Positions 1 through 64,000 of a stretch of DNA of 64,000 bases are shown here, piece by piece. Positions within the stretch are counted from its first letter, which is position 1; every line of letters begins with the position of its first letter. A program made the translations under genes and the position numbers. Origin of the DNA: Nannocystales bacterium (GTDB lineage Bacteria > Myxococcota_A > Polyangia > Nannocystales > Nannocystaceae); NCBI GenBank assembly GCA_050633305.1, contig JBOEGF010000013.1:1-64000 (forward strand), written 5' to 3'. A model generated the notes under the pieces. The model did not search any database. It was not told the origin of the DNA and was given only the letters and a program-made list of their open reading frames with translations.

Positions 1-271
1 CCCCGCGGGGACCGTTCGGATGCGGCTGCGCCACAACGTCGCCACCGGACCCAGCCCAGACTTCTTCCGGACCTCGTAGCTCCGGGGTATAGCCAACAGA
101 ACGCAGCAGGCGAGCCCAGGCTCGTCCGCTTGCGCTGGCTCTTTGCCGCAAGACGGACTGCCCCCCTGGCCGTCGGGGCCAGGCACTCACGTCCTCGAAG
201 GACAGATAGGCCCGCCCGCCCAACGCCTTGCGATGCCTCAGGCCGCCGATCCCGTCTTCACTGACACCTCT

Positions 272-381
272 GTCAGCACACTACTTCCAGACTGGTGATC
301 GTCAGCACACTACTTCCAGACTGGTGATCGCTTCCAGACTGGTGATCGCTACTTCCAGACTGGTGATCGGACTGGTGATCG
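272..381. repeat. Nested, shrinking tandem repeat with core GACTGGTGATCG (5 copies)
   Basis: GTCAGCACACTACTTCCAGACTGGTGATC at 272-300 and 301-329, then 5'-truncated copies at 331-347, 349-368 and 370-380; no unique spacers. Confidence 0.9.
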
Positions 382-384
382 CCC

Positions 385-2106
385 TCACAGAGGCGCGAGC
401 GAGCTACCGTTCGGGTCAAACGTGATCCGGTAGCGCCCCATCGTCGAAACGTCCTCGAACGTCTCTTCTCCAAACCCGCTCGGCCAACGGACGCGGAGGT
501 CGATCGTCTCATGCGTGTCGGTACCGACATGAGCGAAGTCCGGCACCATCTGTTGGTACGACCGCACGGTGCGGTAGCTCGTACCCACACGGACGCCCGT
601 CTCAGTGTTCAACGCCTCGACGAGTGCTCCCACGGCTCCACTGTTTCCCCCGTTGCCCATCTGTGAAGCGTCGAACTCGAGCTGCACGTACCGCCCGGCT
701 TCCTCGCTCGTGTTCTTCAGCACCGCGACCGTTCCGGGGTGGGCCTCGCTGAGGTCGGTTTCCATCGTCACGAAGTCAATCCGCCCGTCGAGGTCCAGGT
801 CACCCGGTGCGCTGGTGGGTCGGCCTGCCCAACCCACGTGCGTCGGGAGTACGTCGAACGCTTCGGTCAGATCGATCCGTTCGAACAACGACCCATCTCG
901 GTTGATCATCACGTTGATCACGCTGGCCTGCCGGCCAAACACGAACAGATCGACCAGCCCATCGTTGTTGTAGTCGGCCACCGAGTGCGCAGCCTTGCTC
1001 GCAACGTCACCGATGTAGTCGAATCCCTCGACCTCGGGACCGGGCACAAACGTGCCGCCGCTGTTCTGCGCCAGCCAGGCATAGTCTCCGTCGTCGTTGT
1101 TGCCGTAGCAGAAGACATCCAGGTCTCCGTCCAAGTTCGCATCGAAGATGAACGACAGGGCCGATGAGCAGCCCGCGAGGCCAGGCGCTTGGCCATTGGC
1201 GACCATGTTCCCGGTTCCGTCGTTGAGCCACATGGCCCCGTCTGGGTAGACAACGTCCACGAAGGTGTCGCCATCGATGTCAAAGTACAGCGGCGAGCCT
1301 TCGTCCTCACCGACGGCCAGGGCCACGCTGCCGTCCAGATTGAACAGGACGGGCCCGGCGTCACCGACCTCCAAGTCGCCATCGCCGTCAAAATCCGCAA
1401 CCGTGAAGCGTGTTCCGTTGCCCCACGGAGCAGAGTGGAACGCCGCGGTGGGTTGACCCGATGCTGAAGCGGTCGTGTTCTCGATCCACCCGTCGTGGCC
1501 CTCCGTGGTGCGACCGATCGCGTCGACATCCCCGTCCCCATCCAGGTCTGCGATCTGAACGTTCCAGCCACCCGTGAAGAACGGCGCGGTGTCTTCTTTC
1601 CAGGTCGACACCACGCTGAAGCCCTCGGCACCTCCATCGTTGGTCCACATGCAGTGGTCCTCCCGGGCGTGGTCCCAGACCATCACGTCAGGCCAACCAT
1701 CGCTATCCCAATCCCCGATGGCGAACCCGAAGGGGTTGGGAGAGTCGCACTCACCCGAGAGTCGGTCGGAAATGTGCTCGAACGTTGGGTCTCCGGCAGC
1801 CGTGTCCGGAGGTGTCCACTCGGGGCGTGCCGGCTCGCCCGGCCCGGAGTCGTCGGCGCCGCCTGATGAGGAGGACTCCGTAGCTCCGGTTTCTCCACCG
1901 GTCGAAACGTCCGACGTGCCGGGGGCCGTCGTGGACCCAGCCTCCGCTCCTGGAGTGCCGGACGAAGAATCACCGGCATCACCCGACGGGGAACCCGCCC
2001 CGGTCGAGGAGCCCGTGGAGGCCGGCTCGCTCCCGGAGGCAGAGTCACATCCAGCGGCGGGGGAGAGTGCCAGCATGAGAGCGGGGAGCACGACGGAGCG
2101 GCGCAT
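385..2106 (-). CDS. FG-GAP/VCBS repeat lipoprotein with C-terminal ASPIC/UnbV domain (CRTAC1-like)
   Basis: Lipobox AAGC, S/G/T linker, repeated DxDGDGDxD / DYNNDGLVDL motifs, C-terminal GNSGAVGALV...HVG...VRWPSG. Confidence 0.85.
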   Translation of the reverse strand: MRRSVVLPALMLALSPAAGCDSASGSEPASTGSSTGAGSPSGDAGDSSSGTPGAEAGSTTAPGTSDVSTGGETGATESSSSGGADDSGPGEPARPEWTPPDTAAGDPTFEHISDRLSGECDSPNPFGFAIGDWDSDGWPDVMVWDHAREDHCMWTNDGGAEGFSVVSTWKEDTAPFFTGGWNVQIADLDGDGDVDAIGRTTEGHDGWIENTTASASGQPTAAFHSAPWGNGTRFTVADFDGDGDLEVGDAGPVLFNLDGSVALAVGEDEGSPLYFDIDGDTFVDVVYPDGAMWLNDGTGNMVANGQAPGLAGCSSALSFIFDANLDGDLDVFCYGNNDDGDYAWLAQNSGGTFVPGPEVEGFDYIGDVASKAAHSVADYNNDGLVDLFVFGRQASVINVMINRDGSLFERIDLTEAFDVLPTHVGWAGRPTSAPGDLDLDGRIDFVTMETDLSEAHPGTVAVLKNTSEEAGRYVQLEFDASQMGNGGNSGAVGALVEALNTETGVRVGTSYRTVRSYQQMVPDFAHVGTDTHETIDLRVRWPSGFGEETFEDVSTMGRYRITFDPNGSSLAPL

Positions 2107-2663
2107 CGCCCCCCTGTTGCGCGGGCGGCCAAGTTGTCACGCCCTCCCCACGATTTCTTTTCCGTGCCCCCCGTCGCGCCATCTCGAGGCAAGCCGCGAC
2201 TCGAACCCCGCACGCTCGCCGCCGTGTTCGACGGGGACCGTATCGGACTCCCTGGGCCACACCGCCGGACAAGACGAAGGCACATCGCCAACCTCCGACT
2301 GCGCCAGTGCCTCATGCGATACCTGATGAGAACCCGGCAACACCGAAACTGACACATCGTGCCAAATTGACTCACGTCCACGACTTGCACCCCGAACGTG
2401 CCTTACGACCGAAGGCCTCACCACTCCATCAACCCCTGAATTCGCAGGCCTCCGGGGTCCAGGGCAACGACGAGCAATGACGTTGTGTGGGGAAGTAGGC
2501 GTGTGAAATTGCCCCGCGCTGGGACACGCGAACTGCGACAGAATCTGCGAGCCTGTCTCAGACGAAACGGCCTCCTGACGACCGACCCAACACGCCGCCA
2601 ATCCGAGAAACCGCCCACCGTCACCAGCCGTCCCGGCCGATGCGGGAGCGACGGCCCGAAGAT

Positions 2664-3845
2664 ATGCAAGGACTCGACGAAAACTGCAGAGGACACCGAC
2701 GCGTCGCCCCCTGGCGACACGCGATGTGCTTCGCGGTGGCACTCCCCACGCTCGGTAGTTGCGGAGTCCCCGGGGCCGAGTCCGAGCCCGCTGCCAAGGA
2801 GACACGCTCGGCTGCCGAGACCTCCGTTCCCAAGAAGACGAGTGCCCGCGACGCGCCCAAGAAGGTCGGCGTCCTGTACTGGTCGATGAGCATCCCAGGA
2901 CAGGTCGCAATGCGCGAAGGCCTTGAGGCCGCCGTCGCACAGGTCAACGCGAGCCGGAAGGCGGACGGCTTGGGCGCGCTCGAACTCGTGCCCCGGATCG
3001 CCGGGGATGGTGACGAAGGAATCGAGCGGCAGATGAAGCAGATGGACGAGCTGCTCGATCTCGGCGTCGACATCATCATCGCCCAGCCCACCGACACCGC
3101 AGCCCTCCGTGCAGGCCTGCGTCGAGCCAACGCCATGAACATCCCGGTCGTCGCCTACGACCAGCACATCCTCGGCGGGAAGATGGCGTCGTTCGTCACG
3201 TCGGACAACTACCAGGCCGGCTACCTCGATGGAGAGTACGTCGCGTCTCGTTTCCCCGACGAGAAGTCGCTCAAGGTCATCATCGTCGAGTACCCGCAGG
3301 TCTCATCCACCGTTGAGCGCGTCGACGGCTTCGCGGATGCCCTCGAGGCCAGCGGACAAGCATTCGACGTCATCAAGACCTACAACGCCGTCGAGCCTGT
3401 CTCCGGCAAACAGGCCGGGCTCGACATCCTCAAAGACTTCCCCGAGCCTGGTTCCGTCGACGTGGTCTTCACGGTCAACGACGGAGGAGGCCTCTCCGTC
3501 TTCTCCGAACTCGAGGCCGCTGGGCGTACGGAGATCTTCGGCGCGACCAACGATGGAGACCCCTCGTCCGTCGAACAGATCCGGGCTCAGGGCATCATCA
3601 AGATCGACTCGGCCCAGTTTTGCGGGGAGCTCGGCGCGACCGCCCTTCGAACGGCAAACGCACTCCTGCGTGGGGAAGAGGTGAGTCCGAAGCTTCTCGT
3701 GCCCGTGTTCCCGATCACCGTCGAGACGCAGAGCCTGTACAAGGGCTGGGTCGGTGAGGTTCCGAAGGAGTTCCGCAAGCCCTGGGAGAGCGCGACCCCC
3801 ATGTGGTCGCCGGAGATCCGACGCGGGGGCCCGCAAGACCCGTGA
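2664..3845 (+). CDS. Periplasmic sugar-binding protein (RbsB/PBP type I), lipoprotein
   Basis: LGSC lipobox; QMDELLDLGVDIIIAQP, IPVVAYD, SDNYQAG, VERVDGF motifs; start uncertain (2664 or 2724). Confidence 0.85.
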   Translation: MQGLDENCRGHRRVAPWRHAMCFAVALPTLGSCGVPGAESEPAAKETRSAAETSVPKKTSARDAPKKVGVLYWSMSIPGQVAMREGLEAAVAQVNASRKADGLGALELVPRIAGDGDEGIERQMKQMDELLDLGVDIIIAQPTDTAALRAGLRRANAMNIPVVAYDQHILGGKMASFVTSDNYQAGYLDGEYVASRFPDEKSLKVIIVEYPQVSSTVERVDGFADALEASGQAFDVIKTYNAVEPVSGKQAGLDILKDFPEPGSVDVVFTVNDGGGLSVFSELEAAGRTEIFGATNDGDPSSVEQIRAQGIIKIDSAQFCGELGATALRTANALLRGEEVSPKLLVPVFPITVETQSLYKGWVGEVPKEFRKPWESATPMWSPEIRRGGPQDP

Positions 3846-6322
3846 GCAGCCGACCGGCGCAGAGAATCGGTGTTCGGCGAGCCGATCGCTATCTCGCGGT
3901 CGCGTTCGGAACCGTCATCGTGTTCCTCATGGCCGCCGTGCTGCTTCTGGGCGAGACGTTCTCGGACCGGCTCAACAAACGCTACGACGAAGCCCTTGAA
4001 GCGGCGACACTGAGCATGCTCTCGAGTGCCGTCGCCAAAGTGGGCGATTCGGGGAAGTTCCATGAACGAGCGTTGGTCGAAGAACTCGTCGAGTCGAGCG
4101 AGACGATCGACTACGTCATCGTCAGCGACGCGAACGGCCGGATCCGCTCTCACAGCGACCCCAGGAGAAACGGCACAACGCTGCAGAACGCCCAACGCCG
4201 GGCCGTAGCTCGGGCGTTGGCCTCGAGCGAGCCCGTGTTCGACACCCTCGAAACCGAACACGGACCGGTGCGACAGATCTCCGCGGCCTACTCCGCGGGG
4301 TTCAACCGAGAAACACCGGGCGTCATCATTCTCGGGCTTCCGCGCGCAACCGCCGAGATCGAACGCCGCAATATGCGGTGGCTGCTCGGTGGTGTTGTCA
4401 TCGCGCTGACCCTGCTCGCCGCGATCTCGGCCCTCGTCATCAGCCGGATCTACGGGCGAAACATGCGTCGGATGGCCGAGCAACTGGACGGGATTCTCAC
4501 CCACACACCGCTGCTCATTCGGGTGGACAACCATCGTGGAGACGTCGTGCTCAGCAGCGCCGCCTACACGAAGGCGACCTGCGAGGATGAACACCTCGCG
4601 GATGCGATGCGGGCCAGTGATGCAGAACCCGACGGGGATTGGGAGAGCGGTGAAGGCAACCGGTACTCGCTGACGAGCTTCGCCATCGAGCGAATCGGCT
4701 CCAACCCCGTTCAGACCTGCACCGTCGGCCTCGATATCACGAAGCAGAGCCGAGCGGAGCAGGCCCTCCGAGAGAACGAAGAACGCCTCCGAATCACGCT
4801 CGATTCGATCGCGGACGCTGTCATCGCAACCGACTCGGCCACGCGCATCGAACGAATGAACCCACGCGCGGAGAACCTCACTCAGTGGACGCTGTCAGAG
4901 GCCCGCGGAAAGCACCTCCACGACGTATTCCGCACCGAGGCCCTCCCCGAAGGCACGACCGCGGGTGATCACTCCGACGGTACGGACGCGGTCCTGCGTC
5001 CCAAGGATGGCAGCGAGCGACGCATCGAATACTCGTCTTCGAAGATGGCTGGAACCGGCGAGACCGACGTCGGTGACGTGGTCGTGTTTCGTGACGTCAC
5101 CGACCGGCGCCGCGACGAGATGCGGCTGCGACAGGCCGACAAGGAAGACTCCATCGGTCAACTCGCCGGCGGCGTTGCACACGACTTCAACAACATGCTC
5201 ACCGGCATCATGGGCGCGTCCGAGCTCATCGCGCTGGAGATGACGGAGCCGGACGAATCCCGAAACCACGACCACATCAACGAGTACGTCGGACTCATTC
5301 AGGCCACGGCGACGCGGGCGGCGAAGCTGACCGAGCAGCTCCTGACGTTCTCCCGAAGAGGGTCCTCGACCGTGGTCCCCGTCGACGTACACGCACTCAT
5401 CGCGCAGACGGTCGACCTTCTACGCAGCAGCGTCGACAAGCGCATCACGATCCGAACCCAGCTCACGTCTGCCACTCCGATCGTCTCCGGCGATCCCACA
5501 CGAATCCAGATGGCGCTGCTCAACCTCGGCGTAAACGCGCGCGACGCCATGGGCGAGTCGGGAACCCTTTCGATCGAGACCGAGTGCGTCGTGCTCTCGG
5601 CGGCACAGAGCAACGAGCTTGGGGACCCCGTATCGCCCGGCCCATACGTCCGCATCGCGTTTCGAGACACCGGCTGCGGTATGACGGCCACCCAACTCGA
5701 CAAGATCTTCGAGCCCTACTTCACAACCAAAGAACTCGGGAAAGGAACCGGGCTAGGCCTGGCCTCAGTTCAGGGCGCTATTCGCTCGACCCGCGGAGCC
5801 ATCGCCGTCGAGACTGAGCTCGACGTCGGCACGACCTTCACCGTCTTCCTTCCTCGCGTCGAAGAAGCGGAGCAACACCGGGCGACGGATGGCATGCTGC
5901 GTGATGACGGCCAGCCGGGGGCTACAATCCTGGTGGTCGAGGATGAGGAACTCGTCCGTCTCACGGCGGTCCGTTTCCTCGAGTCTCTCGGCTACCAGGT
6001 TCTCGAAGCGAGGGACGGGCGAGAGGCCGTCGAGACATTCGAGGCCAACGCAGAGAGCATCGACATCGTCATCACCGACATGCTCATGCCGGTCATGAAC
6101 GGTCGCGAGGCTTTCTACGCGATCCGAGCGATCCGGCCAGAGGTGCCCGTGGTCGCCGTCTCCGGCTACACCCGCGATGTCGACGTCGAGGCGCTCGAAG
6201 CAGACGGACTGGTGGGCTTTCTACGAAAGCCCTACAAGCACGAAGAGCTGGCGACCCTCGTCGCACGCTCCCTCGACACCGCGACGAAGAACTCGACACG
6301 GAGCGCGCAAAAACCGGACTAA
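3842..6322 (+). CDS. Membrane hybrid sensor histidine kinase (PAS, HisKA, HATPase, receiver)
   Basis: Two TM helices; LAGGVAHDFNNML H-box, NARDAM, DTGCGM, FEPYFTTK, GTGLGL; receiver ILVVEDE...DMLMP...KP; GTG overlaps the upstream TGA. Confidence 0.95.
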   Translation: MSSRPAQRIGVRRADRYLAVAFGTVIVFLMAAVLLLGETFSDRLNKRYDEALEAATLSMLSSAVAKVGDSGKFHERALVEELVESSETIDYVIVSDANGRIRSHSDPRRNGTTLQNAQRRAVARALASSEPVFDTLETEHGPVRQISAAYSAGFNRETPGVIILGLPRATAEIERRNMRWLLGGVVIALTLLAAISALVISRIYGRNMRRMAEQLDGILTHTPLLIRVDNHRGDVVLSSAAYTKATCEDEHLADAMRASDAEPDGDWESGEGNRYSLTSFAIERIGSNPVQTCTVGLDITKQSRAEQALRENEERLRITLDSIADAVIATDSATRIERMNPRAENLTQWTLSEARGKHLHDVFRTEALPEGTTAGDHSDGTDAVLRPKDGSERRIEYSSSKMAGTGETDVGDVVVFRDVTDRRRDEMRLRQADKEDSIGQLAGGVAHDFNNMLTGIMGASELIALEMTEPDESRNHDHINEYVGLIQATATRAAKLTEQLLTFSRRGSSTVVPVDVHALIAQTVDLLRSSVDKRITIRTQLTSATPIVSGDPTRIQMALLNLGVNARDAMGESGTLSIETECVVLSAAQSNELGDPVSPGPYVRIAFRDTGCGMTATQLDKIFEPYFTTKELGKGTGLGLASVQGAIRSTRGAIAVETELDVGTTFTVFLPRVEEAEQHRATDGMLRDDGQPGATILVVEDEELVRLTAVRFLESLGYQVLEARDGREAVETFEANAESIDIVITDMLMPVMNGREAFYAIRAIRPEVPVVAVSGYTRDVDVEALEADGLVGFLRKPYKHEELATLVARSLDTATKNSTRSAQKPD

Positions 6323-6346
6323 GAACGCGCTCAGCCCGTTGTAGAC

Positions 6347-7318
6347 TCATGCGAGCGAGGGTTGAGCGACAGCCTGGAAACGCTCCGGAGCTCGCCGCGA
6401 TGAGAAATCAGACGCGTTCGACCGCAGCTGCTCCAACGCGTCCGCCCACAACGTCTTCCCGGCACCTTCTCGGAAGAACCCGAGGTGCCCGATCTCCTTG
6501 ATGTCCGCGCCAACTTCGGCCGGCTCGAACCATCGGTCTTCGATGCTCGCCTCGGCGTAGAGCCGCATCATGGGCGGCACCGTCGCGCGAGTTGCGATGG
6601 GGTCGTCGCCGAAGCAGTAGGTGACGATCGGAAAGCGTGCTTCATCGAAGTGGACCGCGCCGAAAGGCCGCCCATCGAGACACTGACGATGACCCGTGCC
6701 GTCGAAGAACGCAGCCATGTAGGTCGGCTCCATGCACCACGAGCCCCACTCCGCTGCCGTCGAGCTCACGAGGTTCTCCCCCAGGCCGAAGCGCCGCGCC
6801 GGGAAGTAGCCAAGGGTTGCGCGGGAGAGCGGAACGAACACATTCCACAGCATCCACGTGAACCACTTGTGCCCCGTCGGCATGTCCCGCCAATACCCTG
6901 TGGAGACGGCGACGAAGAGCGCCGCGTCGACACGCTTTACGTTGTGGGCGAGCCCTAGCTGCTGCCCTCCTGCCGAGTGACCCACGACCGCCAACGGAAC
7001 ATCGGGGAGCCGCTGTGTGGCCCAGGCGATTGCGGCGGGGATGTCGTAGTGCCCCCACTCGCGGTTCTGAATCGCGCTCTTGCGGAGGTCCGCCGGGGCC
7101 GAGCCCCCGATGCCCCGGTAGTCGTACGTCAGCACACCGAATCCCCGGGAGGCCGCAAAGGCAGCGAAGCGCCGATAGAAGCCGCGCGGGATTCCGGTCC
7201 CCGAGTTGAGCACCAACACCGTATGCGCGGCCCTTCCCTGCGCAGGGAACCAAGAGCCCGCGAGCGTTCGCCCGTCTTCGGTAGTCAGAGAGATCGTTTC
7301 GAGATCAGCCATCGTCAT
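6347..7318 (-). CDS. Alpha/beta hydrolase
   Basis: YDYRGIG, GHSAGG nucleophile elbow, DDPIA, IGHLGFF. Confidence 0.9.
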   Translation of the reverse strand: MTMADLETISLTTEDGRTLAGSWFPAQGRAAHTVLVLNSGTGIPRGFYRRFAAFAASRGFGVLTYDYRGIGGSAPADLRKSAIQNREWGHYDIPAAIAWATQRLPDVPLAVVGHSAGGQQLGLAHNVKRVDAALFVAVSTGYWRDMPTGHKWFTWMLWNVFVPLSRATLGYFPARRFGLGENLVSSTAAEWGSWCMEPTYMAAFFDGTGHRQCLDGRPFGAVHFDEARFPIVTYCFGDDPIATRATVPPMMRLYAEASIEDRWFEPAEVGADIKEIGHLGFFREGAGKTLWADALEQLRSNASDFSSRRAPERFQAVAQPSLA

Positions 7319-7796
7319 TGCCTTTCGTCGTAGGGGTGTCTTGTGGTGCGTCGAGGGGGCCGGTCTCAGCCCCGATCGCGATCAGGTGGTTGAGAAACCG
7401 GACGACCACTGTCAGCTCGTCGTCGGTGAATCCTTCGCGGAGGCGAGCGTTGGCGCTTCGCAGCATTCGCCGCCCTTGGGCAGCTCGGGTCGCGCCGAGG
7501 TCCGTGACCTCCAACCGGGTGCGGCGGCCGTCGTCGGGATCGGCGACGCGTCGCGCCACCTTCTTGCGGTCGAGCTGTTTCGAGAGGCGACTGACCACCG
7601 CATGGTCGACGTGGAGCACTGCGGCCAGGTCCTGCACCCCGAGAGAGGGATCAGCGGTCAAAGCCCACAGCGCACCGAGCTCCAGGCTGGTCAGGCCGTC
7701 GAGGTGGGCTCGCGTCTCTCGCTCAAACCGAGTCTTGACCGCCTTCTGCGCCCGGTTGAGCAGAAAGAAGAATCGCGCCTTCACAATCCGTGACAT
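7305..7796 (-). CDS. MarR family transcriptional regulator
   Basis: wHTH with DPDDGRRTRLEVTDLG; overlaps the hydrolase start; true start may be GTG 7784. Confidence 0.9.
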   Translation of the reverse strand: MSRIVKARFFFLLNRAQKAVKTRFERETRAHLDGLTSLELGALWALTADPSLGVQDLAAVLHVDHAVVSRLSKQLDRKKVARRVADPDDGRRTRLEVTDLGATRAAQGRRMLRSANARLREGFTDDELTVVVRFLNHLIAIGAETGPLDAPQDTPTTKGNDDG

Positions 7797-7805
7797 ATCA
7801 CGGAT
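7786..7805. promoter_or_regulatory. Palindromic operator, probable MarR autoregulatory site
   Basis: ATCCGTGA-CATA-TCACGGAT perfect 8-bp inverted repeat at the MarR start. Confidence 0.6.
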
Positions 7806-8003
7806 ATTCAAAGGCGCAACACGAAGCTCGCCGGCCGACGTTCCAACACCGTCGGTCGTGAGCGCGTGGTTTTCGGCGCGTCCGCCCCCGCGTCCACTTC
7901 GATGTGTCGTGTGTGTCTCGGAATCGTGACAGGCCGTCACCCTGTATGTGACATCCGAGCCCATACACACGAGTCACCGCGAAGACCCCGAGCCTTTGCC
8001 GGG

Positions 8004-8038
8004 CCGTCACGAAGCTGTCACGCGCTCAGTGGTAAGGG
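8004..8038 (+). promoter_or_regulatory. Pho-box-like direct repeat and -10 region
   Basis: GTCAC at 8006 and 8017 (11-bp period; another at 7973, 33 bp earlier) just upstream of a PhoB-like gene. Confidence 0.55.
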
Positions 8039-8045
8039 CAAAGCT

Positions 8046-8753
8046 GTGACGCCGACGATCCTCATCGTGGACGACGAACGCGACCTGGTGAGCACAGTCC
8101 AGTTCTCGCTGGAGCGAGAGGGCTGGCGAACGCGGGTCGCGTTTGACGGACGAACGGCGCTCGAGGCCGCGGAGGTCGACCCCACCCCCGACCTCATCTT
8201 GCTCGACCTGATGCTCCCCGATATGTCGGGGACCGATATCTGCCGGGTGCTTCGATCCAAGAACGAAACCAAGGACGTCCCGATCGTCATGGTGACCGCC
8301 AAGGACGATGAAATCGATCGCGTCGTCGGGTTCGAGGTTGGGGCCGACGACTACGTGGCGAAACCATTCTCGATGCGCGAGCTGCTGCTGCGCATCAAGG
8401 CAATCCTTCGCCGCCTCGACAAGCCCTTGCCCACCGCACCCGAGCTCGCTTTCGGTCGACTGAAGGTCGACGAGCAGGGCCACCGCGTATGGGTGGACGA
8501 GAGTGAGGTCAGCCTGACCGCGCTCGAGTTCCGCTTGCTCAGCACATTCTTGTCGCGACGGGGTCGAGTGCAGACCCGCGACGCGCTCCTGCACGACGTC
8601 TGGGGACACACGCCCGGCTTGCCCACCCGCACCGTCGACACGCACGTGCAGCGACTCCGCAAGAAGCTCGGTCCGGCCTCGGACTACATCGAGACGCTGC
8701 GCGGCGTCGGCTACCGGTTTCGGACCGACAACGTCGAGATGAGCAGGGTCTGA
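8046..8753 (+). CDS. phoB: OmpR/PhoB family response regulator (PhoB/PhoP-like)
   Basis: ILIVDDE, DLMLPDMSG, GADDYVAKPFS, RTVDTHVQRLRKKLG, IETLRGVGYRF; no adjacent kinase; symbol tentative. Confidence 0.8.
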   Translation: MTPTILIVDDERDLVSTVQFSLEREGWRTRVAFDGRTALEAAEVDPTPDLILLDLMLPDMSGTDICRVLRSKNETKDVPIVMVTAKDDEIDRVVGFEVGADDYVAKPFSMRELLLRIKAILRRLDKPLPTAPELAFGRLKVDEQGHRVWVDESEVSLTALEFRLLSTFLSRRGRVQTRDALLHDVWGHTPGLPTRTVDTHVQRLRKKLGPASDYIETLRGVGYRFRTDNVEMSRV

Positions 8754-8777
8754 TCCTCTCCGAGGTGGCGTCGCCTC

Positions 8778-9650
8778 TCACGACGACGGTGCGCGCAGGA
8801 TGAGCACTCGGTAGCGTCCTACTGGGCGAAAGCCCAGGGCATCGTAGGCCCGGCGTGCCGGGAGATTGCCGTCCCCGGTGAACAGGATCGCGGTCGCGAC
8901 CCCTTGGCGCCGGACCCACTGCAAATGCGACGCGAGCACGCAACGCGCATAGCCTCGACCTCGGTTCGCGTGCGGGGTCCAAACTCCGCCGATCTGCACC
9001 GCGTCGGGTAGCCGAGCGTTGAATGCCGTCTTGGCCACGAGCTCACCGTCCTTCTCCAGCAACCAGTGCCCATCGCCAACCTCGGACGCCAAGGTGTCCT
9101 CGACGCGACGTCGGAGGGCGGCATCGTCGGGGTCTCCGGCCGACTCCACCCGATAACGAACGGTCCAGGCCACCATCGTTTCGAGGTCCTCGGCAGCGAA
9201 CGCTCGGCCCCGCACCGTGCCCTCACGGAGCGCCGCCGGCTCCACCAACCCGGCGAGGTCCAAACGATACAGCGTCTCCCGCTCGTCCATCTGAACCCCC
9301 CTCCCCGGCGGCCCCAGCCCGAGCGCGCTCTCGACCGCGTCCACTTGCGCCTCCGGCCCGACTGCACCGGCGACAGGACGCCCGCTGAGTTCGGTGGCCC
9401 GGGTGCTCAACTCCGATGCGTGGGTCGGCGCGTTGAGAGCCAGATTGCCGCGACGGTAGTGGACAACAACGCCGACCAGTTCATCGCCCCGCCTCGCCCC
9501 AACGTACGTGCCCTGAAAAGGCTGTCCCCGGTCGACGATGCCGTGAGCACGCAGGGCGCTCAGTAGGAACATCGAGTGCTCAAGCCGCTGCCGAAGGAAA
9601 CGTTCCAGAGCAGGGATGTCGTCTGGTCCAAGCTGTACGAGATTGTCCAC
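8778..9650 (-). CDS. GNAT family N-acetyltransferase (FR47-like C-terminal domain)
   Basis: QIGGVWTP..RGRGYA acetyl-CoA motif; NLPARRAYDALGF. Confidence 0.9.
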   Translation of the reverse strand: MDNLVQLGPDDIPALERFLRQRLEHSMFLLSALRAHGIVDRGQPFQGTYVGARRGDELVGVVVHYRRGNLALNAPTHASELSTRATELSGRPVAGAVGPEAQVDAVESALGLGPPGRGVQMDERETLYRLDLAGLVEPAALREGTVRGRAFAAEDLETMVAWTVRYRVESAGDPDDAALRRRVEDTLASEVGDGHWLLEKDGELVAKTAFNARLPDAVQIGGVWTPHANRGRGYARCVLASHLQWVRRQGVATAILFTGDGNLPARRAYDALGFRPVGRYRVLILRAPSS

Positions 9651-9704
9651 GCTGGTTTGGCGCGACGGTAACAGAACCAAACGTGGCGACTCCGAATCGG
9701 GGGC

Positions 9705-10931
9705 TTAGTATCCCTGGGCAGCCAGATCAAACGCGAGGTTTCGGTAGAATCGCAGGTAGTCAAAGCCCGTGCGCGGGTCGGGACCCTCGTCCCCGATCTG
9801 CCCCGCAGCGTCGAGGTGGTCGCCCGGATAACACCCACGGAACCGCCCCCACTTGCTGGACTCGACCGTGGACACGCCGTCGTTCGGACGAAGCTCGAGA
9901 CCGTGCGCGACGATGCCCGCAGCACCGACCAACAGCGCATCCATGCGGTCGACAGTCCCCTCGTGACGCATCAACAGCACCTCCCCGTTCTCGTCCGTGC
10001 AGGCGTCCGACTCGGCGTTGCGGCGAGGGTTGGCGATCCCAGCAACACTGCTGACCCCTGCCCACGATTGATACATCACGCCCGGCGCATCGGAGATGGT
10101 GGCGTTGAACTCGACCATCGTGCGCTCCGACATCGCGCCCAGCGCGGCGACGATGTGGCTGTCTTCGGCGACTTCACTGAAGGTGCGCCCGAACACGGTG
10201 GCGATCGCGTCGATCGCCTCGGCATCATCTTCATCGGGAAGAAAGCCAACGGCCACGTCCGCCACGTAGGTGCCATGGTGCGGCGAGGATATTGTGGTGA
10301 TCGAGGCGACCTTCTCCCCGTAGTCCAGCCCATCTGGGCTCACCAGGTAGCGGCAGTCGATGCCCCCCATCGAGAAACACACCAGGTTGACTTGATCCTT
10401 GCCGGACCGCGTGAGCAACTCGTCGACCTGCTCGGCGAGAAAACCCGCGCGAACCTGCGGGGTATCGAACGGCGGAACGCTTCCCAGCATCACGTCGTGG
10501 CCGTCGTCGATCAGCGCAACGTCCACGTCGTTGAAGCGCCAGAAGTTGGTGGTGCTGGTGTTGAACCCGTGCGCCAGAATGATCGGGTATTGGGTGGCAG
10601 CACCTTCGGGCTCGGGCCCCAGTGGTGCAGGCGCTTCGTCGCACCACCCCAACGGGTCCCAGAACAGCGCCGCACACAACAAGGAGTCTTCCTTGCCCTG
10701 GGGCACGCCTTCGCAACCCGCAGCGTCGATGCCCGCGAGCAGCTCTTCGGCGATCTGAACCTGCTGGCCTTCGCAGGTCGCGGACGGGGGCTCAGACACG
10801 GCACCTAGACACGTCTCCACTGCAGCCTGGGCTTCCGCGCAGACACTGGTCTCCTCCGCGGCCGCCGAGTCGTCGCACCCTGCGAGGGCCAGCATCAAAG
10901 GGACCACCGCACCGAGAATCGAGCGTCTCAT
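9705..10931 (-). CDS. Lipoprotein triacylglycerol lipase (family I-like)
   Basis: LAGC lipobox; YPIILAHG, CFSMGG, TISSPHHG, NDGVS, DHLD. Confidence 0.9.
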   Translation of the reverse strand: MRRSILGAVVPLMLALAGCDDSAAAEETSVCAEAQAAVETCLGAVSEPPSATCEGQQVQIAEELLAGIDAAGCEGVPQGKEDSLLCAALFWDPLGWCDEAPAPLGPEPEGAATQYPIILAHGFNTSTTNFWRFNDVDVALIDDGHDVMLGSVPPFDTPQVRAGFLAEQVDELLTRSGKDQVNLVCFSMGGIDCRYLVSPDGLDYGEKVASITTISSPHHGTYVADVAVGFLPDEDDAEAIDAIATVFGRTFSEVAEDSHIVAALGAMSERTMVEFNATISDAPGVMYQSWAGVSSVAGIANPRRNAESDACTDENGEVLLMRHEGTVDRMDALLVGAAGIVAHGLELRPNDGVSTVESSKWGRFRGCYPGDHLDAAGQIGDEGPDPRTGFDYLRFYRNLAFDLAAQGY

Positions 10932-11040
10932 TGTGGTCCAGTGTGGGATGATAGACGACCCATGACCAGGGCCGATCACGACAGAATCCAGGCGTGACGT
11001 GCCAGCCCAGCGCGGCATCGCGCAGTACCCTTTCCTCTCC

Positions 11041-12006
11041 ATGACGTTGATGCGCTCACCGTTGCCGGGCTTGATCAGCTCTCGGCTCGCGGAACACGGG
11101 CTCGATGCACGCGCGTGCCTTGGCGCATTCGGGCTTCAGCGGGCGCTCGAAGACAGTCATGTCGTCGCCGAAGTCGAGACCCTCGCGGCGTTCTACGAGG
11201 ACGCCGCGCAGCGCTTGGGCCAGCCCGACCTCGGGTTGGAGATGGTCTCCGCGGTGGAGCGCGGTGCCTATGGCTTGGCCGAGTTCGGGATTCGAGCTGC
11301 CCCGACGATGCGTGAGGCCATCGTCCGTCTGGCCCGGTTCAGCGTCCTTCTGAACGAGGCGACGATCGTCGAGGTCGAGGAGACCGCTCAGACTCTCGAG
11401 GTTCACCAGCGCATCCCCGGCCATCCGATCGCCGGAGGACGCCATTCGAACGAGTATTTCATCGCTGTCCTGCTCGTCACAGGGCACGCGATTACCGAGG
11501 GCGGGCTGGTTGCCACGGAGGTCTGGTTCGCGCACCCAGAGCCTGCGGACTTGTCTCGCCACCGAGCGGTATTCAAGAACGCCAAGCTATCGTTCGACCG
11601 TCCCGACAACGGGCTCGCGATGTCGCTCGAAGCTGCCGAGCGCCCGCTCGCATCCGCCGACCCCGAGCTCATGCGAGCGATCGACCACCAAGCCGACGCC
11701 CTGCTGGCCAGTCGCTCGGGCCACAACGAGTTCATCGACCGTGTCCGCGAGTGCTCAGCCAAGATCCTCCGCGATGGTTCATCGTCCCTCACCGACGTTG
11801 CGGAGCTTCTAGCGATGACCCCTCGCACCCTGCAACGGCGACTGGCCGAACACGACACCTCGTTTCGGGAGGTGCTCGATCGCCTGCGCAAGGAGCTCCA
11901 TGCTCGTCTCAGTGGCCAGGGCATCTGTGCGCAGGAGATCGCGTTTCGCCTGGGCTATGCCGACATGGGCTCGTTCCGCCGCGCACAACGTCGCTGGAGC
12001 AACTGA
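11041..12006 (+). CDS. AraC family regulator with N-terminal ligand-binding domain
   Basis: MTPRTLQRRL and EIAFRLGYADMGSFRRA HTH motifs; divergent from the lipase. Confidence 0.9.
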   Translation: MTLMRSPLPGLISSRLAEHGLDARACLGAFGLQRALEDSHVVAEVETLAAFYEDAAQRLGQPDLGLEMVSAVERGAYGLAEFGIRAAPTMREAIVRLARFSVLLNEATIVEVEETAQTLEVHQRIPGHPIAGGRHSNEYFIAVLLVTGHAITEGGLVATEVWFAHPEPADLSRHRAVFKNAKLSFDRPDNGLAMSLEAAERPLASADPELMRAIDHQADALLASRSGHNEFIDRVRECSAKILRDGSSSLTDVAELLAMTPRTLQRRLAEHDTSFREVLDRLRKELHARLSGQGICAQEIAFRLGYADMGSFRRAQRRWSN

Positions 12007-12032
12007 GCGCGCCGCTGCGTTACACTGCCGCC

Positions 12033-13238
12033 GTGGACCCCGGCGCGCCGTCCCTGTGGCTCGACGAATCTCCGAACAGTCGGCTCCCCCCGCTGCGACC
12101 GGGCAAACACACCGTGGACGCGGTCGTCGTCGGGCTCGGCATCACCGGTGCAAGCGCTGCCCTCGAGTTGGCCGAAGCTGGGCTCTCCGTCCTCGCCTTG
12201 GATGCTCACGGCCTGGGATGGGGTGCATCTGCGCGGTCTGGGGGGTTCTTGCTGGTCGAACACGCCATCGAGTACCCGGCTCGACGAGCACGATTCGGCC
12301 GCGCGCGCATGAAGACCGTCATCGAGATGGCGCGTGCCAGCCACCGCATGATCGAAGCGCGCTTCGGGGAGGCGGCCGAGCACAAGCGTTGCGGCAGCCT
12401 CATCCTGCCGATGGCCGACGATGAGAACGAGCAGCAGACATTGGCCGATGCCGCGTCCCTCCTGCAGGAGGACGGTGTCCCATGCAGTCAGGGCGCCGAG
12501 CACGAAGGTCTGGAGGGGTTCGCGCCCGGACTATCGATCCCCGAGGATGGAGAGGTCCACCCGGGACGACTCCTCTCCGCCGTCGGGTCGCAGGCCGGGC
12601 ACGCGGGAGCAAAGCTTCGCCAAGCGCTCGTGGCAGATCTCGACCCCAAGCAGCGGGTGGTGAGCACAGCCGAGTCCACGATCAGCTACCGCGTTGCCAT
12701 CGTCGCGGTGAACGCATGGACCCAACGGCTGCTCCCGCACATCGACATTCAGCCTCAGCGGGCCCAGATGCTCGCTACCCGGCCACTGGGGCCCATCCGA
12801 ACCCTTGAACCGGTCTGCTACGGCTGCTGGGGATACGACTACTTCCGCCAACGAGACGACGGCCGGATGTTGATCGGAGGCCGCCGCCATCTGCATCGTG
12901 ACCGCGAGAGCACCGACGACTCGGTCCCCACGGACGGCGTGCAGAGCGACCTCGAAGCCTATCTCCGGCGCCACCTTCCTGCCTTCGGACCCTTCGAGAT
13001 CGAAGCGCGGTGGTCCGGCATCATGGGATTCAGTCCCGACGAGCTTCCGTTCTGGAACGCATTGCCCGATTCCGATGGCACCGCGGCCACCCACGTTCTC
13101 GGCGGCATGACCGGACACGGGATGGGACTGGGCGCGATCTGTGGTCAGACGATCGCACGGAGCTGCCACCGCGACCTCGATGCGCTTGAGCAGCGTCGGC
13201 TGGAGTTGCTCGATGCGGGTCGGCTGGTGAACGAGTAA
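12033..13238 (+). CDS. FAD-dependent oxidoreductase (DAO/PuuB-like)
   Basis: VVVGLGITG Rossmann motif, GASARSGG, WSGIMGFSPD, GMTGHGMG. Confidence 0.9.
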   Translation: MDPGAPSLWLDESPNSRLPPLRPGKHTVDAVVVGLGITGASAALELAEAGLSVLALDAHGLGWGASARSGGFLLVEHAIEYPARRARFGRARMKTVIEMARASHRMIEARFGEAAEHKRCGSLILPMADDENEQQTLADAASLLQEDGVPCSQGAEHEGLEGFAPGLSIPEDGEVHPGRLLSAVGSQAGHAGAKLRQALVADLDPKQRVVSTAESTISYRVAIVAVNAWTQRLLPHIDIQPQRAQMLATRPLGPIRTLEPVCYGCWGYDYFRQRDDGRMLIGGRRHLHRDRESTDDSVPTDGVQSDLEAYLRRHLPAFGPFEIEARWSGIMGFSPDELPFWNALPDSDGTAATHVLGGMTGHGMGLGAICGQTIARSCHRDLDALEQRRLELLDAGRLVNE

Positions 13239-13332
13239 CGAAAGCTGCCCGTGTGCCCGTCGCACCGTCGCGCATCCCGCGACGGTGTACTGCCGCGATC
13301 CGGGCGGCGCACGGCCTTCCTCCTCATCCCAC

Positions 13333-14571
13333 TTAGCCTTGTGGCGCGTCGATCACCCCGTAGATGATCGTCATCTCTTCGGTGTTACTGAACGACCTCT
13401 GCCGCACGTTGCGGATCTGGAAACAGTTCGAAGCGGTCCGCATGCTGGTTTCGCCCCATACGTCCTCGAATGTGTTCATCGCGAAGCTCGCCGAACTGCC
13501 GTCGTAGGGCGCCCGCGCGTGGAACGACACGGCGCGATCCCACGCGAAGTTCGGTGATCCGGGATAGTAGAAGGGCTCGTCCTGGTTGCGCGGGGCCTCG
13601 AGCCACAGCTCTCCATCCGTCGCCCGAAGCGTCGGCTCAGACTCGAGCTGAGCAGGGGTAAATCCTACGCCACGCCGCCAGCCCGAATCGCGGTTGGTGT
13701 CGTGCCCATAGATCACCCCGTACAATGCACCGCCCGTGTAGCCGACCCACTCGCTACAACCCGTGGCGCCACAGGTCCGTCGGTAGGCACGAGCCCCGAA
13801 GTCGAACAGCGGAAGAGTGTGCGAGAGGTTGGCCCCTTCGGGCAGGTGCTGCAACGCATCGTCTTCGCTGAACTGCGGTCCTACACAGAAGTGCTCGCCG
13901 TAGGGGTCAGGCGCTTCGGTATAGACGTAGCCATTTGCCAGGGCGTAGTCCTCGAGCTTCTGCAACGCGCTCTGACCCACATAGGGCACCGCGTCCAGGT
14001 CTTCGATGCTCGCGAACAACCCGTCGCTACCGACCCGACGTTCGTAGATTCCATCGGCGGCCCGAACGTCGAGACCGACATCCACGTCGAGGAGTTCCTG
14101 GGTTGCTGTGTTGGCCAAGAGCAACACCCCTGCGTCGAACTGCTCCTGCGTCGGACCCTCCTCGGGCTCGGGTAGGTCGCCGTAGCCGTTGGCCAACGCG
14201 TACTCGAGTAGCCGTCCAAACGCCACCATTCCGACGTAGGGCACCGCGTCCAGCTCCGCCAGCGTTTCGAAGGGGACATCATCGGCGTTGCCGGGTTCGC
14301 CGTCCGTCCCCGCGCGTCGCTCGTAGATTCCTGTCGCCGCTCGGACGTCCAGACCGACATGGGCGGAGTCGTCGAGTTGCTCCAAGGTTGCTTGGTTGAC
14401 CAAATTCAGCACCGCCAAGGCCTCGACCGTGCCCTCTTGGATTCCCCCGTCGGCTTTCCCGTGGCCAACGAAAGCATCGTCTCGGCCATCCACGGGGTCG
14501 GAAGACGACGCTTCACATCCAGCCAGCGACGCGACGACGAGAAGAGTGGCGGCAGCAGGGTACTTCAACAT
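13333..14571 (-). CDS. Lipoprotein with two ComEA-like helix-hairpin-helix repeats
   Basis: LAGC lipobox, GKADG motif, duplicated GLDVRAA.GIYERR...LDAVPYVG...L.YALANGY. Confidence 0.8.
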   Translation of the reverse strand: MLKYPAAATLLVVASLAGCEASSSDPVDGRDDAFVGHGKADGGIQEGTVEALAVLNLVNQATLEQLDDSAHVGLDVRAATGIYERRAGTDGEPGNADDVPFETLAELDAVPYVGMVAFGRLLEYALANGYGDLPEPEEGPTQEQFDAGVLLLANTATQELLDVDVGLDVRAADGIYERRVGSDGLFASIEDLDAVPYVGQSALQKLEDYALANGYVYTEAPDPYGEHFCVGPQFSEDDALQHLPEGANLSHTLPLFDFGARAYRRTCGATGCSEWVGYTGGALYGVIYGHDTNRDSGWRRGVGFTPAQLESEPTLRATDGELWLEAPRNQDEPFYYPGSPNFAWDRAVSFHARAPYDGSSASFAMNTFEDVWGETSMRTASNCFQIRNVRQRSFSNTEEMTIIYGVIDAPQG

Positions 14572-14929
14572 ACTGCTACAGACGCCCACACTCCGACGAA
14601 CTTGCAACACTCTGCGCGAAGTACGTACGCGAAGACGGCATTTTACGCAGCTATACGTAGTCGATCGCGGTCTTGTATTCGCCACCAGGCCCCCGCGTCA
14701 CCGCGGGGCCTCGCGCTGAGCTCGGAGGCCAGGGAGGGACCATCGTCTGCGAGATCGCTCAGCAGAGTTCTTGGGCCCACCTCAGGCTCGAGTGAAACTC
14801 GGTGGGACAGCCTCCAATGACAGGCTCGCCACCGCGGCGATTCTCAGACCACGCTACGCCCTGACCTCGAGCGGGTGCGTGGGGCGGTAGGCCTGCAACC
14901 GATGTGCACTGGGCCTGAGTTCGTGGAGC

Positions 14930-15226
14930 CTACGATGATTGTTGTTGCTGCTCTTCCTGTTGACGCTGGATCATGATCGTCACCATGCCCGCAGAAACGG
15001 CTGCCGACGCATCGGCCTGGGTGGTCCTTGGCTGACACACGCAACCTACGTTGTTCGCCATGATCGCCACCGCGCCCAAGTCCATACCGATCGTGTTGCA
15101 GTGCGTTGTGCAGGTCTTCCCGGCGTCCGGCGGCACCGTAGTCAACCCTGACGTTCCGACCACCGCGGGGCAGCCCGTCAGCCCCGCAAGCAACGCTACC
15201 GCCACACCCAGATGCTTCGTCTTCAT
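14930..15226 (-). CDS. Small Cys-containing lipoprotein, hypothetical
   Basis: MKTK + hydrophobic stretch + LTGC; CxxxC and CxC; Gln-rich tail. Confidence 0.7.
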   Translation of the reverse strand: MKTKHLGVAVALLAGLTGCPAVVGTSGLTTVPPDAGKTCTTHCNTIGMDLGAVAIMANNVGCVCQPRTTQADASAAVSAGMVTIMIQRQQEEQQQQSS

Positions 15227-15277
15227 TCGGTGTTCCTAGCATAGGTCACCGGCCAGAAGCCGGATTGCGTTTGGCGC

Positions 15278-16695
15278 TCACCCTTTGAAGGTCAACAACG
15301 GCCGCATACGCGCGACTCTTCCGACCACCCCGGCGTCGACCTGGATGTCCACGACCGGGGCGATCGGCTTGTAGGCCACCGGAGCTTCCTCAATCATGCG
15401 CTCGGCCTTGAGCGTGATGCACTCCACTCCATCAAGACCCAGGTCTTTGGGTCCCTTGCGCCCGACCTCGAAGCGGCTGAGTGCCCGCCCTGCTCCGTGG
15501 GCCGCCGAGCTGAGGTGCCTCGCACTGCCCCGACCGACGCACAGGAATGACGAGTCGCCCATCGAGCCCGGAATCAGGACCGGCTGTCCGCGGTGGGCGG
15601 GCGTTGCCCCCTTCCGGTGTACGAACGAGTCTCCCTCGCGGAGCACGATGTTGTGGGGAACATCGAAGACCAGGCGCGCCTCGAGGTCGGCTCGATAGAC
15701 CTCACGCATACGCAGTCGAACGATTTCGGCCAGCAGCAAGCGGTTGACGAACGCGTAGTTTGCCGCGGTGTGCACAGCGCTGAGGTACTCGCTCGCATCA
15801 TCACCGTGGAGGGCGAAGATCCTTGCCTCCGGATATCGCAAGCCCTTGGGCCAGCGTCGGCGGGCTCGATCGATCCACGTGTTGCCCACATGCCGGCCCA
15901 CCCCGCGAGAGCCCGTGTGCACCATGAACGCCACCTGCCCAGGCGAACGCCCCACTCGAAGGCGAGGCTCGGGTCGAGGATCTCGTCGACAACCTGCAAC
16001 TCGAGGAAGTGGTTGCCCCCGCCGAGGGTGGCCAGCGTCGGGTCGCGTAGCCACGCACGCCCCGGGTCGACCAGGCCTTGCGGGGCATGTCGGGTCTCGC
16101 CCACGAAGCTGCCTGATTCGTAGACCCGGTCCAGCTCAGACCACAGCTGCGCCATGGTGCTGCGCTGCAGCGCACCGCCGGGGCGAGGGGCCACTGCCTC
16201 GAGCCAGCCCATGCTCCCCTCGACAAACATCGCGGCCATCGAATGTGGCGTCATCGGAAGGTCGCGTGTGCCCAGCAACAGATCACCACGCAGCCGCTGC
16301 ACGAGGGCCTCCTTGCCTTCCACGAACGCATCGATGCTCAGATCGGTCACGTGCAGGCGCATGCCACAGTTGATGTCGGTGCCGATCGCCTGGGGCACGA
16401 CGAGGTCGGGTGTCGTCGCCACCACAGCGCCGACCGGCACCAGATGTCCCGCATGGAAGTCAGGCGTGGCGCACACCTGGCACACCTGGCCTCCCTGCGG
16501 GTGCCGGACGCCAGCGAAATCCATCAGTTGATGGAGCGCTTTGGCCTGCAGAGGGAACTCAGATGGGATCAGCAACTCCGCGCCGGGAATGTCGTCGCGT
16601 CCGGATCGATGGATCCGGTAGCCGTGATCGGTGGTCTGTAGATCGAGGCCCTGACGGGCCAATGCCGCGAAGACGCGACGAAGACGAGTGGACAT
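15278..16695 (-). pseudogene. rtcB: RtcB family RNA ligase, split by one frameshift near 15943 (possibly a sequencing error)
   Basis: PDFH, GTDINCGMR, TLGGGNHFLE in one frame; HTGSRG, HN, HRKGA, PGSMG, HGAGR in the next; one extra C (CGC CCT GGG) would join them. Confidence 0.9.
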
Positions 16696-17168
16696 GACAA
16701 GGCTGCTCCTGGGCGAGCCAGGGGTCCAGAGGACCAGGGGCTCACCGCGCTCGAGAGAGAGGTCGATAGGCCGCACCGACCGGTCGCCGAGGGGCGAGGA
16801 CGGTCCGAGCACGGTCCGGTGTTCTGCGAGCGAGAGGTCAGCAGCCAGCAAACATCTCGCGAAGCCGGAGTATGACGCGAGAATTCAAGGACGCAACCGA
16901 CTTTCTGGAGAGCTCAGCGCACGCCGGAGACTCAGCCGATCACTCAGCACAGCTCGCCGTCGTACCGGCGACACGACCTCAGCCGCAACGATGCAGAAGG
17001 CCGCGTTGACCCACGACGTCGCCGCGTCGGGTTCGGCAGTCGACAGTGGGCCCCTCCGAAGTCGGAGACAAGCTCTCCTGTAGCCTGCTCCATTCTCGCC
17101 CGCCCGCGGGATGGGACCCGGGGTACAGTCGGTCCACATTGTTCGCTCATCGTCCGAACCATGGTGGC

Positions 17169-18350
17169 GTGGCAACTGGTCGATGGGGGGCGCTCGTGGG
17201 CGTTTCTCTCCTCCTCGTCTCGGGCTGCACTCCGACACGGCATCCGAAGGCAGCCAATCCGAGACCAGCTGCGTCACCTTCGAATCCCGCACGGTTTGAC
17301 GAAGAGGGGTGGAGCTTTGAGCCATTGCAGACCTCGGACGGGCCGCTTTACGGCTCGACACTTCTGGTCGACGGAGACGCTCTGATCGTGGTCGGCGAGG
17401 CCGACGAGCAGAGCCACTTGAGTCGAACGTCGGTGTCGGATGAGTCGGAACCCCTGCGCTTCTCGGCGTGGTCGGAAGCCGGGATCGGCGTGAAAGCGCT
17501 GGCCTTGAGGGACGACGGCACGCTGGTCGGCAGCGGAGTTCATCTCAAACGCCTCGAAGGAGCGCTACCGTGGACCGAAACCGACGTACGGATCTCGGAG
17601 GCTGGGGACGACGTAGCGGTGGAACGTCTGGATGCCTGCGGTTTTTCGTCCGTCGGGGAAGCGCACCGGATTGTGTCCGCCAACGGGGTTACGACGCGAG
17701 CGCGGGGATGCGCCAGAGCGTTACGCGTGGAGCAGACCCGCGGCGGGGCGTGGCAGACTCGGTACGAGGAGACGGAGAAGGGCACGAGTGTCATGTCCCT
17801 CTCCGCGTTCGAGGGTGCCGTCCCCTGGATCGTCACCTGCGGGAGGGAGGAGCGAGAAGTGGAGGGATTCGGAGCGATGCCCATGGACCAGTGCTACGGC
17901 GGCGACGCGTCCAGCAGCGCGCTCGACCCCCTGGACCCCTCGCTGTACTACGTGCTCGTCGAATACGGCCGGACGGGAACGCTGCTGTTGACCGCGATGC
18001 GCCACGCCAAGAATGACGACGGTGGCAGCGTGTCGCAGCTGGTCTTCTCCGAGGGTTCTCCCTTCTCCTCGGAGTTCGAGGTCGTCGCGACCAATTGGGC
18101 GGTGGGCTCGCTGTGCACGGTCGGACAGGATTCTCGGGGGCGCCCGTTTATCGTCGACGATGCGGGCGTCTGGCTGCGCCGAGACGAAGCGTGGGCCCAC
18201 CACTCCCTCCCGGCCTCGATCGCGTTCATCAACGCCTGCGCTTGGGATGATCACGACCGGCTCCACCTCCTTGTCCAGAGAGAGGTTCGTGCACCGAACG
18301 GAGACGTCAAAGACTACATCAGCGAATACGCGACGGCGCGGTTCGAATAG
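17169..18350 (+). CDS. Hypothetical lipoprotein, probably beta-rich
   Basis: LLVSGC lipobox; long ORF with coding-like composition. Confidence 0.65.
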   Translation: MATGRWGALVGVSLLLVSGCTPTRHPKAANPRPAASPSNPARFDEEGWSFEPLQTSDGPLYGSTLLVDGDALIVVGEADEQSHLSRTSVSDESEPLRFSAWSEAGIGVKALALRDDGTLVGSGVHLKRLEGALPWTETDVRISEAGDDVAVERLDACGFSSVGEAHRIVSANGVTTRARGCARALRVEQTRGGAWQTRYEETEKGTSVMSLSAFEGAVPWIVTCGREEREVEGFGAMPMDQCYGGDASSSALDPLDPSLYYVLVEYGRTGTLLLTAMRHAKNDDGGSVSQLVFSEGSPFSSEFEVVATNWAVGSLCTVGQDSRGRPFIVDDAGVWLRRDEAWAHHSLPASIAFINACAWDDHDRLHLLVQREVRAPNGDVKDYISEYATARFE

Positions 18351-18504
18351 CGTCTCGAGGCGATGCCGACGGGTAAGCGGCCGAGATGGCGGTCGCTCAT
18401 GAGTGCTTGCGAGAGTCCTCCAGCATCGCGCCGGTGCCGCGACGACCCCGTCCGTGGGACCAACTCCGTCGACCGCCAAGACCGGACCTGCTACACGTTG
18501 CGGC

Positions 18505-19719
18505 GTGGTTTGGCCTTTGATTCTTGGACTCCTGGCCTTGGAGCCAGACGCTCTTCACGCACCGAAAACCCAGCACATCGTCGACGGAACGGATGCGACG
18601 CAATGTGACTTCCCAGCGGCGATTCAAATCATCGGTCAGAACAACGAAGGCGAACAGGGCCCCGTCTGCTCCGGTGCGCTCGTGCATCCCCAAATCCTGG
18701 TTACGGCGGCCCACTGCATCGTCGACGGGCAGGAACTCGTCTCGGCTCGATTTGGCGAGGATTCGGTGGACTCTCCAAGTCGTAGCGTCGAGATCACCGG
18801 TTGTCTGGGCCACCCCGACTTCGACGTCGAATCTCGTAATGACGTCGCCGTGTGCTCCCTCGCCGAGCCGGTTGATGATGTCCCCATCGTCCCCCCGCTG
18901 ATGGGCTGTGAGGCTGGAGTCCTTCAGCCAGGCTTCGATGTGCTCCAGGTTGGCTACGGCCGCTCCAGCTTGGAAGAGCCGTACGGCAGTGGCGTGAAAC
19001 GCTGGGCACCCAAGGTCATCCAGGCATTCCAGTGGACTGAAAACGACCTCGTCCTCGGAAACACCGGGCAAGGCAATACCTGCCTTGGTGACTCCGGGGG
19101 CCCGACCTATGTGCAGCTTCCCGATGGAACGTGGCGAGTCGCGGCCGTGCTCTCGACGGGACACCCTCAGACTACGGTTGGGTGTGAGCTCGGCAGCGTC
19201 GTTGAGAGACTCGATGGTCTGATGCCCTGGATCGAAGAGGCCGTCGGCACGGACATCACCCCCTGCCATGACGCGGACGGGACGTGGAACCCCGGCCCGG
19301 ACTGTCATGACTTCCCCACCGAGCTCTTCGCAGTCGACGGACAAACCTGGGACGCGGGATGCGTCGGCGCGGCGAGTTCAGGCTTCTCTGCAACCTGCGG
19401 CGATCCGTTCGAGCCAGAACTCCCCGAGACGACCGGGGGCGACGAAACAGAAGGGTCGACGTCCGGTGAGTCCGACACCGAGCCTGGCAGTGCCGACTCC
19501 GGAGCCCCCGACTCAGGAGGTACCGACGAGGGGACCGCAGGGGCGAGCGGTGTTGGAACCACGGACGCCGATGAACAAACGAGCGGGACTGGGGCCGGAG
19601 ACGCAGACTCCGAAGGCTGCGGATGCAGCTCAGAAGGATCGGGGCCGAGCGTCGCTGCGCTCTTCCTTCTCCTGGTGACCGGGCTGCGTCCGCGGACCAC
19701 AACCCGCCGAGCACGCTAG
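18505..19719 (+). CDS. Trypsin-like S1 serine protease with MYXO-CTERM
   Basis: IVDG, CSGALV, TAAHC, GDSGGP; C-terminal GCGC...ALFLLLVTGLRPR..RRAR. Confidence 0.9.
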   Translation: MVWPLILGLLALEPDALHAPKTQHIVDGTDATQCDFPAAIQIIGQNNEGEQGPVCSGALVHPQILVTAAHCIVDGQELVSARFGEDSVDSPSRSVEITGCLGHPDFDVESRNDVAVCSLAEPVDDVPIVPPLMGCEAGVLQPGFDVLQVGYGRSSLEEPYGSGVKRWAPKVIQAFQWTENDLVLGNTGQGNTCLGDSGGPTYVQLPDGTWRVAAVLSTGHPQTTVGCELGSVVERLDGLMPWIEEAVGTDITPCHDADGTWNPGPDCHDFPTELFAVDGQTWDAGCVGAASSGFSATCGDPFEPELPETTGGDETEGSTSGESDTEPGSADSGAPDSGGTDEGTAGASGVGTTDADEQTSGTGAGDADSEGCGCSSEGSGPSVAALFLLLVTGLRPRTTTRRAR

Positions 19720-19908
19720 GGACGCCGCCAGGGGACGTGGTCGAAAGGGAGTCAGGGCGCCCCCGCAGGTCCAGAAGTCGCGCAAAAAATCGGTCTAGCG
19801 GAATCCGCCCCGCCGGTCGTGGACTCTTCGAAGTCGATGCCCAGTTCTGGACCATCCCTACAGCGTCCTCGTTCGTCATCCGAGATGGATTGGTCGCGAA
19901 AGAGAACC

Positions 19909-20979
19909 GTGCCTTCCTATTTGCGGCCTCCCCGCTCCCTCGCCCTGCTTCTCGGCCTCTCCTGCGGGAGCCTCTTTTCGGCTGATGCCCACGCCGTGGA
20001 GGTTGTCGTCCCGACCGTGGTGTCGAAGGTTCCGCACGACACAACCGCGTTCACCCAAGGGCTCCTGTTTCACGACGGTTTTCTCTACGAGAGCACCGGT
20101 ATCTGGGGTGATTCCAGCGTCCGGCGCGTTGAGCTGGAGACCGGCGAAGTCCTGTTGCAGCACGACCTTCCGGATGAAGACTTCGGTGAAGGTCTCGCGC
20201 GCGTGGACGACACCCTGTGGCAGCTCACCTGGCAAAATGGCATCGCCTATCGGTACGCGATCGACGATTTCAGCATCATCGACACAGCCGCGTACGAAGG
20301 CGAAGGGTGGGGACTGTGTTTCGACGGTGAGCGCCTGGTGATGAGCGACGGCTCCAACACGCTGTCGTTCCGAGACCCCGAAACCTTCGACTTGCTCGGG
20401 ACCGTCGATGTGACATCCGACGGCGCAGGCCTCGAGGACCTCAACGAGCTCGAATGCGTCGGAGGCGACGTCTATGCAAACGTATGGCACTCAGACTTCG
20501 TCGTGCGCATTGACCCCGAGACGGGGCAGGTCACGGCCGAGATCGACGCTGCTGGACTCCTGACCGAGGAGGAGTACAGCGACGCGGACGTGCTCAACGG
20601 TGTCGCGTACAACCCCGCATCTGGGAACTTCTTCTTCACGGGCAAAGACTGGCCCTGGGTGTTCGAAGTGGATATCGATGGTGTGGACGCCCCCGGGGGC
20701 GGCACCAGCACAGGGGGGGACGATGACTCTGGCTCAACCTCAACCGGCGACGGTGACGGTGAGAGTTCGACCGGAAGCGATGCTCCGCAAGGCTCCAGCT
20801 CCACGGACCCACAAAGTGAACCTTCGAGTTCCGGCGACCCCGCGACAGGGTCGACAGGTGCGGCTGCCGACGGCGACAACTCCAGCGGAGGGGGCTGCTC
20901 TGTGGGCGGGCCGGGCCTACCGTACGCGGCATTCTTTGGCTTGCCCCTGCTCTGCTTTGCCCGCCGCCGGCGGTCCTAG
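19909..20979 (+). CDS. Glutaminyl-peptide cyclotransferase with MYXO-CTERM
   Basis: FTQGL, YESTG, FGEGL, EGWGL, LNELE, VLNGVAY, TGKDWP; C-terminal GGC...LLCFARRRR. Confidence 0.9.
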   Translation: MPSYLRPPRSLALLLGLSCGSLFSADAHAVEVVVPTVVSKVPHDTTAFTQGLLFHDGFLYESTGIWGDSSVRRVELETGEVLLQHDLPDEDFGEGLARVDDTLWQLTWQNGIAYRYAIDDFSIIDTAAYEGEGWGLCFDGERLVMSDGSNTLSFRDPETFDLLGTVDVTSDGAGLEDLNELECVGGDVYANVWHSDFVVRIDPETGQVTAEIDAAGLLTEEEYSDADVLNGVAYNPASGNFFFTGKDWPWVFEVDIDGVDAPGGGTSTGGDDDSGSTSTGDGDGESSTGSDAPQGSSSTDPQSEPSSSGDPATGSTGAAADGDNSSGGGCSVGGPGLPYAAFFGLPLLCFARRRRS

Positions 20980-21036
20980 GGGCGTCCCTCGCAGTTGCGA
21001 AGCCGCTGCGGCGCAACGGCTCCGGCAGTGGGGCGG

Positions 21037-21861
21037 CTACGGCGCGATCGTCTGGTCCGAGTTTTCGCCGCAGGTGACGACTGGACTGCCACCGCAGATC
21101 ACACTCTCAGGGTCGCCTTCGAGACCTTCACCGAAGACGGTGCAAGTCACGATGTGGCCGCTGGGGGTGGGAATCCACTGATTGATGATCTTTGTCTCGG
21201 CGGGGGCGATCTGCACGTCCGGGTAAGCGACGATCGTAGAGTTCAAGCCGAAGCACTCGATCCGCGCGATCGTGCCAGACCGCCCCACGTTCTGCACGGC
21301 CAACGAAGCGGTCTGAGTGCCGGAGTTGTAGTTCATATCCTCGACCACCAAGTCGATGTTTGGCAGGAAGTCGTCCGTGTAGACGTACGCGACCGGCGAG
21401 TTGGGGCTGGTGCAGTTGCTGCTGAAGTCGGCGATATTATCGTTGTCCAGATAACAGCTCACCCAATCTGGACCGAGCGAAAGCAACGAGGAGAAGAACG
21501 TCGCGGGTGCGGTAACATGAACCTTCGCAAAATGACCGAACGAGGGGCCGGGACTCCAAAGGTGGTTCGGGATGGGGAGAGTCTCGCTGTATCGAAACCA
21601 CTCGATCCCATCAAACGTCTGTCCGACGTCGCTGCTCGTCGGGTTTGCGATGGGCACCAACGTACCTGTAGCCGGGTCTTCGACGTTGACCGACACCGTC
21701 ATCTCCGCGTCGAGAATGTAACCTTCGAACTCGATCGGGGTACTGCGATTGGTCACCGTATGACCATCTGTCGGAGACATTGAGCATCCGAGAGCGGTGA
21801 CGGCGAACGCAATGGTCAGATGAGCACATCGCATCAATGCCTTGGGAAGTGGGGCCTGCAT
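21037..21861 (-). CDS. Hypothetical lipoprotein (Ig/CARDB-like beta-sandwich character)
   Basis: ALGC lipobox; DLVVEDM...LAVQNVG motif; several Cys. Confidence 0.7.
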   Translation of the reverse strand: MQAPLPKALMRCAHLTIAFAVTALGCSMSPTDGHTVTNRSTPIEFEGYILDAEMTVSVNVEDPATGTLVPIANPTSSDVGQTFDGIEWFRYSETLPIPNHLWSPGPSFGHFAKVHVTAPATFFSSLLSLGPDWVSCYLDNDNIADFSSNCTSPNSPVAYVYTDDFLPNIDLVVEDMNYNSGTQTASLAVQNVGRSGTIARIECFGLNSTIVAYPDVQIAPAETKIINQWIPTPSGHIVTCTVFGEGLEGDPESVICGGSPVVTCGENSDQTIAP

Positions 21862-22346
21862 GGGGGGTTCTTGTTCCTTTCTCGTAGCCGGCCGTGGAAC
21901 ATCCACGGCGAGCCACCGCGGTAGTACAGGCAAGCGCGAATTCGTTCCCACCGGATCCAGATTCTTTTTTAACGCTGCGCCGAATGGGCGCGCTCCTACG
22001 TGTCAGGGGGCCTCGACATCCGCTGGGCCGGACGCTGGGCCGTCCTTGTGCACGAGCGCCAACGCAAGTCGGAAGAGGGCGGCGCCTCCTGGCAAGAGAG
22101 GGGTTCTCCACAGGTGCTCCCAAGAAGACAACCGACATGACGCATCTTGGCCGTCACGACAAGCTGGCAGGCCGCATCGGATCGGATCGGATCGGCACAC
22201 CGGTCGAACCCGAGGGTCTTGGCAACCCGGACGCCCCCCAAAACCCACGAGGAAACGGGGGCGCCTGGTTTGTTTCGCTGTTGGACGAGCTTCTCCGGAC
22301 CCGCAGATCCGTACCGTCGACACCGCCCGCGAGCGCGCCGCGTGTT

Positions 22347-25217
22347 ATGAGCGTCACCATGCTGCGGCGACTTGCTTCGTTTTCGGCCCTGATGTGCGGA
22401 GCGTGGCTTGCACCGGGGCTTGCGGAGGCGGACTCACTGGACTCGAAGCCCGAACCGTCTGCGATCCTCGGTGGCGATGTCGTCGGCCCCTGCGCTTGGC
22501 CGGCTGCGGTGAGCATGGGGGGATCGTGCACCGGCAGCTTCGTGCATCCGCAGGTGGTCATCTATGCGGCCCATTGCGGCGACGATGTTCCCTACATCCG
22601 TTTCGGGGACACGATCGACGAGACAGCCCGAGAGGTGATCCCGGAGCGTTGCGTCGTGCACCCCACAGGGGCCTGGGGGGTTGGGACCGACTTCGCCTAC
22701 TGCCTGCTCCCCGAGCCCATCGAGGACATCCCGACCGTGCCACCGCTGATGGGTTGCGAGGTCGACCAATATTTGCACGAGGGTCGCGATGTGACCCTCG
22801 TCGGGTTCGGGATCAACGACGATCCCAAAGAGAACTACGGCATCAAGCGTTGGGTGGAAACCCAGATCACGGCGTTCTCGTGGGACGAGGTCTTCATCGG
22901 AGACGAAACCGCTGGAGCATGCAACGGAGACTCCGGCGGGCCTGCGTTGGTTCAGTTGGAGGACGGCTCGTGGCGCGTCTTCGGCATCGCCTCGTGGGGG
23001 CAGGGAGGCTGCGGGATCGGGACGTACTACTCCATGATCCACAACGGCCTCACCTGGATCGAAAGCGACACGAATATCGACATCACCCCGTGTCACGACG
23101 GAGACGGACGCTGGAATCCTGGTCCACAGTGCGCCGGACTCCCCAGCGATCCTGCCGCCGCCACCGGATCCTGGGCGGACGGGTGTTCCTTTGGCCCGTC
23201 GATTGCCGAGATCTCGAGCTGCGGAGACCCATTCGACCCCGATTTCGAAGACACCTCCGCGCCAGTGCTCGAGGTGGTGAGCCCCTCGGATGGCGAGCGG
23301 TTCAATCTGGACTTCGGAGAAGACACGGTCACGGTGCCGGTCAGCGTGGAGGTGGACGACGGTGGGGGCTGGGGAGTCTCAACGCTGACGTTGCAGATCC
23401 TCTCTGGCGACAAGGTCGTCGTCGAGACCACCGACCACGCCGCACCCTTCACGTTCGACAACCTCGTGTTTCCCGAGGGGGTTTTCGTGGTGCGGGCCGA
23501 AGGTCGGGATCGGGCCGGAAACGAAGCCGAAGCCCAGGAGGCGATCTTCGGGGTCAACGTCGACCCCCCGGAGCGCCCTGAGGATGCGACGTCCTCCACC
23601 TCACAGGGCGGGGAGACCACCGGCGACGAGGAGAGGCCGACCAGCGGCAGCGAACCTGAATCGGAAGGCTCGTCGGGCACGATGAGCCCGACTGCAACGG
23701 ATGGCGCCTCCGGAAACGGGGCTTCCGACTCCGGCTGCGGATGCGTGGTGGACGACTCCTCCCCGGGGGACGCGTCGTGGCTCGTGCTCCCCCTGTGGGG
23801 CTTCCTGCGTCGCCGTCGTGCCACAGCGGCCGCGATCGTCGCTGCGTCGACCGCCGTCGGGTGCAGCTCCGAGCCCAGCTCGATGACGGGCGACGGGAGC
23901 GAGAGTTCCTCCACTGCGACGACCACGGAGACCTCGACCCAAAGTGGCACCTCCGAGGACTCCTCGACTTCAAGCGGATCGGCGAGCGACGAACGAGCCT
24001 CAACGTCCACAGGCGAGGATGTGGAGCCCGGCTGTGGCGACGGTGTTCTGCAGGAGGGAGAGATCTGCGACGACGGCAACGGCGTAGAAGGCGACGGCTG
24101 CAATCCAGACTGTACACTCTCGGGCGAACCGCTCTGGGAACTCGTGCGAGAGACCGACCGGCGGATCAACGACCTTGCCTTCGGCCCTCGAGGGACACTC
24201 ATCGCGGTCGGATGGTACGACGACGAAGCCGAAAATGCGCAACCGTTCGTCGCCCAATTTACGCCCGATGGCGAGGAAGTGTGGGTTCGTCAACATCCCG
24301 ACCCGGCGTTTCGCTGGTCGACGTACGAGCATGTCTCGATTGGGGATGACGGTGGAATCCACATCGTTGGAACATCCCAGCCAGCAGGCGACGCAGAGCG
24401 TGCTGCGCTTTCCGTGCTGTGCGATGTCGACGGTGAGATCCTTTGGTCGCAGTCGGAGGGCGAGTTCACAGCCCTCGATCAGACGTGGCGCGATGTCCTT
24501 GCGATGAGCGATGGCGGCCATCTCGCCTCAGGCTCCCTAGGCCGCGCGAACGACCCCGACCCCGCCGAGCTCACATTTGCGTTGCGCCGGTACGACGCTG
24601 CAGGAGAGGTCGTCTGGAGCGTCTCCGAAGACGTCGGCCTGGACTATCAGGCATACCCGTACTCGCTGCTGCGTGCACCCACGGGTGACAACGTGGTGGT
24701 CGGGACCCGGGACTATGGGGCGGAAGCCTCGGTGTGGGTGAGCCGCTACGACGACGATGGCGTCGAGCTTTCGACCTTCGAGTTCCGTGAGATCCTGACG
24801 CGATACTTCATGTACACGGCCGCGTTCGATGACGAGGAGAATCTCGTCACATGCGGCCGCCTGCTCCGGGGTAGTGCAGTCGGGCCGGTGTGCATGGCCT
24901 TCTCTTCGGAGGGCGAACTCTTGTGGCGTGCGAAGCTCCCCCAGCCAGGCTTTGGAAACGACGCGGCCAGGCGGGTTGCCATCGACTCCGGCGGGCGGAT
25001 CGCCGTCGCTGGCGAGGCGTTCGATGCTGATCGCGGGTGGCAGGCAATGCTGTGGAAGCTGTCGGCGCAAGGCGAATGGCTGTGGACCCGACAGTACGGG
25101 CAGCTGGCCTCGACGCGCTCGGACTTCGCCACTGCACTCCTCGTCGATGAGGCCGACAATCTCATCGTCGGCGGGGTGGCCGGCGCCGCGTCGTGGCTCA
25201 CGAAGCTGTCGCCCTAG
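22347..25217 (+). CDS. Trypsin-like protease + Ig-like domain + internal MYXO-CTERM, fused to a lipoprotein-like Cys-rich repeat/beta-propeller module
   Basis: ILGG, YAAHC, GDSGGP; DRAGN Ig-like end; GCGC..WLVLPLWGFLRRRR; AVGC; CGDG..E.CDDGN...DGC; repeated G..lW propeller blades. Confidence 0.85.
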   Translation: MSVTMLRRLASFSALMCGAWLAPGLAEADSLDSKPEPSAILGGDVVGPCAWPAAVSMGGSCTGSFVHPQVVIYAAHCGDDVPYIRFGDTIDETAREVIPERCVVHPTGAWGVGTDFAYCLLPEPIEDIPTVPPLMGCEVDQYLHEGRDVTLVGFGINDDPKENYGIKRWVETQITAFSWDEVFIGDETAGACNGDSGGPALVQLEDGSWRVFGIASWGQGGCGIGTYYSMIHNGLTWIESDTNIDITPCHDGDGRWNPGPQCAGLPSDPAAATGSWADGCSFGPSIAEISSCGDPFDPDFEDTSAPVLEVVSPSDGERFNLDFGEDTVTVPVSVEVDDGGGWGVSTLTLQILSGDKVVVETTDHAAPFTFDNLVFPEGVFVVRAEGRDRAGNEAEAQEAIFGVNVDPPERPEDATSSTSQGGETTGDEERPTSGSEPESEGSSGTMSPTATDGASGNGASDSGCGCVVDDSSPGDASWLVLPLWGFLRRRRATAAAIVAASTAVGCSSEPSSMTGDGSESSSTATTTETSTQSGTSEDSSTSSGSASDERASTSTGEDVEPGCGDGVLQEGEICDDGNGVEGDGCNPDCTLSGEPLWELVRETDRRINDLAFGPRGTLIAVGWYDDEAENAQPFVAQFTPDGEEVWVRQHPDPAFRWSTYEHVSIGDDGGIHIVGTSQPAGDAERAALSVLCDVDGEILWSQSEGEFTALDQTWRDVLAMSDGGHLASGSLGRANDPDPAELTFALRRYDAAGEVVWSVSEDVGLDYQAYPYSLLRAPTGDNVVVGTRDYGAEASVWVSRYDDDGVELSTFEFREILTRYFMYTAAFDDEENLVTCGRLLRGSAVGPVCMAFSSEGELLWRAKLPQPGFGNDAARRVAIDSGGRIAVAGEAFDADRGWQAMLWKLSAQGEWLWTRQYGQLASTRSDFATALLVDEADNLIVGGVAGAASWLTKLSP

Positions 25218-25361
25218 AGCGGCGCCCGGTTTGAAACGGCCTGCAGAGTGCGTCGCGGGGCCGTCGAGCGCCGAGCAACGTAGCCAGACGACCGGAGGCG
25301 TGCGTTGCAGGCCGAATTCAAACCGGTTGGCGCTCTACTGTCCTGAGTCCCGGGCGTGGGC

Positions 25362-26132
25362 TCAGACCTTGGAGAACAGGTAGGCCATCTCGCGTGCGAT
25401 CTGCTGACTTCGCTCGTCGTAGGTGGCCGCTTCGTCGACGGTGCCATCGGACATTTTCGGGTCCACGTACGGCAGGGCGATGCGAAGGTCGGAGCCCGCG
25501 ACGAAGGGGCATGCCTTGTCCGCGTCGCTGCAGGTCATCACCGCCACGAATCCTGCCGTGGGGTTGGGAGCGTCCATGTAGCGTTTGGAGAACGCTTGTT
25601 GTGGAGCGAGGGCATCGCCGAGCACCACGGCGTAGCGCGGGTTGTCGCTCTTGGCCGTCTGCGCAGACACCTCGATGCCAAAGCCCGCGCGCTGCAACGC
25701 CGCCACCGCACGGGGGTTGAACGCCGTGGCCTCCGTCCCGCCCGAGAACGTCTCCACACCGTCGAGACCAAAGTACGCCGCTGCTGCCGCGGCCCACAGC
25801 TCGCCCATGTGGCTACGCCGGGAGTTGTGCGTGCAGATGAAGAGGAGCCGCGCAGTCTCACCGGCCGCTCGGCGCTCGGCCACGTGGCGAGCGATGCGGT
25901 CGAGTTGAGCCCGGCGGTCTTCGGAGACATCCGTCGCCTCGCTGACAGCGGCATCGAGCGAGGCTTGCAGCGCGGAGCCAAGCTGAGGCGCTTCGGCTGT
26001 TGCCGCCGCGGAAGCGGCCTCGGGAGTCTCGAGCGTCGCAGGCTCGACGGGAGGAGGCGTCACTTCGGGCGGCGTGCCCCCGCAACCCGCTGAGGCCACA
26101 CCGATCAGGAACACGAGGCAGCGGATACGCAT
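25362..26132 (-). CDS. Low-molecular-weight tyrosine phosphatase / ArsC-like protein with lipoprotein signal
   Basis: FICTHNSRRSH P-loop, SGGTE, MTCSDADKACP, DPK; N-terminal SAGC lipobox. Confidence 0.85.
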   Translation of the reverse strand: MRIRCLVFLIGVASAGCGGTPPEVTPPPVEPATLETPEAASAAATAEAPQLGSALQASLDAAVSEATDVSEDRRAQLDRIARHVAERRAAGETARLLFICTHNSRRSHMGELWAAAAAAYFGLDGVETFSGGTEATAFNPRAVAALQRAGFGIEVSAQTAKSDNPRYAVVLGDALAPQQAFSKRYMDAPNPTAGFVAVMTCSDADKACPFVAGSDLRIALPYVDPKMSDGTVDEAATYDERSQQIAREMAYLFSKV

Positions 26133-26236
26133 ATCGGCGGCATCCTCCCCGACGCTCGGGACACTCACGCAACGCTGATGTCACAACAGATTCTCAACGA
26201 CACGGCGGCCCCCGCCCGCCGACGGGTTCGAGCACG

Positions 26237-26310
26237 GGCACCAGCTCAGAAACGGGAAATCCAGGCGCCAGCTCGGAAACGGGGAGTACAGGCACCAGCT
26301 CGGGAACGGG
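26237..26310 (+). repeat. Three 27-bp-period repeats encoding a T/S/G linker remnant
   Basis: GGC(A/G)CCAGCTC(A/G)G(A/G)AACGGG at 26237, 26264, 26291; reads GTSSETG / GASSETG / GTSSGTG then GEICTDN; no plausible start. Confidence 0.7.
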
Positions 26311-26361
26311 AACGACGGGCGAAATCTGCACGGACAACGATAAGGAAGTGTTGAACAGGGA

Positions 26362-26435
26362 GGTGCACGACGGGACTCGAACCCGCTACGTCGCGTTCAC
26401 AACGCGACCGCCATTCCTTCTGGCTGCCCGTGCAC
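26362..26435 (-). tRNA. tRNA-His(GUG), atypical
   Basis: Acceptor GTGCACG/CGTGCAC + C73; D stem GCCA/TGGC; anticodon arm TCGCG-TTGTGAA-CGCGA; T arm GCGGG-TTCGAGT-CCCGT; extra connector bases, no encoded G-1 or CCA. Confidence 0.75.
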
Positions 26436-26437
26436 AG

Positions 26438-26510
26438 CACCGGCGATGGGAATCGAACCCACGCCTCTCGAGTCAAAGTCGAGCGTCCTAGACCACTGGA
26501 CCACGCCGGA
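26438..26510 (-). tRNA. tRNA-Gln(UUG)
   Basis: TCCGGCG/CGCCGGT (U1:U72 mismatch) + G73; D stem GTCC/GGAC; CTCGA-CTTTGAC-TCGAG; GTGGG-TTCGATT-CCCAT; no CCA. Confidence 0.9.
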
Positions 26511-26511
26511 A

Positions 26512-26583
26512 TAGGGGTGGCGGGAGTCGAACCCGCAGCTTGATGCGTCCAAGGCACCCGTCTCACCCCGAGACTTCACCCCT
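26512..26583 (-). tRNA. tRNA-Pro(UGG), atypical
   Basis: AGGGGTG/CACCCCT + A73; D stem GTCT/AGAC; GGTGC-CTTGGAC-GCATC; GCGGG-TTCGACT-CCCGC; A8, A37, A1-U72; no CCA. Confidence 0.8.
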
Positions 26584-26601
26584 TGAGGAAGTCGTGGGGC
26601 C

Positions 26602-26648
26602 GCGACTCACCGAGTCGCCGAACTCCATGCACATGCGATTGCATGTGC
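26602..26648 (-). promoter_or_regulatory. Two hairpins between the leader ORF and the tRNA array (putative attenuator/processing structure)
   Basis: GCACATGC-AATC-GCATGTGC (26629-26648) and GCGACTC-GGT-GAGTCGC (26602-26618); no U tract. Confidence 0.55.
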
Positions 26649-26657
26649 CGTCTGGAC

Positions 26658-26771
26658 TCAGTGCGCGGCGGGTACTGGGGGTTGTGGTTGCTGGTGATGC
26701 ACCACGGGCTGCTGCTGCTCGACCTGGAGACCCAGGGAGCGCAGAGCGATACCGGTGTCGCGCATGACCAT
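26658..26771 (-). CDS. Putative Gln/Pro/His-rich leader peptide (MV)MRDTGIALRSLGLQVEQQQPVVHHQQPQPPVPAAH
   Basis: In-frame ATGs at 26783, 26771, 26765; 15 of the last 22 codons are Q/P/H; directly upstream of the Pro, Gln and His tRNAs. Confidence 0.7.
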   Translation of the reverse strand: MVMRDTGIALRSLGLQVEQQQPVVHHQQPQPPVPAAH

Positions 26772-27112
26772 GATCGACAACATGACCGCGCCAGCCGGAC
26801 GGCGCCACAAAAAAGTGCGAGCACGTTTGCCCGCCGGTCCCTCAAACCGCGCGGTGGCGTACTCGGCCGACCGGGAGCGGACAATGAGGAAGCACAACGA
26901 CCCCTTCGTCATCGTCGGCCTGCTCGCGCGCTGTCCTTGCGAAGACTGCGAAGGCGACAATCCGGGTGGGACCCCGTCGGGCTGGATCAAGCACGGGGGC
27001 TCGCGGTCGGTGCTGCGCGGACGGAGCGGGTGTGCAACCCTCAGTTCAACCGCGAGACCGGCGTGCGTTCGCAAGCGTCGTTGGCCACGCCTCGCACAAT
27101 GGACCGGTACGC

Positions 27113-27405
27113 GTGACGGCTTGCAGTAGCATCAACATCGCGGCGCTCCTCGCCGGAGAGTTGACGCCCGACGAGCGCAACGTCGCGGAGCATTACCTCG
27201 ACGGCTGCGCGGACTGCCGCAGGATCGCGGTGGCGCTTGCGGTCCCCACGTCTCGCAGCCTTGCACCCCGTCTGTGCGTCGGTGCCCGCGTCGATCAGTA
27301 TGTCGTCGAGGCGTTTCTGGGGGCCGGGGGCATGGGGGCCGTCTACTCGGCGAGAGACGAAGATCTGGGCCGCCGGGTGGCGTTGAAGGTGTTGGATGCA
27401 GAGAT
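27113..27405 (+). pseudogene. Truncated zinc-finger (zf-HC2) Ser/Thr kinase N-terminus
   Basis: EHYLDGCADCR, LGAGGMGAVYSARDEDLGRRVALKVL, then homology is lost; no HRD or DFG. Confidence 0.8.
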
Positions 27406-27612
27406 TGAGTCCACCGGGCTTGTTTCGCCCAGCGTCGATGTGTTCCTCTCATCACGTGTCTTCCTCGGGGCCTCGGCCGATCTCCTACTCAACGCGCCCC
27501 GTCGGATCTGCCGCGAGCAAGGTGATGCCACCACGTGTTCGGACACATCTTCTCGCGCCGCCATCCCCATTCACAACATCGTGTTCGGACTGAGGATCGG
27601 GGGTACGTTCCT

Positions 27613-28611
27613 ATGACCTTCATTCTCAGCGTTCGATGCTTCGTCAGAGGGTCCGCCTCCCCCGCGAAGCGACGTACGCTCACGGCAGTAGGATTTGCCC
27701 TGGCGGCCGTGTCGACCGGCTGTTCTCCTGCCGCGCCAGCACAAAAGATCGCTGACCCGGAGACGCCGAAACCAGTGGAGTCAGCTCCGTGCCCTGACAC
27801 GCCGCGCGACTGTGGACCGGTTCGCGAGGGGATCATGTGTGACGACTGCGGCGCCGACGAAGTCTCGACGCGCGCCCCCGGCCCTGTGGTGGTGCGTTGT
27901 TTGGAGCACGCGCTTCGTTGCGGTCCCGACGCGGAGGAGAAACAGAAATGGGCCACCCAAGGGCCAGGCGCGGTCCCGGCTTGGACGGACCACTTCTACA
28001 TTCGTGCAGCGAGCCTCCTCGGCACGCTGAAGCCAGCGGGTACCGAAGCTCTGTTGCGCTCCCGTGCCTGGGCCCTACCCGCGCGAGCAAGCGAGGCCCG
28101 TGACCGAGCGCTTGGCATTCCCGACCAGTACGCCAGAGAGCGCGTCCCGACCCCAGCCGGCCGTTCTGCGTGTGGTGCACTCCCGCAGGCTCAAAACGTG
28201 ACCGATGCAGCACTCCACTGCTTTCAGTCGCGTGTCAAACCCGCGGTCCTCGACCTGGAGCGGCGGGTCCGGGACCACCACGACGCTGCGAGTGACTACC
28301 CCGAAGGGTTCTACCGCTTCGGCAGCGGGCCCTACGTCCGCGAGACGTACGCCCTCCCCCCTGTCGTAGAGGTCGACCAACGACCGTGGCCCCAGGTCGC
28401 GCGAGCCCTGGAGCAGCTTCCGCCAGATTTGCTGAAGTCCACCACGGCGTTGGGAGCGCTCGAGACGGTGAGTCCGGAACGCGATTGGATCGTGGTGAAC
28501 GTTCGCCTGCGAAGCCCCGAAATGCCCGTCGATGCGGCGACGCACCTGCAGTTCGTGATCGACGAAGAGACGTGGACGACCGTGTTCGTCTTCCGCGTCG
28601 TCAACGGCTGA
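27613..28611 (+). CDS. Hypothetical lipoprotein
   Basis: KRR..hydrophobic..STGC lipobox; long ORF. Confidence 0.65.
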   Translation: MTFILSVRCFVRGSASPAKRRTLTAVGFALAAVSTGCSPAAPAQKIADPETPKPVESAPCPDTPRDCGPVREGIMCDDCGADEVSTRAPGPVVVRCLEHALRCGPDAEEKQKWATQGPGAVPAWTDHFYIRAASLLGTLKPAGTEALLRSRAWALPARASEARDRALGIPDQYARERVPTPAGRSACGALPQAQNVTDAALHCFQSRVKPAVLDLERRVRDHHDAASDYPEGFYRFGSGPYVRETYALPPVVEVDQRPWPQVARALEQLPPDLLKSTTALGALETVSPERDWIVVNVRLRSPEMPVDAATHLQFVIDEETWTTVFVFRVVNG

Positions 28612-29015
28612 AACACACTCGTTCACGCAATTCAGGCGGCCTCACGGTTCCGCACGAGCCAGGAGTGCGGCGGGAACGGGGTCATCGTTTTTCCTCAAGA
28701 ATGGATGTCGATGCGAAACACGGGGCGAGAGCTGCTTGGGCTCGGACCCAGGTTCGTCACCGCGAGCCCGCGACCCCTACCGACTCCACCAAGCGGACGA
28801 TGTGCGCGGCGGGCCCAGTCGCGATCGCGGCAGTCGACCCGTCGGCGTATCACCTGATGGAAGACGAATCAGCGCTCATCGAGAGGCACAGCCCAGAGCA
28901 TTCAGGGCGCAGCCGAGAACCGCAGGACCAGCCGGCGCTGGCCGAGGACCATCAAGCGCCGGTAGATTTGCTCGGGAGTGGAAGAGAAGCAGGCGCTCCC
29001 ACGGATGGCGTGTCG

Positions 29016-29729
29016 TCATTGCACGACCGGGGAGGTGGGAGGCATGGGCCGGTGGGCAACCTCGGCGGCCTCGGTCTCACCAAGGCCCAGAATCTGCAGG
29101 ATGACCGTCGCCGCGCGCTCTGGGAGCCCTACCTTGTCGAGATGCACTGGCGTCGCGCCGGCTGCGGGAAGAGTCGCGCCGGCAGGCATCTCGGCCGCGA
29201 CCACTGCGGCGGAAATGATCGTGCCCCCGACCGCCGTGATCGCCATGAGCGGGTCCGCAGCACGAAACCGGCCCGCGTCGAACCCCCGCTGGACGTCACG
29301 CAGAAAGTACCCGCCTGGCTTGCGCAAGAAAAGTTGTGCAGTGACGACGAACCGGATGAAGAAACGACCCCACACCGGGTCTGCAGCGGCGCGAAGCAGC
29401 ACGCTGCGCACCGAGGCCGCAAGGATCTCGGCAGGGTCGTCTGTCGACTCGGCGATGGCGTTGAGGGCATCCCCAAAAGCATCGACGACCTCGTCCGCGA
29501 GCTGGTTGAAGATGTCGTCCTTCGACTCGAAGTAGTTGTAGAACGAGCCGAAACTGACATCCGCGGCGTCGGTGATCTCGTTGATCGATATCCCCTCTCG
29601 GCCGCGGGTGGACATCAGAGTCATCGCCGCTCGCAGCAAGCGTTCCCGGGTCTCGCGTTTCCGTCGATCGCGACGCGACTCGCCGCCTCCCGCGGCATCT
29701 CTCTTGGAGCTGGCTTTCTTTGGGGCCAT
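29016..29729 (-). CDS. TetR family transcriptional regulator
   Basis: ISINEITDAADVSFGSFYNYFESKDDI HTH. Confidence 0.92.
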   Translation of the reverse strand: MAPKKASSKRDAAGGGESRRDRRKRETRERLLRAAMTLMSTRGREGISINEITDAADVSFGSFYNYFESKDDIFNQLADEVVDAFGDALNAIAESTDDPAEILAASVRSVLLRAAADPVWGRFFIRFVVTAQLFLRKPGGYFLRDVQRGFDAGRFRAADPLMAITAVGGTIISAAVVAAEMPAGATLPAAGATPVHLDKVGLPERAATVILQILGLGETEAAEVAHRPMPPTSPVVQ

Positions 29730-29839
29730 GGCGCGTCACTGTCGCGGCCCGTCGCTCTCAAGTGAGGGTCGCGACCGCACGGTACTGCCGCTTCGGCCGC
29801 CGGACAATACGTGCCGGCGACCGGGACACGCGCGACCGC

Positions 29840-31201
29840 CTAGGGGACGAAGGGAGAATCGTAGGTAAAGGGCAGACCCTCCAGGTCGGTCATCTCGTCC
29901 AACGTGTACATCCTCCCGCCGCCGTAAACCGCGCCTACATCTTCGGAGATCGGGTGGAACAGCGCGTCGTCGCCCTCGAGCGGAGGGGTGCCGGCGTGGG
30001 TCTGAGCCCAGGTGTACCAATAGCGATCGAGCTCGGTGTGCAGCATCCAGAACAGGGGGTCGACGCAAAGCTCGTTGAAGTACGTCAAGGTACCGCGGAC
30101 CTCCGGATCATCCGGGTCCAGGCCGCCTGCCCACAGGTGCATGAGAGCATGGGGCGGTGGCCTCACGATGTCGGTCACCACATCGAGCGCGTCCTCGAGG
30201 GCGGGATTGGGCTCGCCAATCGCCGCTGAGATCGCCGCCTCATAGCCCATCCTAGAAATGGCGTTGATGACCTCGATGGCTTCCTCGTTGGAGAGCACGT
30301 CGGCGCCGATCGCCATCACGACTGCGCCCAGGTCTTCGTTGTCGGGCAGCGCCATGACCAGGGCATCCAGAGCCGCCTGCGTGGGCAAGTCGGGCTCTTC
30401 GATTTCGACGCGGTAGTCGATGGCCGTGTAGAAATCTTCGAACTCCGCGCCTTCCAGCACGCGTCCGATCTGAGCGGGCGGGGCCAGATTTGGAAACGCC
30501 GGATGGGTGCCTGGCCAACGACCGATCTGAATGTCGTAGCGCTCTCCCTCGCTGCCGTGCCCGGCATGTCCCTCGGGAAGGTTCTCTGGCGCGATCGCAG
30601 TTCCCCCCGGTGGCAGGTATTCCCCGAGCCAGGCGGGTACGGCTTGGTCATGCGCCGCGTCCCAGTACGGGATGAACACCAGGTCGCCTTCTGCCGGGTC
30701 GAGTCCTTCCGCCTGGTTGCGCTCGCGTAGGGCAGCCTGAAGCATCATCTCGGCCTCCAGCACGAAGGAGCGGTGCCAAGGAAAGAGGCGATGTCCGTGC
30801 GTGGTCGACATGATGCGGATGAACAACGGAGAGTCCGGCATGAGCTCCGCCCCGTGATGTCGTTGACTGTGGTCCCCATGGGAGTCACAGAACGCGTCCA
30901 TCCAGCCCTGGTCGATTGCGTAGCTGAACGCGCGCTCGAACCGATCGACCTCGGTGCTGCTCATGGTCGAGGCACTGACCCGAACGACCGGCTCGCTGGG
31001 GCCCGGTGTCCCCGTGCTCTCCGAGCCGCTCGGGTCTTCTGTGTCCGTCGGGACTGCGGATGTGCTGCTCGTCGGAGCATCGGTGTCGCTCGTGTCCGCC
31101 GTGGTCGCGGCGCTGCTGTCGTCCCCGCACGCGACAAGCGCGAGCATCGCGACGGAGACGGGGATGGAGAATAGGCGTGAGGTTGACTTGAGGCGTGGCA
31201 T
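29840..31201 (-). CDS. Tyrosinase-family (type-3 copper) lipoprotein
   Basis: LVAC lipobox; CuA-like H...H..LFPWHR, IPYWD; CuB-like PHALMH...DPLFWMLH..LDR.W; AGGAG RBS. Confidence 0.85.
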   Translation of the reverse strand: MPRLKSTSRLFSIPVSVAMLALVACGDDSSAATTADTSDTDAPTSSTSAVPTDTEDPSGSESTGTPGPSEPVVRVSASTMSSTEVDRFERAFSYAIDQGWMDAFCDSHGDHSQRHHGAELMPDSPLFIRIMSTTHGHRLFPWHRSFVLEAEMMLQAALRERNQAEGLDPAEGDLVFIPYWDAAHDQAVPAWLGEYLPPGGTAIAPENLPEGHAGHGSEGERYDIQIGRWPGTHPAFPNLAPPAQIGRVLEGAEFEDFYTAIDYRVEIEEPDLPTQAALDALVMALPDNEDLGAVVMAIGADVLSNEEAIEVINAISRMGYEAAISAAIGEPNPALEDALDVVTDIVRPPPHALMHLWAGGLDPDDPEVRGTLTYFNELCVDPLFWMLHTELDRYWYTWAQTHAGTPPLEGDDALFHPISEDVGAVYGGGRMYTLDEMTDLEGLPFTYDSPFVP

Positions 31202-31335
31202 CGCAGCTCCTGAGCGACCGCGCGCGGAGTGTGGCGCTCACGAGCGCACGGTCGGCTTTGCATCAAACGGCGAGCCGGCACCGGCCAAATGGGACCTGCG
31301 CTCACCCGCCGTTTTCTTTCGATGGCTCAATTATC

Positions 31336-31359
31336 AAACTTGATGAAGTTATCAAGTTT
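31336..31359. promoter_or_regulatory. AT-rich palindromic operator upstream of the tyrosinase-TetR pair
   Basis: AAACTTGAT-GAAGTT-ATCAAGTTT perfect 9-bp inverted repeat. Confidence 0.65.
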
Positions 31360-31569
31360 ATTTTCGATCGTGACTCTCTGCCTACGGTCGCCCGGCTTCC
31401 CACCCGCCCCCGTCCACCGACACGGCGGCAACGGCGCCATACGCGCAGAAAGGGTCCTCTCCGAGACTTCTGGTGTCCATTCGGGTTGGCGACCCGCGAT
31501 CTGCCCCCATCGTCTCCGGTGCGCTCAGCCTACCCGGCGGTTGGCGCTGCTCCCCACGGGTGGTGATCT

Positions 31570-32041
31570 TCGCCGGTGTGACTGAGCAGCCTTCTTGTCG
31601 TGACCCCATCGGTGGCAGGACCAGTGCTCGGCAAGACCCATGGCGCGAGGCATGCGTCCACCGGCCGGTCCAGGTCGAGCCTTCCCGACTCGACCAGCAC
31701 CATTGCCGCGGTCGCCGACACCACCTTGCTCACAGGCCCGACGTTGAAGCGCGTGTCGGGACGGATCGACGCTCCGCTTTCGACGTCCGAAACCCGTAGG
31801 TCCACACGCCGGCAACCTCCCCACCAACCACGACCGCAACCGCCACTCCTGGAATCGCCCACTCGTCGAATAGGCGCGGAAGGTCGCGGTCGAGACGTGC
31901 TCGCAGCACTCCCGCGGGTTCATCTGATACGACCTCCGACCTCGGAACAGGAGCCGAGTCGGAGGGGCGCGTCGCGTCGTGAACCGTCGGCGGCTTGCAC
32001 CCCAACAGAGGCACGAGACACATCGCATACACCCTACGCAT
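31570..32041 (-). pseudogene. Serine hydrolase/beta-lactamase-family lipoprotein remnant
   Basis: IPGVAVAVV, frameshift near 31790, TRFNVGPVSK (SxxK Ser replaced by Pro), LDLDRPV, TTRRLLSHTG, then truncated. Confidence 0.8.
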
Positions 32042-32164
32042 CGACGGCCCCCTCATCATGAAGCCCAGGGTATGCAGCCTCATCACAAGACGCCAATCTG
32101 GCCTCCACTCCCAGCGCGGCCAAGGGCCACCAAGTCTCCAGTGTCTCCAAACCGGCTCAATGCG

Positions 32165-33727
32165 TCAGGGCGCCGCCAGTCTGAGGTAGCGGATCGTGGA
32201 CGCGCTCGGCGGGCCCTCGACGAGAGCGAGGTGAACTCGGCCGGCATCGTCCACAAACGCGGACATCGACGTCACGCGTGCGTCGGACAGCAGCGTGGAC
32301 GTGTGCATGGCGTCGTCCTCGAGCCACGCGACCTGCAGGGAGTACTCGCTGTCGTCGCTGACATCGTTCCAGTAGCAGGACGCCCCGCCACCGAAGCAGT
32401 CCGCCTGCGCGGTCCCCAAGCGATCCGCCACCGCGAAGAACGCGAGGACGGCGTCGTTCGCCCCGGCTACGACCGCGAGCGGGCGTGCTTCGACATAGTC
32501 GTAGTCGCAGAGTTCGTCCGCGGTCATGCCCTCCGTTGGGCACACGACGCCGTCATCGGTCTCGACGACGTGGGTGCTCCACGTGCCTGCGCCGGTCCGA
32601 TGTGCAAGTTCGGTCTGCATCCGGCCCGGTTCGACGACGGTGAGCCCGAGAATCCATGGCACCCCATCCGCGCCAACGGTCGCTGCATACCCGAGCGGAA
32701 GTGCCTGTGGCAGCCAATCCGAACTTGGCCACCAGCCCGAGGCAACCATGACCTCTTCTGTGACCCCTTCCGATCGCCACCTGACCACGCGATCGAACGA
32801 GTTGCTCGGGATGTCGAACGCGCCCGTCCTCATCCAAGTCGCCTGCCAGACGTCGTCGACCCCCATCAAGTGCGGGAGCTCTGGCGCAGACCCGACCTGG
32901 AAGCTATTCAGCACGCTCCAAGCCGAACCGTCGAACGCATTGACGTTGATGCTGACCATGCTGTCGTCCGTCGCAGCGCGGGCAGTGGAGTCCCCGGTAC
33001 GAATGACACCGCGCGATCGAACGGTTTGAAAGCTCGCGATCTCGCTGTCATAAGTCCATCCCTCGTCGTCGCGATGCCAAAGCCGATTGCCCTGCACCCC
33101 GCCCGAGATCATGATCTGAGTCCGCGCATTGTCGGCATCGTAGTCGAGACCGCCGCGGTTGAACGTCTCTGCGGCAGGCTCGAGCGTCCACACGCCTTCG
33201 GTATCGCGGACCGCCAAGCCTGCAAAGGTGTCGGCATCCGGGTTCAACGACGAGGTCAAGATTTGTGGCTCGCAGTCGGTGTCGACGACCAACCCTGGCG
33301 CGTCCGCACGCGCCCCAGGCAATGCGTCGACGAGCTCGTCGAGTTCGACGACGCATTCACCACCCACGCCACACAACGAGCCCGCGTAGGGAAACCCACC
33401 ATCGAAGCACGAGACGGCTTGGCGACCGGAGCTCGACGAATCCTCTGTTGACGAGCTGGAGGTGGAGGCAGAGGTAGAGCCGTGACTGCTGGACCCGTCG
33501 CTGGATTCGGTCGTGCTGGCAAAGTCCCCTGTCGTGCCACTACTGCTGGACCCTGACCCCGTCGGCACGCCCCCACTGGACGACGTCGAATTCACATCAC
33601 CGCCAGTGGTGTCGGCGGCCGAGCTCGATCCCTCATCGTTGGACGCAGTGTCATCACTCGAGCATCCGAGCATATTCACCACCGTCACAAGTCCGCCAAT
33701 CGTCGCCCAACGAAGCCCATTATTCAT
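32165..33727 (-). CDS. Hypothetical lipoprotein with S/T linker
   Basis: MLGC lipobox, Ser/Thr/Gly linker, Cys pairs, beta-rich body. Confidence 0.75.
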   Translation of the reverse strand: MNNGLRWATIGGLVTVVNMLGCSSDDTASNDEGSSSAADTTGGDVNSTSSSGGVPTGSGSSSSGTTGDFASTTESSDGSSSHGSTSASTSSSSTEDSSSSGRQAVSCFDGGFPYAGSLCGVGGECVVELDELVDALPGARADAPGLVVDTDCEPQILTSSLNPDADTFAGLAVRDTEGVWTLEPAAETFNRGGLDYDADNARTQIMISGGVQGNRLWHRDDEGWTYDSEIASFQTVRSRGVIRTGDSTARAATDDSMVSINVNAFDGSAWSVLNSFQVGSAPELPHLMGVDDVWQATWMRTGAFDIPSNSFDRVVRWRSEGVTEEVMVASGWWPSSDWLPQALPLGYAATVGADGVPWILGLTVVEPGRMQTELAHRTGAGTWSTHVVETDDGVVCPTEGMTADELCDYDYVEARPLAVVAGANDAVLAFFAVADRLGTAQADCFGGGASCYWNDVSDDSEYSLQVAWLEDDAMHTSTLLSDARVTSMSAFVDDAGRVHLALVEGPPSASTIRYLRLAAP

Positions 33728-33779
33728 AGGACCAGGAGAGTACCTGAAACAGGCATCCGCTGGAGGCGACTTCCCCCTC

Positions 33780-34661
33780 TCAGTTCATTGGGACGAGCCA
33801 GCCCTCGAGACCGTCGAGGATCCACGCCGCGCTCACGACTCGCCCGTTGGAATACGTAGCGACGACCTCGCCGCGAGGGGAGAGAGTCAACTCGCGTAGA
33901 ACGCCGGGCTCGCGTCCATCGCTCGAAACGCCTCGTACGGAGGATGCGCCGGCAACCGAAGTGGTGCGCGCAGGGTCGAATTCGAGGTGCCATACCGCTT
34001 CGTTGTCCTCTGCCCAAGGTGCGATGAGCGGCTCGCCTTCCACCTGTGCCAGCTCGCCGTCGGCTCCGAAGTCCAATGTCACGACACCGAGCAGCTCGTC
34101 CTGACCTTCAACTCCCCGCTCGGCCATGGGATAAACCTTCCACTTGTCGGGGGTCTGGGCGAAGAAGACCTGCACCTCGACACTGACTCCCATCTCGTCG
34201 TAGATGGAGATCGAGGTTTGGTAGTCCGATGTAAACACCGGGTCGAGGGGGTCGAACGGAAGCCGCGGGACCGTTCGATCGAGATTGACCGCAAGTTCGA
34301 CTGTCTGCGTCGCGACGCCGGGAATCGCCAACGGGACCGACACCGGGCTGAGCGTCGGAACTTCGACGCTTACGCCAAGAACTGACCGGTCGTCTTCGTC
34401 AACAAGCGCTCCCTGCTCATCGACGCGAAGGTGGAGTTCGTTCTCGTCGAGGACCCGCCCTTCATCGGAGACCTGTACCGTTCCAGCGCCACACACGAAT
34501 ACGGAGATGTCCCCGTTCCCCAGCTCAAACGGGTTCTCAGCGACGCCTGCGCCCTCGCAGGCCCGAGGTGCGAGGCCCTCGTTTTCGTCCTGTGAAGCCC
34601 CGCATCCGGACGCTACGAGGGTGGTGAACACAGCGGCAAGAAGATGACGGTCGACGCGCAT
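33780..34661 (-). CDS. Lipoprotein comprising flagellar hook FlgE D1/D2 (FlaE)-like domains
   Basis: ASGC lipobox; VDEQGALVD, ATQTVELAVNLD, FDP.DP..SDYQTSISIYDEMG, VFFAQT, LDFGADG, DGREPG.L..L..G.VVATYSNG. Confidence 0.75.
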   Translation of the reverse strand: MRVDRHLLAAVFTTLVASGCGASQDENEGLAPRACEGAGVAENPFELGNGDISVFVCGAGTVQVSDEGRVLDENELHLRVDEQGALVDEDDRSVLGVSVEVPTLSPVSVPLAIPGVATQTVELAVNLDRTVPRLPFDPLDPVFTSDYQTSISIYDEMGVSVEVQVFFAQTPDKWKVYPMAERGVEGQDELLGVVTLDFGADGELAQVEGEPLIAPWAEDNEAVWHLEFDPARTTSVAGASSVRGVSSDGREPGVLRELTLSPRGEVVATYSNGRVVSAAWILDGLEGWLVPMN

Positions 34662-34674
34662 GACCCAGACAAGG

Positions 34675-34690
34675 AGCACATTCCGTGCCA
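34675..34690 (-). promoter_or_regulatory. Sigma-54 -24/-12 promoter
   Basis: TGGCAC-GGAAT-GTGCT ending 13 nt before the ATG at 34661. Confidence 0.55.
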
Positions 34691-34857
34691 GAGGTAATGC
34701 ATCGAGAACCGGCAAGGGCCAGGTCCGAGGGCCGGTGGTGCGAAACACAACATTCCGGCTCGACGGTACGACAACAAGCGGAACCCGAGTCGTCCTCGAC
34801 ACTGTGGTGTCGCGAATACGAGGCCGATGCTGCCCCCGCGGCGTGAGGCTCGTCCTG

Positions 34858-35616
34858 CTAGCGAGCCGGCGTTGGTCGGTGCTCGGCGAACATACGGAGT
34901 GCGAACGCGCCCGCGGGGTGTTCCCGATACTCCACCAACAGCCCACGGGTCGGTTCGGGGAATTCCTCGGGAGCCGGAAGCGGAACCCCGTACTGGGCGG
35001 GAGCTGTAATCGCAGCGGCCATGCAAGCGAACGTCAGGTCGGCCGCGGTGAAATGGTCCCCGGTGAGGAAGGGACGGCCATCGCTCAGACGCGCCTCGAC
35101 CTCATCGAACACGCGCCGCACATGCACGAACGCCGCGGAAACTTTCTGCTCGTTGACCTCCAGATATCCGCGGGCATATCGCTCGAAGAATGGAAACGCC
35201 AACCATGCCAGGCCACGCTGGTACCGCGGTGCTCGCCCACCGTTGAAGACCAACGCCGGTCGCCCCCATCGGAAGAAGTGCTCGTACATGATCCGACGCG
35301 CCTCCACCCCCAGAGGCTCGGTGAGTTCATGCTCGAGCTCGAGCGTCTCTTGTCGTGCGCCAGGGTCCTCGGGGTACAGCCGCCGATTCGAAGGTGCCCG
35401 AGCGTCGGCATATTGGACGATCTCCGCCGAGTCGGTGAGCACCGTCCCGTCGTCCGTGACCAAGACAGGGACGGTCTTGCCGCCTCCGCTGCGTCGGACC
35501 GGTCCGTAGTGGAACATCTGGAGGTGTTGCTCCTCCCGATACTCCAGCCCCGCGTATTCCAGGGCCCAGCGCGCGCGCTCGCAGTAGTGCGAGATCGGAA
35601 TCGTCAGCAGTCGCAA
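34858..35616 (-). CDS. Glutathione S-transferase family protein
   Basis: SHYCERARWAL, TVPVL, DSAEI, GDHFTAADLTFA; GGAGG RBS. Confidence 0.9.
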   Translation of the reverse strand: MRLLTIPISHYCERARWALEYAGLEYREEQHLQMFHYGPVRRSGGGKTVPVLVTDDGTVLTDSAEIVQYADARAPSNRRLYPEDPGARQETLELEHELTEPLGVEARRIMYEHFFRWGRPALVFNGGRAPRYQRGLAWLAFPFFERYARGYLEVNEQKVSAAFVHVRRVFDEVEARLSDGRPFLTGDHFTAADLTFACMAAAITAPAQYGVPLPAPEEFPEPTRGLLVEYREHPAGAFALRMFAEHRPTPAR

Positions 35617-35638
35617 GGTCGCCCCCCTCCCGGGCTCG

Positions 35639-35971
35639 TCACATCGTCTTCACCTTCGCGCATGCGTGCTCGTTCTTTTCGTCCCCCTCACCACCCTCGC
35701 ACAACTTCGTGCACGCGTCCTTCCCCATCTCGGTGCACATGGTCTCCGTCACGCCCTTGAACGCGTTGCAAGCATCCTCGTCTTTGGTGACGTCGCACGC
35801 GATCCCGCACGCTTGGTAGGCCGGAGCCGCCAGGTCCTTCGCGGCCTCATCCTCTGCCTTTGCGGCCTCGTCGAACTTCGCGAAGTCCTCCAGGCACATC
35901 TTGGTCGCGGCATCTTTGCCGCAGGCAGTGGTTGCGAGGAGCAGTGCGAGAGCGATCAGGGGGCGGGTCAC
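35639..35971 (-). CDS. Small Cys-rich helical lipoprotein
   Basis: LLLATTAC lipobox; repeated AC motifs. Confidence 0.75.
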   Translation of the reverse strand: MTRPLIALALLLATTACGKDAATKMCLEDFAKFDEAAKAEDEAAKDLAAPAYQACGIACDVTKDEDACNAFKGVTETMCTEMGKDACTKLCEGGEGDEKNEHACAKVKTM

Positions 35972-36057
35972 ACGAGGGTAGAGTCGGCTCGCCGGCCACC
36001 GGATCACGCTTCACCCACTTTTTTGCCCAGACGGTCTCAGACAACCCTTCCCGCCAA

Positions 36058-37014
36058 CTACGCGGCCTTGGCTTGTTGCGCGGGCAGAAATCCGGCCAAG
36101 GTCTGTGCAACCGCGGTGTCCAGCGGCGTCGGCTCGATCCCGAACGTTCGGCGGAAGTCACCATCATCGAGCACGTAGGGCACATCCCACTGATACCGCA
36201 TGGTCAGAACCGCGCCGAGCATCGGAGAGAACACGCGCGCGAGCTTGAGAACCCACTCGGGTACCACGCTGACCTTCAGCTTCGTGCCGGCATGGCGAGC
36301 GAAGACTTCGAGCAACGTCCGGGTGTCCGTCGTCGAGGTCGTCGGCAAGTGCCATGCCCGCCCCACCGCTTCGGGACGAGTACCAAGCGTCGCCAGACCG
36401 CGGACGACATCCGGCGTGTAGGAGTAGCCATGGGCCGTGTCGACGTTGCCCAGCTGGTAGACACGGCCGCCGTTTGCAATCGCCTCGAGTACGTCCGGAC
36501 GGATGACTGCGCTCAGGTCCGCACCCGGCCCGAAGAAGTCGGAGGCGTGCCCCACGGTGACCTCGAGTTCCCCACGCGCGTGCCGTGCCCAAAGTTCCTC
36601 GTTCATCGCCTTGCGAATCTCCCCGTGTGGGGAGCACGGACGCATCGGCGTGCGCTCGTCGAACGGCGACTCGGGGGGCCGCCCATACATGTAGAGGTTG
36701 TCGAGCTGGACGAGCCGGGCCCCTGGCCCCGCGGCTGCGTCCCAGATCGCGCGATACAACGGCTGCAACACCCCATCCCAACGCCCGTAGTCTGGAGGGT
36801 TGGTACAGTTGTAGACCGCGACCGAGCCTTCGCATGCCTGGGCCGCAAAGGCTGGGTCTGTGGCGTCGCCTTGCATCCACTCCACCCCGTCGATGGCCTC
36901 TCCAGGGGCGCTGCGCCGGACGAGCCGGACAGCATGACCCTGCGCTGCGAGCTCGATGGCGAGGGGTTTTCCGACCTGGCCCGCGCCGAAGATGGTGTGT
37001 TGCTGCGTCTCCAT
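36058..37014 (-). CDS. NAD-dependent epimerase/dehydratase family protein
   Basis: IFGAGQVG, DNLYMYG, SDFFGPG, YSYTPD. Confidence 0.9.
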   Translation of the reverse strand: METQQHTIFGAGQVGKPLAIELAAQGHAVRLVRRSAPGEAIDGVEWMQGDATDPAFAAQACEGSVAVYNCTNPPDYGRWDGVLQPLYRAIWDAAAGPGARLVQLDNLYMYGRPPESPFDERTPMRPCSPHGEIRKAMNEELWARHARGELEVTVGHASDFFGPGADLSAVIRPDVLEAIANGGRVYQLGNVDTAHGYSYTPDVVRGLATLGTRPEAVGRAWHLPTTSTTDTRTLLEVFARHAGTKLKVSVVPEWVLKLARVFSPMLGAVLTMRYQWDVPYVLDDGDFRRTFGIEPTPLDTAVAQTLAGFLPAQQAKAA

Positions 37015-37079
37015 GGCCTCAACATAGGATTTGCATCCACATCCCGAAAGTCGTCGTTATTCGACTAGGCTTTGCATCC

Positions 37080-37982
37080 ATGCAACCCCTGCGATGGGAC
37101 GACCTGCGCATTCTCCTGGCCGTGTTCCGAGAAGGCTCACTCAAGAGAGCCTCCGCCTCGTTGGACATCAACATCTCCACCGCCTCTCGCAGGATCGACG
37201 CGCTGGAGGCCTTGGTGGGGGCCCGCTTGTTCGACCGGACCCCTGACGGAGCCAAGCCCACCGACGCCGCCGAGCGGCTCGTGCCCCATGCCGAGACGAT
37301 GGAGCGCGGCGCGACTGGCTTCCTTCAAGTCGCCGAGGGTCTCGAGGTGGAGCCCGAGGGCATCGTCCGTCTCGCAGCGCCCCCGGGCGTCGCCGACCAC
37401 TTCCTCGTTCCCCAACTCCGTTCGCTGATCGATCGCCATCCCAAAGTCCGGTTGCAGATCCTCGCGGGCATTGGATACGCCGACCTCAGCCGTCGAGAGG
37501 CCGACCTCGCGCTTCGCCTCCGTAGACCGACCGGCGGAGACTTCACAGTCCGGCGCATCGCAAATGATGGCTATGTGGCGATCACCTGCGCCGATACACC
37601 CACGCAGCGAGCGGTGTCCGATGCGTCGCGGTGTCGCTGGGTGACCTGGGGCGAAGACCTACACGACCGGGCCGACCGAGCGTGGGTGTTTGAGCAAGCG
37701 GGCGCGGAGGCGATTGTGTTGGAGACCAGCAGCATGACCGCCCAGATCGAGGCCGTGCGTATGGGGCTTGCCGCGATGCTGGTTCCCGTGCCCTACGTGA
37801 CCCTCCGCGGGGTCAAGCGACTGAAGCTCTCGAAGGCATTGGAGGCGTCTCTGCAGGCGATCCCGCCAGACCCACTGTGGCTCGTGGGGCACCGGGCGTT
37901 GCGAGAGGTTCCCAGGATTGCTGCGGTGTGGGAATGGCTTCTCGAGGGGATGAGCTTCGTGAATCCACGGGTTGACCGGTGA
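37080..37982 (+). CDS. LysR family transcriptional regulator
   Basis: WDDLRILLAV..GSLKRAS..L....STASRRI..LE; LSRREADLALR; divergent from the epimerase, with TTTGCATCCA repeated at 37030 and 37071. Confidence 0.92.
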   Translation: MQPLRWDDLRILLAVFREGSLKRASASLDINISTASRRIDALEALVGARLFDRTPDGAKPTDAAERLVPHAETMERGATGFLQVAEGLEVEPEGIVRLAAPPGVADHFLVPQLRSLIDRHPKVRLQILAGIGYADLSRREADLALRLRRPTGGDFTVRRIANDGYVAITCADTPTQRAVSDASRCRWVTWGEDLHDRADRAWVFEQAGAEAIVLETSSMTAQIEAVRMGLAAMLVPVPYVTLRGVKRLKLSKALEASLQAIPPDPLWLVGHRALREVPRIAAVWEWLLEGMSFVNPRVDR

Positions 37983-38028
37983 GAACCTCCTCGCTGTTCT
38001 CGCTCCTCGTGGCTTGCGACCTCGCGCC

Positions 38029-38364
38029 CTATCGGCAGTCAAAGATCGACGAACAGTCGAAGTCGAGACAATCAACGAATCCATCAAGGTCGTTATCGCC
38101 CCCATCGAGACAGGCGTCGAAGCTGTTCTCAGGCCCCTTCACGGGACAGGGTACCAAGCACACGGTTACACCGGCCCCATACAAACAGGCAAAATCCTCG
38201 CAGTCCACGAAGCTATCGTAGTCATTGTCCACCCCGTCGCTGCACAACGCGTCGGTATAGCGATGTGCCGGATCCGTGGAGCATCTGAATCGCACCTGCA
38301 CCTGCACCTGCACCTGCACCTGCACCCCACTGGGCCGCCCGAGCCGGGGTCGGTGAAAGCCATG
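38029..38364 (-). pseudogene. Remnant of a Cys/Asp-rich Ca-binding repeat protein
   Basis: Two C.DG.DND.D.FVDC.D..C units; frame breaks around a (GCACCT)5 tract; no signal peptide. Confidence 0.6.
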
Positions 38365-38404
38365 TCCGTTGCGCAACCTCATGGGGTTCCACCGCAGGTC
38401 AACG

Positions 38405-38420
38405 TGGCACGCCCGTTGCT
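38405..38420 (+). promoter_or_regulatory. Sigma-54 -24/-12 promoter
   Basis: TGGCAC-GCCCG-TTGCT, 12 nt before ATG 38433. Confidence 0.65.
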
Positions 38421-38432
38421 AACGCGGGGGTC

Positions 38433-38645
38433 ATGCCTAACCACAAACCCCACCTCCTTGCCGCCGCTCTGCTCGGCTGCATCTACGTCACCGGTTGCGA
38501 TGCATCCGCGCCTCTCGATGGACCAGACGAGGCAAGTCAGGAGGACCGAGGCCCGATCGGTAAGGCCGACAACATCGGCTCCTGTGCACCCGTCGACGAT
38601 GAAATCGCCTGTGGGAGACACAGCATCGAAGGCAGATGCCTAGTT
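38433..38645 (+). pseudogene. Truncated GKAD-type lipoprotein N-terminus
   Basis: VTGC lipobox, GKADNIGSC...CG..S.EG.C; the ORF then continues antisense into the next gene. Confidence 0.55.
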
Positions 38646-38701
38646 GGCGTCCCCTCGCTCCGGCCTGGAGACTGCGCGCGAGTGCTGACAAGGACAACCC
38701 G

Positions 38702-39169
38702 TCAATCCGCCACTCTCGCGCCCTCGAGTGCCTGCCACGCGACGGCGAAGTTGGGTTTCCCCGATTCGCGTTGGGCGCTCGCTTCCATGACGAGCGTCCG
38801 CTCACCGACCGCCCGCCACGCGAGCAGCACATGCTCCGAACCGCCGGAGCCTCCTTCACGGACCTCCTCCACATAGCGGACCGGTCCGCCTGTGAGACTG
38901 CGCTGTTCGAGGCTGGTCGCCGGAGTCGGAGGCCCGGCGGCCAACCACAGCTCGATCACCATCGGGCTGCGCAAGGCCCCCGACTCCGTGAACGTCATTC
39001 GGTTTTCGACGTGGTCGGCCCGAAAGCCGTCAGGCATTTCGGCCGAGATACCTGCGTAGTGGACCGAGGAGCCTGACGTTGGAGTGGGTATGGAGGGAGA
39101 GTTCGCGGTGCAACCCGCGAGGCAGAGCGCGGACAGCACAGTCATCGACGTCACGTGTTGGCTGCTCAT
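38702..39169 (-). CDS. tsi3: Tsi3-like type VI secretion immunity lipoprotein
   Basis: LAGC lipobox; P.GF...F.E.G.LR.P, RY.EE..GGS.GSE..L, ASAQ.E.G.P.FA.AW..LE.AR resemble P. aeruginosa Tsi3 as recalled; start may be 39145. Confidence 0.75.
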   Translation of the reverse strand: MSSQHVTSMTVLSALCLAGCTANSPSIPTPTSGSSVHYAGISAEMPDGFRADHVENRMTFTESGALRSPMVIELWLAAGPPTPATSLEQRSLTGGPVRYVEEVREGGSGGSEHVLLAWRAVGERTLVMEASAQRESGKPNFAVAWQALEGARVAD

Positions 39170-39610
39170 CGTCGAAACCTTGGCGCCAAGTGAAGGGCTC
39201 GCCCCATCGGCACGTAGCATATCCCACAACGCACCGGAGGCTGTGCAGCCGCCCGGGGGGCAGCACGTCTCCATCTATCCAAGGTCGCACCGTCGCCGCG
39301 TTTCCGGGGCCGAACCTGCCGGCCTACCGAGGAAACTGGAGTGCGTGGCCACTCCCCAACGTAGAGTCCATCGGCATGGAGTCGCTCTTGTCCGGAGCGG
39401 CAGGCTCGGGCGGGATGACGGGCTCGCGTGCGGGAGGCTCGCCCTGCAAGAGCCCGCGGCGAGCCTACCGACGCCCGCATCCATCCGGGTCCAGAGGAGC
39501 GCTACGCCCAACGACGCGCGCGGTGACCTGAGCCCGGAGCGTTTTCAAGACAGAGCGGAGGACATTCGGATCACGAGCGTTGTGGTGCACCTGCGGTAGG
39601 GTTGGCAACG

Positions 39611-40612
39611 ATGCCTTCACCCCCGGGATCTGAGCCCGCCCAGAGTCCGCCGCCTGCCCCCAACGGGCTCAGCGAGTGTTTCTCCGACAAGCGGATGGTG
39701 TCCGTCGAGATCCTCCGCGCCCTACAGAAGAAGAGCAACGGTCCGGGCGTGGCTCGTCTGCTCGCGCAGGGCAGCGGTTACCTCGTGGCCGGGATCACCC
39801 TCGTTCTCGCCGAACAGACCTGGCTCGTGGCGGCTGCCTTCGTCGTCAGCTCCGTCTTCCAGTTCGCGTTCTTCGGAATGCTTCACGAGGCATGCCACTT
39901 CACCGCGTTCGCCAGCCGGCGGCTGAACCTACTGGCGGGTTGGGTCGCAGCTCTCGCCCAACCGATGTCCCCCGCCCTAATGCGTGCATTCCACTACGAG
40001 CACCACCGGTTCACGCACCAGCTCGAGCGTGACCCCGAGCTCGCTCAGATGGCGTTCATGGTCCGCTGGCCGCCACACCTGATGTGGCTCATGACGATGA
40101 CCGGCCTGCCCATCGTCGCCGCTCGATTTGGCTGGACCCTGTTCGCGGCCGTCGTGCCTCCGGGTCGCGCATGGGACAAGGTCTTGCCCTTCGTCCGACC
40201 TGCTCAGCGGCGTGCGATCGCATGGGAGGCACGGGCTCTTGCGCTCATCCACGGCGGCGCAATGGCAGTGGCGGTGTTGTGGCTACCCGAGCTGTGGCGC
40301 GTGTATGCAGCCCTGGCGACGGGACACGCGCTCCTCTCGTTCTACATCACCTGTGAGCATCGCGGACTCCCGACCGAGGGCACCATCCTCGACCGCACGC
40401 GGTCGTTGCAAACGCCGTCTTGGATCCGCTGGCTGCTTTGGAACATGCCCTTCCACGCCGAGCACCATGGATGGCCAGCGGTGCCGTTTCACGCTCTGCC
40501 CGAGCTACACGCGACGGTCCGAGAGCATCTGGTTCATCGGGTCAGTCCCGCGTACCTCCACATGCACGGCGGCCGCGAACCGGCTCCCCCAAGAGACGAA
40601 CCGCAAGCGTAG
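39611..40612 (+). CDS. Membrane fatty acid desaturase family protein
   Basis: His boxes HEACH, HYEHH, HAEHH; WNMPFHAEHH.WP.VPFHALP. Confidence 0.9.
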   Translation: MPSPPGSEPAQSPPPAPNGLSECFSDKRMVSVEILRALQKKSNGPGVARLLAQGSGYLVAGITLVLAEQTWLVAAAFVVSSVFQFAFFGMLHEACHFTAFASRRLNLLAGWVAALAQPMSPALMRAFHYEHHRFTHQLERDPELAQMAFMVRWPPHLMWLMTMTGLPIVAARFGWTLFAAVVPPGRAWDKVLPFVRPAQRRAIAWEARALALIHGGAMAVAVLWLPELWRVYAALATGHALLSFYITCEHRGLPTEGTILDRTRSLQTPSWIRWLLWNMPFHAEHHGWPAVPFHALPELHATVREHLVHRVSPAYLHMHGGREPAPPRDEPQA

Positions 40613-40614
40613 GC

Positions 40615-41285
40615 GACGAGATGTCCGCTTCGAACTCGGCCGCGATCGATTCGAGCGCGAGCTGCGGTTCGCTCACCGGCCCGATCGAGACCGCCTCCAG
40701 CATCTCGTCGAACTCCTCCGTCGTGAAGGTGTCGAAGGCGTCGGCACGGGTCACCATGTCGAGAAGCATCGATCCGACGGCGTTCCCTAGAGTCCCCAGC
40801 ACAAAGCGAGGCACACACTTGTCGTCCGGGCCACGGGTGCTTCCGGGGGGACAGGCACTGCTCCAGCTATCAGCGCCGCCATTGCCCGTGTCCAATACGC
40901 AACCGTCGATCGGACCGGGCTTCGCCCCCGGTGGGCATGCGACGTACCAACCGTCCGTGGTGGGCGTGAAGCGAACGGTAATCCGCTCGGGAACACATTC
41001 CCCCAGAGGCCCCACGACGAACCCTGGCTCACACCAGTCGTTGGGATCGGCATCTCGCCCGCCCTCCCGGACGCGAAGCGTCGCGACGCATCGACCGAGG
41101 GGGTCCGGCTGGGTTCCGGGCGGGCACTCAGCTTCGTACATGCGGGTCGCCTCAGTCCTGCTCCGAGTCGCCGCGCCGGGTTACTGCTCGCAAACCCGAA
41201 CCAGCAGGGTCTCGCAGAGCTCAACTGTGCGGCGATAGCAGCGAGCCCGCTGCTGCCCGGCCAGCCCCTTGCAGTCGTCCGGCCG
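40615..41285 (-). pseudogene. Remnant of a Cys-rich repeat protein
   Basis: Four CPPG/CEPG...CV units; in-frame TAA near 41180; no clear start; 3' end runs antisense into the desaturase. Confidence 0.5.
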
Positions 41286-41325
41286 CGAGCCACCCTCCAC
41301 CGGCGTCCTCCACCGAAGATCCCTC

Positions 41326-42414
41326 TCAGCGGCCCCAGTAGCCGAACAATGGGGTCTGAATGCTCATCAGACTCGGCCCGTTGCCCGTCCCTGGGAAGAA
41401 TGGGAAGGCAGCGTTGCTGATGTACAACGTCTTCGCATCAAGCCCCCTCCCGAACGCCGCCGCCGTCGGGCCATCGAGTCCATCGGACGCGTCGAGGATC
41501 GTCTCAACCTCACCGTATTTCGAGATCGAAACGACCGTCTGAAAGGGGTCCGTCGTACAGTAGATCGTACCAATGAAGTCGAGCGCAAAGTCATCACATC
41601 CAGGGAACGGCTCGTCATACGCAAACACGGGATTCTTCGACGCGTCGCCGTACTTGACATAAGGAACGCCTGCGACAGGATTCGTCTTCCAAGGATATGG
41701 TGGAAGCATCGGGATCGCCACGATGGTCCCTTCCGCCGAGTTTGCGACGTAGAGTTCCCCCTTGAATGCCTGTATGCCGTTGGCCGCAGGTACCAGGTCC
41801 AGCGGATTCGTGTCCGCGAGCAACGGCGTCTCAGCCCAGACGCTGGCCGCGGCCCCGGTCCCCTGCACGGGAGCCTTAAAGACGCGCGGTGCGGCCGTGT
41901 CGGCGACGTAGAGGTTGGGTCCCCATAGCGCAATGCCGTTCCCGAGGGCATCCGCGGGTAGTGATGCGACGAGGGTGGCAGCGCCGTCGGCCGCGACCTT
42001 CCAGATTCCTCGACTGGCCGGGTCGCATGAGTTCACAGGCACGTACAGGTTGTTGAACCAGTCGACGGCAAGCGCTCCCATGATCCCGCCGAAGGGTCCC
42101 TGACAATCGGCAGGGTCCCCCAACGGCAGGACAGCGACAGTCGTACGCTGCCCCGATTCGTCGATCGCAGCAATCTCCCCTGTAAGCGCGAGTGATACGA
42201 ACAAGGTACCGTCGTAGCCAACCGCAACACTCTCGGGTGTTTCGAGGGCCTCGGAGCTAAACGCATAGACCTCATCGGCTGCACCCAATGAAAACTGACC
42301 ACTACGCGCGGAACAGTCGAGATCCTCATAGCCCATATCGTCACAACCAACACTAAGCCCGAAGGCAGCGGCGATAGAGAGTAGAGCAAGAGATGGACGT
42401 ACTGATTGAATCAC
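41326..42414 (-). CDS. SMP-30/gluconolactonase-like beta-propeller lipoprotein
   Basis: SVGC lipobox; PESVA, GNGIA..LYVADT, ANGI, DDFALD, PTAAAFG...LYISN. Confidence 0.85.
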   Translation of the reverse strand: MIQSVRPSLALLSIAAAFGLSVGCDDMGYEDLDCSARSGQFSLGAADEVYAFSSEALETPESVAVGYDGTLFVSLALTGEIAAIDESGQRTTVAVLPLGDPADCQGPFGGIMGALAVDWFNNLYVPVNSCDPASRGIWKVAADGAATLVASLPADALGNGIALWGPNLYVADTAAPRVFKAPVQGTGAAASVWAETPLLADTNPLDLVPAANGIQAFKGELYVANSAEGTIVAIPMLPPYPWKTNPVAGVPYVKYGDASKNPVFAYDEPFPGCDDFALDFIGTIYCTTDPFQTVVSISKYGEVETILDASDGLDGPTAAAFGRGLDAKTLYISNAAFPFFPGTGNGPSLMSIQTPLFGYWGR

Positions 42415-43476
42415 AGTACTTCCGTTGGGCTGCGCACAAACGAGCGCCCCTGGTCAGAAGGACAGGCGGCCCAAAGGATCACCCCGCCGTGCCGATGTGG
42501 CGCCCGATGGGCCGGAGACAGCGGAAACAGGCCGAGCGCCCCGCCCCGGATTCGCCAGAACGGATACTGTCCCTGGCTGTCGCTGAGCCTCTTTGTGCCC
42601 CAATCTGTGAGATTTCCAACAGGAACGACGTTCGGCGAGATGGCGCGTTTTCGCGCCCTAACCTGGCCCAACACCACTGTGACAATCGATTGACCACCGG
42701 TCAGCGAGCATGTGGCGGAACGGCGTTCTGCGCGCTCGACCATAGCGTACGCAATACGCGGTCTCTACTAGTCCAACGTAGGGACGAATACGCATCCTTC
42801 ACGCACCACTACGACGATGTCGGAATTCCAACGGTGTCAGTTCACCGGCGGCGACACCTTGTTCTAACGAATTCGGACCCCGATGCAACTTCGGGTCCAC
42901 GTTGGAGAGAGGCTGACGGCCCCTCATCCCCGTGCTCGTGCTCCTGTCTGGAAGTCAGTTTTTCGCAACGGTGCGGATTCGCGGTCGACCGTCTCCTTGC
43001 AATGTCCAACCCGCCAGCTCTCTATCCTGACAGTTTCCGCCTCGCTCCGACCAACGGCTGAACCAGCACCGTTCGCTGTCCCCTCGCAGCCGTGCCCCAG
43101 AGGTACAGCGAGGTGGGAATCACCGAGCGACCACGACTGCGCACAGGAAGGGCATCAGCTCGCGGCGCAGCGGAGCATGGCAACACGGGCGAGAACACCA
43201 GGCCGAAGCTTGGGATCGAGGCAACGACCGACCCCCATCATGTCCGATGGACCTGGGGGTCTTCTCAGGGCGCACGAGCTCCACACTCGGGCCAAGTACC
43301 GGGCGCTCGCGAAGGCCGTGCTGTCGGCAGACTTCCTGGGCGTTCAGCGGGGCGGTCTAGACCAGGTTGATGCTGGTTGCATCGCGTTCAGCCTCCAAGG
43401 CCAGGACTCGGACACCGAGTGCCGGGTTGTCGACCTGTCCGACAGGCGAGCTGCGGGTCCTCGAGTTCGGCCTGGA

Positions 43477-43643
43477 CTAGCAGGGTGAGGAAAAAGTCGC
43501 GCGTATGCAGAACGGTGTCATCGCCATGCAGAGCAAGGCGCGAAGAGGGAGCTGGTTGGACACCTGTGACCGATGAGGAACGCAGCTATGCATGGCGAGG
43601 GCGCCGTTATGCACTGCGTGGGACTTTTTCCTCACCCTGCTAG
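43477..43643. mobile_element. MITE (non-autonomous IS5/IS1182-like miniature element) flanked by CTAG
   Basis: CTAG-CAGGGTGAGGAAAAAGTC ... GACTTTTTCCTCACCCTG-CTAG; imperfect inverted repeat extends about 58 nt; no transposase. Confidence 0.8.
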
Positions 43644-43719
43644 GGGGGATATCCCTGACCGACAGGGTACGAGACGATCGAACCGGCAAGAACACGACGA
43701 CGTCCAGGCTGGTGCGCCC

Positions 43720-44142
43720 CTACGCTGCCCTGGCGTCGCCGAGCCACCGGTCGGCACGTGTCAGCCAGGCGAGAGCGTCGCTCTCATCCCGCGCCCAATA
43801 CATGTCGGGCTTGATTGCTCGCGCCATGATCCGCTTGAGGCCTGTGACTCCCACGGTCGCCGATCCGGTGGACAAGCCCTGACGGGCGGTGAGCACGGCC
43901 AGAGCTTTCGCCGACGCCGACACGGCCCGGGTCACGGTCGCGCCCGTGATGTCCCACAGGATGCAGTACGGCTGGCAGCGGCCCCGAATCGTGCGCTCGG
44001 CCAGCCTGAGCCCCTCGAGGAACGCGGCTTCGTCGCAGTGGCTCAGGTTCGCGTGGACCAACGGGCGTCCGTTGTGGCGTACGAGGATCACGGAAGCGGT
44101 TCTGTGCACGTCGTCTCCTGGCATCGACGCGTTGCGGCTCAT
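43720..44142 (-). CDS. Small STAS/SEC14-like hypothetical protein, paralog 1
   Basis: Shares H.GRP....L.HC.E..FL, PYC.LWDITG.T.TR, LSTGSAT.GV.GLKR.MARA..P.MYWA with the neighbour; fold call tentative. Confidence 0.7.
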   Translation of the reverse strand: MSRNASMPGDDVHRTASVILVRHNGRPLVHANLSHCDEAAFLEGLRLAERTIRGRCQPYCILWDITGATVTRAVSASAKALAVLTARQGLSTGSATVGVTGLKRIMARAIKPDMYWARDESDALAWLTRADRWLGDARAA

Positions 44143-44184
44143 CTTGAGACGTTCGTGCGTGATGGCGGCAAGTCGTCACGAGCC

Positions 44185-44589
44185 TCAATGGCCGGGCGTC
44201 GCAGCGTCACGCCAGCGTTCGGACCGGGTCAGCCAACGGAGCGCGTCTTCGACATCTGTGGCCCAGTACATGTGGGGCTCAACAGCGCGCGCCATCACCC
44301 GCTTGAGCCCGCAGACCCCGATCGTCGCGGAACCCGTCGAGAGTCGCTGTTCTCGGATGCGGACCGCGAGGGCCTTGGTCGCACGCGAGATCTCGCGCGT
44401 GAGTGTAGACCCGGTGATGTCCCAGAGGACGCAGTACGGCCGTAGCCGGGCATCGACGTATCTCTCTGCCCAGCCGAGGCGGACGAGAAACTCGTCTTCG
44501 TGGCAGTGGCGGAGGTCGGTGCGCAGGACTGGCCGCCCGAGGTGACTCTCGAACCTCACTGCGTCATCACGAGACACGTCGTCCGTCAC
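44185..44589 (-). CDS. Small STAS/SEC14-like hypothetical protein, paralog 2
   Basis: Tandem paralog of 43720-44142. Confidence 0.7.
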   Translation of the reverse strand: MTDDVSRDDAVRFESHLGRPVLRTDLRHCHEDEFLVRLGWAERYVDARLRPYCVLWDITGSTLTREISRATKALAVRIREQRLSTGSATIGVCGLKRVMARAVEPHMYWATDVEDALRWLTRSERWRDAATPGH

Positions 44590-44722
44590 ATCGACCGAAT
44601 GTGCGTAGAGTTGAGCACCTCGGCACAGAACACATGGTGGTTCATTTCGGGTCTACCTCTCGCCGGCTCAGCCCGATCGCGGTCGCCAAGCCACGGACCG
44701 GCGGTCTCTCCGTCGGCACCTC

Positions 44723-45847
44723 TCAGAGGCAGACCGCGTTGTTCTCGGGAGCGATCGGCGGGTCCGCGCCGCAACCGTAGTCGCTGCAACTACCAGGAAG
44801 GGAGCAGTACCAGCATGCCGCAAGCGACGGGTCTCCGTCGCAATCTGGGTCGGGGATTCCACAACCGCAGCTACAGAGTTCATCGTCGTAGTAGTACTCC
44901 AGCGGACAGGTCCAGCCGATCAGGATCGGGTCGCATGTCGCATTGTCGATGGGCGCGATCGCACTGCAGTCTTCGCCGTCGGCGAAGCAGGACCCCATGC
45001 CATTGCATTCGCCGCAAGCTGCAACGGCTTCGCTCTCACAGTCGAGATCGACCGCACCACATCCGCAGTCGCAGGTGGCACCATCGTCGTAGGCGAGGAC
45101 CTCACACGTCCAGTTCGGCGGGACGAAGCAGAGGGGGTTGTCATCAGGAACGGCGACAGCGCCCCCCTCGAAAGCGGCACCACAGGAGCCGGGCCCGTTG
45201 CATTCGTCGCACTTCGCGGAGACATCGTCGTCACAGTCAGGGTCTGGGATGCCGCCTCCGCAGTCACAGGACTCGTGGTCGTCGTACGACTGGTCGGTAC
45301 ACGCCCGTCCCTCGGGAGCTGGCGGCGCGGTGGTGTACATGCCGTCTGCGAGGTCGGTGCAGTTGCCGTCGGGAACGAGCGTGCTCGCAAGCGTCGTGGC
45401 GTCGATCCGGGACTCATCCTCCGTGGCGTCTCCGACCCCGCAGGCTCCGGCGCTCGCGCAGAACGACACGAAGTAGCCCGTGTCTTCCGCGATGACGACC
45501 AGATCTGGCGCGACCCGAATGCAGTTCGACCTCGAGTCTGAGTTCGAGCCTGAATCTGAGTCCGGCACCGAGTCCGAATCCGAGTCGCGGTCGGAGCCGC
45601 TCGTCGCATCCGAGGCGAAATCGGGCTCCGTACCAGAGTCCGAGCGGGGTGCCCTCGTCGTCGTCGTCGTGGGAGAAAGCGGACTCGAGTCGGTCACGTC
45701 CGCCGCCCCGATCGTTTCGTCGTGGCCGTCCGCGTCTGTCTCATTGCCGGAGTCGGAGACGGGTGATTCGCATGCCGCGGAGCCCAGGGCGAGAACAGCC
45801 GCGAGTGCCACGCGACTGAGAGAGTTGGGAAGCTGAGGGGGGATCAT
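44723..45847 (-). CDS. Cys-rich repeat lipoprotein
   Basis: SAAC lipobox, S/D linker, three WTC...Y.D...CDCGCG..D.DC-type repeats. Confidence 0.85.
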   Translation of the reverse strand: MIPPQLPNSLSRVALAAVLALGSAACESPVSDSGNETDADGHDETIGAADVTDSSPLSPTTTTTRAPRSDSGTEPDFASDATSGSDRDSDSDSVPDSDSGSNSDSRSNCIRVAPDLVVIAEDTGYFVSFCASAGACGVGDATEDESRIDATTLASTLVPDGNCTDLADGMYTTAPPAPEGRACTDQSYDDHESCDCGGGIPDPDCDDDVSAKCDECNGPGSCGAAFEGGAVAVPDDNPLCFVPPNWTCEVLAYDDGATCDCGCGAVDLDCESEAVAACGECNGMGSCFADGEDCSAIAPIDNATCDPILIGWTCPLEYYYDDELCSCGCGIPDPDCDGDPSLAACWYCSLPGSCSDYGCGADPPIAPENNAVCL

Positions 45848-46080
45848 GGCAACGGAGGTGGCCGCTCTCGTGCCGCGTCAGCCTGCGAGAGCTACGCGAG
45901 GTGCTTCTCCCCACGAGGCCGTGGGGGAACTGAGCGCCGGCGCCCGGTCGACACCACCCCTACTTTCCCGCTTGGAGCCGATCCCGTTAACTTGGAGCCG
46001 ATTCTGCTAAGAGAATTATCAACCGACCGAGGGGCTTTGCCGTCGTTCGTGACCTGTTCCGTCCGGGAGCCTTCAGCATT

Positions 46081-48600
46081 TCACTGCAGCCCGCGCAAAC
46101 AGGTCTCCGCACTCTTCAGCGCATCGGTTGCCCCCGCTTCGGCGAGCATCTTCTTGGAGCGTGTGCACAACCGACGCGCCTCCTCCTGGCTTCCCTGCTG
46201 CAACTCGAGAATTCCCAACTCGTAGAAGAGCAACCCACGCAGGTGAGGCGGAACGGCTTCGTTGTCAGCATCCGACTCGGCACCCGCGAGAATCGCTTCG
46301 ACGTCGGACCATCGCTCCAGCTTGCGATACGCCATCGAAAGCTGGTAGCGATCGTTGAGGACCGCGGGATGCTCGGGGGGAAACAGCGCGCTACGGATCT
46401 CGTGCGCCCGAAGAAGATGCTCGAGTGCGTCGATGGGCGCGCCATCGAAGTACAGCGCCTGGCCCAGGGACCCGTGGAGGACCGCTAAGCGCGCGTCATT
46501 CTCGCTGTACACAGGCTGCAGCCGAGCCAGGGCTTTCCGGGAGTACTCGGCCGCCCGTTTCATCTCTCCGCGCGCGAACTCCAGCGCGGCCATATTGGCG
46601 AGCACCTCACCGGCCTTGGGCGAGTCGGGGCCCAGTCGTTCGGCAAGCATCTGTTCGGCGTCCTCGAATGAGCTCTGCGCGAGGTCCACCTCACCAAGCC
46701 GAGCCTGGTTGACGCCAAGCGCCACGAGGGCGTCTGCCAGCACCACGGATGCGTTGCCGCTGAGCGCCCGCGACTGCCGGACCGCTTCCTCGAGATAGGG
46801 GGTCGCTTGGTCGTGCTCACCTCGACGGCTGTACGCAACGCCCAGCGTCCGAGCTCGCAACGCCATCAGTCCTGCAGGCCGCCCCGCACGCTCCAGCGAA
46901 GCGTCCGCGAACCGCAGCGTCTCCAAGGCCGCCTTCAGGTCCATGTCGTCCCGGCCTTCGACGAATACGAGGAACAGCCAGGCCCGGGCTGCGATCTCGT
47001 CGAGTCCCGCGCCCGCCGCGAGATGGGCCGCCTCGCTCAGCGTCCGTCGGGCGGCGGGGACGTGACCGGCGGCTCGCTGGTGCCGCCCCCAAGCAATGAG
47101 GACCTCGGCAAGCAATGGGGCATACCCCAGCTCGCGCACCTGCTGGACGAGGCTGTCCAGCCGCGCTTCGATCGAGCCGAAGCCTTGGCTATCGATGTCA
47201 GCCTCGACCCCGATCAACTCGGTCCTCAACGCATCCACACGATCGCGAAGCGGATTGGGGGGAAGGGCCGCCCAGTGGATGAGTCGCTCATCGTCCTCGC
47301 AGCTCACCGGATCCCCCAAGGCTTCCAGCGAAACGACGAAGGACCCGATGTTCGATCCATCGACCCGTTCGGCCAAGGCTTCGAGGCGCTCACGAAACCG
47401 GCGCAGGCACTCCCAGCGGCGGTCGAAGATGTCGTCGGGTATCGCCGCCGTACACAGCCTGCCCTGCACCTCTCCCCACGACGAGATGTGGACCTCCGCA
47501 AGGGCATCGAAGACCTCGACATCGGTGTCCGAGACGGGCGCGGGCGCATCCAAGCACGGCCGTGGTGTATCGGGTACGACCCATGATGCGAGCCCGATCG
47601 CGGCGACCGAAACGACCGCGGAGACCGCGATCCACCGGGAGCGCCTTGGGGACCGTGCCGCCTCGCTCAGCGCGGACGCAAGACCGGCCATCGATGCGAA
47701 GCGCTGCTCGGGGCTCTCGGCCTTGGCGCGGCTCAAGACCTTCCACACCGCGGCCGGTACGTCCTGTCGACCGGTGAGTACCTCGCTTCCGACCATCCCG
47801 AGCCCGTACTGATCCGCCGCCGGTCCTCCCTGCCCGAGTTTCAGCACCTCGGGTGCGATATAGCCAGGCGTGCCGCGGAGTTCGCCTTGCTCGCCGGTCC
47901 CTCTGCTGGAGGCGTCGAGGGCGGAAGCTCGCTCGTGGTCGCGGAGTGAAGCGAGACCGAAGTCGGCGACCCGAGCCCGGCCGTCGTCTCCCACCAGAAT
48001 GTTTCCCGGCGTGACGTCGCGATGCACAACCCCTGCAGCGTGTGCAGCCGCGAGTCCACGTGCGGCCCCTGCCAAGACCTCGAGCACGTCTCGGGTGGAG
48101 CGGGGCTGCTGCGAGAGCCACGTTCGCAGCGAGCCCCCGTCCACCAGTTCCTCGATCAGGAACGCGTGCCCCGTCGTGGACTCGACATCGAACACGGGAA
48201 CAATGTTGGAATGGGACAGACCTGCGAGGACCTGCGCCTCCTCGAGCAAGCGTGCGGCCGCCGACGCGGGAGCATCCAGCATCACCTTGATCGCGACCGG
48301 ACGATGTAACGCGGTGTCGGTTCCAGCGTAGACCAGGCTCATGCCCCCTGCCCCCAACACGCGCTGCGGAAGGTACCGCCCCTGCGCCACACCATCGAGC
48401 ATCCACCCTGGCTCGCGTTCTTCTTCATGGTCCCTCGCCGTGGAGACATCGGACGCGGGCTCGATGAGGCGCGCGAGCTGAACCAGCGTCGCACGGCATT
48501 GGTGACATGCATCGAGATGGTCCTCGACCCGCCGAACCTCGGCGTCTTCCAAGGCACTGGCCACAAACTCAACCAGCAGGTTCTCGTCGGGACATGTCAT
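46081..48600 (-). CDS. Ser/Thr protein kinase with N-terminal zf-HC2, TM segment and C-terminal TPRs
   Basis: HLDACHQC, LGAGGMSLVY, VAIK, HRDVTPGN, DFGLA, GTPGYIAPE; LGPDSP / FPPEHP TPR motifs. Confidence 0.92.
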   Translation of the reverse strand: MTCPDENLLVEFVASALEDAEVRRVEDHLDACHQCRATLVQLARLIEPASDVSTARDHEEEREPGWMLDGVAQGRYLPQRVLGAGGMSLVYAGTDTALHRPVAIKVMLDAPASAAARLLEEAQVLAGLSHSNIVPVFDVESTTGHAFLIEELVDGGSLRTWLSQQPRSTRDVLEVLAGAARGLAAAHAAGVVHRDVTPGNILVGDDGRARVADFGLASLRDHERASALDASSRGTGEQGELRGTPGYIAPEVLKLGQGGPAADQYGLGMVGSEVLTGRQDVPAAVWKVLSRAKAESPEQRFASMAGLASALSEAARSPRRSRWIAVSAVVSVAAIGLASWVVPDTPRPCLDAPAPVSDTDVEVFDALAEVHISSWGEVQGRLCTAAIPDDIFDRRWECLRRFRERLEALAERVDGSNIGSFVVSLEALGDPVSCEDDERLIHWAALPPNPLRDRVDALRTELIGVEADIDSQGFGSIEARLDSLVQQVRELGYAPLLAEVLIAWGRHQRAAGHVPAARRTLSEAAHLAAGAGLDEIAARAWLFLVFVEGRDDMDLKAALETLRFADASLERAGRPAGLMALRARTLGVAYSRRGEHDQATPYLEEAVRQSRALSGNASVVLADALVALGVNQARLGEVDLAQSSFEDAEQMLAERLGPDSPKAGEVLANMAALEFARGEMKRAAEYSRKALARLQPVYSENDARLAVLHGSLGQALYFDGAPIDALEHLLRAHEIRSALFPPEHPAVLNDRYQLSMAYRKLERWSDVEAILAGAESDADNEAVPPHLRGLLFYELGILELQQGSQEEARRLCTRSKKMLAEAGATDALKSAETCLRGLQ

Positions 48601-48612
48601 AGTGAGACTCGG

Positions 48613-49506
48613 ATGCCGGGCTCCAATCATAGGCCGCTGGCGGCGGCATGGGTCCGAGGCCTGGGCCCGGACGCGGACATCGAACTCACGGCGGACCTCG
48701 AAGAGCGACTCCGGGGGCTGCCCGTTCGGGCCGGCGACCTCCGTGGAGAGGTCGATCTCGATGACGACGTTTTCGTGCACCATGTTGGCCAGCTCCTGAG
48801 TCGCCATGGCGACCCCATCGGCGCACTCGAGGGGCTACGCGTGGACGAGCTGTGGCTGACGTGTGGCTGCAAACTCGGCTCCCCCGCCGCGCTGCGCATC
48901 TTCGAACGCACGTATGTACCCGAAGCCAAGCGGGTCCTGCGACACAAGGGTCCGCCCGCCGATGAGGACGAGTTCCTCCAGCGATTTCGCGACCGTCTGC
49001 TGACTTCGGCCGAGGACAAACCACCCCGAATCGCGGCATTCTCCGGCCGCGGTGAACTCCGTAACTGGGTGCGTGTGGTTGCCCACCGCATGCTCCTCGA
49101 CGAGTTCCGCTCACGCGGCCAGGAGGTCGAGAGTCCCACCGACGCCAGCTCGGCGATCGCCTCGTCAGCCCCCGACCCGGAGATAGCCGCCCTCAAGAGC
49201 GCGTATCGGGACGACTTCAAGGCTGCGTTCGAGACCGCGTTTGCGAGCCTCGCATCCGGAGACCGAACCCTGCTTCGATATCGATACGTCGATGGGCTCG
49301 AAGTCCAGCAGATCGCGGCGATCGATGGGCGCCACCGGGTGAGCGTGTCGCGAGCGTTGTCCCGCATCCGCAACGCCTTGCTGGAACAGCTTCGCGCCAA
49401 CCTCGCCGAGCGCCTACGCATGGGGGCCTCCGAAGCCGAGAGCATGGTCCGGTTCATGCGGAGCCAACTCGACGTCAGCATTAGCCGTTTGTTGCGCGCG
49501 GATTGA
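48613..49506 (+). CDS. Myxococcales-type ECF sigma-70 factor
   Basis: ELWLTCGC..G...A, PPRIAAFSGRGELRNWVRVVA, DPE, LLRYRYVDGL...IAA...HRVSVSR, SQLDVSISRLL. Confidence 0.85.
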   Translation: MPGSNHRPLAAAWVRGLGPDADIELTADLEERLRGLPVRAGDLRGEVDLDDDVFVHHVGQLLSRHGDPIGALEGLRVDELWLTCGCKLGSPAALRIFERTYVPEAKRVLRHKGPPADEDEFLQRFRDRLLTSAEDKPPRIAAFSGRGELRNWVRVVAHRMLLDEFRSRGQEVESPTDASSAIASSAPDPEIAALKSAYRDDFKAAFETAFASLASGDRTLLRYRYVDGLEVQQIAAIDGRHRVSVSRALSRIRNALLEQLRANLAERLRMGASEAESMVRFMRSQLDVSISRLLRAD

Positions 49507-49591
49507 TCCCCCCTCAACACACACGACGGGCAATCCAGAAGATGTAGCGCGACAAAACGCTACACGCCCAAGATTCTCCGTCGTCTTCCGC

Positions 49592-50947
49592 ATGAGTACA
49601 CGTGCGTGTCGGTGGACCGACTCCTTGCTGGGCCTACTCTTCGCGGCCGGGTGCGGGGGCACCCCTGTCGAGCCGATCGACTTCGGCCTCGGAGACACAG
49701 GATCATCCACGCTTGGCGGGGGAAGCCCCGCCGGCACCACCGGCCTCTCATCGGCGTCGTCGGCGAGCGACACCTCGGGCGAAGCTCAGGGTACGGACAG
49801 CGACTCCGCGGCCCAGGACGACAGTTCCTCCGACGGGGGCTCGTCGGGTGACGACGGAACCACGGGGGACCACGGAGCCGACGGAGTGGTCCCCAACCGC
49901 ATCTCGATGGGGCACGGGCGGGCGTGCGCCATCGTCGAGGGCAATGCATGGTGCTGGGGATCCAACGAGTACGGACAGGCAGGGGACGGCACCCTCGACC
50001 CCGCCCTGTCGCCGGTCGCAGTCCAAGGCCTCCCGGAGCCCGTCCTCGCGATCCATGCCGGCTCAAACCATACCTGCGCATTGAGTGACGCAGGGGCGGT
50101 CCATTGTTGGGGCGGAAACTGGAACGGCCAGCTCGGTCGCGGCAACGCGGCGGACAGCGTGAGCCCAGGTCCTGTGGTCGGCCTCGACTCTGGCGTCCTC
50201 GACCTCTCGGTTGGCGGGAGCCATGCGTGCGCGAGACTGGACGAGGGGTCTGTCCAATGCTGGGGCTTCAACTCAGACGGACAGGTCGGGAGCGGCGGGT
50301 TCGGCAACACGGCCGTCCCAGCCCTCGTGGCCCTGGACGAACCCGCAATCGCCGTCGGCACCGGCGTCAACCACAGCTGCGCCGTCGTCCACAGCGGCGG
50401 GCTGTGGTGCTGGGGCGAGAACGAATATGGCCAACTGGGCGATGGCGGGATGCTGTACGACAACTACCCAATCCCGCTGGCAGCCGACGGGGACCCCAGC
50501 GTCCGAGGCTCCGACCTCAGCAGCGGTGGCATCGTGGCGATGACCGGCGGACTCCTCCACAGCTGCGGCATTGCCGATACGGGTGGCCTCAAATGCTGGG
50601 GCGACGGCTTCTCCAGAAGCGGTGCGATCGTCGTCCCCGGACTGAGCGCCGACATCGAGCACCTGGCGGCGGGAAGTTTCCACACCTGTGCGGCCCTCAC
50701 GGACGGCACGGTTTGGTGCGGGGGCAGAAACGTCGAGGGGCAGCTGGGCAACGGCACGACCGCCAGCACGGATGACATGGTTCAGGTCGTCGGCCTCACC
50801 GACGTGGTCGACGTCGCCGCCGGTCAGTACTCGAGCTGCGCGGAAACCAGCGATGCGATCTACTGTTGGGGCGACAACGGGGAGGGACAGCTCGGCGACG
50901 GCAGCACTTCGTCCAGCGCGACGCCGGTGCAGGTGATGTCCTGGTGA
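49592..50947 (+). CDS. RCC1/BLIP-II repeat lipoprotein
   Basis: AAGC lipobox; repeated HTCA....G.V.CWG.N..GQLG. Confidence 0.92.
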   Translation: MSTRACRWTDSLLGLLFAAGCGGTPVEPIDFGLGDTGSSTLGGGSPAGTTGLSSASSASDTSGEAQGTDSDSAAQDDSSSDGGSSGDDGTTGDHGADGVVPNRISMGHGRACAIVEGNAWCWGSNEYGQAGDGTLDPALSPVAVQGLPEPVLAIHAGSNHTCALSDAGAVHCWGGNWNGQLGRGNAADSVSPGPVVGLDSGVLDLSVGGSHACARLDEGSVQCWGFNSDGQVGSGGFGNTAVPALVALDEPAIAVGTGVNHSCAVVHSGGLWCWGENEYGQLGDGGMLYDNYPIPLAADGDPSVRGSDLSSGGIVAMTGGLLHSCGIADTGGLKCWGDGFSRSGAIVVPGLSADIEHLAAGSFHTCAALTDGTVWCGGRNVEGQLGNGTTASTDDMVQVVGLTDVVDVAAGQYSSCAETSDAIYCWGDNGEGQLGDGSTSSSATPVQVMSW

Positions 50948-51060
50948 CGCGCCTCGCGCTGTCTTCGAACCACCGCCGGTCCCCCTTCTGAACGCCCAGC
51001 ACCCCTCGGCCCCAGGAGACGCGGGAATGCTGAGGCGTTCGCTCCGGTTCACAGGATTCC

Positions 51061-51597
51061 TTGCACCAACGGTCCTACGAACTCGTTCTCTCACCGCGCG
51101 ATGCGATGCTCGTCTTCGAGGACCACCCGGCGGTCCTCGAACTCCGTCAGGGCCATCTGCGAACGGCGGGGGGCACCGTGACAGGCTGGGCGGAGGGTCA
51201 ACCGGGGCGGGTCGTGCTGCGCGGACGGTGGTCCCGAGGGTTCGCGTCGTGCTCCCCGCTGACCAGTCGCATCGAGCTCGACCTCACGCCCACGCCTCAA
51301 GGCACCAGCGTCACCCTTCGGCGCCAGTCCCCAAGTCTGCGAGCAATCGGTGAGTCCAAGGGCATTGTCGCGGTCGCCATCCTCACCGCCCTCGCAATAC
51401 TCAGGATCGGCGTGCTGCCGCCGATCACCCTCCTGTACATCTTCTCGGCTCAGATGCTCGCCGTCGGCGTCGTTTGGCTCTTGAAGCGGCGCGGCGTCGC
51501 GCGGGCCAACGACGCCCTCCTCGACCTCGCTTGGCGGGTCTGGGCCCCGCACGTCCGGGTCTCCGGGCCGGGGCTCTACCGCGGACAGGCGAAATGA
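51061..51597 (+). CDS. Hypothetical membrane protein
   Basis: Two C-terminal hydrophobic helices; C-terminal GLYR motif. Confidence 0.55.
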   Translation: MHQRSYELVLSPRDAMLVFEDHPAVLELRQGHLRTAGGTVTGWAEGQPGRVVLRGRWSRGFASCSPLTSRIELDLTPTPQGTSVTLRRQSPSLRAIGESKGIVAVAILTALAILRIGVLPPITLLYIFSAQMLAVGVVWLLKRRGVARANDALLDLAWRVWAPHVRVSGPGLYRGQAK

Positions 51598-51655
51598 CTC
51601 CCCGCATCTCCGCGTCCGCAGTCGTCCCGGGCATGCGTCCCTCGGCGCCGAGGGC

Positions 51656-53095
51656 TCAGTCGGTGAGCACGTGCTGCCGGATGCTCACCGCGTTGCCGTC
51701 GTGAACGACATAGACGATGCGGCCCAGGTCCGCGGTCCATCGATATCGCTCCTCGGAGATGAACCCAAGCGAGTTCTCGGGCGGCGCCCCGCGAATGTCG
51801 GTATCGAGGACTTCGAACTCCCCGCCGAGGCGGTTGCGGTAGAGCCAGAAGTCCTCGCGATCGGTAGGGTTCCGGGCCAGCGCGGTGACGTACTCCGTGC
51901 CAAGGTGCGTGTAGCCGAGCGTTGGGAAGAACGACTCTTGGAAGCCAAGCGACGGCAGGAATGGATAGGGTTCACCTCCGTCTAAAGGATACGCCCAGAC
52001 ATCTTCGGTGCCCTCCACAAGGAGAACATCCTTCCACGGCACGCCGGCCGAAGTCGCAGTCACCACGCCGTCCGCGAGCGGACGAGCCCACACGATCTCG
52101 AGCTCGGCGTCTTCGTCTTCGGGTCGCTCGAGCGGGACCCTGAGAAGCTGGAGTCCATCGTCCGTAGCCACGACCACCCGCTCACCATCGACGACCGTGA
52201 CGCCGCGGACGTTCGTCACATTGCCCGCCAGCGGGCCCGCCCACTCGGGCCGCCACAGCGTCAATCCAGTGTCCACGATCGCCGCCAGCCCGGCTTCGAC
52301 GCTCACCGAGTTTCGCGTTTTTAGCCGATCCCCCCTCACCTCAATGGTCTCGAACCAAGCTCCGGTCTCGAGGTCCAGCGCGAACAGCATGGGGAGGCCG
52401 AGCTCTGGCAGCGAGACGGGCTCCGAATACGCGGCGAGGAATACCCACGAGGACGCGTTGCCTTGGGTCACGACAAACTCAATGGGTGGGAGCCCATCGA
52501 CGAGAATGGCCTCTCCATTCCCGGGCGGAAGGACAGCGAGACCATCACGTCCTCGGACGACGCCCGCGTCTCCCAGCCATGTCAGCGAAGCCCCAGAGAG
52601 CGGCGGCACCTTTCGCGAAGACCCGTCTGGCAAGTACTGCACCACGCCTTCGTCGGTCGTCACGAACCCAAACGACGAGTCCGGGCCATCAGCACAGTAC
52701 TCCCCAAGTCCGAGTTCCTTTCCGCGGCCCCCGTGCATGAGGATCTCCCAGATTCCAGGGCCTTCGAGTGCCGATTTCGAGCTGCATAGCACAACCTCCC
52801 CGCCGAGGTAGGCGGCGCCACTCGACAGACCGTAGGTCTTGTTCAAGCGAAGCGGTTCCCCCCCACAGTTGTCCACCAGCACCACATCTCCGAAATGCGG
52901 GGCTGCGACCGACACCGCATCGATGAGATCGAAGGCCCGGTAGTCCCCCGTCGCGTCTTCGATGCGCAGGAGCTCGCGTGGAGACTCCTGGGCATCGCAG
53001 GCCCCAAACTCGGCCGTGGCGACAGGGTCGTCCTCACAACCAACGGAAAGGAGAAGAGCGGGAACGATCCAGCGAGCGGACCGAGGAGGGTTCAT
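51656..53095 (-). CDS. Hypothetical lipoprotein
   Basis: LLSVGC lipobox; long beta-rich ORF. Confidence 0.7.
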   Translation of the reverse strand: MNPPRSARWIVPALLLSVGCEDDPVATAEFGACDAQESPRELLRIEDATGDYRAFDLIDAVSVAAPHFGDVVLVDNCGGEPLRLNKTYGLSSGAAYLGGEVVLCSSKSALEGPGIWEILMHGGRGKELGLGEYCADGPDSSFGFVTTDEGVVQYLPDGSSRKVPPLSGASLTWLGDAGVVRGRDGLAVLPPGNGEAILVDGLPPIEFVVTQGNASSWVFLAAYSEPVSLPELGLPMLFALDLETGAWFETIEVRGDRLKTRNSVSVEAGLAAIVDTGLTLWRPEWAGPLAGNVTNVRGVTVVDGERVVVATDDGLQLLRVPLERPEDEDAELEIVWARPLADGVVTATSAGVPWKDVLLVEGTEDVWAYPLDGGEPYPFLPSLGFQESFFPTLGYTHLGTEYVTALARNPTDREDFWLYRNRLGGEFEVLDTDIRGAPPENSLGFISEERYRWTADLGRIVYVVHDGNAVSIRQHVLTD

Positions 53096-53274
53096 GCGCT
53101 TCGTCCTGATGGGCACAGCCATACGAGCTTCTACCGCCTACGAGCACAGCCGAGAACCCCGCCGTAGCCTGCAAGGACAGGGCGGGGAACGAGACCGAAG
53201 CGTACGGTGTGGCAGGGCGACGGACGACAGGGTGTTCGACTTCCCGACCGTTGGTCTGCGAAGTCAGTCAGCTC

Positions 53275-54033
53275 CTATGGGCACAATGCGGGATGTCCGG
53301 GGCCGCAGTCGTCCCCTGGTCCAGTTCCGGCCCCAGTCCCAGTGCCAGTCCCAGTCCCAGTCCCAGGCGCGGTGAAGCCTGTCACGGTCGTGGTCGCGAT
53401 CACGCTATTGCTATACCTGTCGGTTTCCACCGTGAAGACGTAGTGACCGTTCTCCTGGATCCAGGGTGCCGGAATACAGGTCAGGCCCGCGTCACGTTCC
53501 CCGTTGAAGATCTGCTTCGCGTTGCCGTTCGCGCTCACCTTGATCCAGACCTTTCGTCCAGCGAGGTTGGCGAGATCCCAGCAAACGGAGGTTTGGCCCA
53601 ACGAGCCGGCTGGCACGGGAACGGGGTTCGGCGTAGCGCTGATCGACGCGATGACGGGAACGGGGCTGCAGTAGGCGGCGTTGTCGAAACCTGGGCTGGC
53701 ACAGCTACCGCACGACCAGCTGCAGGTTGTGTAGAGGATCGCCTCTCCGACGGGACAGTTGAACCCGCACTGGAGTCCGGCTTTGACCGAGTTCTCTGCG
53801 TTGAATTCCGTCGATTCGGACGCGGACGGCCCTGCCCCTTCTCGAGGTTCAGCGTCCTCGAGATCGGCCAACTCGTCGAGCAACATCAAGTCCGCGACCT
53901 CGAACGAGAGGTCGTCCGCAAGCTCGGCCGAGTTCTCAACGGCGTCGTCTCCCGACTCTGTCGCGCAAGCCGTGAGCACGAAGCCAGCTGCGAGCATCAC
54001 TGCTGGGATCATGCTTTTCTTTGTTCTCTTCAC
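53275..54033 (-). CDS. Hypothetical Cys-rich lipoprotein with Gly-Thr tail
   Basis: LTAC lipobox, acidic region, Cys cluster, (GT)n repeat. Confidence 0.75.
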   Translation of the reverse strand: MKRTKKSMIPAVMLAAGFVLTACATESGDDAVENSAELADDLSFEVADLMLLDELADLEDAEPREGAGPSASESTEFNAENSVKAGLQCGFNCPVGEAILYTTCSWSCGSCASPGFDNAAYCSPVPVIASISATPNPVPVPAGSLGQTSVCWDLANLAGRKVWIKVSANGNAKQIFNGERDAGLTCIPAPWIQENGHYVFTVETDRYSNSVIATTTVTGFTAPGTGTGTGTGTGAGTGPGDDCGPGHPALCP

Positions 54034-54606
54034 GCGCCGTAGTTCGCCGCAGGAACCAGGAATCTGACGCTGGCCCGTAGTTTCTTGCGCGAGGGATTCG
54101 CAACCGGCCGGCCCGACCTTCTGGAGCAGCCCCTCAACGGTTGATGGAGAGCCCCCCCAGGTCCAGCTCCGAATCCAGGGACGTTTCCCCGCCAGCTCCG
54201 ACCGTCTCGGTCAGCAATCCAGAATCGGCGAGAGGGGGCTTCGAACTCTCCGGTCGTCTCCTCGCTGTCCATTCTCGGCGCGTCGTGGCGGACACGGTCG
54301 ACCTCGGGTCCGCTGAGCCCCACCTTGCGTAGCCGACAGCGACTGCGCGGTCGAGCAGCACTGCGATCCGGCGCCCTCCATGGGGCTGCCACCCGTGCGT
54401 CTGGGGACAAGGCGACTGCGATGAGTACCTGCTCACGGTCCGCGGGGATGCGTTTTCGGGCGCTGGGAGCCGGCGCAGAGTGACAGAACCTGCGTCGGCG
54501 CCATCGTCCGTCCGCATGCGTCCTCGATACCGGACGCCTGTAGTCACACCGCCCCCAGAACCATCTCGACGCGTACGGCCAACCATCCGCTAGCCTTGGA
54601 GGGCTG

Positions 54607-54837
54607 ATGAGCGCCCCCGAATCCCACGAGACCGCAGCCGAGACTGCCCCGGGGGACTACGACGCGGAGATGCTGCTCTCGGCCGTCGAAAAGATGGAGT
54701 CAGCAACCGAGGCCCTTGCGGTGATCCGCGGCGGCGCGCAGCCCGGACTCCGTGACCTCGAGACAGCAGCGGTCCTCCTCGCAGATGCGAGCACACTCCT
54801 CGAGTTCGTCTACGGCCGCCTCCAGCCCGAGGCATAG
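54607..54837 (+). CDS. Small acidic helical hypothetical protein
   Basis: GGAGGG RBS before ATG; coding-like composition. Confidence 0.55.
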   Translation: MSAPESHETAAETAPGDYDAEMLLSAVEKMESATEALAVIRGGAQPGLRDLETAAVLLADASTLLEFVYGRLQPEA

Positions 54838-54915
54838 CGCCATCGCGAGTCTTGGGCCGCCAAACTCGCGGCCACGGTGCGCGCAGCGTCCGGGCGTGCA
54901 AGAGTCGGCTGCAAC

Positions 54916-55779
54916 GTGCCCACACGCCCAGACGTAACGCCCGAACTCTTCGATGACCTGGTCGTCGTCGTGGCGGTGGCCGACGCCCGAAGCGTCGCGG
55001 GAGCAGCCCGGGCCCTTGGAGTCGACGGTTCGACGGTAAGCCGCCGGGTCCGGCGTCTGGAGGACTCCCTGGGCATCGCCCTGTTTCACCGCGGCGGCCG
55101 GGGCATGGAGCTTGCCGAGCCAGGCCGCCGCTTGGTGCAGCGCGTACAGGCCGCGATGAACGAGGTCAGCCTGGGCTTGGACGAGGCGCTGCTCGACGGT
55201 GACGGCCTTCGTGGCCGTGTCATCGTGACAGCCCCCACCGAGTTGGGCACGGCCTTCTTCACGCCGATCATCACTGCGTTCTCGCTCGAACACCCCGACG
55301 TCGACTTCGTCCTCGAGTTGGGAGATCGCGTGCTCTCGCTCGACAAACGAGAGGCCGACATTGCGCTTCGAACGATGCGGCCCGAGAAGGGGGACGTGGT
55401 GGCGCGGAAGCTCCGCGGCCCGCTCGGGTACATCGTGCGCTCGCCCGAACTCGCCCCCGATGACGCGCGACAGCGGTGGCTCGCGTACACCGGCCGGGAC
55501 CCGATCGTGGACGACATCGTCGAGTCCGTCCCCGGCGCACGGGTGGTGCTGCGAACCAACGACCTCGCGGGACTGCGGGCCGCATGTCAGGCCGGAATGG
55601 GGGCAAGCCTCATGCCGGAGCCCTTCGTCGAGCTGCTCGGACTTGTGCCGATGGAGGGGTTCGAGCCGGTCCAGCTGCCGCCGCTCTTCCTGTGCGCTCC
55701 GTCGGTCTCCCTAGAATTACCGCGCGTCCGGGCGCTTTGGGACGCGATCGTCGAGAGCTACACGCAAATTCTGCCGTAA
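54916..55779 (+). CDS. LysR family transcriptional regulator
   Basis: SVAGAARALGVDGSTVSRRVRRLE..LG..LF.R; LDKREADIALR. Confidence 0.9.
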   Translation: MPTRPDVTPELFDDLVVVVAVADARSVAGAARALGVDGSTVSRRVRRLEDSLGIALFHRGGRGMELAEPGRRLVQRVQAAMNEVSLGLDEALLDGDGLRGRVIVTAPTELGTAFFTPIITAFSLEHPDVDFVLELGDRVLSLDKREADIALRTMRPEKGDVVARKLRGPLGYIVRSPELAPDDARQRWLAYTGRDPIVDDIVESVPGARVVLRTNDLAGLRAACQAGMGASLMPEPFVELLGLVPMEGFEPVQLPPLFLCAPSVSLELPRVRALWDAIVESYTQILP

Positions 55780-55892
55780 CTCCAGCCAGTTACGTTGTGT
55801 CCGCAAGTCGGCAATTGTGTCACCGGATCCGTGCAACGGGGCGTTGCAAGACCAGGCAGGCAACGGACGAGTCCGGCCCGTAAGCCCAGGGG

Positions 55893-56840
55893 GTGAGACG
55901 GACTGGTTTTGCGCTCCTCCTCTTCGGTGCCTCGGCTTGCAACCAGGTGTCGTCCATCGACAACCCCGACCCGACCGCACTCGACGACGTCGAGTTCGCG
56001 CGGATGCGCCTGGGTCATCGGCTGTTCTTCGACCCGGGGCTCTCGGCAAGCGGCGAAACATCCTGCGCGACCTGCCACGAACCGGACCAGTTCGGTGTTG
56101 ACGGTCTGGCCCGCTCCGTGGGCGACCAGGAGACCGCGGTGCGACGCAACGCGCCTTCGACGTTCAACGCCGCGTTGAAGTCCCACCAGTTTTGGGACGG
56201 TCGCGCAGCGACACTCGAAGAGCAGGCTTCGGGCCCGTTGTTGGCGGCCGACGAAATGGGTGGTGACGAGGACGCGATCCTCGAACATGTCCGCGGATAC
56301 GACGACCTGTTCGACGCCGCGTTTCCCGGAGAAGGCGGCCCAAGCCTGGACCAGGTGACGAGCGCCCTCGCCGACTACCAGCGGATGTTGCCCCGACGTT
56401 CGCGCTTTGACGCCTACCTCGACGGAGACCGCGACGCGTTGAGCCGGACCGAGCGCCGGGGCTATCGTTTGTTCCGCCGCAACTGCGATTTCTGTCACAG
56501 CGGAGCTGGAATCGGCGGAGGCCAGATCGAAAAGCTCGGAGAGGAAGAGCCCTGGCCCGAGGACAGGCGAGACGACCAAGGCCGCTTCGAAGTCACCCAG
56601 AACCCCGGCGACCGCATGAAGTTCGTCGTGCCCTCGCTTCGCAACGTCTCGAAGACCGCGCCGTACTTTCACGATGGGAGCGTGGAAACCTTGGACGAGG
56701 CCGTCCGACTGATGGCTCGGCATCAGCTCGGCCGAGACTTCTCGGGTCGAAATGTGCGCGCGCTCGTGGCCTTTCTCGAGACGCTGGAAGCTCAGGACGT
56801 GCAGCCGTGGGCCTACGAGGACTGGGATGGCACACGCTGA
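55893..56840 (+). CDS. Di-heme cytochrome c peroxidase/MauG family lipoprotein
   Basis: ASAC lipobox; LFFDP.LS, CATCH, RNAPS, QFWDGRA..LEEQ, CDFCH, VPSLRNV..TAPYFHDG. Confidence 0.93.
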   Translation: MRRTGFALLLFGASACNQVSSIDNPDPTALDDVEFARMRLGHRLFFDPGLSASGETSCATCHEPDQFGVDGLARSVGDQETAVRRNAPSTFNAALKSHQFWDGRAATLEEQASGPLLAADEMGGDEDAILEHVRGYDDLFDAAFPGEGGPSLDQVTSALADYQRMLPRRSRFDAYLDGDRDALSRTERRGYRLFRRNCDFCHSGAGIGGGQIEKLGEEEPWPEDRRDDQGRFEVTQNPGDRMKFVVPSLRNVSKTAPYFHDGSVETLDEAVRLMARHQLGRDFSGRNVRALVAFLETLEAQDVQPWAYEDWDGTR

Positions 56841-56952
56841 CCCGCGCTCAGCCAACCGCCAGTCGGTCTCGGGGTGTACGATCCACACCACACGTGTGCA
56901 TTTCACAGCACGCCTTGGCTGCCCAGAAGGCCCCTAGAACCCCGAAACGGAC

Positions 56953-56968
56953 TGGCACCCCCGTTGCA
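56953..56968 (+). promoter_or_regulatory. Sigma-54 -24/-12 promoter
   Basis: TGGCAC-CCCCG-TTGCA consensus match, 12 nt before GTG 56981. Confidence 0.7.
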
Positions 56969-56980
56969 ACACCGGGACGC

Positions 56981-57403
56981 GTGCGGCTTGGTTCCATCAT
57001 CCTCAGCGCCCTGTTTTTGGCCGGATGCAGATCGGACTACGAAGGCGAGAGCTTCCCGCCTGTGGTCGAGGCCGATGAAGTGGAGTCCGTCGACGCGGTG
57101 CCGGACGACGCGCGGATCATCGGCTTCGTCTCCGACAGCGAAGACAGCACGCTCGATGGCAGCAGCCTCGTCGAACGAGCGCTGTACTGCAACGTCGAGG
57201 ACCGCCTCATCCGACAGATGAGGCGCACGGTCGCGGACGAGGGCGGTGAGTTCCTCGTGGGAGTCTACTGCGAGACGACGGAGGACGAGGACAGGTCCGC
57301 GATCCACGACGACCCGGACACGAGTCGTGTGGAGACGTCGTTGTACTGCGAGACCTACTGCGAAGCCGACGTCGCCCGCCGCTGGATTCACGACCGCGGC
57401 TAG
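56981..57403 (+). CDS. Hypothetical lipoprotein
   Basis: FLAGC lipobox; four further Cys. Confidence 0.7.
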   Translation: MRLGSIILSALFLAGCRSDYEGESFPPVVEADEVESVDAVPDDARIIGFVSDSEDSTLDGSSLVERALYCNVEDRLIRQMRRTVADEGGEFLVGVYCETTEDEDRSAIHDDPDTSRVETSLYCETYCEADVARRWIHDRG

Positions 57404-57418
57404 AACGGCCGACAGCGC

Positions 57419-58120
57419 TCAGGGAGCGACGACTTGGTTCAGCCAGTCGCTCATCGTGGTGAGCACTTCGGGCTCGAGTGTCTGCTCGATCGCACCGTAC
57501 TCGGTGGGCAATCCCGTCTTGGCAGCCTGAAAGAGGTGGTTCAGCCCCGGAAACCGGACGGCGTGGACGCGGTCGTTGGGTTGCAGTGCGATGCGGATCG
57601 CAGCGAGGTCTTGCTCGGGCAGCACTTGAAGATCCAGGTCCCCCTGGAGGACCAAGACCGGGCATTGGACAGCCTTCAGTGCGGGCGCGGGGTCGTAGCG
57701 AACGAAGCCCATGAGCCAGGGCGAGACGCTCGACGCCGCGCTGGCTGGAACCGTCGTCTGTGCCTCCTCGATGGTGTTTGCCGCCAGGATCGCGTCGATG
57801 GTGGCATCTTGCTCGGCCTGAACCGCTTCGAGTTGCGCCTGCGAAGCACCAGAGGCGCGGACGAGTTCGACGGCTTGCTTGCGAATGACCTGATCCCCTG
57901 GACCCCCCGGCCCTGCCATCATCACGACGAAGGCCACCCTCGCGTCCGTGGAAGCGACACGGGGCCCGAGCGCCCCCCCTCGCTATGGCCGATCTCACCG
58001 ACACGACCCCCGTCGATCTGAGGATGCTTCGCAGCATCTCGAGGGCCGCCTCTGCGTCTTGGGCAAGCTCAGCCCCAGTTGAGTTCGCAACGCTCCCCGT
58101 CGACCCCCCGACGCCTCCAG
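57419..58120 (-). pseudogene. 5'-truncated alpha/beta hydrolase with two frameshifts
   Basis: GVGGSTG...LAQDAEAALEML / IGHSEGG / VAFVVMMAGPG...PVLVLQGDLDLQV...GLNHLFQ lie in different frames; one break is in a G7 run. Confidence 0.8.
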
Positions 58121-58171
58121 TTCGGCCGGGGTGCATGCCAACGCACGAGCAGTACATGTTACGCGTTGGCG

Positions 58172-58594
58172 ATGCTGTTCCGCGTCGTTCTTGCGACCTC
58201 GCTCCTCGGCGCCGCGAGTTGCTCCCGGCCAGTCGAAGGGCCTCCGCCGACACAGCAAGCCGCGGCCAACAAGCTGCGAACAACGGCCCCCGCCGAACCG
58301 TCGAGTGTCTCCCCGCGCCGACCGGCCGCTGAGTCTCCCCGCATCGGTCCCCAGGCCACGCTCATGACGCTCTCCGTCACGGTCACCCCCGCGAAACTCT
58401 TCGTGCGCGGAAAATCGGTTGAGCCAGCCCAGCTCCGCCCCCAACTTCAAGCCCTTGCCAAGCGATATCCGGATGCCACGGTCGCGGTCCAGGCCGACGC
58501 CACGGTTCCCGAGAAGCGATTGGCCAAAGCCCTCGAGGCGATCAAGGCCGCGGGGTTCGAGACGGTCGAAGTTGCGACACGACCGGTCCGGTGA
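58172..58594 (+). CDS. ExbD/TolR periplasmic-domain lipoprotein
   Basis: GAASC lipobox; VAVQADATVP...ALEAIKAAGFETVEVAT. Confidence 0.75.
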   Translation: MLFRVVLATSLLGAASCSRPVEGPPPTQQAAANKLRTTAPAEPSSVSPRRPAAESPRIGPQATLMTLSVTVTPAKLFVRGKSVEPAQLRPQLQALAKRYPDATVAVQADATVPEKRLAKALEAIKAAGFETVEVATRPVR

Positions 58595-59097
58595 CCGACC
58601 GGGGCGTGCTTCGAACAACTGAGCGGCCGCATCGTGATACGCCTCGAACCGTGGTCTCCCGCGCACACACCTGCGTCCTGGCGCTCGCCCTGTTCGGCTG
58701 CAACGCCGATACGCCACAGCCACCCGGGGACCAGCTGGACCAGCTGGACCGGATCGAGGCCCGACTCGAGCGCATCGACGAACGGCTACGAGCCTTCGAA
58801 CACACGGTGGTGACCGCGAACGCCGTAGAGATCCAGCTCCCAAGACCCGCGGCCGCACCCGCCTTGTCCCGAATCGCGGTGAGCGTTACGCCAAGCCAGG
58901 TCTTCATCAACGACGGAGCAGTCGCCACCGTCGCGTTGCGGGCCGAACTCGAGAAGTTCGCGGCTGGGTCCCCTCACGCAAGCATCGTCATCCAGGCCGA
59001 CCAGTCCGTCGAGCACGGGCGAGTCGTGGAGGTCATGGATACGATCAAGAAGGCCGGTTTCACACGCATTGCAATTGCGACCCTGTCCGAGCCCTGA
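58591..59097 (+). CDS. ExbD/TolR periplasmic-domain lipoprotein with coiled coil
   Basis: LALFGC lipobox; VEIQLP; IVIQADQSVEHGRVVEVMDTIKKAGFTRIAIAT. Confidence 0.8.
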   Translation: MTDRGVLRTTERPHRDTPRTVVSRAHTCVLALALFGCNADTPQPPGDQLDQLDRIEARLERIDERLRAFEHTVVTANAVEIQLPRPAAAPALSRIAVSVTPSQVFINDGAVATVALRAELEKFAAGSPHASIVIQADQSVEHGRVVEVMDTIKKAGFTRIAIATLSEP

Positions 59098-59112
59098 GTA
59101 CCCTGCACCTGC

Positions 59113-60393
59113 ATGACGCAGGTCGTTCAGCTGCAGCCGCCGACGAACCTCGACTGGGCGCTCCCGCTCCCCGGTTCCAAGAGCATCACCAATCGGGCAC
59201 TGCTGTTCGCCTCCATCGCGCGCGGCACATCGACCCTCCGCGGATGGCTCGACGCCGATGACACCCGACACATGCGGGCGTGCTTGAGCGCGCTGGGTGT
59301 CGCGGTCGAAGAGAGAGACGGAGCGCTTGTCGTCCCAGGATCCGGAGGGCGTCTGTCGACCGACGAGGCCCCCGAGCTCTTCGTGGGAACGGCCGGCACG
59401 GTCGCGCGCTTTCTCCTGCCCGCGCTGGCCGGGAGCAACGTTGGCGCGACCATGGACGGAACACCACGAATGCGCGAGCGCCCGATGGCGATGCTCATCG
59501 ACGGTCTCCGCTCGATGGGCGCCGAGTTGCACTGCCTCGGCGAAGAAGGATTCCTTCCCCTGCGCATCCACCCGACCGACGGTTTGCACGGCGGCGAGGT
59601 CCGCTTGAGCCGGCCCGCAAGTTCTCAGTTCGTCTCGGGACTCGCGGTCGCGGCCACGCTCGCCGCCGGTCCTGTCGACATCGTGCTCGAGCAGGGCACG
59701 CCCGCCCGCCCCTACGTCGACATGACGCTGCGCGTGCTCGAGGCCTTTGGTGGACGCGGCTCGTGGAACGGCAACACATTGCACATCGAGCCGTGCTCCC
59801 TCGAAGCTCAGACGTACACGATCGAGCCCGATGCATCGGCCGCCAGCTACCCTCTCACCCTCGCCGCGATCCACGGTGGTAAGGCAACGGCTCAGCTCGG
59901 CAGCGCGAGCCTGCAGGGCGACGCCCGATTCCCCGAGGTCCTCGAGGTCCTTGGAGCTCGGGTCTCACAGACGGAGACCCGGACCACCGTCGAGGGCACC
60001 GGCACCCTGCGTGGTGGGGCATTTGACCTCACCGACATGCCCGACATGACGCTCACCCTGGCCGTCGCAGCGCTCTTCGCCGAGGCACCCACGGAGATCC
60101 GCGGCGTCGAGATCCTCCGGCACCACGAGAGCGACCGCCTTGCCGTAGCCGCGACTGAGCTCCGAAAACTAGGCGCCGAAGTGGACGAGCATCCGGATGG
60201 ACTCACGATCCGCCCCCCAGGCGCGGGTGTGCGCTCAGGGGTCGAGATCGACACCTACGACGACCATCGCGTGGCCATGGCCTTCGCGATGGCGGGTCAC
60301 GTGGGGATCCGCGACCCCGAGTGCGTGGGCAAAACCTATCCCGACTACTTCAATCATCTGCAGCAGACCGGTATGGTCGTCGCTCGCACATGA
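59113..60393 (+). CDS. aroA: 3-phosphoshikimate 1-carboxyvinyltransferase (EPSP synthase)
   Basis: LPGSKSITNRAL, GTAGTVARFL, RMRERP, SSQFVSGL, LRHHESDR, DDHRVAM, KTYP. Confidence 0.97.
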   Translation: MTQVVQLQPPTNLDWALPLPGSKSITNRALLFASIARGTSTLRGWLDADDTRHMRACLSALGVAVEERDGALVVPGSGGRLSTDEAPELFVGTAGTVARFLLPALAGSNVGATMDGTPRMRERPMAMLIDGLRSMGAELHCLGEEGFLPLRIHPTDGLHGGEVRLSRPASSQFVSGLAVAATLAAGPVDIVLEQGTPARPYVDMTLRVLEAFGGRGSWNGNTLHIEPCSLEAQTYTIEPDASAASYPLTLAAIHGGKATAQLGSASLQGDARFPEVLEVLGARVSQTETRTTVEGTGTLRGGAFDLTDMPDMTLTLAVAALFAEAPTEIRGVEILRHHESDRLAVAATELRKLGAEVDEHPDGLTIRPPGAGVRSGVEIDTYDDHRVAMAFAMAGHVGIRDPECVGKTYPDYFNHLQQTGMVVART

Positions 60394-61706
60394 AGCCTGG
60401 CGACACGATCACGGTTTGCGCGGAATCCCTCTCGCGTCACGGCGACGGCATCGCCCAGCACGAGGGTAGGGAGGTCCACGTTGCCGGCCTGCTCCCGGGC
60501 GAGACGGGAGACGTCAAGCTGGACTACGTCAGCCGGCAGCGCCTGCGCGCCCACGGCTCGGTCATCACGCGGCGCAACACCCACGCCGGCCGCCGTCCCG
60601 CGCCGTGCAAACACCACGGCCGCTGCAATGGATGCGCGGTCATGGAGATGGACGTCCCCGCTCAGCGCGAGCTCAAGGTCGGCGAGCTCAAGATGCACTA
60701 CGACCTCTGCGTCGATCGGGTCGTCTCGAGCGACGATGACGGTCTGCACTACCGCTGGTCCGCCAAACGTGTGTTCGCGGGCGAGGCGAGGTCCCTGGTG
60801 CTCGGCAGCTTCATGCGGGGCACGCACAACGTCGCCGACATGTCAGGCTGTCTCGTCGATCACCCCGACATCACCGCGGCCTGCGCAGAGCTCGTCGCCG
60901 TGGCCAACGACCTGGGCGCAGCGGCCTACGACGAACTCGACGAGAGCGGTGACCTCCGTTACGCGTGGCTCAAGACCGACGGCCGCGGCAACGTCCTCGT
61001 CGCGATCATCACCGCCGATCCGCTCGCCACGTTGGCGCACCGCATCGCCGAGCGGCTCGAGCTTCCGGCCGGTGTTGCCTGGGGCGTGCACTCGGGGCGT
61101 GGAAACGACATGCGGGGCGTCACCATCCGCCCTCTTCGCGGTCGCCAAACCCTCGCGATCGAGCTCTGCAACGAGCTGGTGCACGTCGGCCCACAGGGCT
61201 TCCTGCAGCCCAACCCCAAGACCGCCGCCCTCGCCTACCACGACCTGGTCCGCGTCCCCGCCGGCGGTTTTCCACACGGTCGTGTCGCACTTGACCTCTA
61301 CGCAGGAGCCGGCATCACGACCAAGCTCATGCGCGAACGCTTCGAGGTCGTCGTGCCGTGCGAGTCCTACCCCGAGAGCGCGCGAGCCCTCGGCATCAAG
61401 CCCGAGCTGGTCGAGGACTTCCTCGCGCCGATCCTCGCCGACCCGCATCACCCCCACCGCAAGCCCGACCTTGTCGTCGCCAACCCGCCCCGTGGGGGCT
61501 TGGGTGCGGACGTCTGCGGGCAGCTCAACACACTCAAGGCCCCGCGTCTGCACATCATGAGCTGCAGCCCCGCCTCCCTGCACGAGGACCTCCAGGTCCT
61601 GACCGGAAGCGACGGCGCGTACAACCTCATCCAGTGCCGCGCGTTCGACACTCTGCCCCAGACAGCCCACATCGAGCTCGTCGCCTGGCTTGTGGGTAAG
61701 GGCTGA
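60390..61706 (+). CDS. rlmD: TRAM-domain 23S rRNA (uracil-C5) methyltransferase, RlmD/TrmA family
   Basis: TRAM N-terminus, C..HG.CNGC Fe-S motif, FLQPN, LDLYAGAG, NPPRGG, MSC.P, D..PQT.H.E. Confidence 0.85.
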   Translation: MKPGDTITVCAESLSRHGDGIAQHEGREVHVAGLLPGETGDVKLDYVSRQRLRAHGSVITRRNTHAGRRPAPCKHHGRCNGCAVMEMDVPAQRELKVGELKMHYDLCVDRVVSSDDDGLHYRWSAKRVFAGEARSLVLGSFMRGTHNVADMSGCLVDHPDITAACAELVAVANDLGAAAYDELDESGDLRYAWLKTDGRGNVLVAIITADPLATLAHRIAERLELPAGVAWGVHSGRGNDMRGVTIRPLRGRQTLAIELCNELVHVGPQGFLQPNPKTAALAYHDLVRVPAGGFPHGRVALDLYAGAGITTKLMRERFEVVVPCESYPESARALGIKPELVEDFLAPILADPHHPHRKPDLVVANPPRGGLGADVCGQLNTLKAPRLHIMSCSPASLHEDLQVLTGSDGAYNLIQCRAFDTLPQTAHIELVAWLVGKG

Positions 61707-62350
61707 TGGACGCCCAACGGTGGGCGGCCCCCTCCCCGCTGCCTGGGCCCTTCTTCACCGAACGGCTCGAGGTTCGGCGCTACGTGCTTGGGGATGCACC
61801 TGCGCTGTTCGAAGCCGTCGATCGAGACCGGAAGGCGCTGCTCCCATGGCTTCCCTGGGCCGCCTTTGCGCACCGAGACGAAGCGGACACCCTCGCGTTC
61901 CTGAGGGATTGTCGTCGCGGGTACGCCTCGGTCGACGCCCCCGACTTCGCGATGGGCGTGTTCCGCCGCTCCGACGGTGAGCTTGTCGGGGGAACGGGCC
62001 TTCACGATCCTGTTCCGCAAGGTCGTCAGGCCGAGATCGGATACTGGATCGCGGCCGCAGAGCGCGGGCAGGGCCTGTGCGGTGAAGCCGTTGCGGGGCT
62101 CATCAGCGCAGCCCTGGGGTCCGAAGATGATGGAGGCTGGGGCCTGCGACGCATCGTCATTCATTGCGCCGCCCTCAACATCCGCTCGGCCCGCGTCTGC
62201 GAAAAGCTGGGTCTGAGACGCGAAGCGGTCCATATCGCTGACCGATGGTTTGAGGGCTGCGATACGATCCCCGCGGGCTACATCGACAGCCATACATATG
62301 CCGTGTTGGCGAACGAGTGGGATGTCGTCCGGGGTCATCCCCGAGATTGA
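61706..62350 (+). CDS. RimJ/RimL-type GNAT acetyltransferase
   Basis: TERLEVR, LPWLPWA, AEIGYWI..RGQG, NIRSARVCEKLG. Confidence 0.9.
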   Translation: MDAQRWAAPSPLPGPFFTERLEVRRYVLGDAPALFEAVDRDRKALLPWLPWAAFAHRDEADTLAFLRDCRRGYASVDAPDFAMGVFRRSDGELVGGTGLHDPVPQGRQAEIGYWIAAAERGQGLCGEAVAGLISAALGSEDDGGWGLRRIVIHCAALNIRSARVCEKLGLRREAVHIADRWFEGCDTIPAGYIDSHTYAVLANEWDVVRGHPRD

Positions 62351-62480
62351 GTTCGTCTTCGTACCTCCGACGGTAGTTGTCGGGGTCGCCCGATCGTTCC
62401 CAGATTTCTTCGGGAGCAAACTCCAGCGAGGACGGACGACGAGTCCGTGCGCACTTCGGAATCCCAGCTACGCTCCACGA

Positions 62481-63254
62481 ATGAGATTAATGACTTGGAG
62501 ACGTCGTTGCGCCATCTGCCTGATGGCGACCCTCCCGATGATCGGGGGTTGCGACGAAGAAAAGCAGGACAGCCCCATCTGCCCCGACGATGGAAGCTGC
62601 GAGGATCCGAGCGTCGACGATGATCCGCGCGGATGCGGCGAGCAAACGATCACCGTGCTCACCGACCTGTCCGTCGTCCCCGCAGGCTTCGAGCGAAGCG
62701 CCGCGGACATCCTGGGCTCAATCGAGGCGAGCTACGCAGGCGAGCTGACCTGGCGGCCAAACGACGGACCGATCAGCGTTGCCCACGCGGAGACGAGCTC
62801 TGCGCTCTCGCTCACGGTGACGCACGACGGCGGCGAAGTCCGGCTCGTCGAGGTGGAACTGGCCGGGCAGTACCCCAACGGACAAGAAGGAGGCGCGCCC
62901 TGTTCGAATCATCTGGAGATCGACACCGCCATCTCGTTTTCAACCGAAGACGGCCTTTTCGCGGAGACGTGGGATGCGACGGTCCGGAAGATCGCGGCCG
63001 AACACGAGTTTTCCGAAGACGGAACGCCGTCGCTCTACCGTTCGATCGACTTCGCGGCCCACGAAGGAACGCTGGCGACCTCGGACTTTGCCTTTGAGGG
63101 CGCACAACTCCAAGACGTGATCGTCACCGCCGGCTTCGGCGAAGACGAAGTCACAGGATCGCTGCTCATGGAAGTCCGCTCCGGCGACGACGAAACCGGC
63201 TGGATCGGGGCCGGAGACGTGGCCTCCTTCTCCGCAACCCCGCTCGCGGAGTAG
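62481..63254 (+). CDS. Hypothetical acidic lipoprotein
   Basis: RRR..hydrophobic..IGGC lipobox; TEDG.FAETW motif. Confidence 0.7.
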   Translation: MRLMTWRRRCAICLMATLPMIGGCDEEKQDSPICPDDGSCEDPSVDDDPRGCGEQTITVLTDLSVVPAGFERSAADILGSIEASYAGELTWRPNDGPISVAHAETSSALSLTVTHDGGEVRLVEVELAGQYPNGQEGGAPCSNHLEIDTAISFSTEDGLFAETWDATVRKIAAEHEFSEDGTPSLYRSIDFAAHEGTLATSDFAFEGAQLQDVIVTAGFGEDEVTGSLLMEVRSGDDETGWIGAGDVASFSATPLAE

Positions 63255-63270
63255 GGCCCGGGCCCGCGCG

Positions 63271-63819
63271 TCAAAACGGCCGCTGTCCGACGAAGTTGCC
63301 CGGAGGGTCGTAGTTGCACACCCACACCTGGGCTGTGCCACACGACGCCATCGCGCAGCCGACGTTGCGAGAGTCGGCCCAGACCACCTGCGTATAGTGA
63401 CCGCACACCTCCCCTCGCGCGCACCTATTCTTGCGCGCGTTGTAGTGCGCCGCCTCGTCGGTCCACGACCCCACCACCGCCTGTGGGCTCTGCGGAGCGC
63501 TGCTCCAATACAGGTTCTCACCATAGGGACCGCCGGTGCTGTGTTCGAGGTCGCAGCCACGAGAGGCAAGCTCGCCCGCCCAAGCCTCCGCCGTCGCGGC
63601 CACGGTGCTGGACCATGCGAGCGGCGGCGCACCGACGGCAGCCCGAGCTTCGTTGTGCACGCGGACCAGGTTCCGCACTTCATCCTGGGACAGGCTCGCG
63701 GAGGTTGTCGTTCCGGTTGCACTGGGGTCCGCCGCTCGGGGCACCGTGGCTCCTGGACCGCTCGGCTCAGAGACCGAGCCCGAACAGGCAAGCGTCGGGG
63801 CAACAGAACACACGAACAT
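63271..63819 (-). CDS. CAP/SCP (PR-1-like) domain lipoprotein
   Basis: HNEARAAVG, YGENLYW, CGHYTQVVW, VGCA, WVCNYDPPGN. Confidence 0.93.
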   Translation of the reverse strand: MFVCSVAPTLACSGSVSEPSGPGATVPRAADPSATGTTTSASLSQDEVRNLVRVHNEARAAVGAPPLAWSSTVAATAEAWAGELASRGCDLEHSTGGPYGENLYWSSAPQSPQAVVGSWTDEAAHYNARKNRCARGEVCGHYTQVVWADSRNVGCAMASCGTAQVWVCNYDPPGNFVGQRPF

Positions 63820-64000
63820 GAAAGAGAGGATTCGGCCCACCGGACCCTCAGTGTGTCCGAAACCGAGGCCGAGACCCCAACGAAACGACACACCACACCC
63901 ACACGAATCGGCGCAATCGCGCGGTTTTCTACGGGCTCGCCGCTCACGATGCGGTCGCCGTGCGCCGGCGCCAGGGGCGAGCTATGCTTCGAAACGCGAT

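What the first reader, a model, noticed from the sequence alone, without database searches (positions are those of the whole stretch)
26362..26783. Leader peptide whose Gln/Pro/His codons match the three tRNA genes directly downstream: candidate codon-sensing attenuator of a backup tRNA operon
Seen: on the minus strand a short ORF ends ...CAG GTC GAG CAG CAG CAG CCC GTG GTG CAT CAC CAG CAA CCA CAA CCC CCA GTA CCC GCC GCG CAC TGA (7 Gln, 5 Pro, 3 His in the last 22 codons). 74 nt later come tRNA-Pro(UGG), tRNA-Gln(UUG) and tRNA-His(GUG), separated by only 1 and 2 nt. The run CAA CCA CAA CCC CCA uses A-ending codons that look uncommon in this GC-rich window and are the exact complements of UUG and UGG. 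Known: leader peptides sense charged-tRNA supply for amino-acid operons (hisL, trpL) and for mgtA (Pro-rich mgtL), and stress-induced tRNA arrays exist (Anabaena trn operon). Inference: ribosome stalling on these codons switches on transcription of the very tRNAs that are limiting. I do not know of a described leader-peptide-controlled tRNA operon.
Basis: partly seen in the sequence, partly recalled or inferred. Interest (0 to 1): 0.92.

Follow-up and report, generated by a model that had tools for sequence, protein, structure and literature searches.

The report
Codon-sensing leader before spare tRNA genes
In a family of myxobacteria, small blocks of spare tRNA genes sit behind a tiny gene rich in the amino acids those tRNAs carry, which suggests ribosomes slowing on that gene switch on replacement tRNAs, a control I did not find in print for tRNA genes.

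Summary
A short Gln/Pro/His-rich ORF lies 74 nt before divergent, duplicate tRNA-Pro, -Gln and -His genes. Four homologous cassettes keep the ORF; its start is probably 26771 (37 codons, leaderless), not 26783. In a blind test across Nannocystaceae-like relatives, 39 of 73 divergent tRNA clusters had an upstream ORF rich in their own amino acids, against 1 of 59 housekeeping-like clusters (label permutation 0 of 20,000). Composition follows the array: Ser/Tyr, Ser/Trp, Leu/Arg, Thr/Met, Cys/Gln, Phe/Met and others. A promoter motif precedes 33 of 37 leaders and lies in 0 of 37 spacers. Best reading: a ribosome-stalling sensor that turns on backup tRNAs (about 0.78). Two first-reader details fail: the codons are not exact anticodon complements, and lacking CCA is ordinary here. 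The output step is unresolved: there is no U-tract terminator, rho was not found in 6 family genomes, and a helix over the stop codon is conserved but not significantly covarying. No expression data. Ten literature searches found no such control of tRNA genes. This scan noted similar leaders before, in phages and Ruminococcus (unchecked).

The parts
26817..26834 (-). Terminator-like hairpin and T run just upstream of the promoter; may insulate the unit from upstream transcription
   Evidence: 2 sites found vs 0.9 expected, so weak; a T run is kept in homologs
26802..26807 (-). Putative -35 hexamer (TGGCRC), 17 nt from the -10
   Evidence: conserved block at fixed spacing in 5 of 5 leader-bearing homologs while the 10 nt after it vary; lacks the TTGAC form seen before 33 of 37 leaders; promoter function inferred
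26779..26784 (-).
   Evidence: the same hexamer lies 17 nt behind TTGACA before the Leu/Leu array of this genome; out of frame in L128
26658..26771 (-). Leader ORF, 37 codons plus TGA, probably leaderless; sensor tract of 7 Gln, 5 Pro, 3 His in the last 22 codons
   Evidence: both ORF-internal gaps in the 5-way alignment are 3 nt; no Pfam match
26712..26744 (-). Hairpin inside the ORF, just before the Gln run
   Evidence: RNAalifold consensus; 12 of 13 pairs never vary, so no covariation evidence
26657..26668 (-). 5' strand of the stop-codon helix (last 3 codons and stop)
26629..26648 (-). 8-bp hairpin in the variable insert enclosed by the stop-codon helix; not conserved
26600..26614 (-). 3' strand of the stop-codon helix; near-invariant 15-nt block
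   Evidence: 35 of 35 cells paired in the 7-bp core, 1 compensatory and 2 one-sided changes, not significant against shuffles (194 of 500)
26590..26607 (-). Possible alternative short hairpin directly before tRNA-Pro, exclusive with the stop-codon helix
   Evidence: read by eye; weak in L130; inference
26512..26583 (-). Divergent tRNA-Pro(UGG) with A1-U72 and A37; a canonical Pro(UGG) gene exists on C11
   Evidence: body conserved in homologs
26437..26510 (-). Divergent tRNA-Gln(UUG); CUG in G001 and L130; a canonical Gln(UUG) gene exists on C10
26362..26434 (-). Divergent tRNA-His(GUG) with A37; absent in G001 and L128; a canonical His gene exists on C1

Best explanation
The locus is a cassette of about 450 nt: promoter, sensor ORF, structured spacer, three spare tRNA genes. 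It is one of several such cassettes that Nannocystaceae-like genomes keep, each for a different group of amino acids. Shown by comparison: the ORF is conserved in frame, sits first in the predicted transcript, and its last 20-25 codons track the amino acids of the tRNAs behind it. Inferred: a ribosome translating the leader reports how well Gln, Pro and His codons are decoded. If it stalls in the tract (6 or more codons before the stop), the helix over the stop codon can form and the tRNAs are produced. If it reaches the last four codons, it melts that helix and frees the conserved 15-nt block, and output stays low. The signal is most likely loss of working housekeeping tRNA (cleavage, missing modification, uncharging), which divergent copies can replace. 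The output step is the weakest link. I favour control of the precursor's fate (folding, processing or decay; about 0.45) over a non-canonical premature termination (about 0.3), because the U-tract terminators this genome uses elsewhere are missing here and rho was not found.
For: Blind test on 154 clusters: 39 of 73 divergent leading clusters vs 1 of 59 core-like at P<0.05; mismatched disjoint amino-acid sets 129 of 4040; reverse-complement control 5 of 73; label permutation 0 of 20,000; one cluster per amino-acid set (38 sets) P 0.002 in all 200 draws. Same-genus swap: G000 has Ser/Ser/Ser/Tyr with a Tyr codon; G003 and G005 have Ser/Ser/Trp, have lost that Tyr codon and gained a Trp codon two codons earlier. 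His codons number 3, 3 and 4 where tRNA-His is present and 1 and 2 where it is absent. TTGAC-16/17-(T/C)A promoter motif before 33 of 37 leaders, in 0 of 37 spacers and 39 of 3000 random windows; the first ATG/GTG behind it is in frame with the leader in 26 of 33. Cognate residues make up about 0.5 of the last 20 codons and 0.04-0.08 beyond codon -30, expected 0.14. Cognate codons are twice enriched for A/T endings (155 vs 77.5), other codons are not (93 vs 103.5). Leader ends plus spacers fold more stably than controls (mean z -2.8 vs -0.9). The stop-codon helix is predicted at 0.73-1.0 with the ribosome absent or at codon -6 or earlier, and at 0-0.14 from codon -4 on, in 5 of 5 homologs.
Against: No experimental data. 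34 of 73 divergent clusters miss the test. In G000 itself the Arg/Arg array (P 0.12) and the Gly gene (P 0.25) have no matching leader, and Ser/Tyr is borderline (P 0.054). The set was gathered partly by similarity to G000 arrays, and relatives are not independent. The position profile is partly built in, because leaders were picked on their last 25 codons. No common switch was found: stop-region pairing is not general (0.43 vs 0.38 shuffled, P 0.24); ribosome-dependent folding of the first tRNA is not general and differs among the five homologs, with shuffled controls disrupting the tRNA as well. Helix covariation is not significant. Spacer stability may be inflated by tRNA genes that ARAGORN missed in long spacers. 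The window lacks the TTGAC promoter form.
Confidence: 0.78

Rival explanations
1. Same sensor, but it gates transcription through a non-canonical terminator or pause without a U tract or Rho (a sub-case of the best explanation that differs in the output step).
For: The geometry fits an antiterminator: the helix forms on stalling and melts when the ribosome reaches the stop. A short alternative hairpin lies just before tRNA-Pro. Spacers are structured.
Against: Hairpin plus U tract in 2 of 38 spacers, against 23 of 49 tRNA-cluster ends in G000 and 21 of 500 random windows. rho not found in 6 of 6 family genomes.
Confidence: 0.3
2. The peptide is itself a functional small protein or RiPP-like precursor, and the tRNAs are co-expressed to supply its biased codons.
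For: The ORF is conserved, including its non-Q/P/H first half.
Against: Homologous leaders change composition with the array (Tyr to Trp; a shared MERFT start before Lys/Asn in G000 and Phe/Met in G020). No Pfam domain, and no modifying enzyme among the five neighbouring ORFs scanned. Flanking DNA differs between G000 and G001. Cognate codons are biased to rare endings, which disfavours yield.
Confidence: 0.07
3. The leader is a general translation-stress sensor (antibiotics, any stalling). The codon match is historical, and codon identity no longer matters.
For: The Anabaena trn operon is induced by ribosome-targeting antibiotics (PMC8421152). Exact anticodon matching is absent. One unchecked scan note reports an untuned leader before a phage array.
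Against: The match is re-tuned when the array changes within one genus, which implies current selection on amino-acid identity.
Confidence: 0.12
4. Chance or decay: a low-complexity frame beside pseudo-tRNAs.
For: The His gene scores below the Rfam cut-off; the Pro gene has A1-U72 and A37; homologs show decay (L127 leader lost, L129 Gln interrupted).
Against: the tRNA-Pro body is conserved with pair-keeping changes.
Confidence: 0.03

Closest known systems
   Same: Short first ORF, cognate codons in its distal part, several amino acids sensed at once, RNA helix over the end of the ORF.
   Different: The regulated genes are tRNAs, not enzymes or synthetases; no U-tract terminator; the same design is repeated with a dozen or more amino-acid sets in one family.
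Leaderless poly-Cys attenuators and the 'ribulon' of mycobacteria (bioRxiv 10.1101/834739; abstract and outline seen)
   Same: Leaderless sensor ORF first in the transcript, stalled ribosome controls a downstream RNA duplex, many independent loci per genome.
   Different: There the duplex hides a ribosome-binding site; here the downstream genes are non-coding, so that output cannot apply.
Rho-dependent leaders such as Salmonella mgtL (Pro codons) and tnaC - recalled
   Same: Pro-rich leader and no intrinsic terminator.
   Different: rho was not found in 6 family genomes; the target is tRNA.
Anabaena trn operon and L-arrays (PMC8421152: abstract, one Results section, first part of Discussion; PMC10272220: listing and start of abstract)
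   Same: Supernumerary tRNA genes beside a housekeeping set, patchy distribution, proposed use under translation stress.
   Different: The trn operon is one block of 26 mixed genes repressed at the promoter (TrcR); a text search of PMC8421152 gave 0 hits for 'leader' and 'attenuat'. Here the blocks are small, sorted by amino acid, and each has its own matched leader.

Membership tests
Leader-peptide transcription attenuator (hisL/thrL type) | Short ORF first in the transcript, behind the promoter | tested here: met
   Promoter motif before 33 of 37 leaders, 0 of 37 spacers; for the window only conserved -35/-10-like blocks. Start sites not mapped.
Leader-peptide transcription attenuator (hisL/thrL type) | Distal codons match the amino acids of the regulated function | tested here: met
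Leader-peptide transcription attenuator (hisL/thrL type) | Mutually exclusive helices set by ribosome position | tested here: inconclusive
   Stop-codon helix in 5 of 5 homologs; covariation not significant; not general across arrays
Leader-peptide transcription attenuator (hisL/thrL type) | Intrinsic terminator (hairpin plus U tract) before the regulated genes | tested here: not met
   None on the minus strand between stop and tRNA-Pro; 2 of 38 spacers
Leader-peptide transcription attenuator (hisL/thrL type) | Translation of the leader and codon-dependent read-through shown | not testable with these tools
   Needs ribosome profiling and reporters
Rho-dependent leader attenuator (mgtL/tnaC type) | Rho encoded by the host | tested here: not met
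   TIGR00767 over cut-off in 0 of 6 family genomes (84-96% class drafts plus one single-contig genome); PF07497 in 0 of 3 family genomes, present in G038 of another family
Translational attenuator (ermC, mycobacterial poly-Cys type) | Downstream ribosome-binding site hidden by the leader structure | tested here: not met
   Downstream genes are tRNAs
tRNA L-array (Anabaena trn type) | Supernumerary, divergent isodecoders with patchy distribution | tested here: met
   Canonical copies exist; mean identity to core tRNAs 0.59; strong match in 1 of 71 other family genomes
tRNA L-array (Anabaena trn type) | Long mixed array, often with an HNH nuclease gene | tested here: not met
   Three genes; no HNH among five neighbouring ORFs scanned
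tRNA L-array (Anabaena trn type) | Repressor-bound direct repeats at the promoter | not tested
   No operator search was run
tRNA L-array (Anabaena trn type) | Induced under translational stress | not testable with these tools
   Needs expression data

The most novel reading that the evidence does not exclude
Nannocystaceae run a modular surveillance system for their tRNA pool. Each codon group has its own sensor ORF and its own divergent replacement tRNAs. Lacking Rho and U-tract terminators at these sites, the stalled ribosome controls maturation or survival of the pre-tRNA itself, an output not described for any leader peptide. Some replacements carry A37 where housekeeping copies carry G37, and would bypass m1G37 methylation.
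Probability: 0.35. Interest if true: 0.93.

Novelty: new variant of a known kind. Interest (0 to 1): 0.86.

Why it matters
How bacteria regulate single tRNA species is largely open (stated in the Discussion of PMC8421152). These cassettes give a feedback loop in which the ribosome measures decoding of given codons and calls up the matching tRNAs. The family supplies natural swap experiments and a dozen or more sensor types. Each unit is under 600 nt and can be tested with reporters in a laboratory myxobacterium. The lack of a terminator and of Rho points to an undescribed output step. The leaders could also serve as compact reporters of tRNA damage by anticodon nucleases or loss of modification.

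Tried and rejected
Sigma-70 consensus scan of 26000-27300: 0 promoters; the window's promoter rests on conservation only. Relaxed ARAGORN (-ps85) gave 5928 calls, too noisy, output cut, not used. Anti-tRNA hairpin (spacer pairing with the 5' end of tRNA-Pro): suggested by G000 and G001, but the segment is not kept in L128 or L130, and a general test over 37 arrays showed no effect (naked 0.34 vs shuffled 0.22, P 0.27). Rho-dependent attenuation: rejected. RNase J road-block model: a below-cut-off hit in G000, none in G055 or G020, so not general. Exact codon-anticodon tuning and CCA-less as a marker: rejected. Sequencing runs: no RNA holder listed; this is no evidence on expression, and read laying could not be used. 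Reach outside the family: the Ser/Tyr array matched 12 of 50 family genomes and 1 of 249 others in the class sample, and that one (L134) was a single tRNA-Ser without a matching leader; this DNA search would miss unrelated arrays. The tRNA-Pro pattern found 0 viral contigs and 2 genome contigs, one of them (L143) without a tRNA call. The G009 hit has no tRNA. Literature searches with no report of leader-controlled tRNA genes; the library holds only Creative Commons PMC papers and bioRxiv, and I opened no supplements.

Full report
OBSERVATION. The genome (G000; 11.0 Mb, 66% GC, 92% complete) holds canonical Pro(UGG), Gln(UUG) and His genes elsewhere, so these three are extra copies; their mean identity to core tRNAs is 0.59. 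A public record that carries the same odd tRNA-Pro pattern is titled Nannocystaceae (L142); MYXO-type placement of G000 in that family is my inference. The enrichment is far beyond chance (P 0.0003 against 3000 random windows; 10 of 187,151 frames).

HOMOLOGS OF THIS CASSETTE. One strong match among 71 other family genomes (G001) and four metagenome contigs carry the same tRNA-Pro. G001, L128, L129 and L130 keep the leader; L127 has lost it and has a TGC anticodon. In the five-way alignment both gaps inside the ORF are 3 nt (read by eye). Upstream, two blocks are conserved at fixed distance around 10 variable bases, and read as -35 (TGGCRC) and -10 (CATGNT) 17 nt apart. The second block holds the ATG at 26783, which is out of frame in L128; the ATG 6-7 nt behind it (26771) is in frame in 5 of 5. 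I read the leader as 37 codons on a leaderless transcript; this is inferred, not mapped. His codons number 3, 3 and 4 in the cassettes with tRNA-His and 1 and 2 in those without (G001 and L128, which are close kin). Against exact tuning: G001 and L130 have tRNA-Gln(CTG) yet keep CAA, and L130 has no CCA codon.

A FAMILY-WIDE PATTERN. G000 has five more divergent units: Ser/Ser/Ser/Tyr, Leu/Leu, Lys/Asn, Arg/Arg and Gly. Their test values were 0.054, 0.007, 0.025, 0.12 and 0.25, so two match, one is borderline and two do not. I collected loci by similarity to three G000 arrays in 72 family genomes (the best 30, 14 and 17 loci). I added the multi-gene tRNA clusters of G044, G020, G075 and G055 (genomes chosen because they showed arrays) and every cluster of G000 except seven calls judged spurious. 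Of 205 clusters, 159 were distinct and 154 had 300 nt or more of unmasked upstream DNA. Each was scored by one rule: best ORF with a stop 25-260 nt upstream, last 25 codons, compared with random windows treated the same way. Clusters were split by identity to G000 core tRNAs, which does not use the leader. Results at P<0.05: core-like 1 of 59, divergent leading 39 of 73, internal 2 of 22. Controls: mismatched disjoint sets 129 of 4040, reverse complement 5 of 73, permutation 0 of 20,000, and one cluster per amino-acid set P 0.002. The divergent class includes eight Glu/Lys and Glu/Gln pairs that are probably housekeeping, and arrays split by missed tRNA calls. A wider look found matched leaders for three more by eye (L070, L117, L121) and none for several others (L086, L100, L102-L104, L113, L115). 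Matched types include Ser/Tyr, Ser/Trp, Ser/Ala, Ser/Gly/Ala/Trp/Cys, Pro/Tyr, Pro/Leu/Tyr, Leu/Arg, Thr/Met, Cys/Gln, Phe/Met, Asp/His, Glu/Asn, Phe/Lys/Asn/Thr and Lys/Asn. The clearest case lies within the genus: G003 and G005 have tRNA-Trp where G000 has tRNA-Tyr, and their leaders have lost the Tyr codon and gained a Trp codon two codons earlier.

INDEPENDENT SIGNS. The following tests used the 39 passing clusters less L109, whose best ORF looks like the end of an ordinary upstream gene (38 left); one search also dropped L070, where the rule had picked the wrong ORF (37), and could score 37 of 38. A TTGAC-16/17-(T/C)A motif precedes 33 of 37 leaders and occurs in 0 of 37 spacers and 39 of 3000 random windows; the first start codon behind it is in frame in 26 of 33. 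The window is one of the four without that form. Cognate codons are twice enriched for A/T endings while other codons are not, and exact anticodon complements are fewer than expected: the leaders use slow codons of the right amino acids, not the array's exact codons. Kinship inflates these counts.

MECHANISM. Shown by comparison: promoter, then matched ORF, then structured spacer (z -2.8 vs -0.9), then tRNAs. In the window's cassette a helix joins the last codons and stop to a near-invariant block in the spacer, across an insert of very different length. All 35 cells of its 7-bp core pair, with one compensatory change, but five sequences are too few for significance (194 of 500 shuffles). Folding with a ribosome footprint predicts the helix when the ribosome is absent or 6 or more codons from the stop, and its loss from codon -4 on, in 5 of 5; this follows largely from geometry. 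What the switch does next is not resolved. A hairpin with U tract occurs in 2 of 38 spacers although it follows 23 of 49 tRNA clusters in G000. rho was not found in six family genomes, one of them a single contig. Stop-region pairing and ribosome-dependent folding of the first tRNA are not general and disagree among the five homologs. I commit to a stalling sensor that raises output of the matching tRNAs (0.78), with precursor processing or decay (about 0.45) ahead of non-canonical termination (about 0.3) as the output. More tRNA does not cure amino-acid starvation, so damage to or under-modification of housekeeping tRNA is the likelier signal (inference). In line with this, divergent His genes have A37 in 3 of 3 and Leu(CAG) in 23 of 30, against G37 in core copies, but Pro in only 9 of 27; the link of G37 to TrmD methylation is recalled.

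COMPARISON AND NOVELTY. It works like a multivalent leader-peptide attenuator (recalled) but fails the terminator test, the Rho test and the hidden-RBS test, so I do not file it in those families. The leaderless sensor ORFs of mycobacteria are the closest in layout (10.1101/834739; abstract and outline). The Anabaena trn operon is the closest in purpose, but is repressed at its promoter (PMC8421152: abstract, one Results section and the first part of the Discussion; PMC10272220: listing and start of abstract). PMC8297930 reports tRNA 3'-end changes under azithromycin, with no leader control in the passages seen. Ten searches found no leader-controlled tRNA genes; subscription papers and supplements were not covered. 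Earlier notes of this scan describe codon-matched leaders with terminators before phage and Ruminococcus tRNA arrays, one untuned case, and a myxobacterial remnant. They are unchecked, I saw them after forming my reading, and I count them as leads only. What this locus adds is a chromosomal, family-wide set with natural swaps, controls, and no recognisable terminator.

VERDICT. Real and conserved, most likely regulatory; a new variant of ribosome-mediated attenuation acting on tRNA genes, with an unknown output step. Interest 0.86.

Noticed in passing
G000, G002, G020, G044, G055, G075: No rho gene found in six family genomes, one a single contig; present in G038 of another family. Possible family-wide loss of Rho.
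   Followed up: partly
G000:C47:19107-19350 (L006): The Arg/Arg array has a TTGACA promoter and a 48-codon ORF poor in Arg, while another frame has Arg runs but no start or stop before the tRNA: decayed or frameshifted leader, unexplained. The Arg(GCG) gene has G33.
   Followed up: partly
Arrays across the family: Many arrays group tRNAs by first codon letter (CNN: Pro/Gln/His, Leu/Arg; UNN: Ser/Tyr/Trp/Cys; ANN: Lys/Asn/Thr/Met), which parallels position-37 modification classes (recalled). Exceptions exist (Cys/Gln, Phe/Met, Glu/Asn).
   Followed up: no
L028 and L032: A second, internal ORF rich in Trp and Cys lies inside the Ser/Gly/Ala/Trp/Cys operons, directly before the last Trp-Cys pair.
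   Followed up: no
L129:390-656: The tRNA-Gln gene is interrupted by an insertion of about 190 nt with a long hairpin, which seems to duplicate or restore the tRNA 5' part.
   Followed up: no
G000:C32:152651-152730: tRNA called Asn(att) by ARAGORN has a Gln/Glu-type body and an enlarged anticodon loop; no canonical Gln(CTG) or long-arm Leu(GAG) gene was called in this assembly.
   Followed up: no
G000:C47:18510-18666: The two divergent tRNA-Leu genes have short variable arms, and Leu(GAG) has U37.
   Followed up: no
L113 (G055): Long mixed tRNA array of about 21 genes without a matched leader; resembles an L-array.
   Followed up: partly
window 26966-27616 (+): ORF with a zinc-finger-like CxxC stretch and the start of a Ser/Thr kinase domain (by eye; no Pfam hit), apparently truncated.
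   Followed up: partly
window 25362-26168 (-): LMW phosphatase/ArsC-like lipoprotein gene downstream of the array (PF01451, E 7.8e-6); three short direct repeats lie between it and tRNA-His (about 26230-26310).
   Followed up: partly
L010 (G066): The region upstream of a Ser/Tyr array is filled with tandem repeats and has no matched leader within 330 nt.
   Followed up: no
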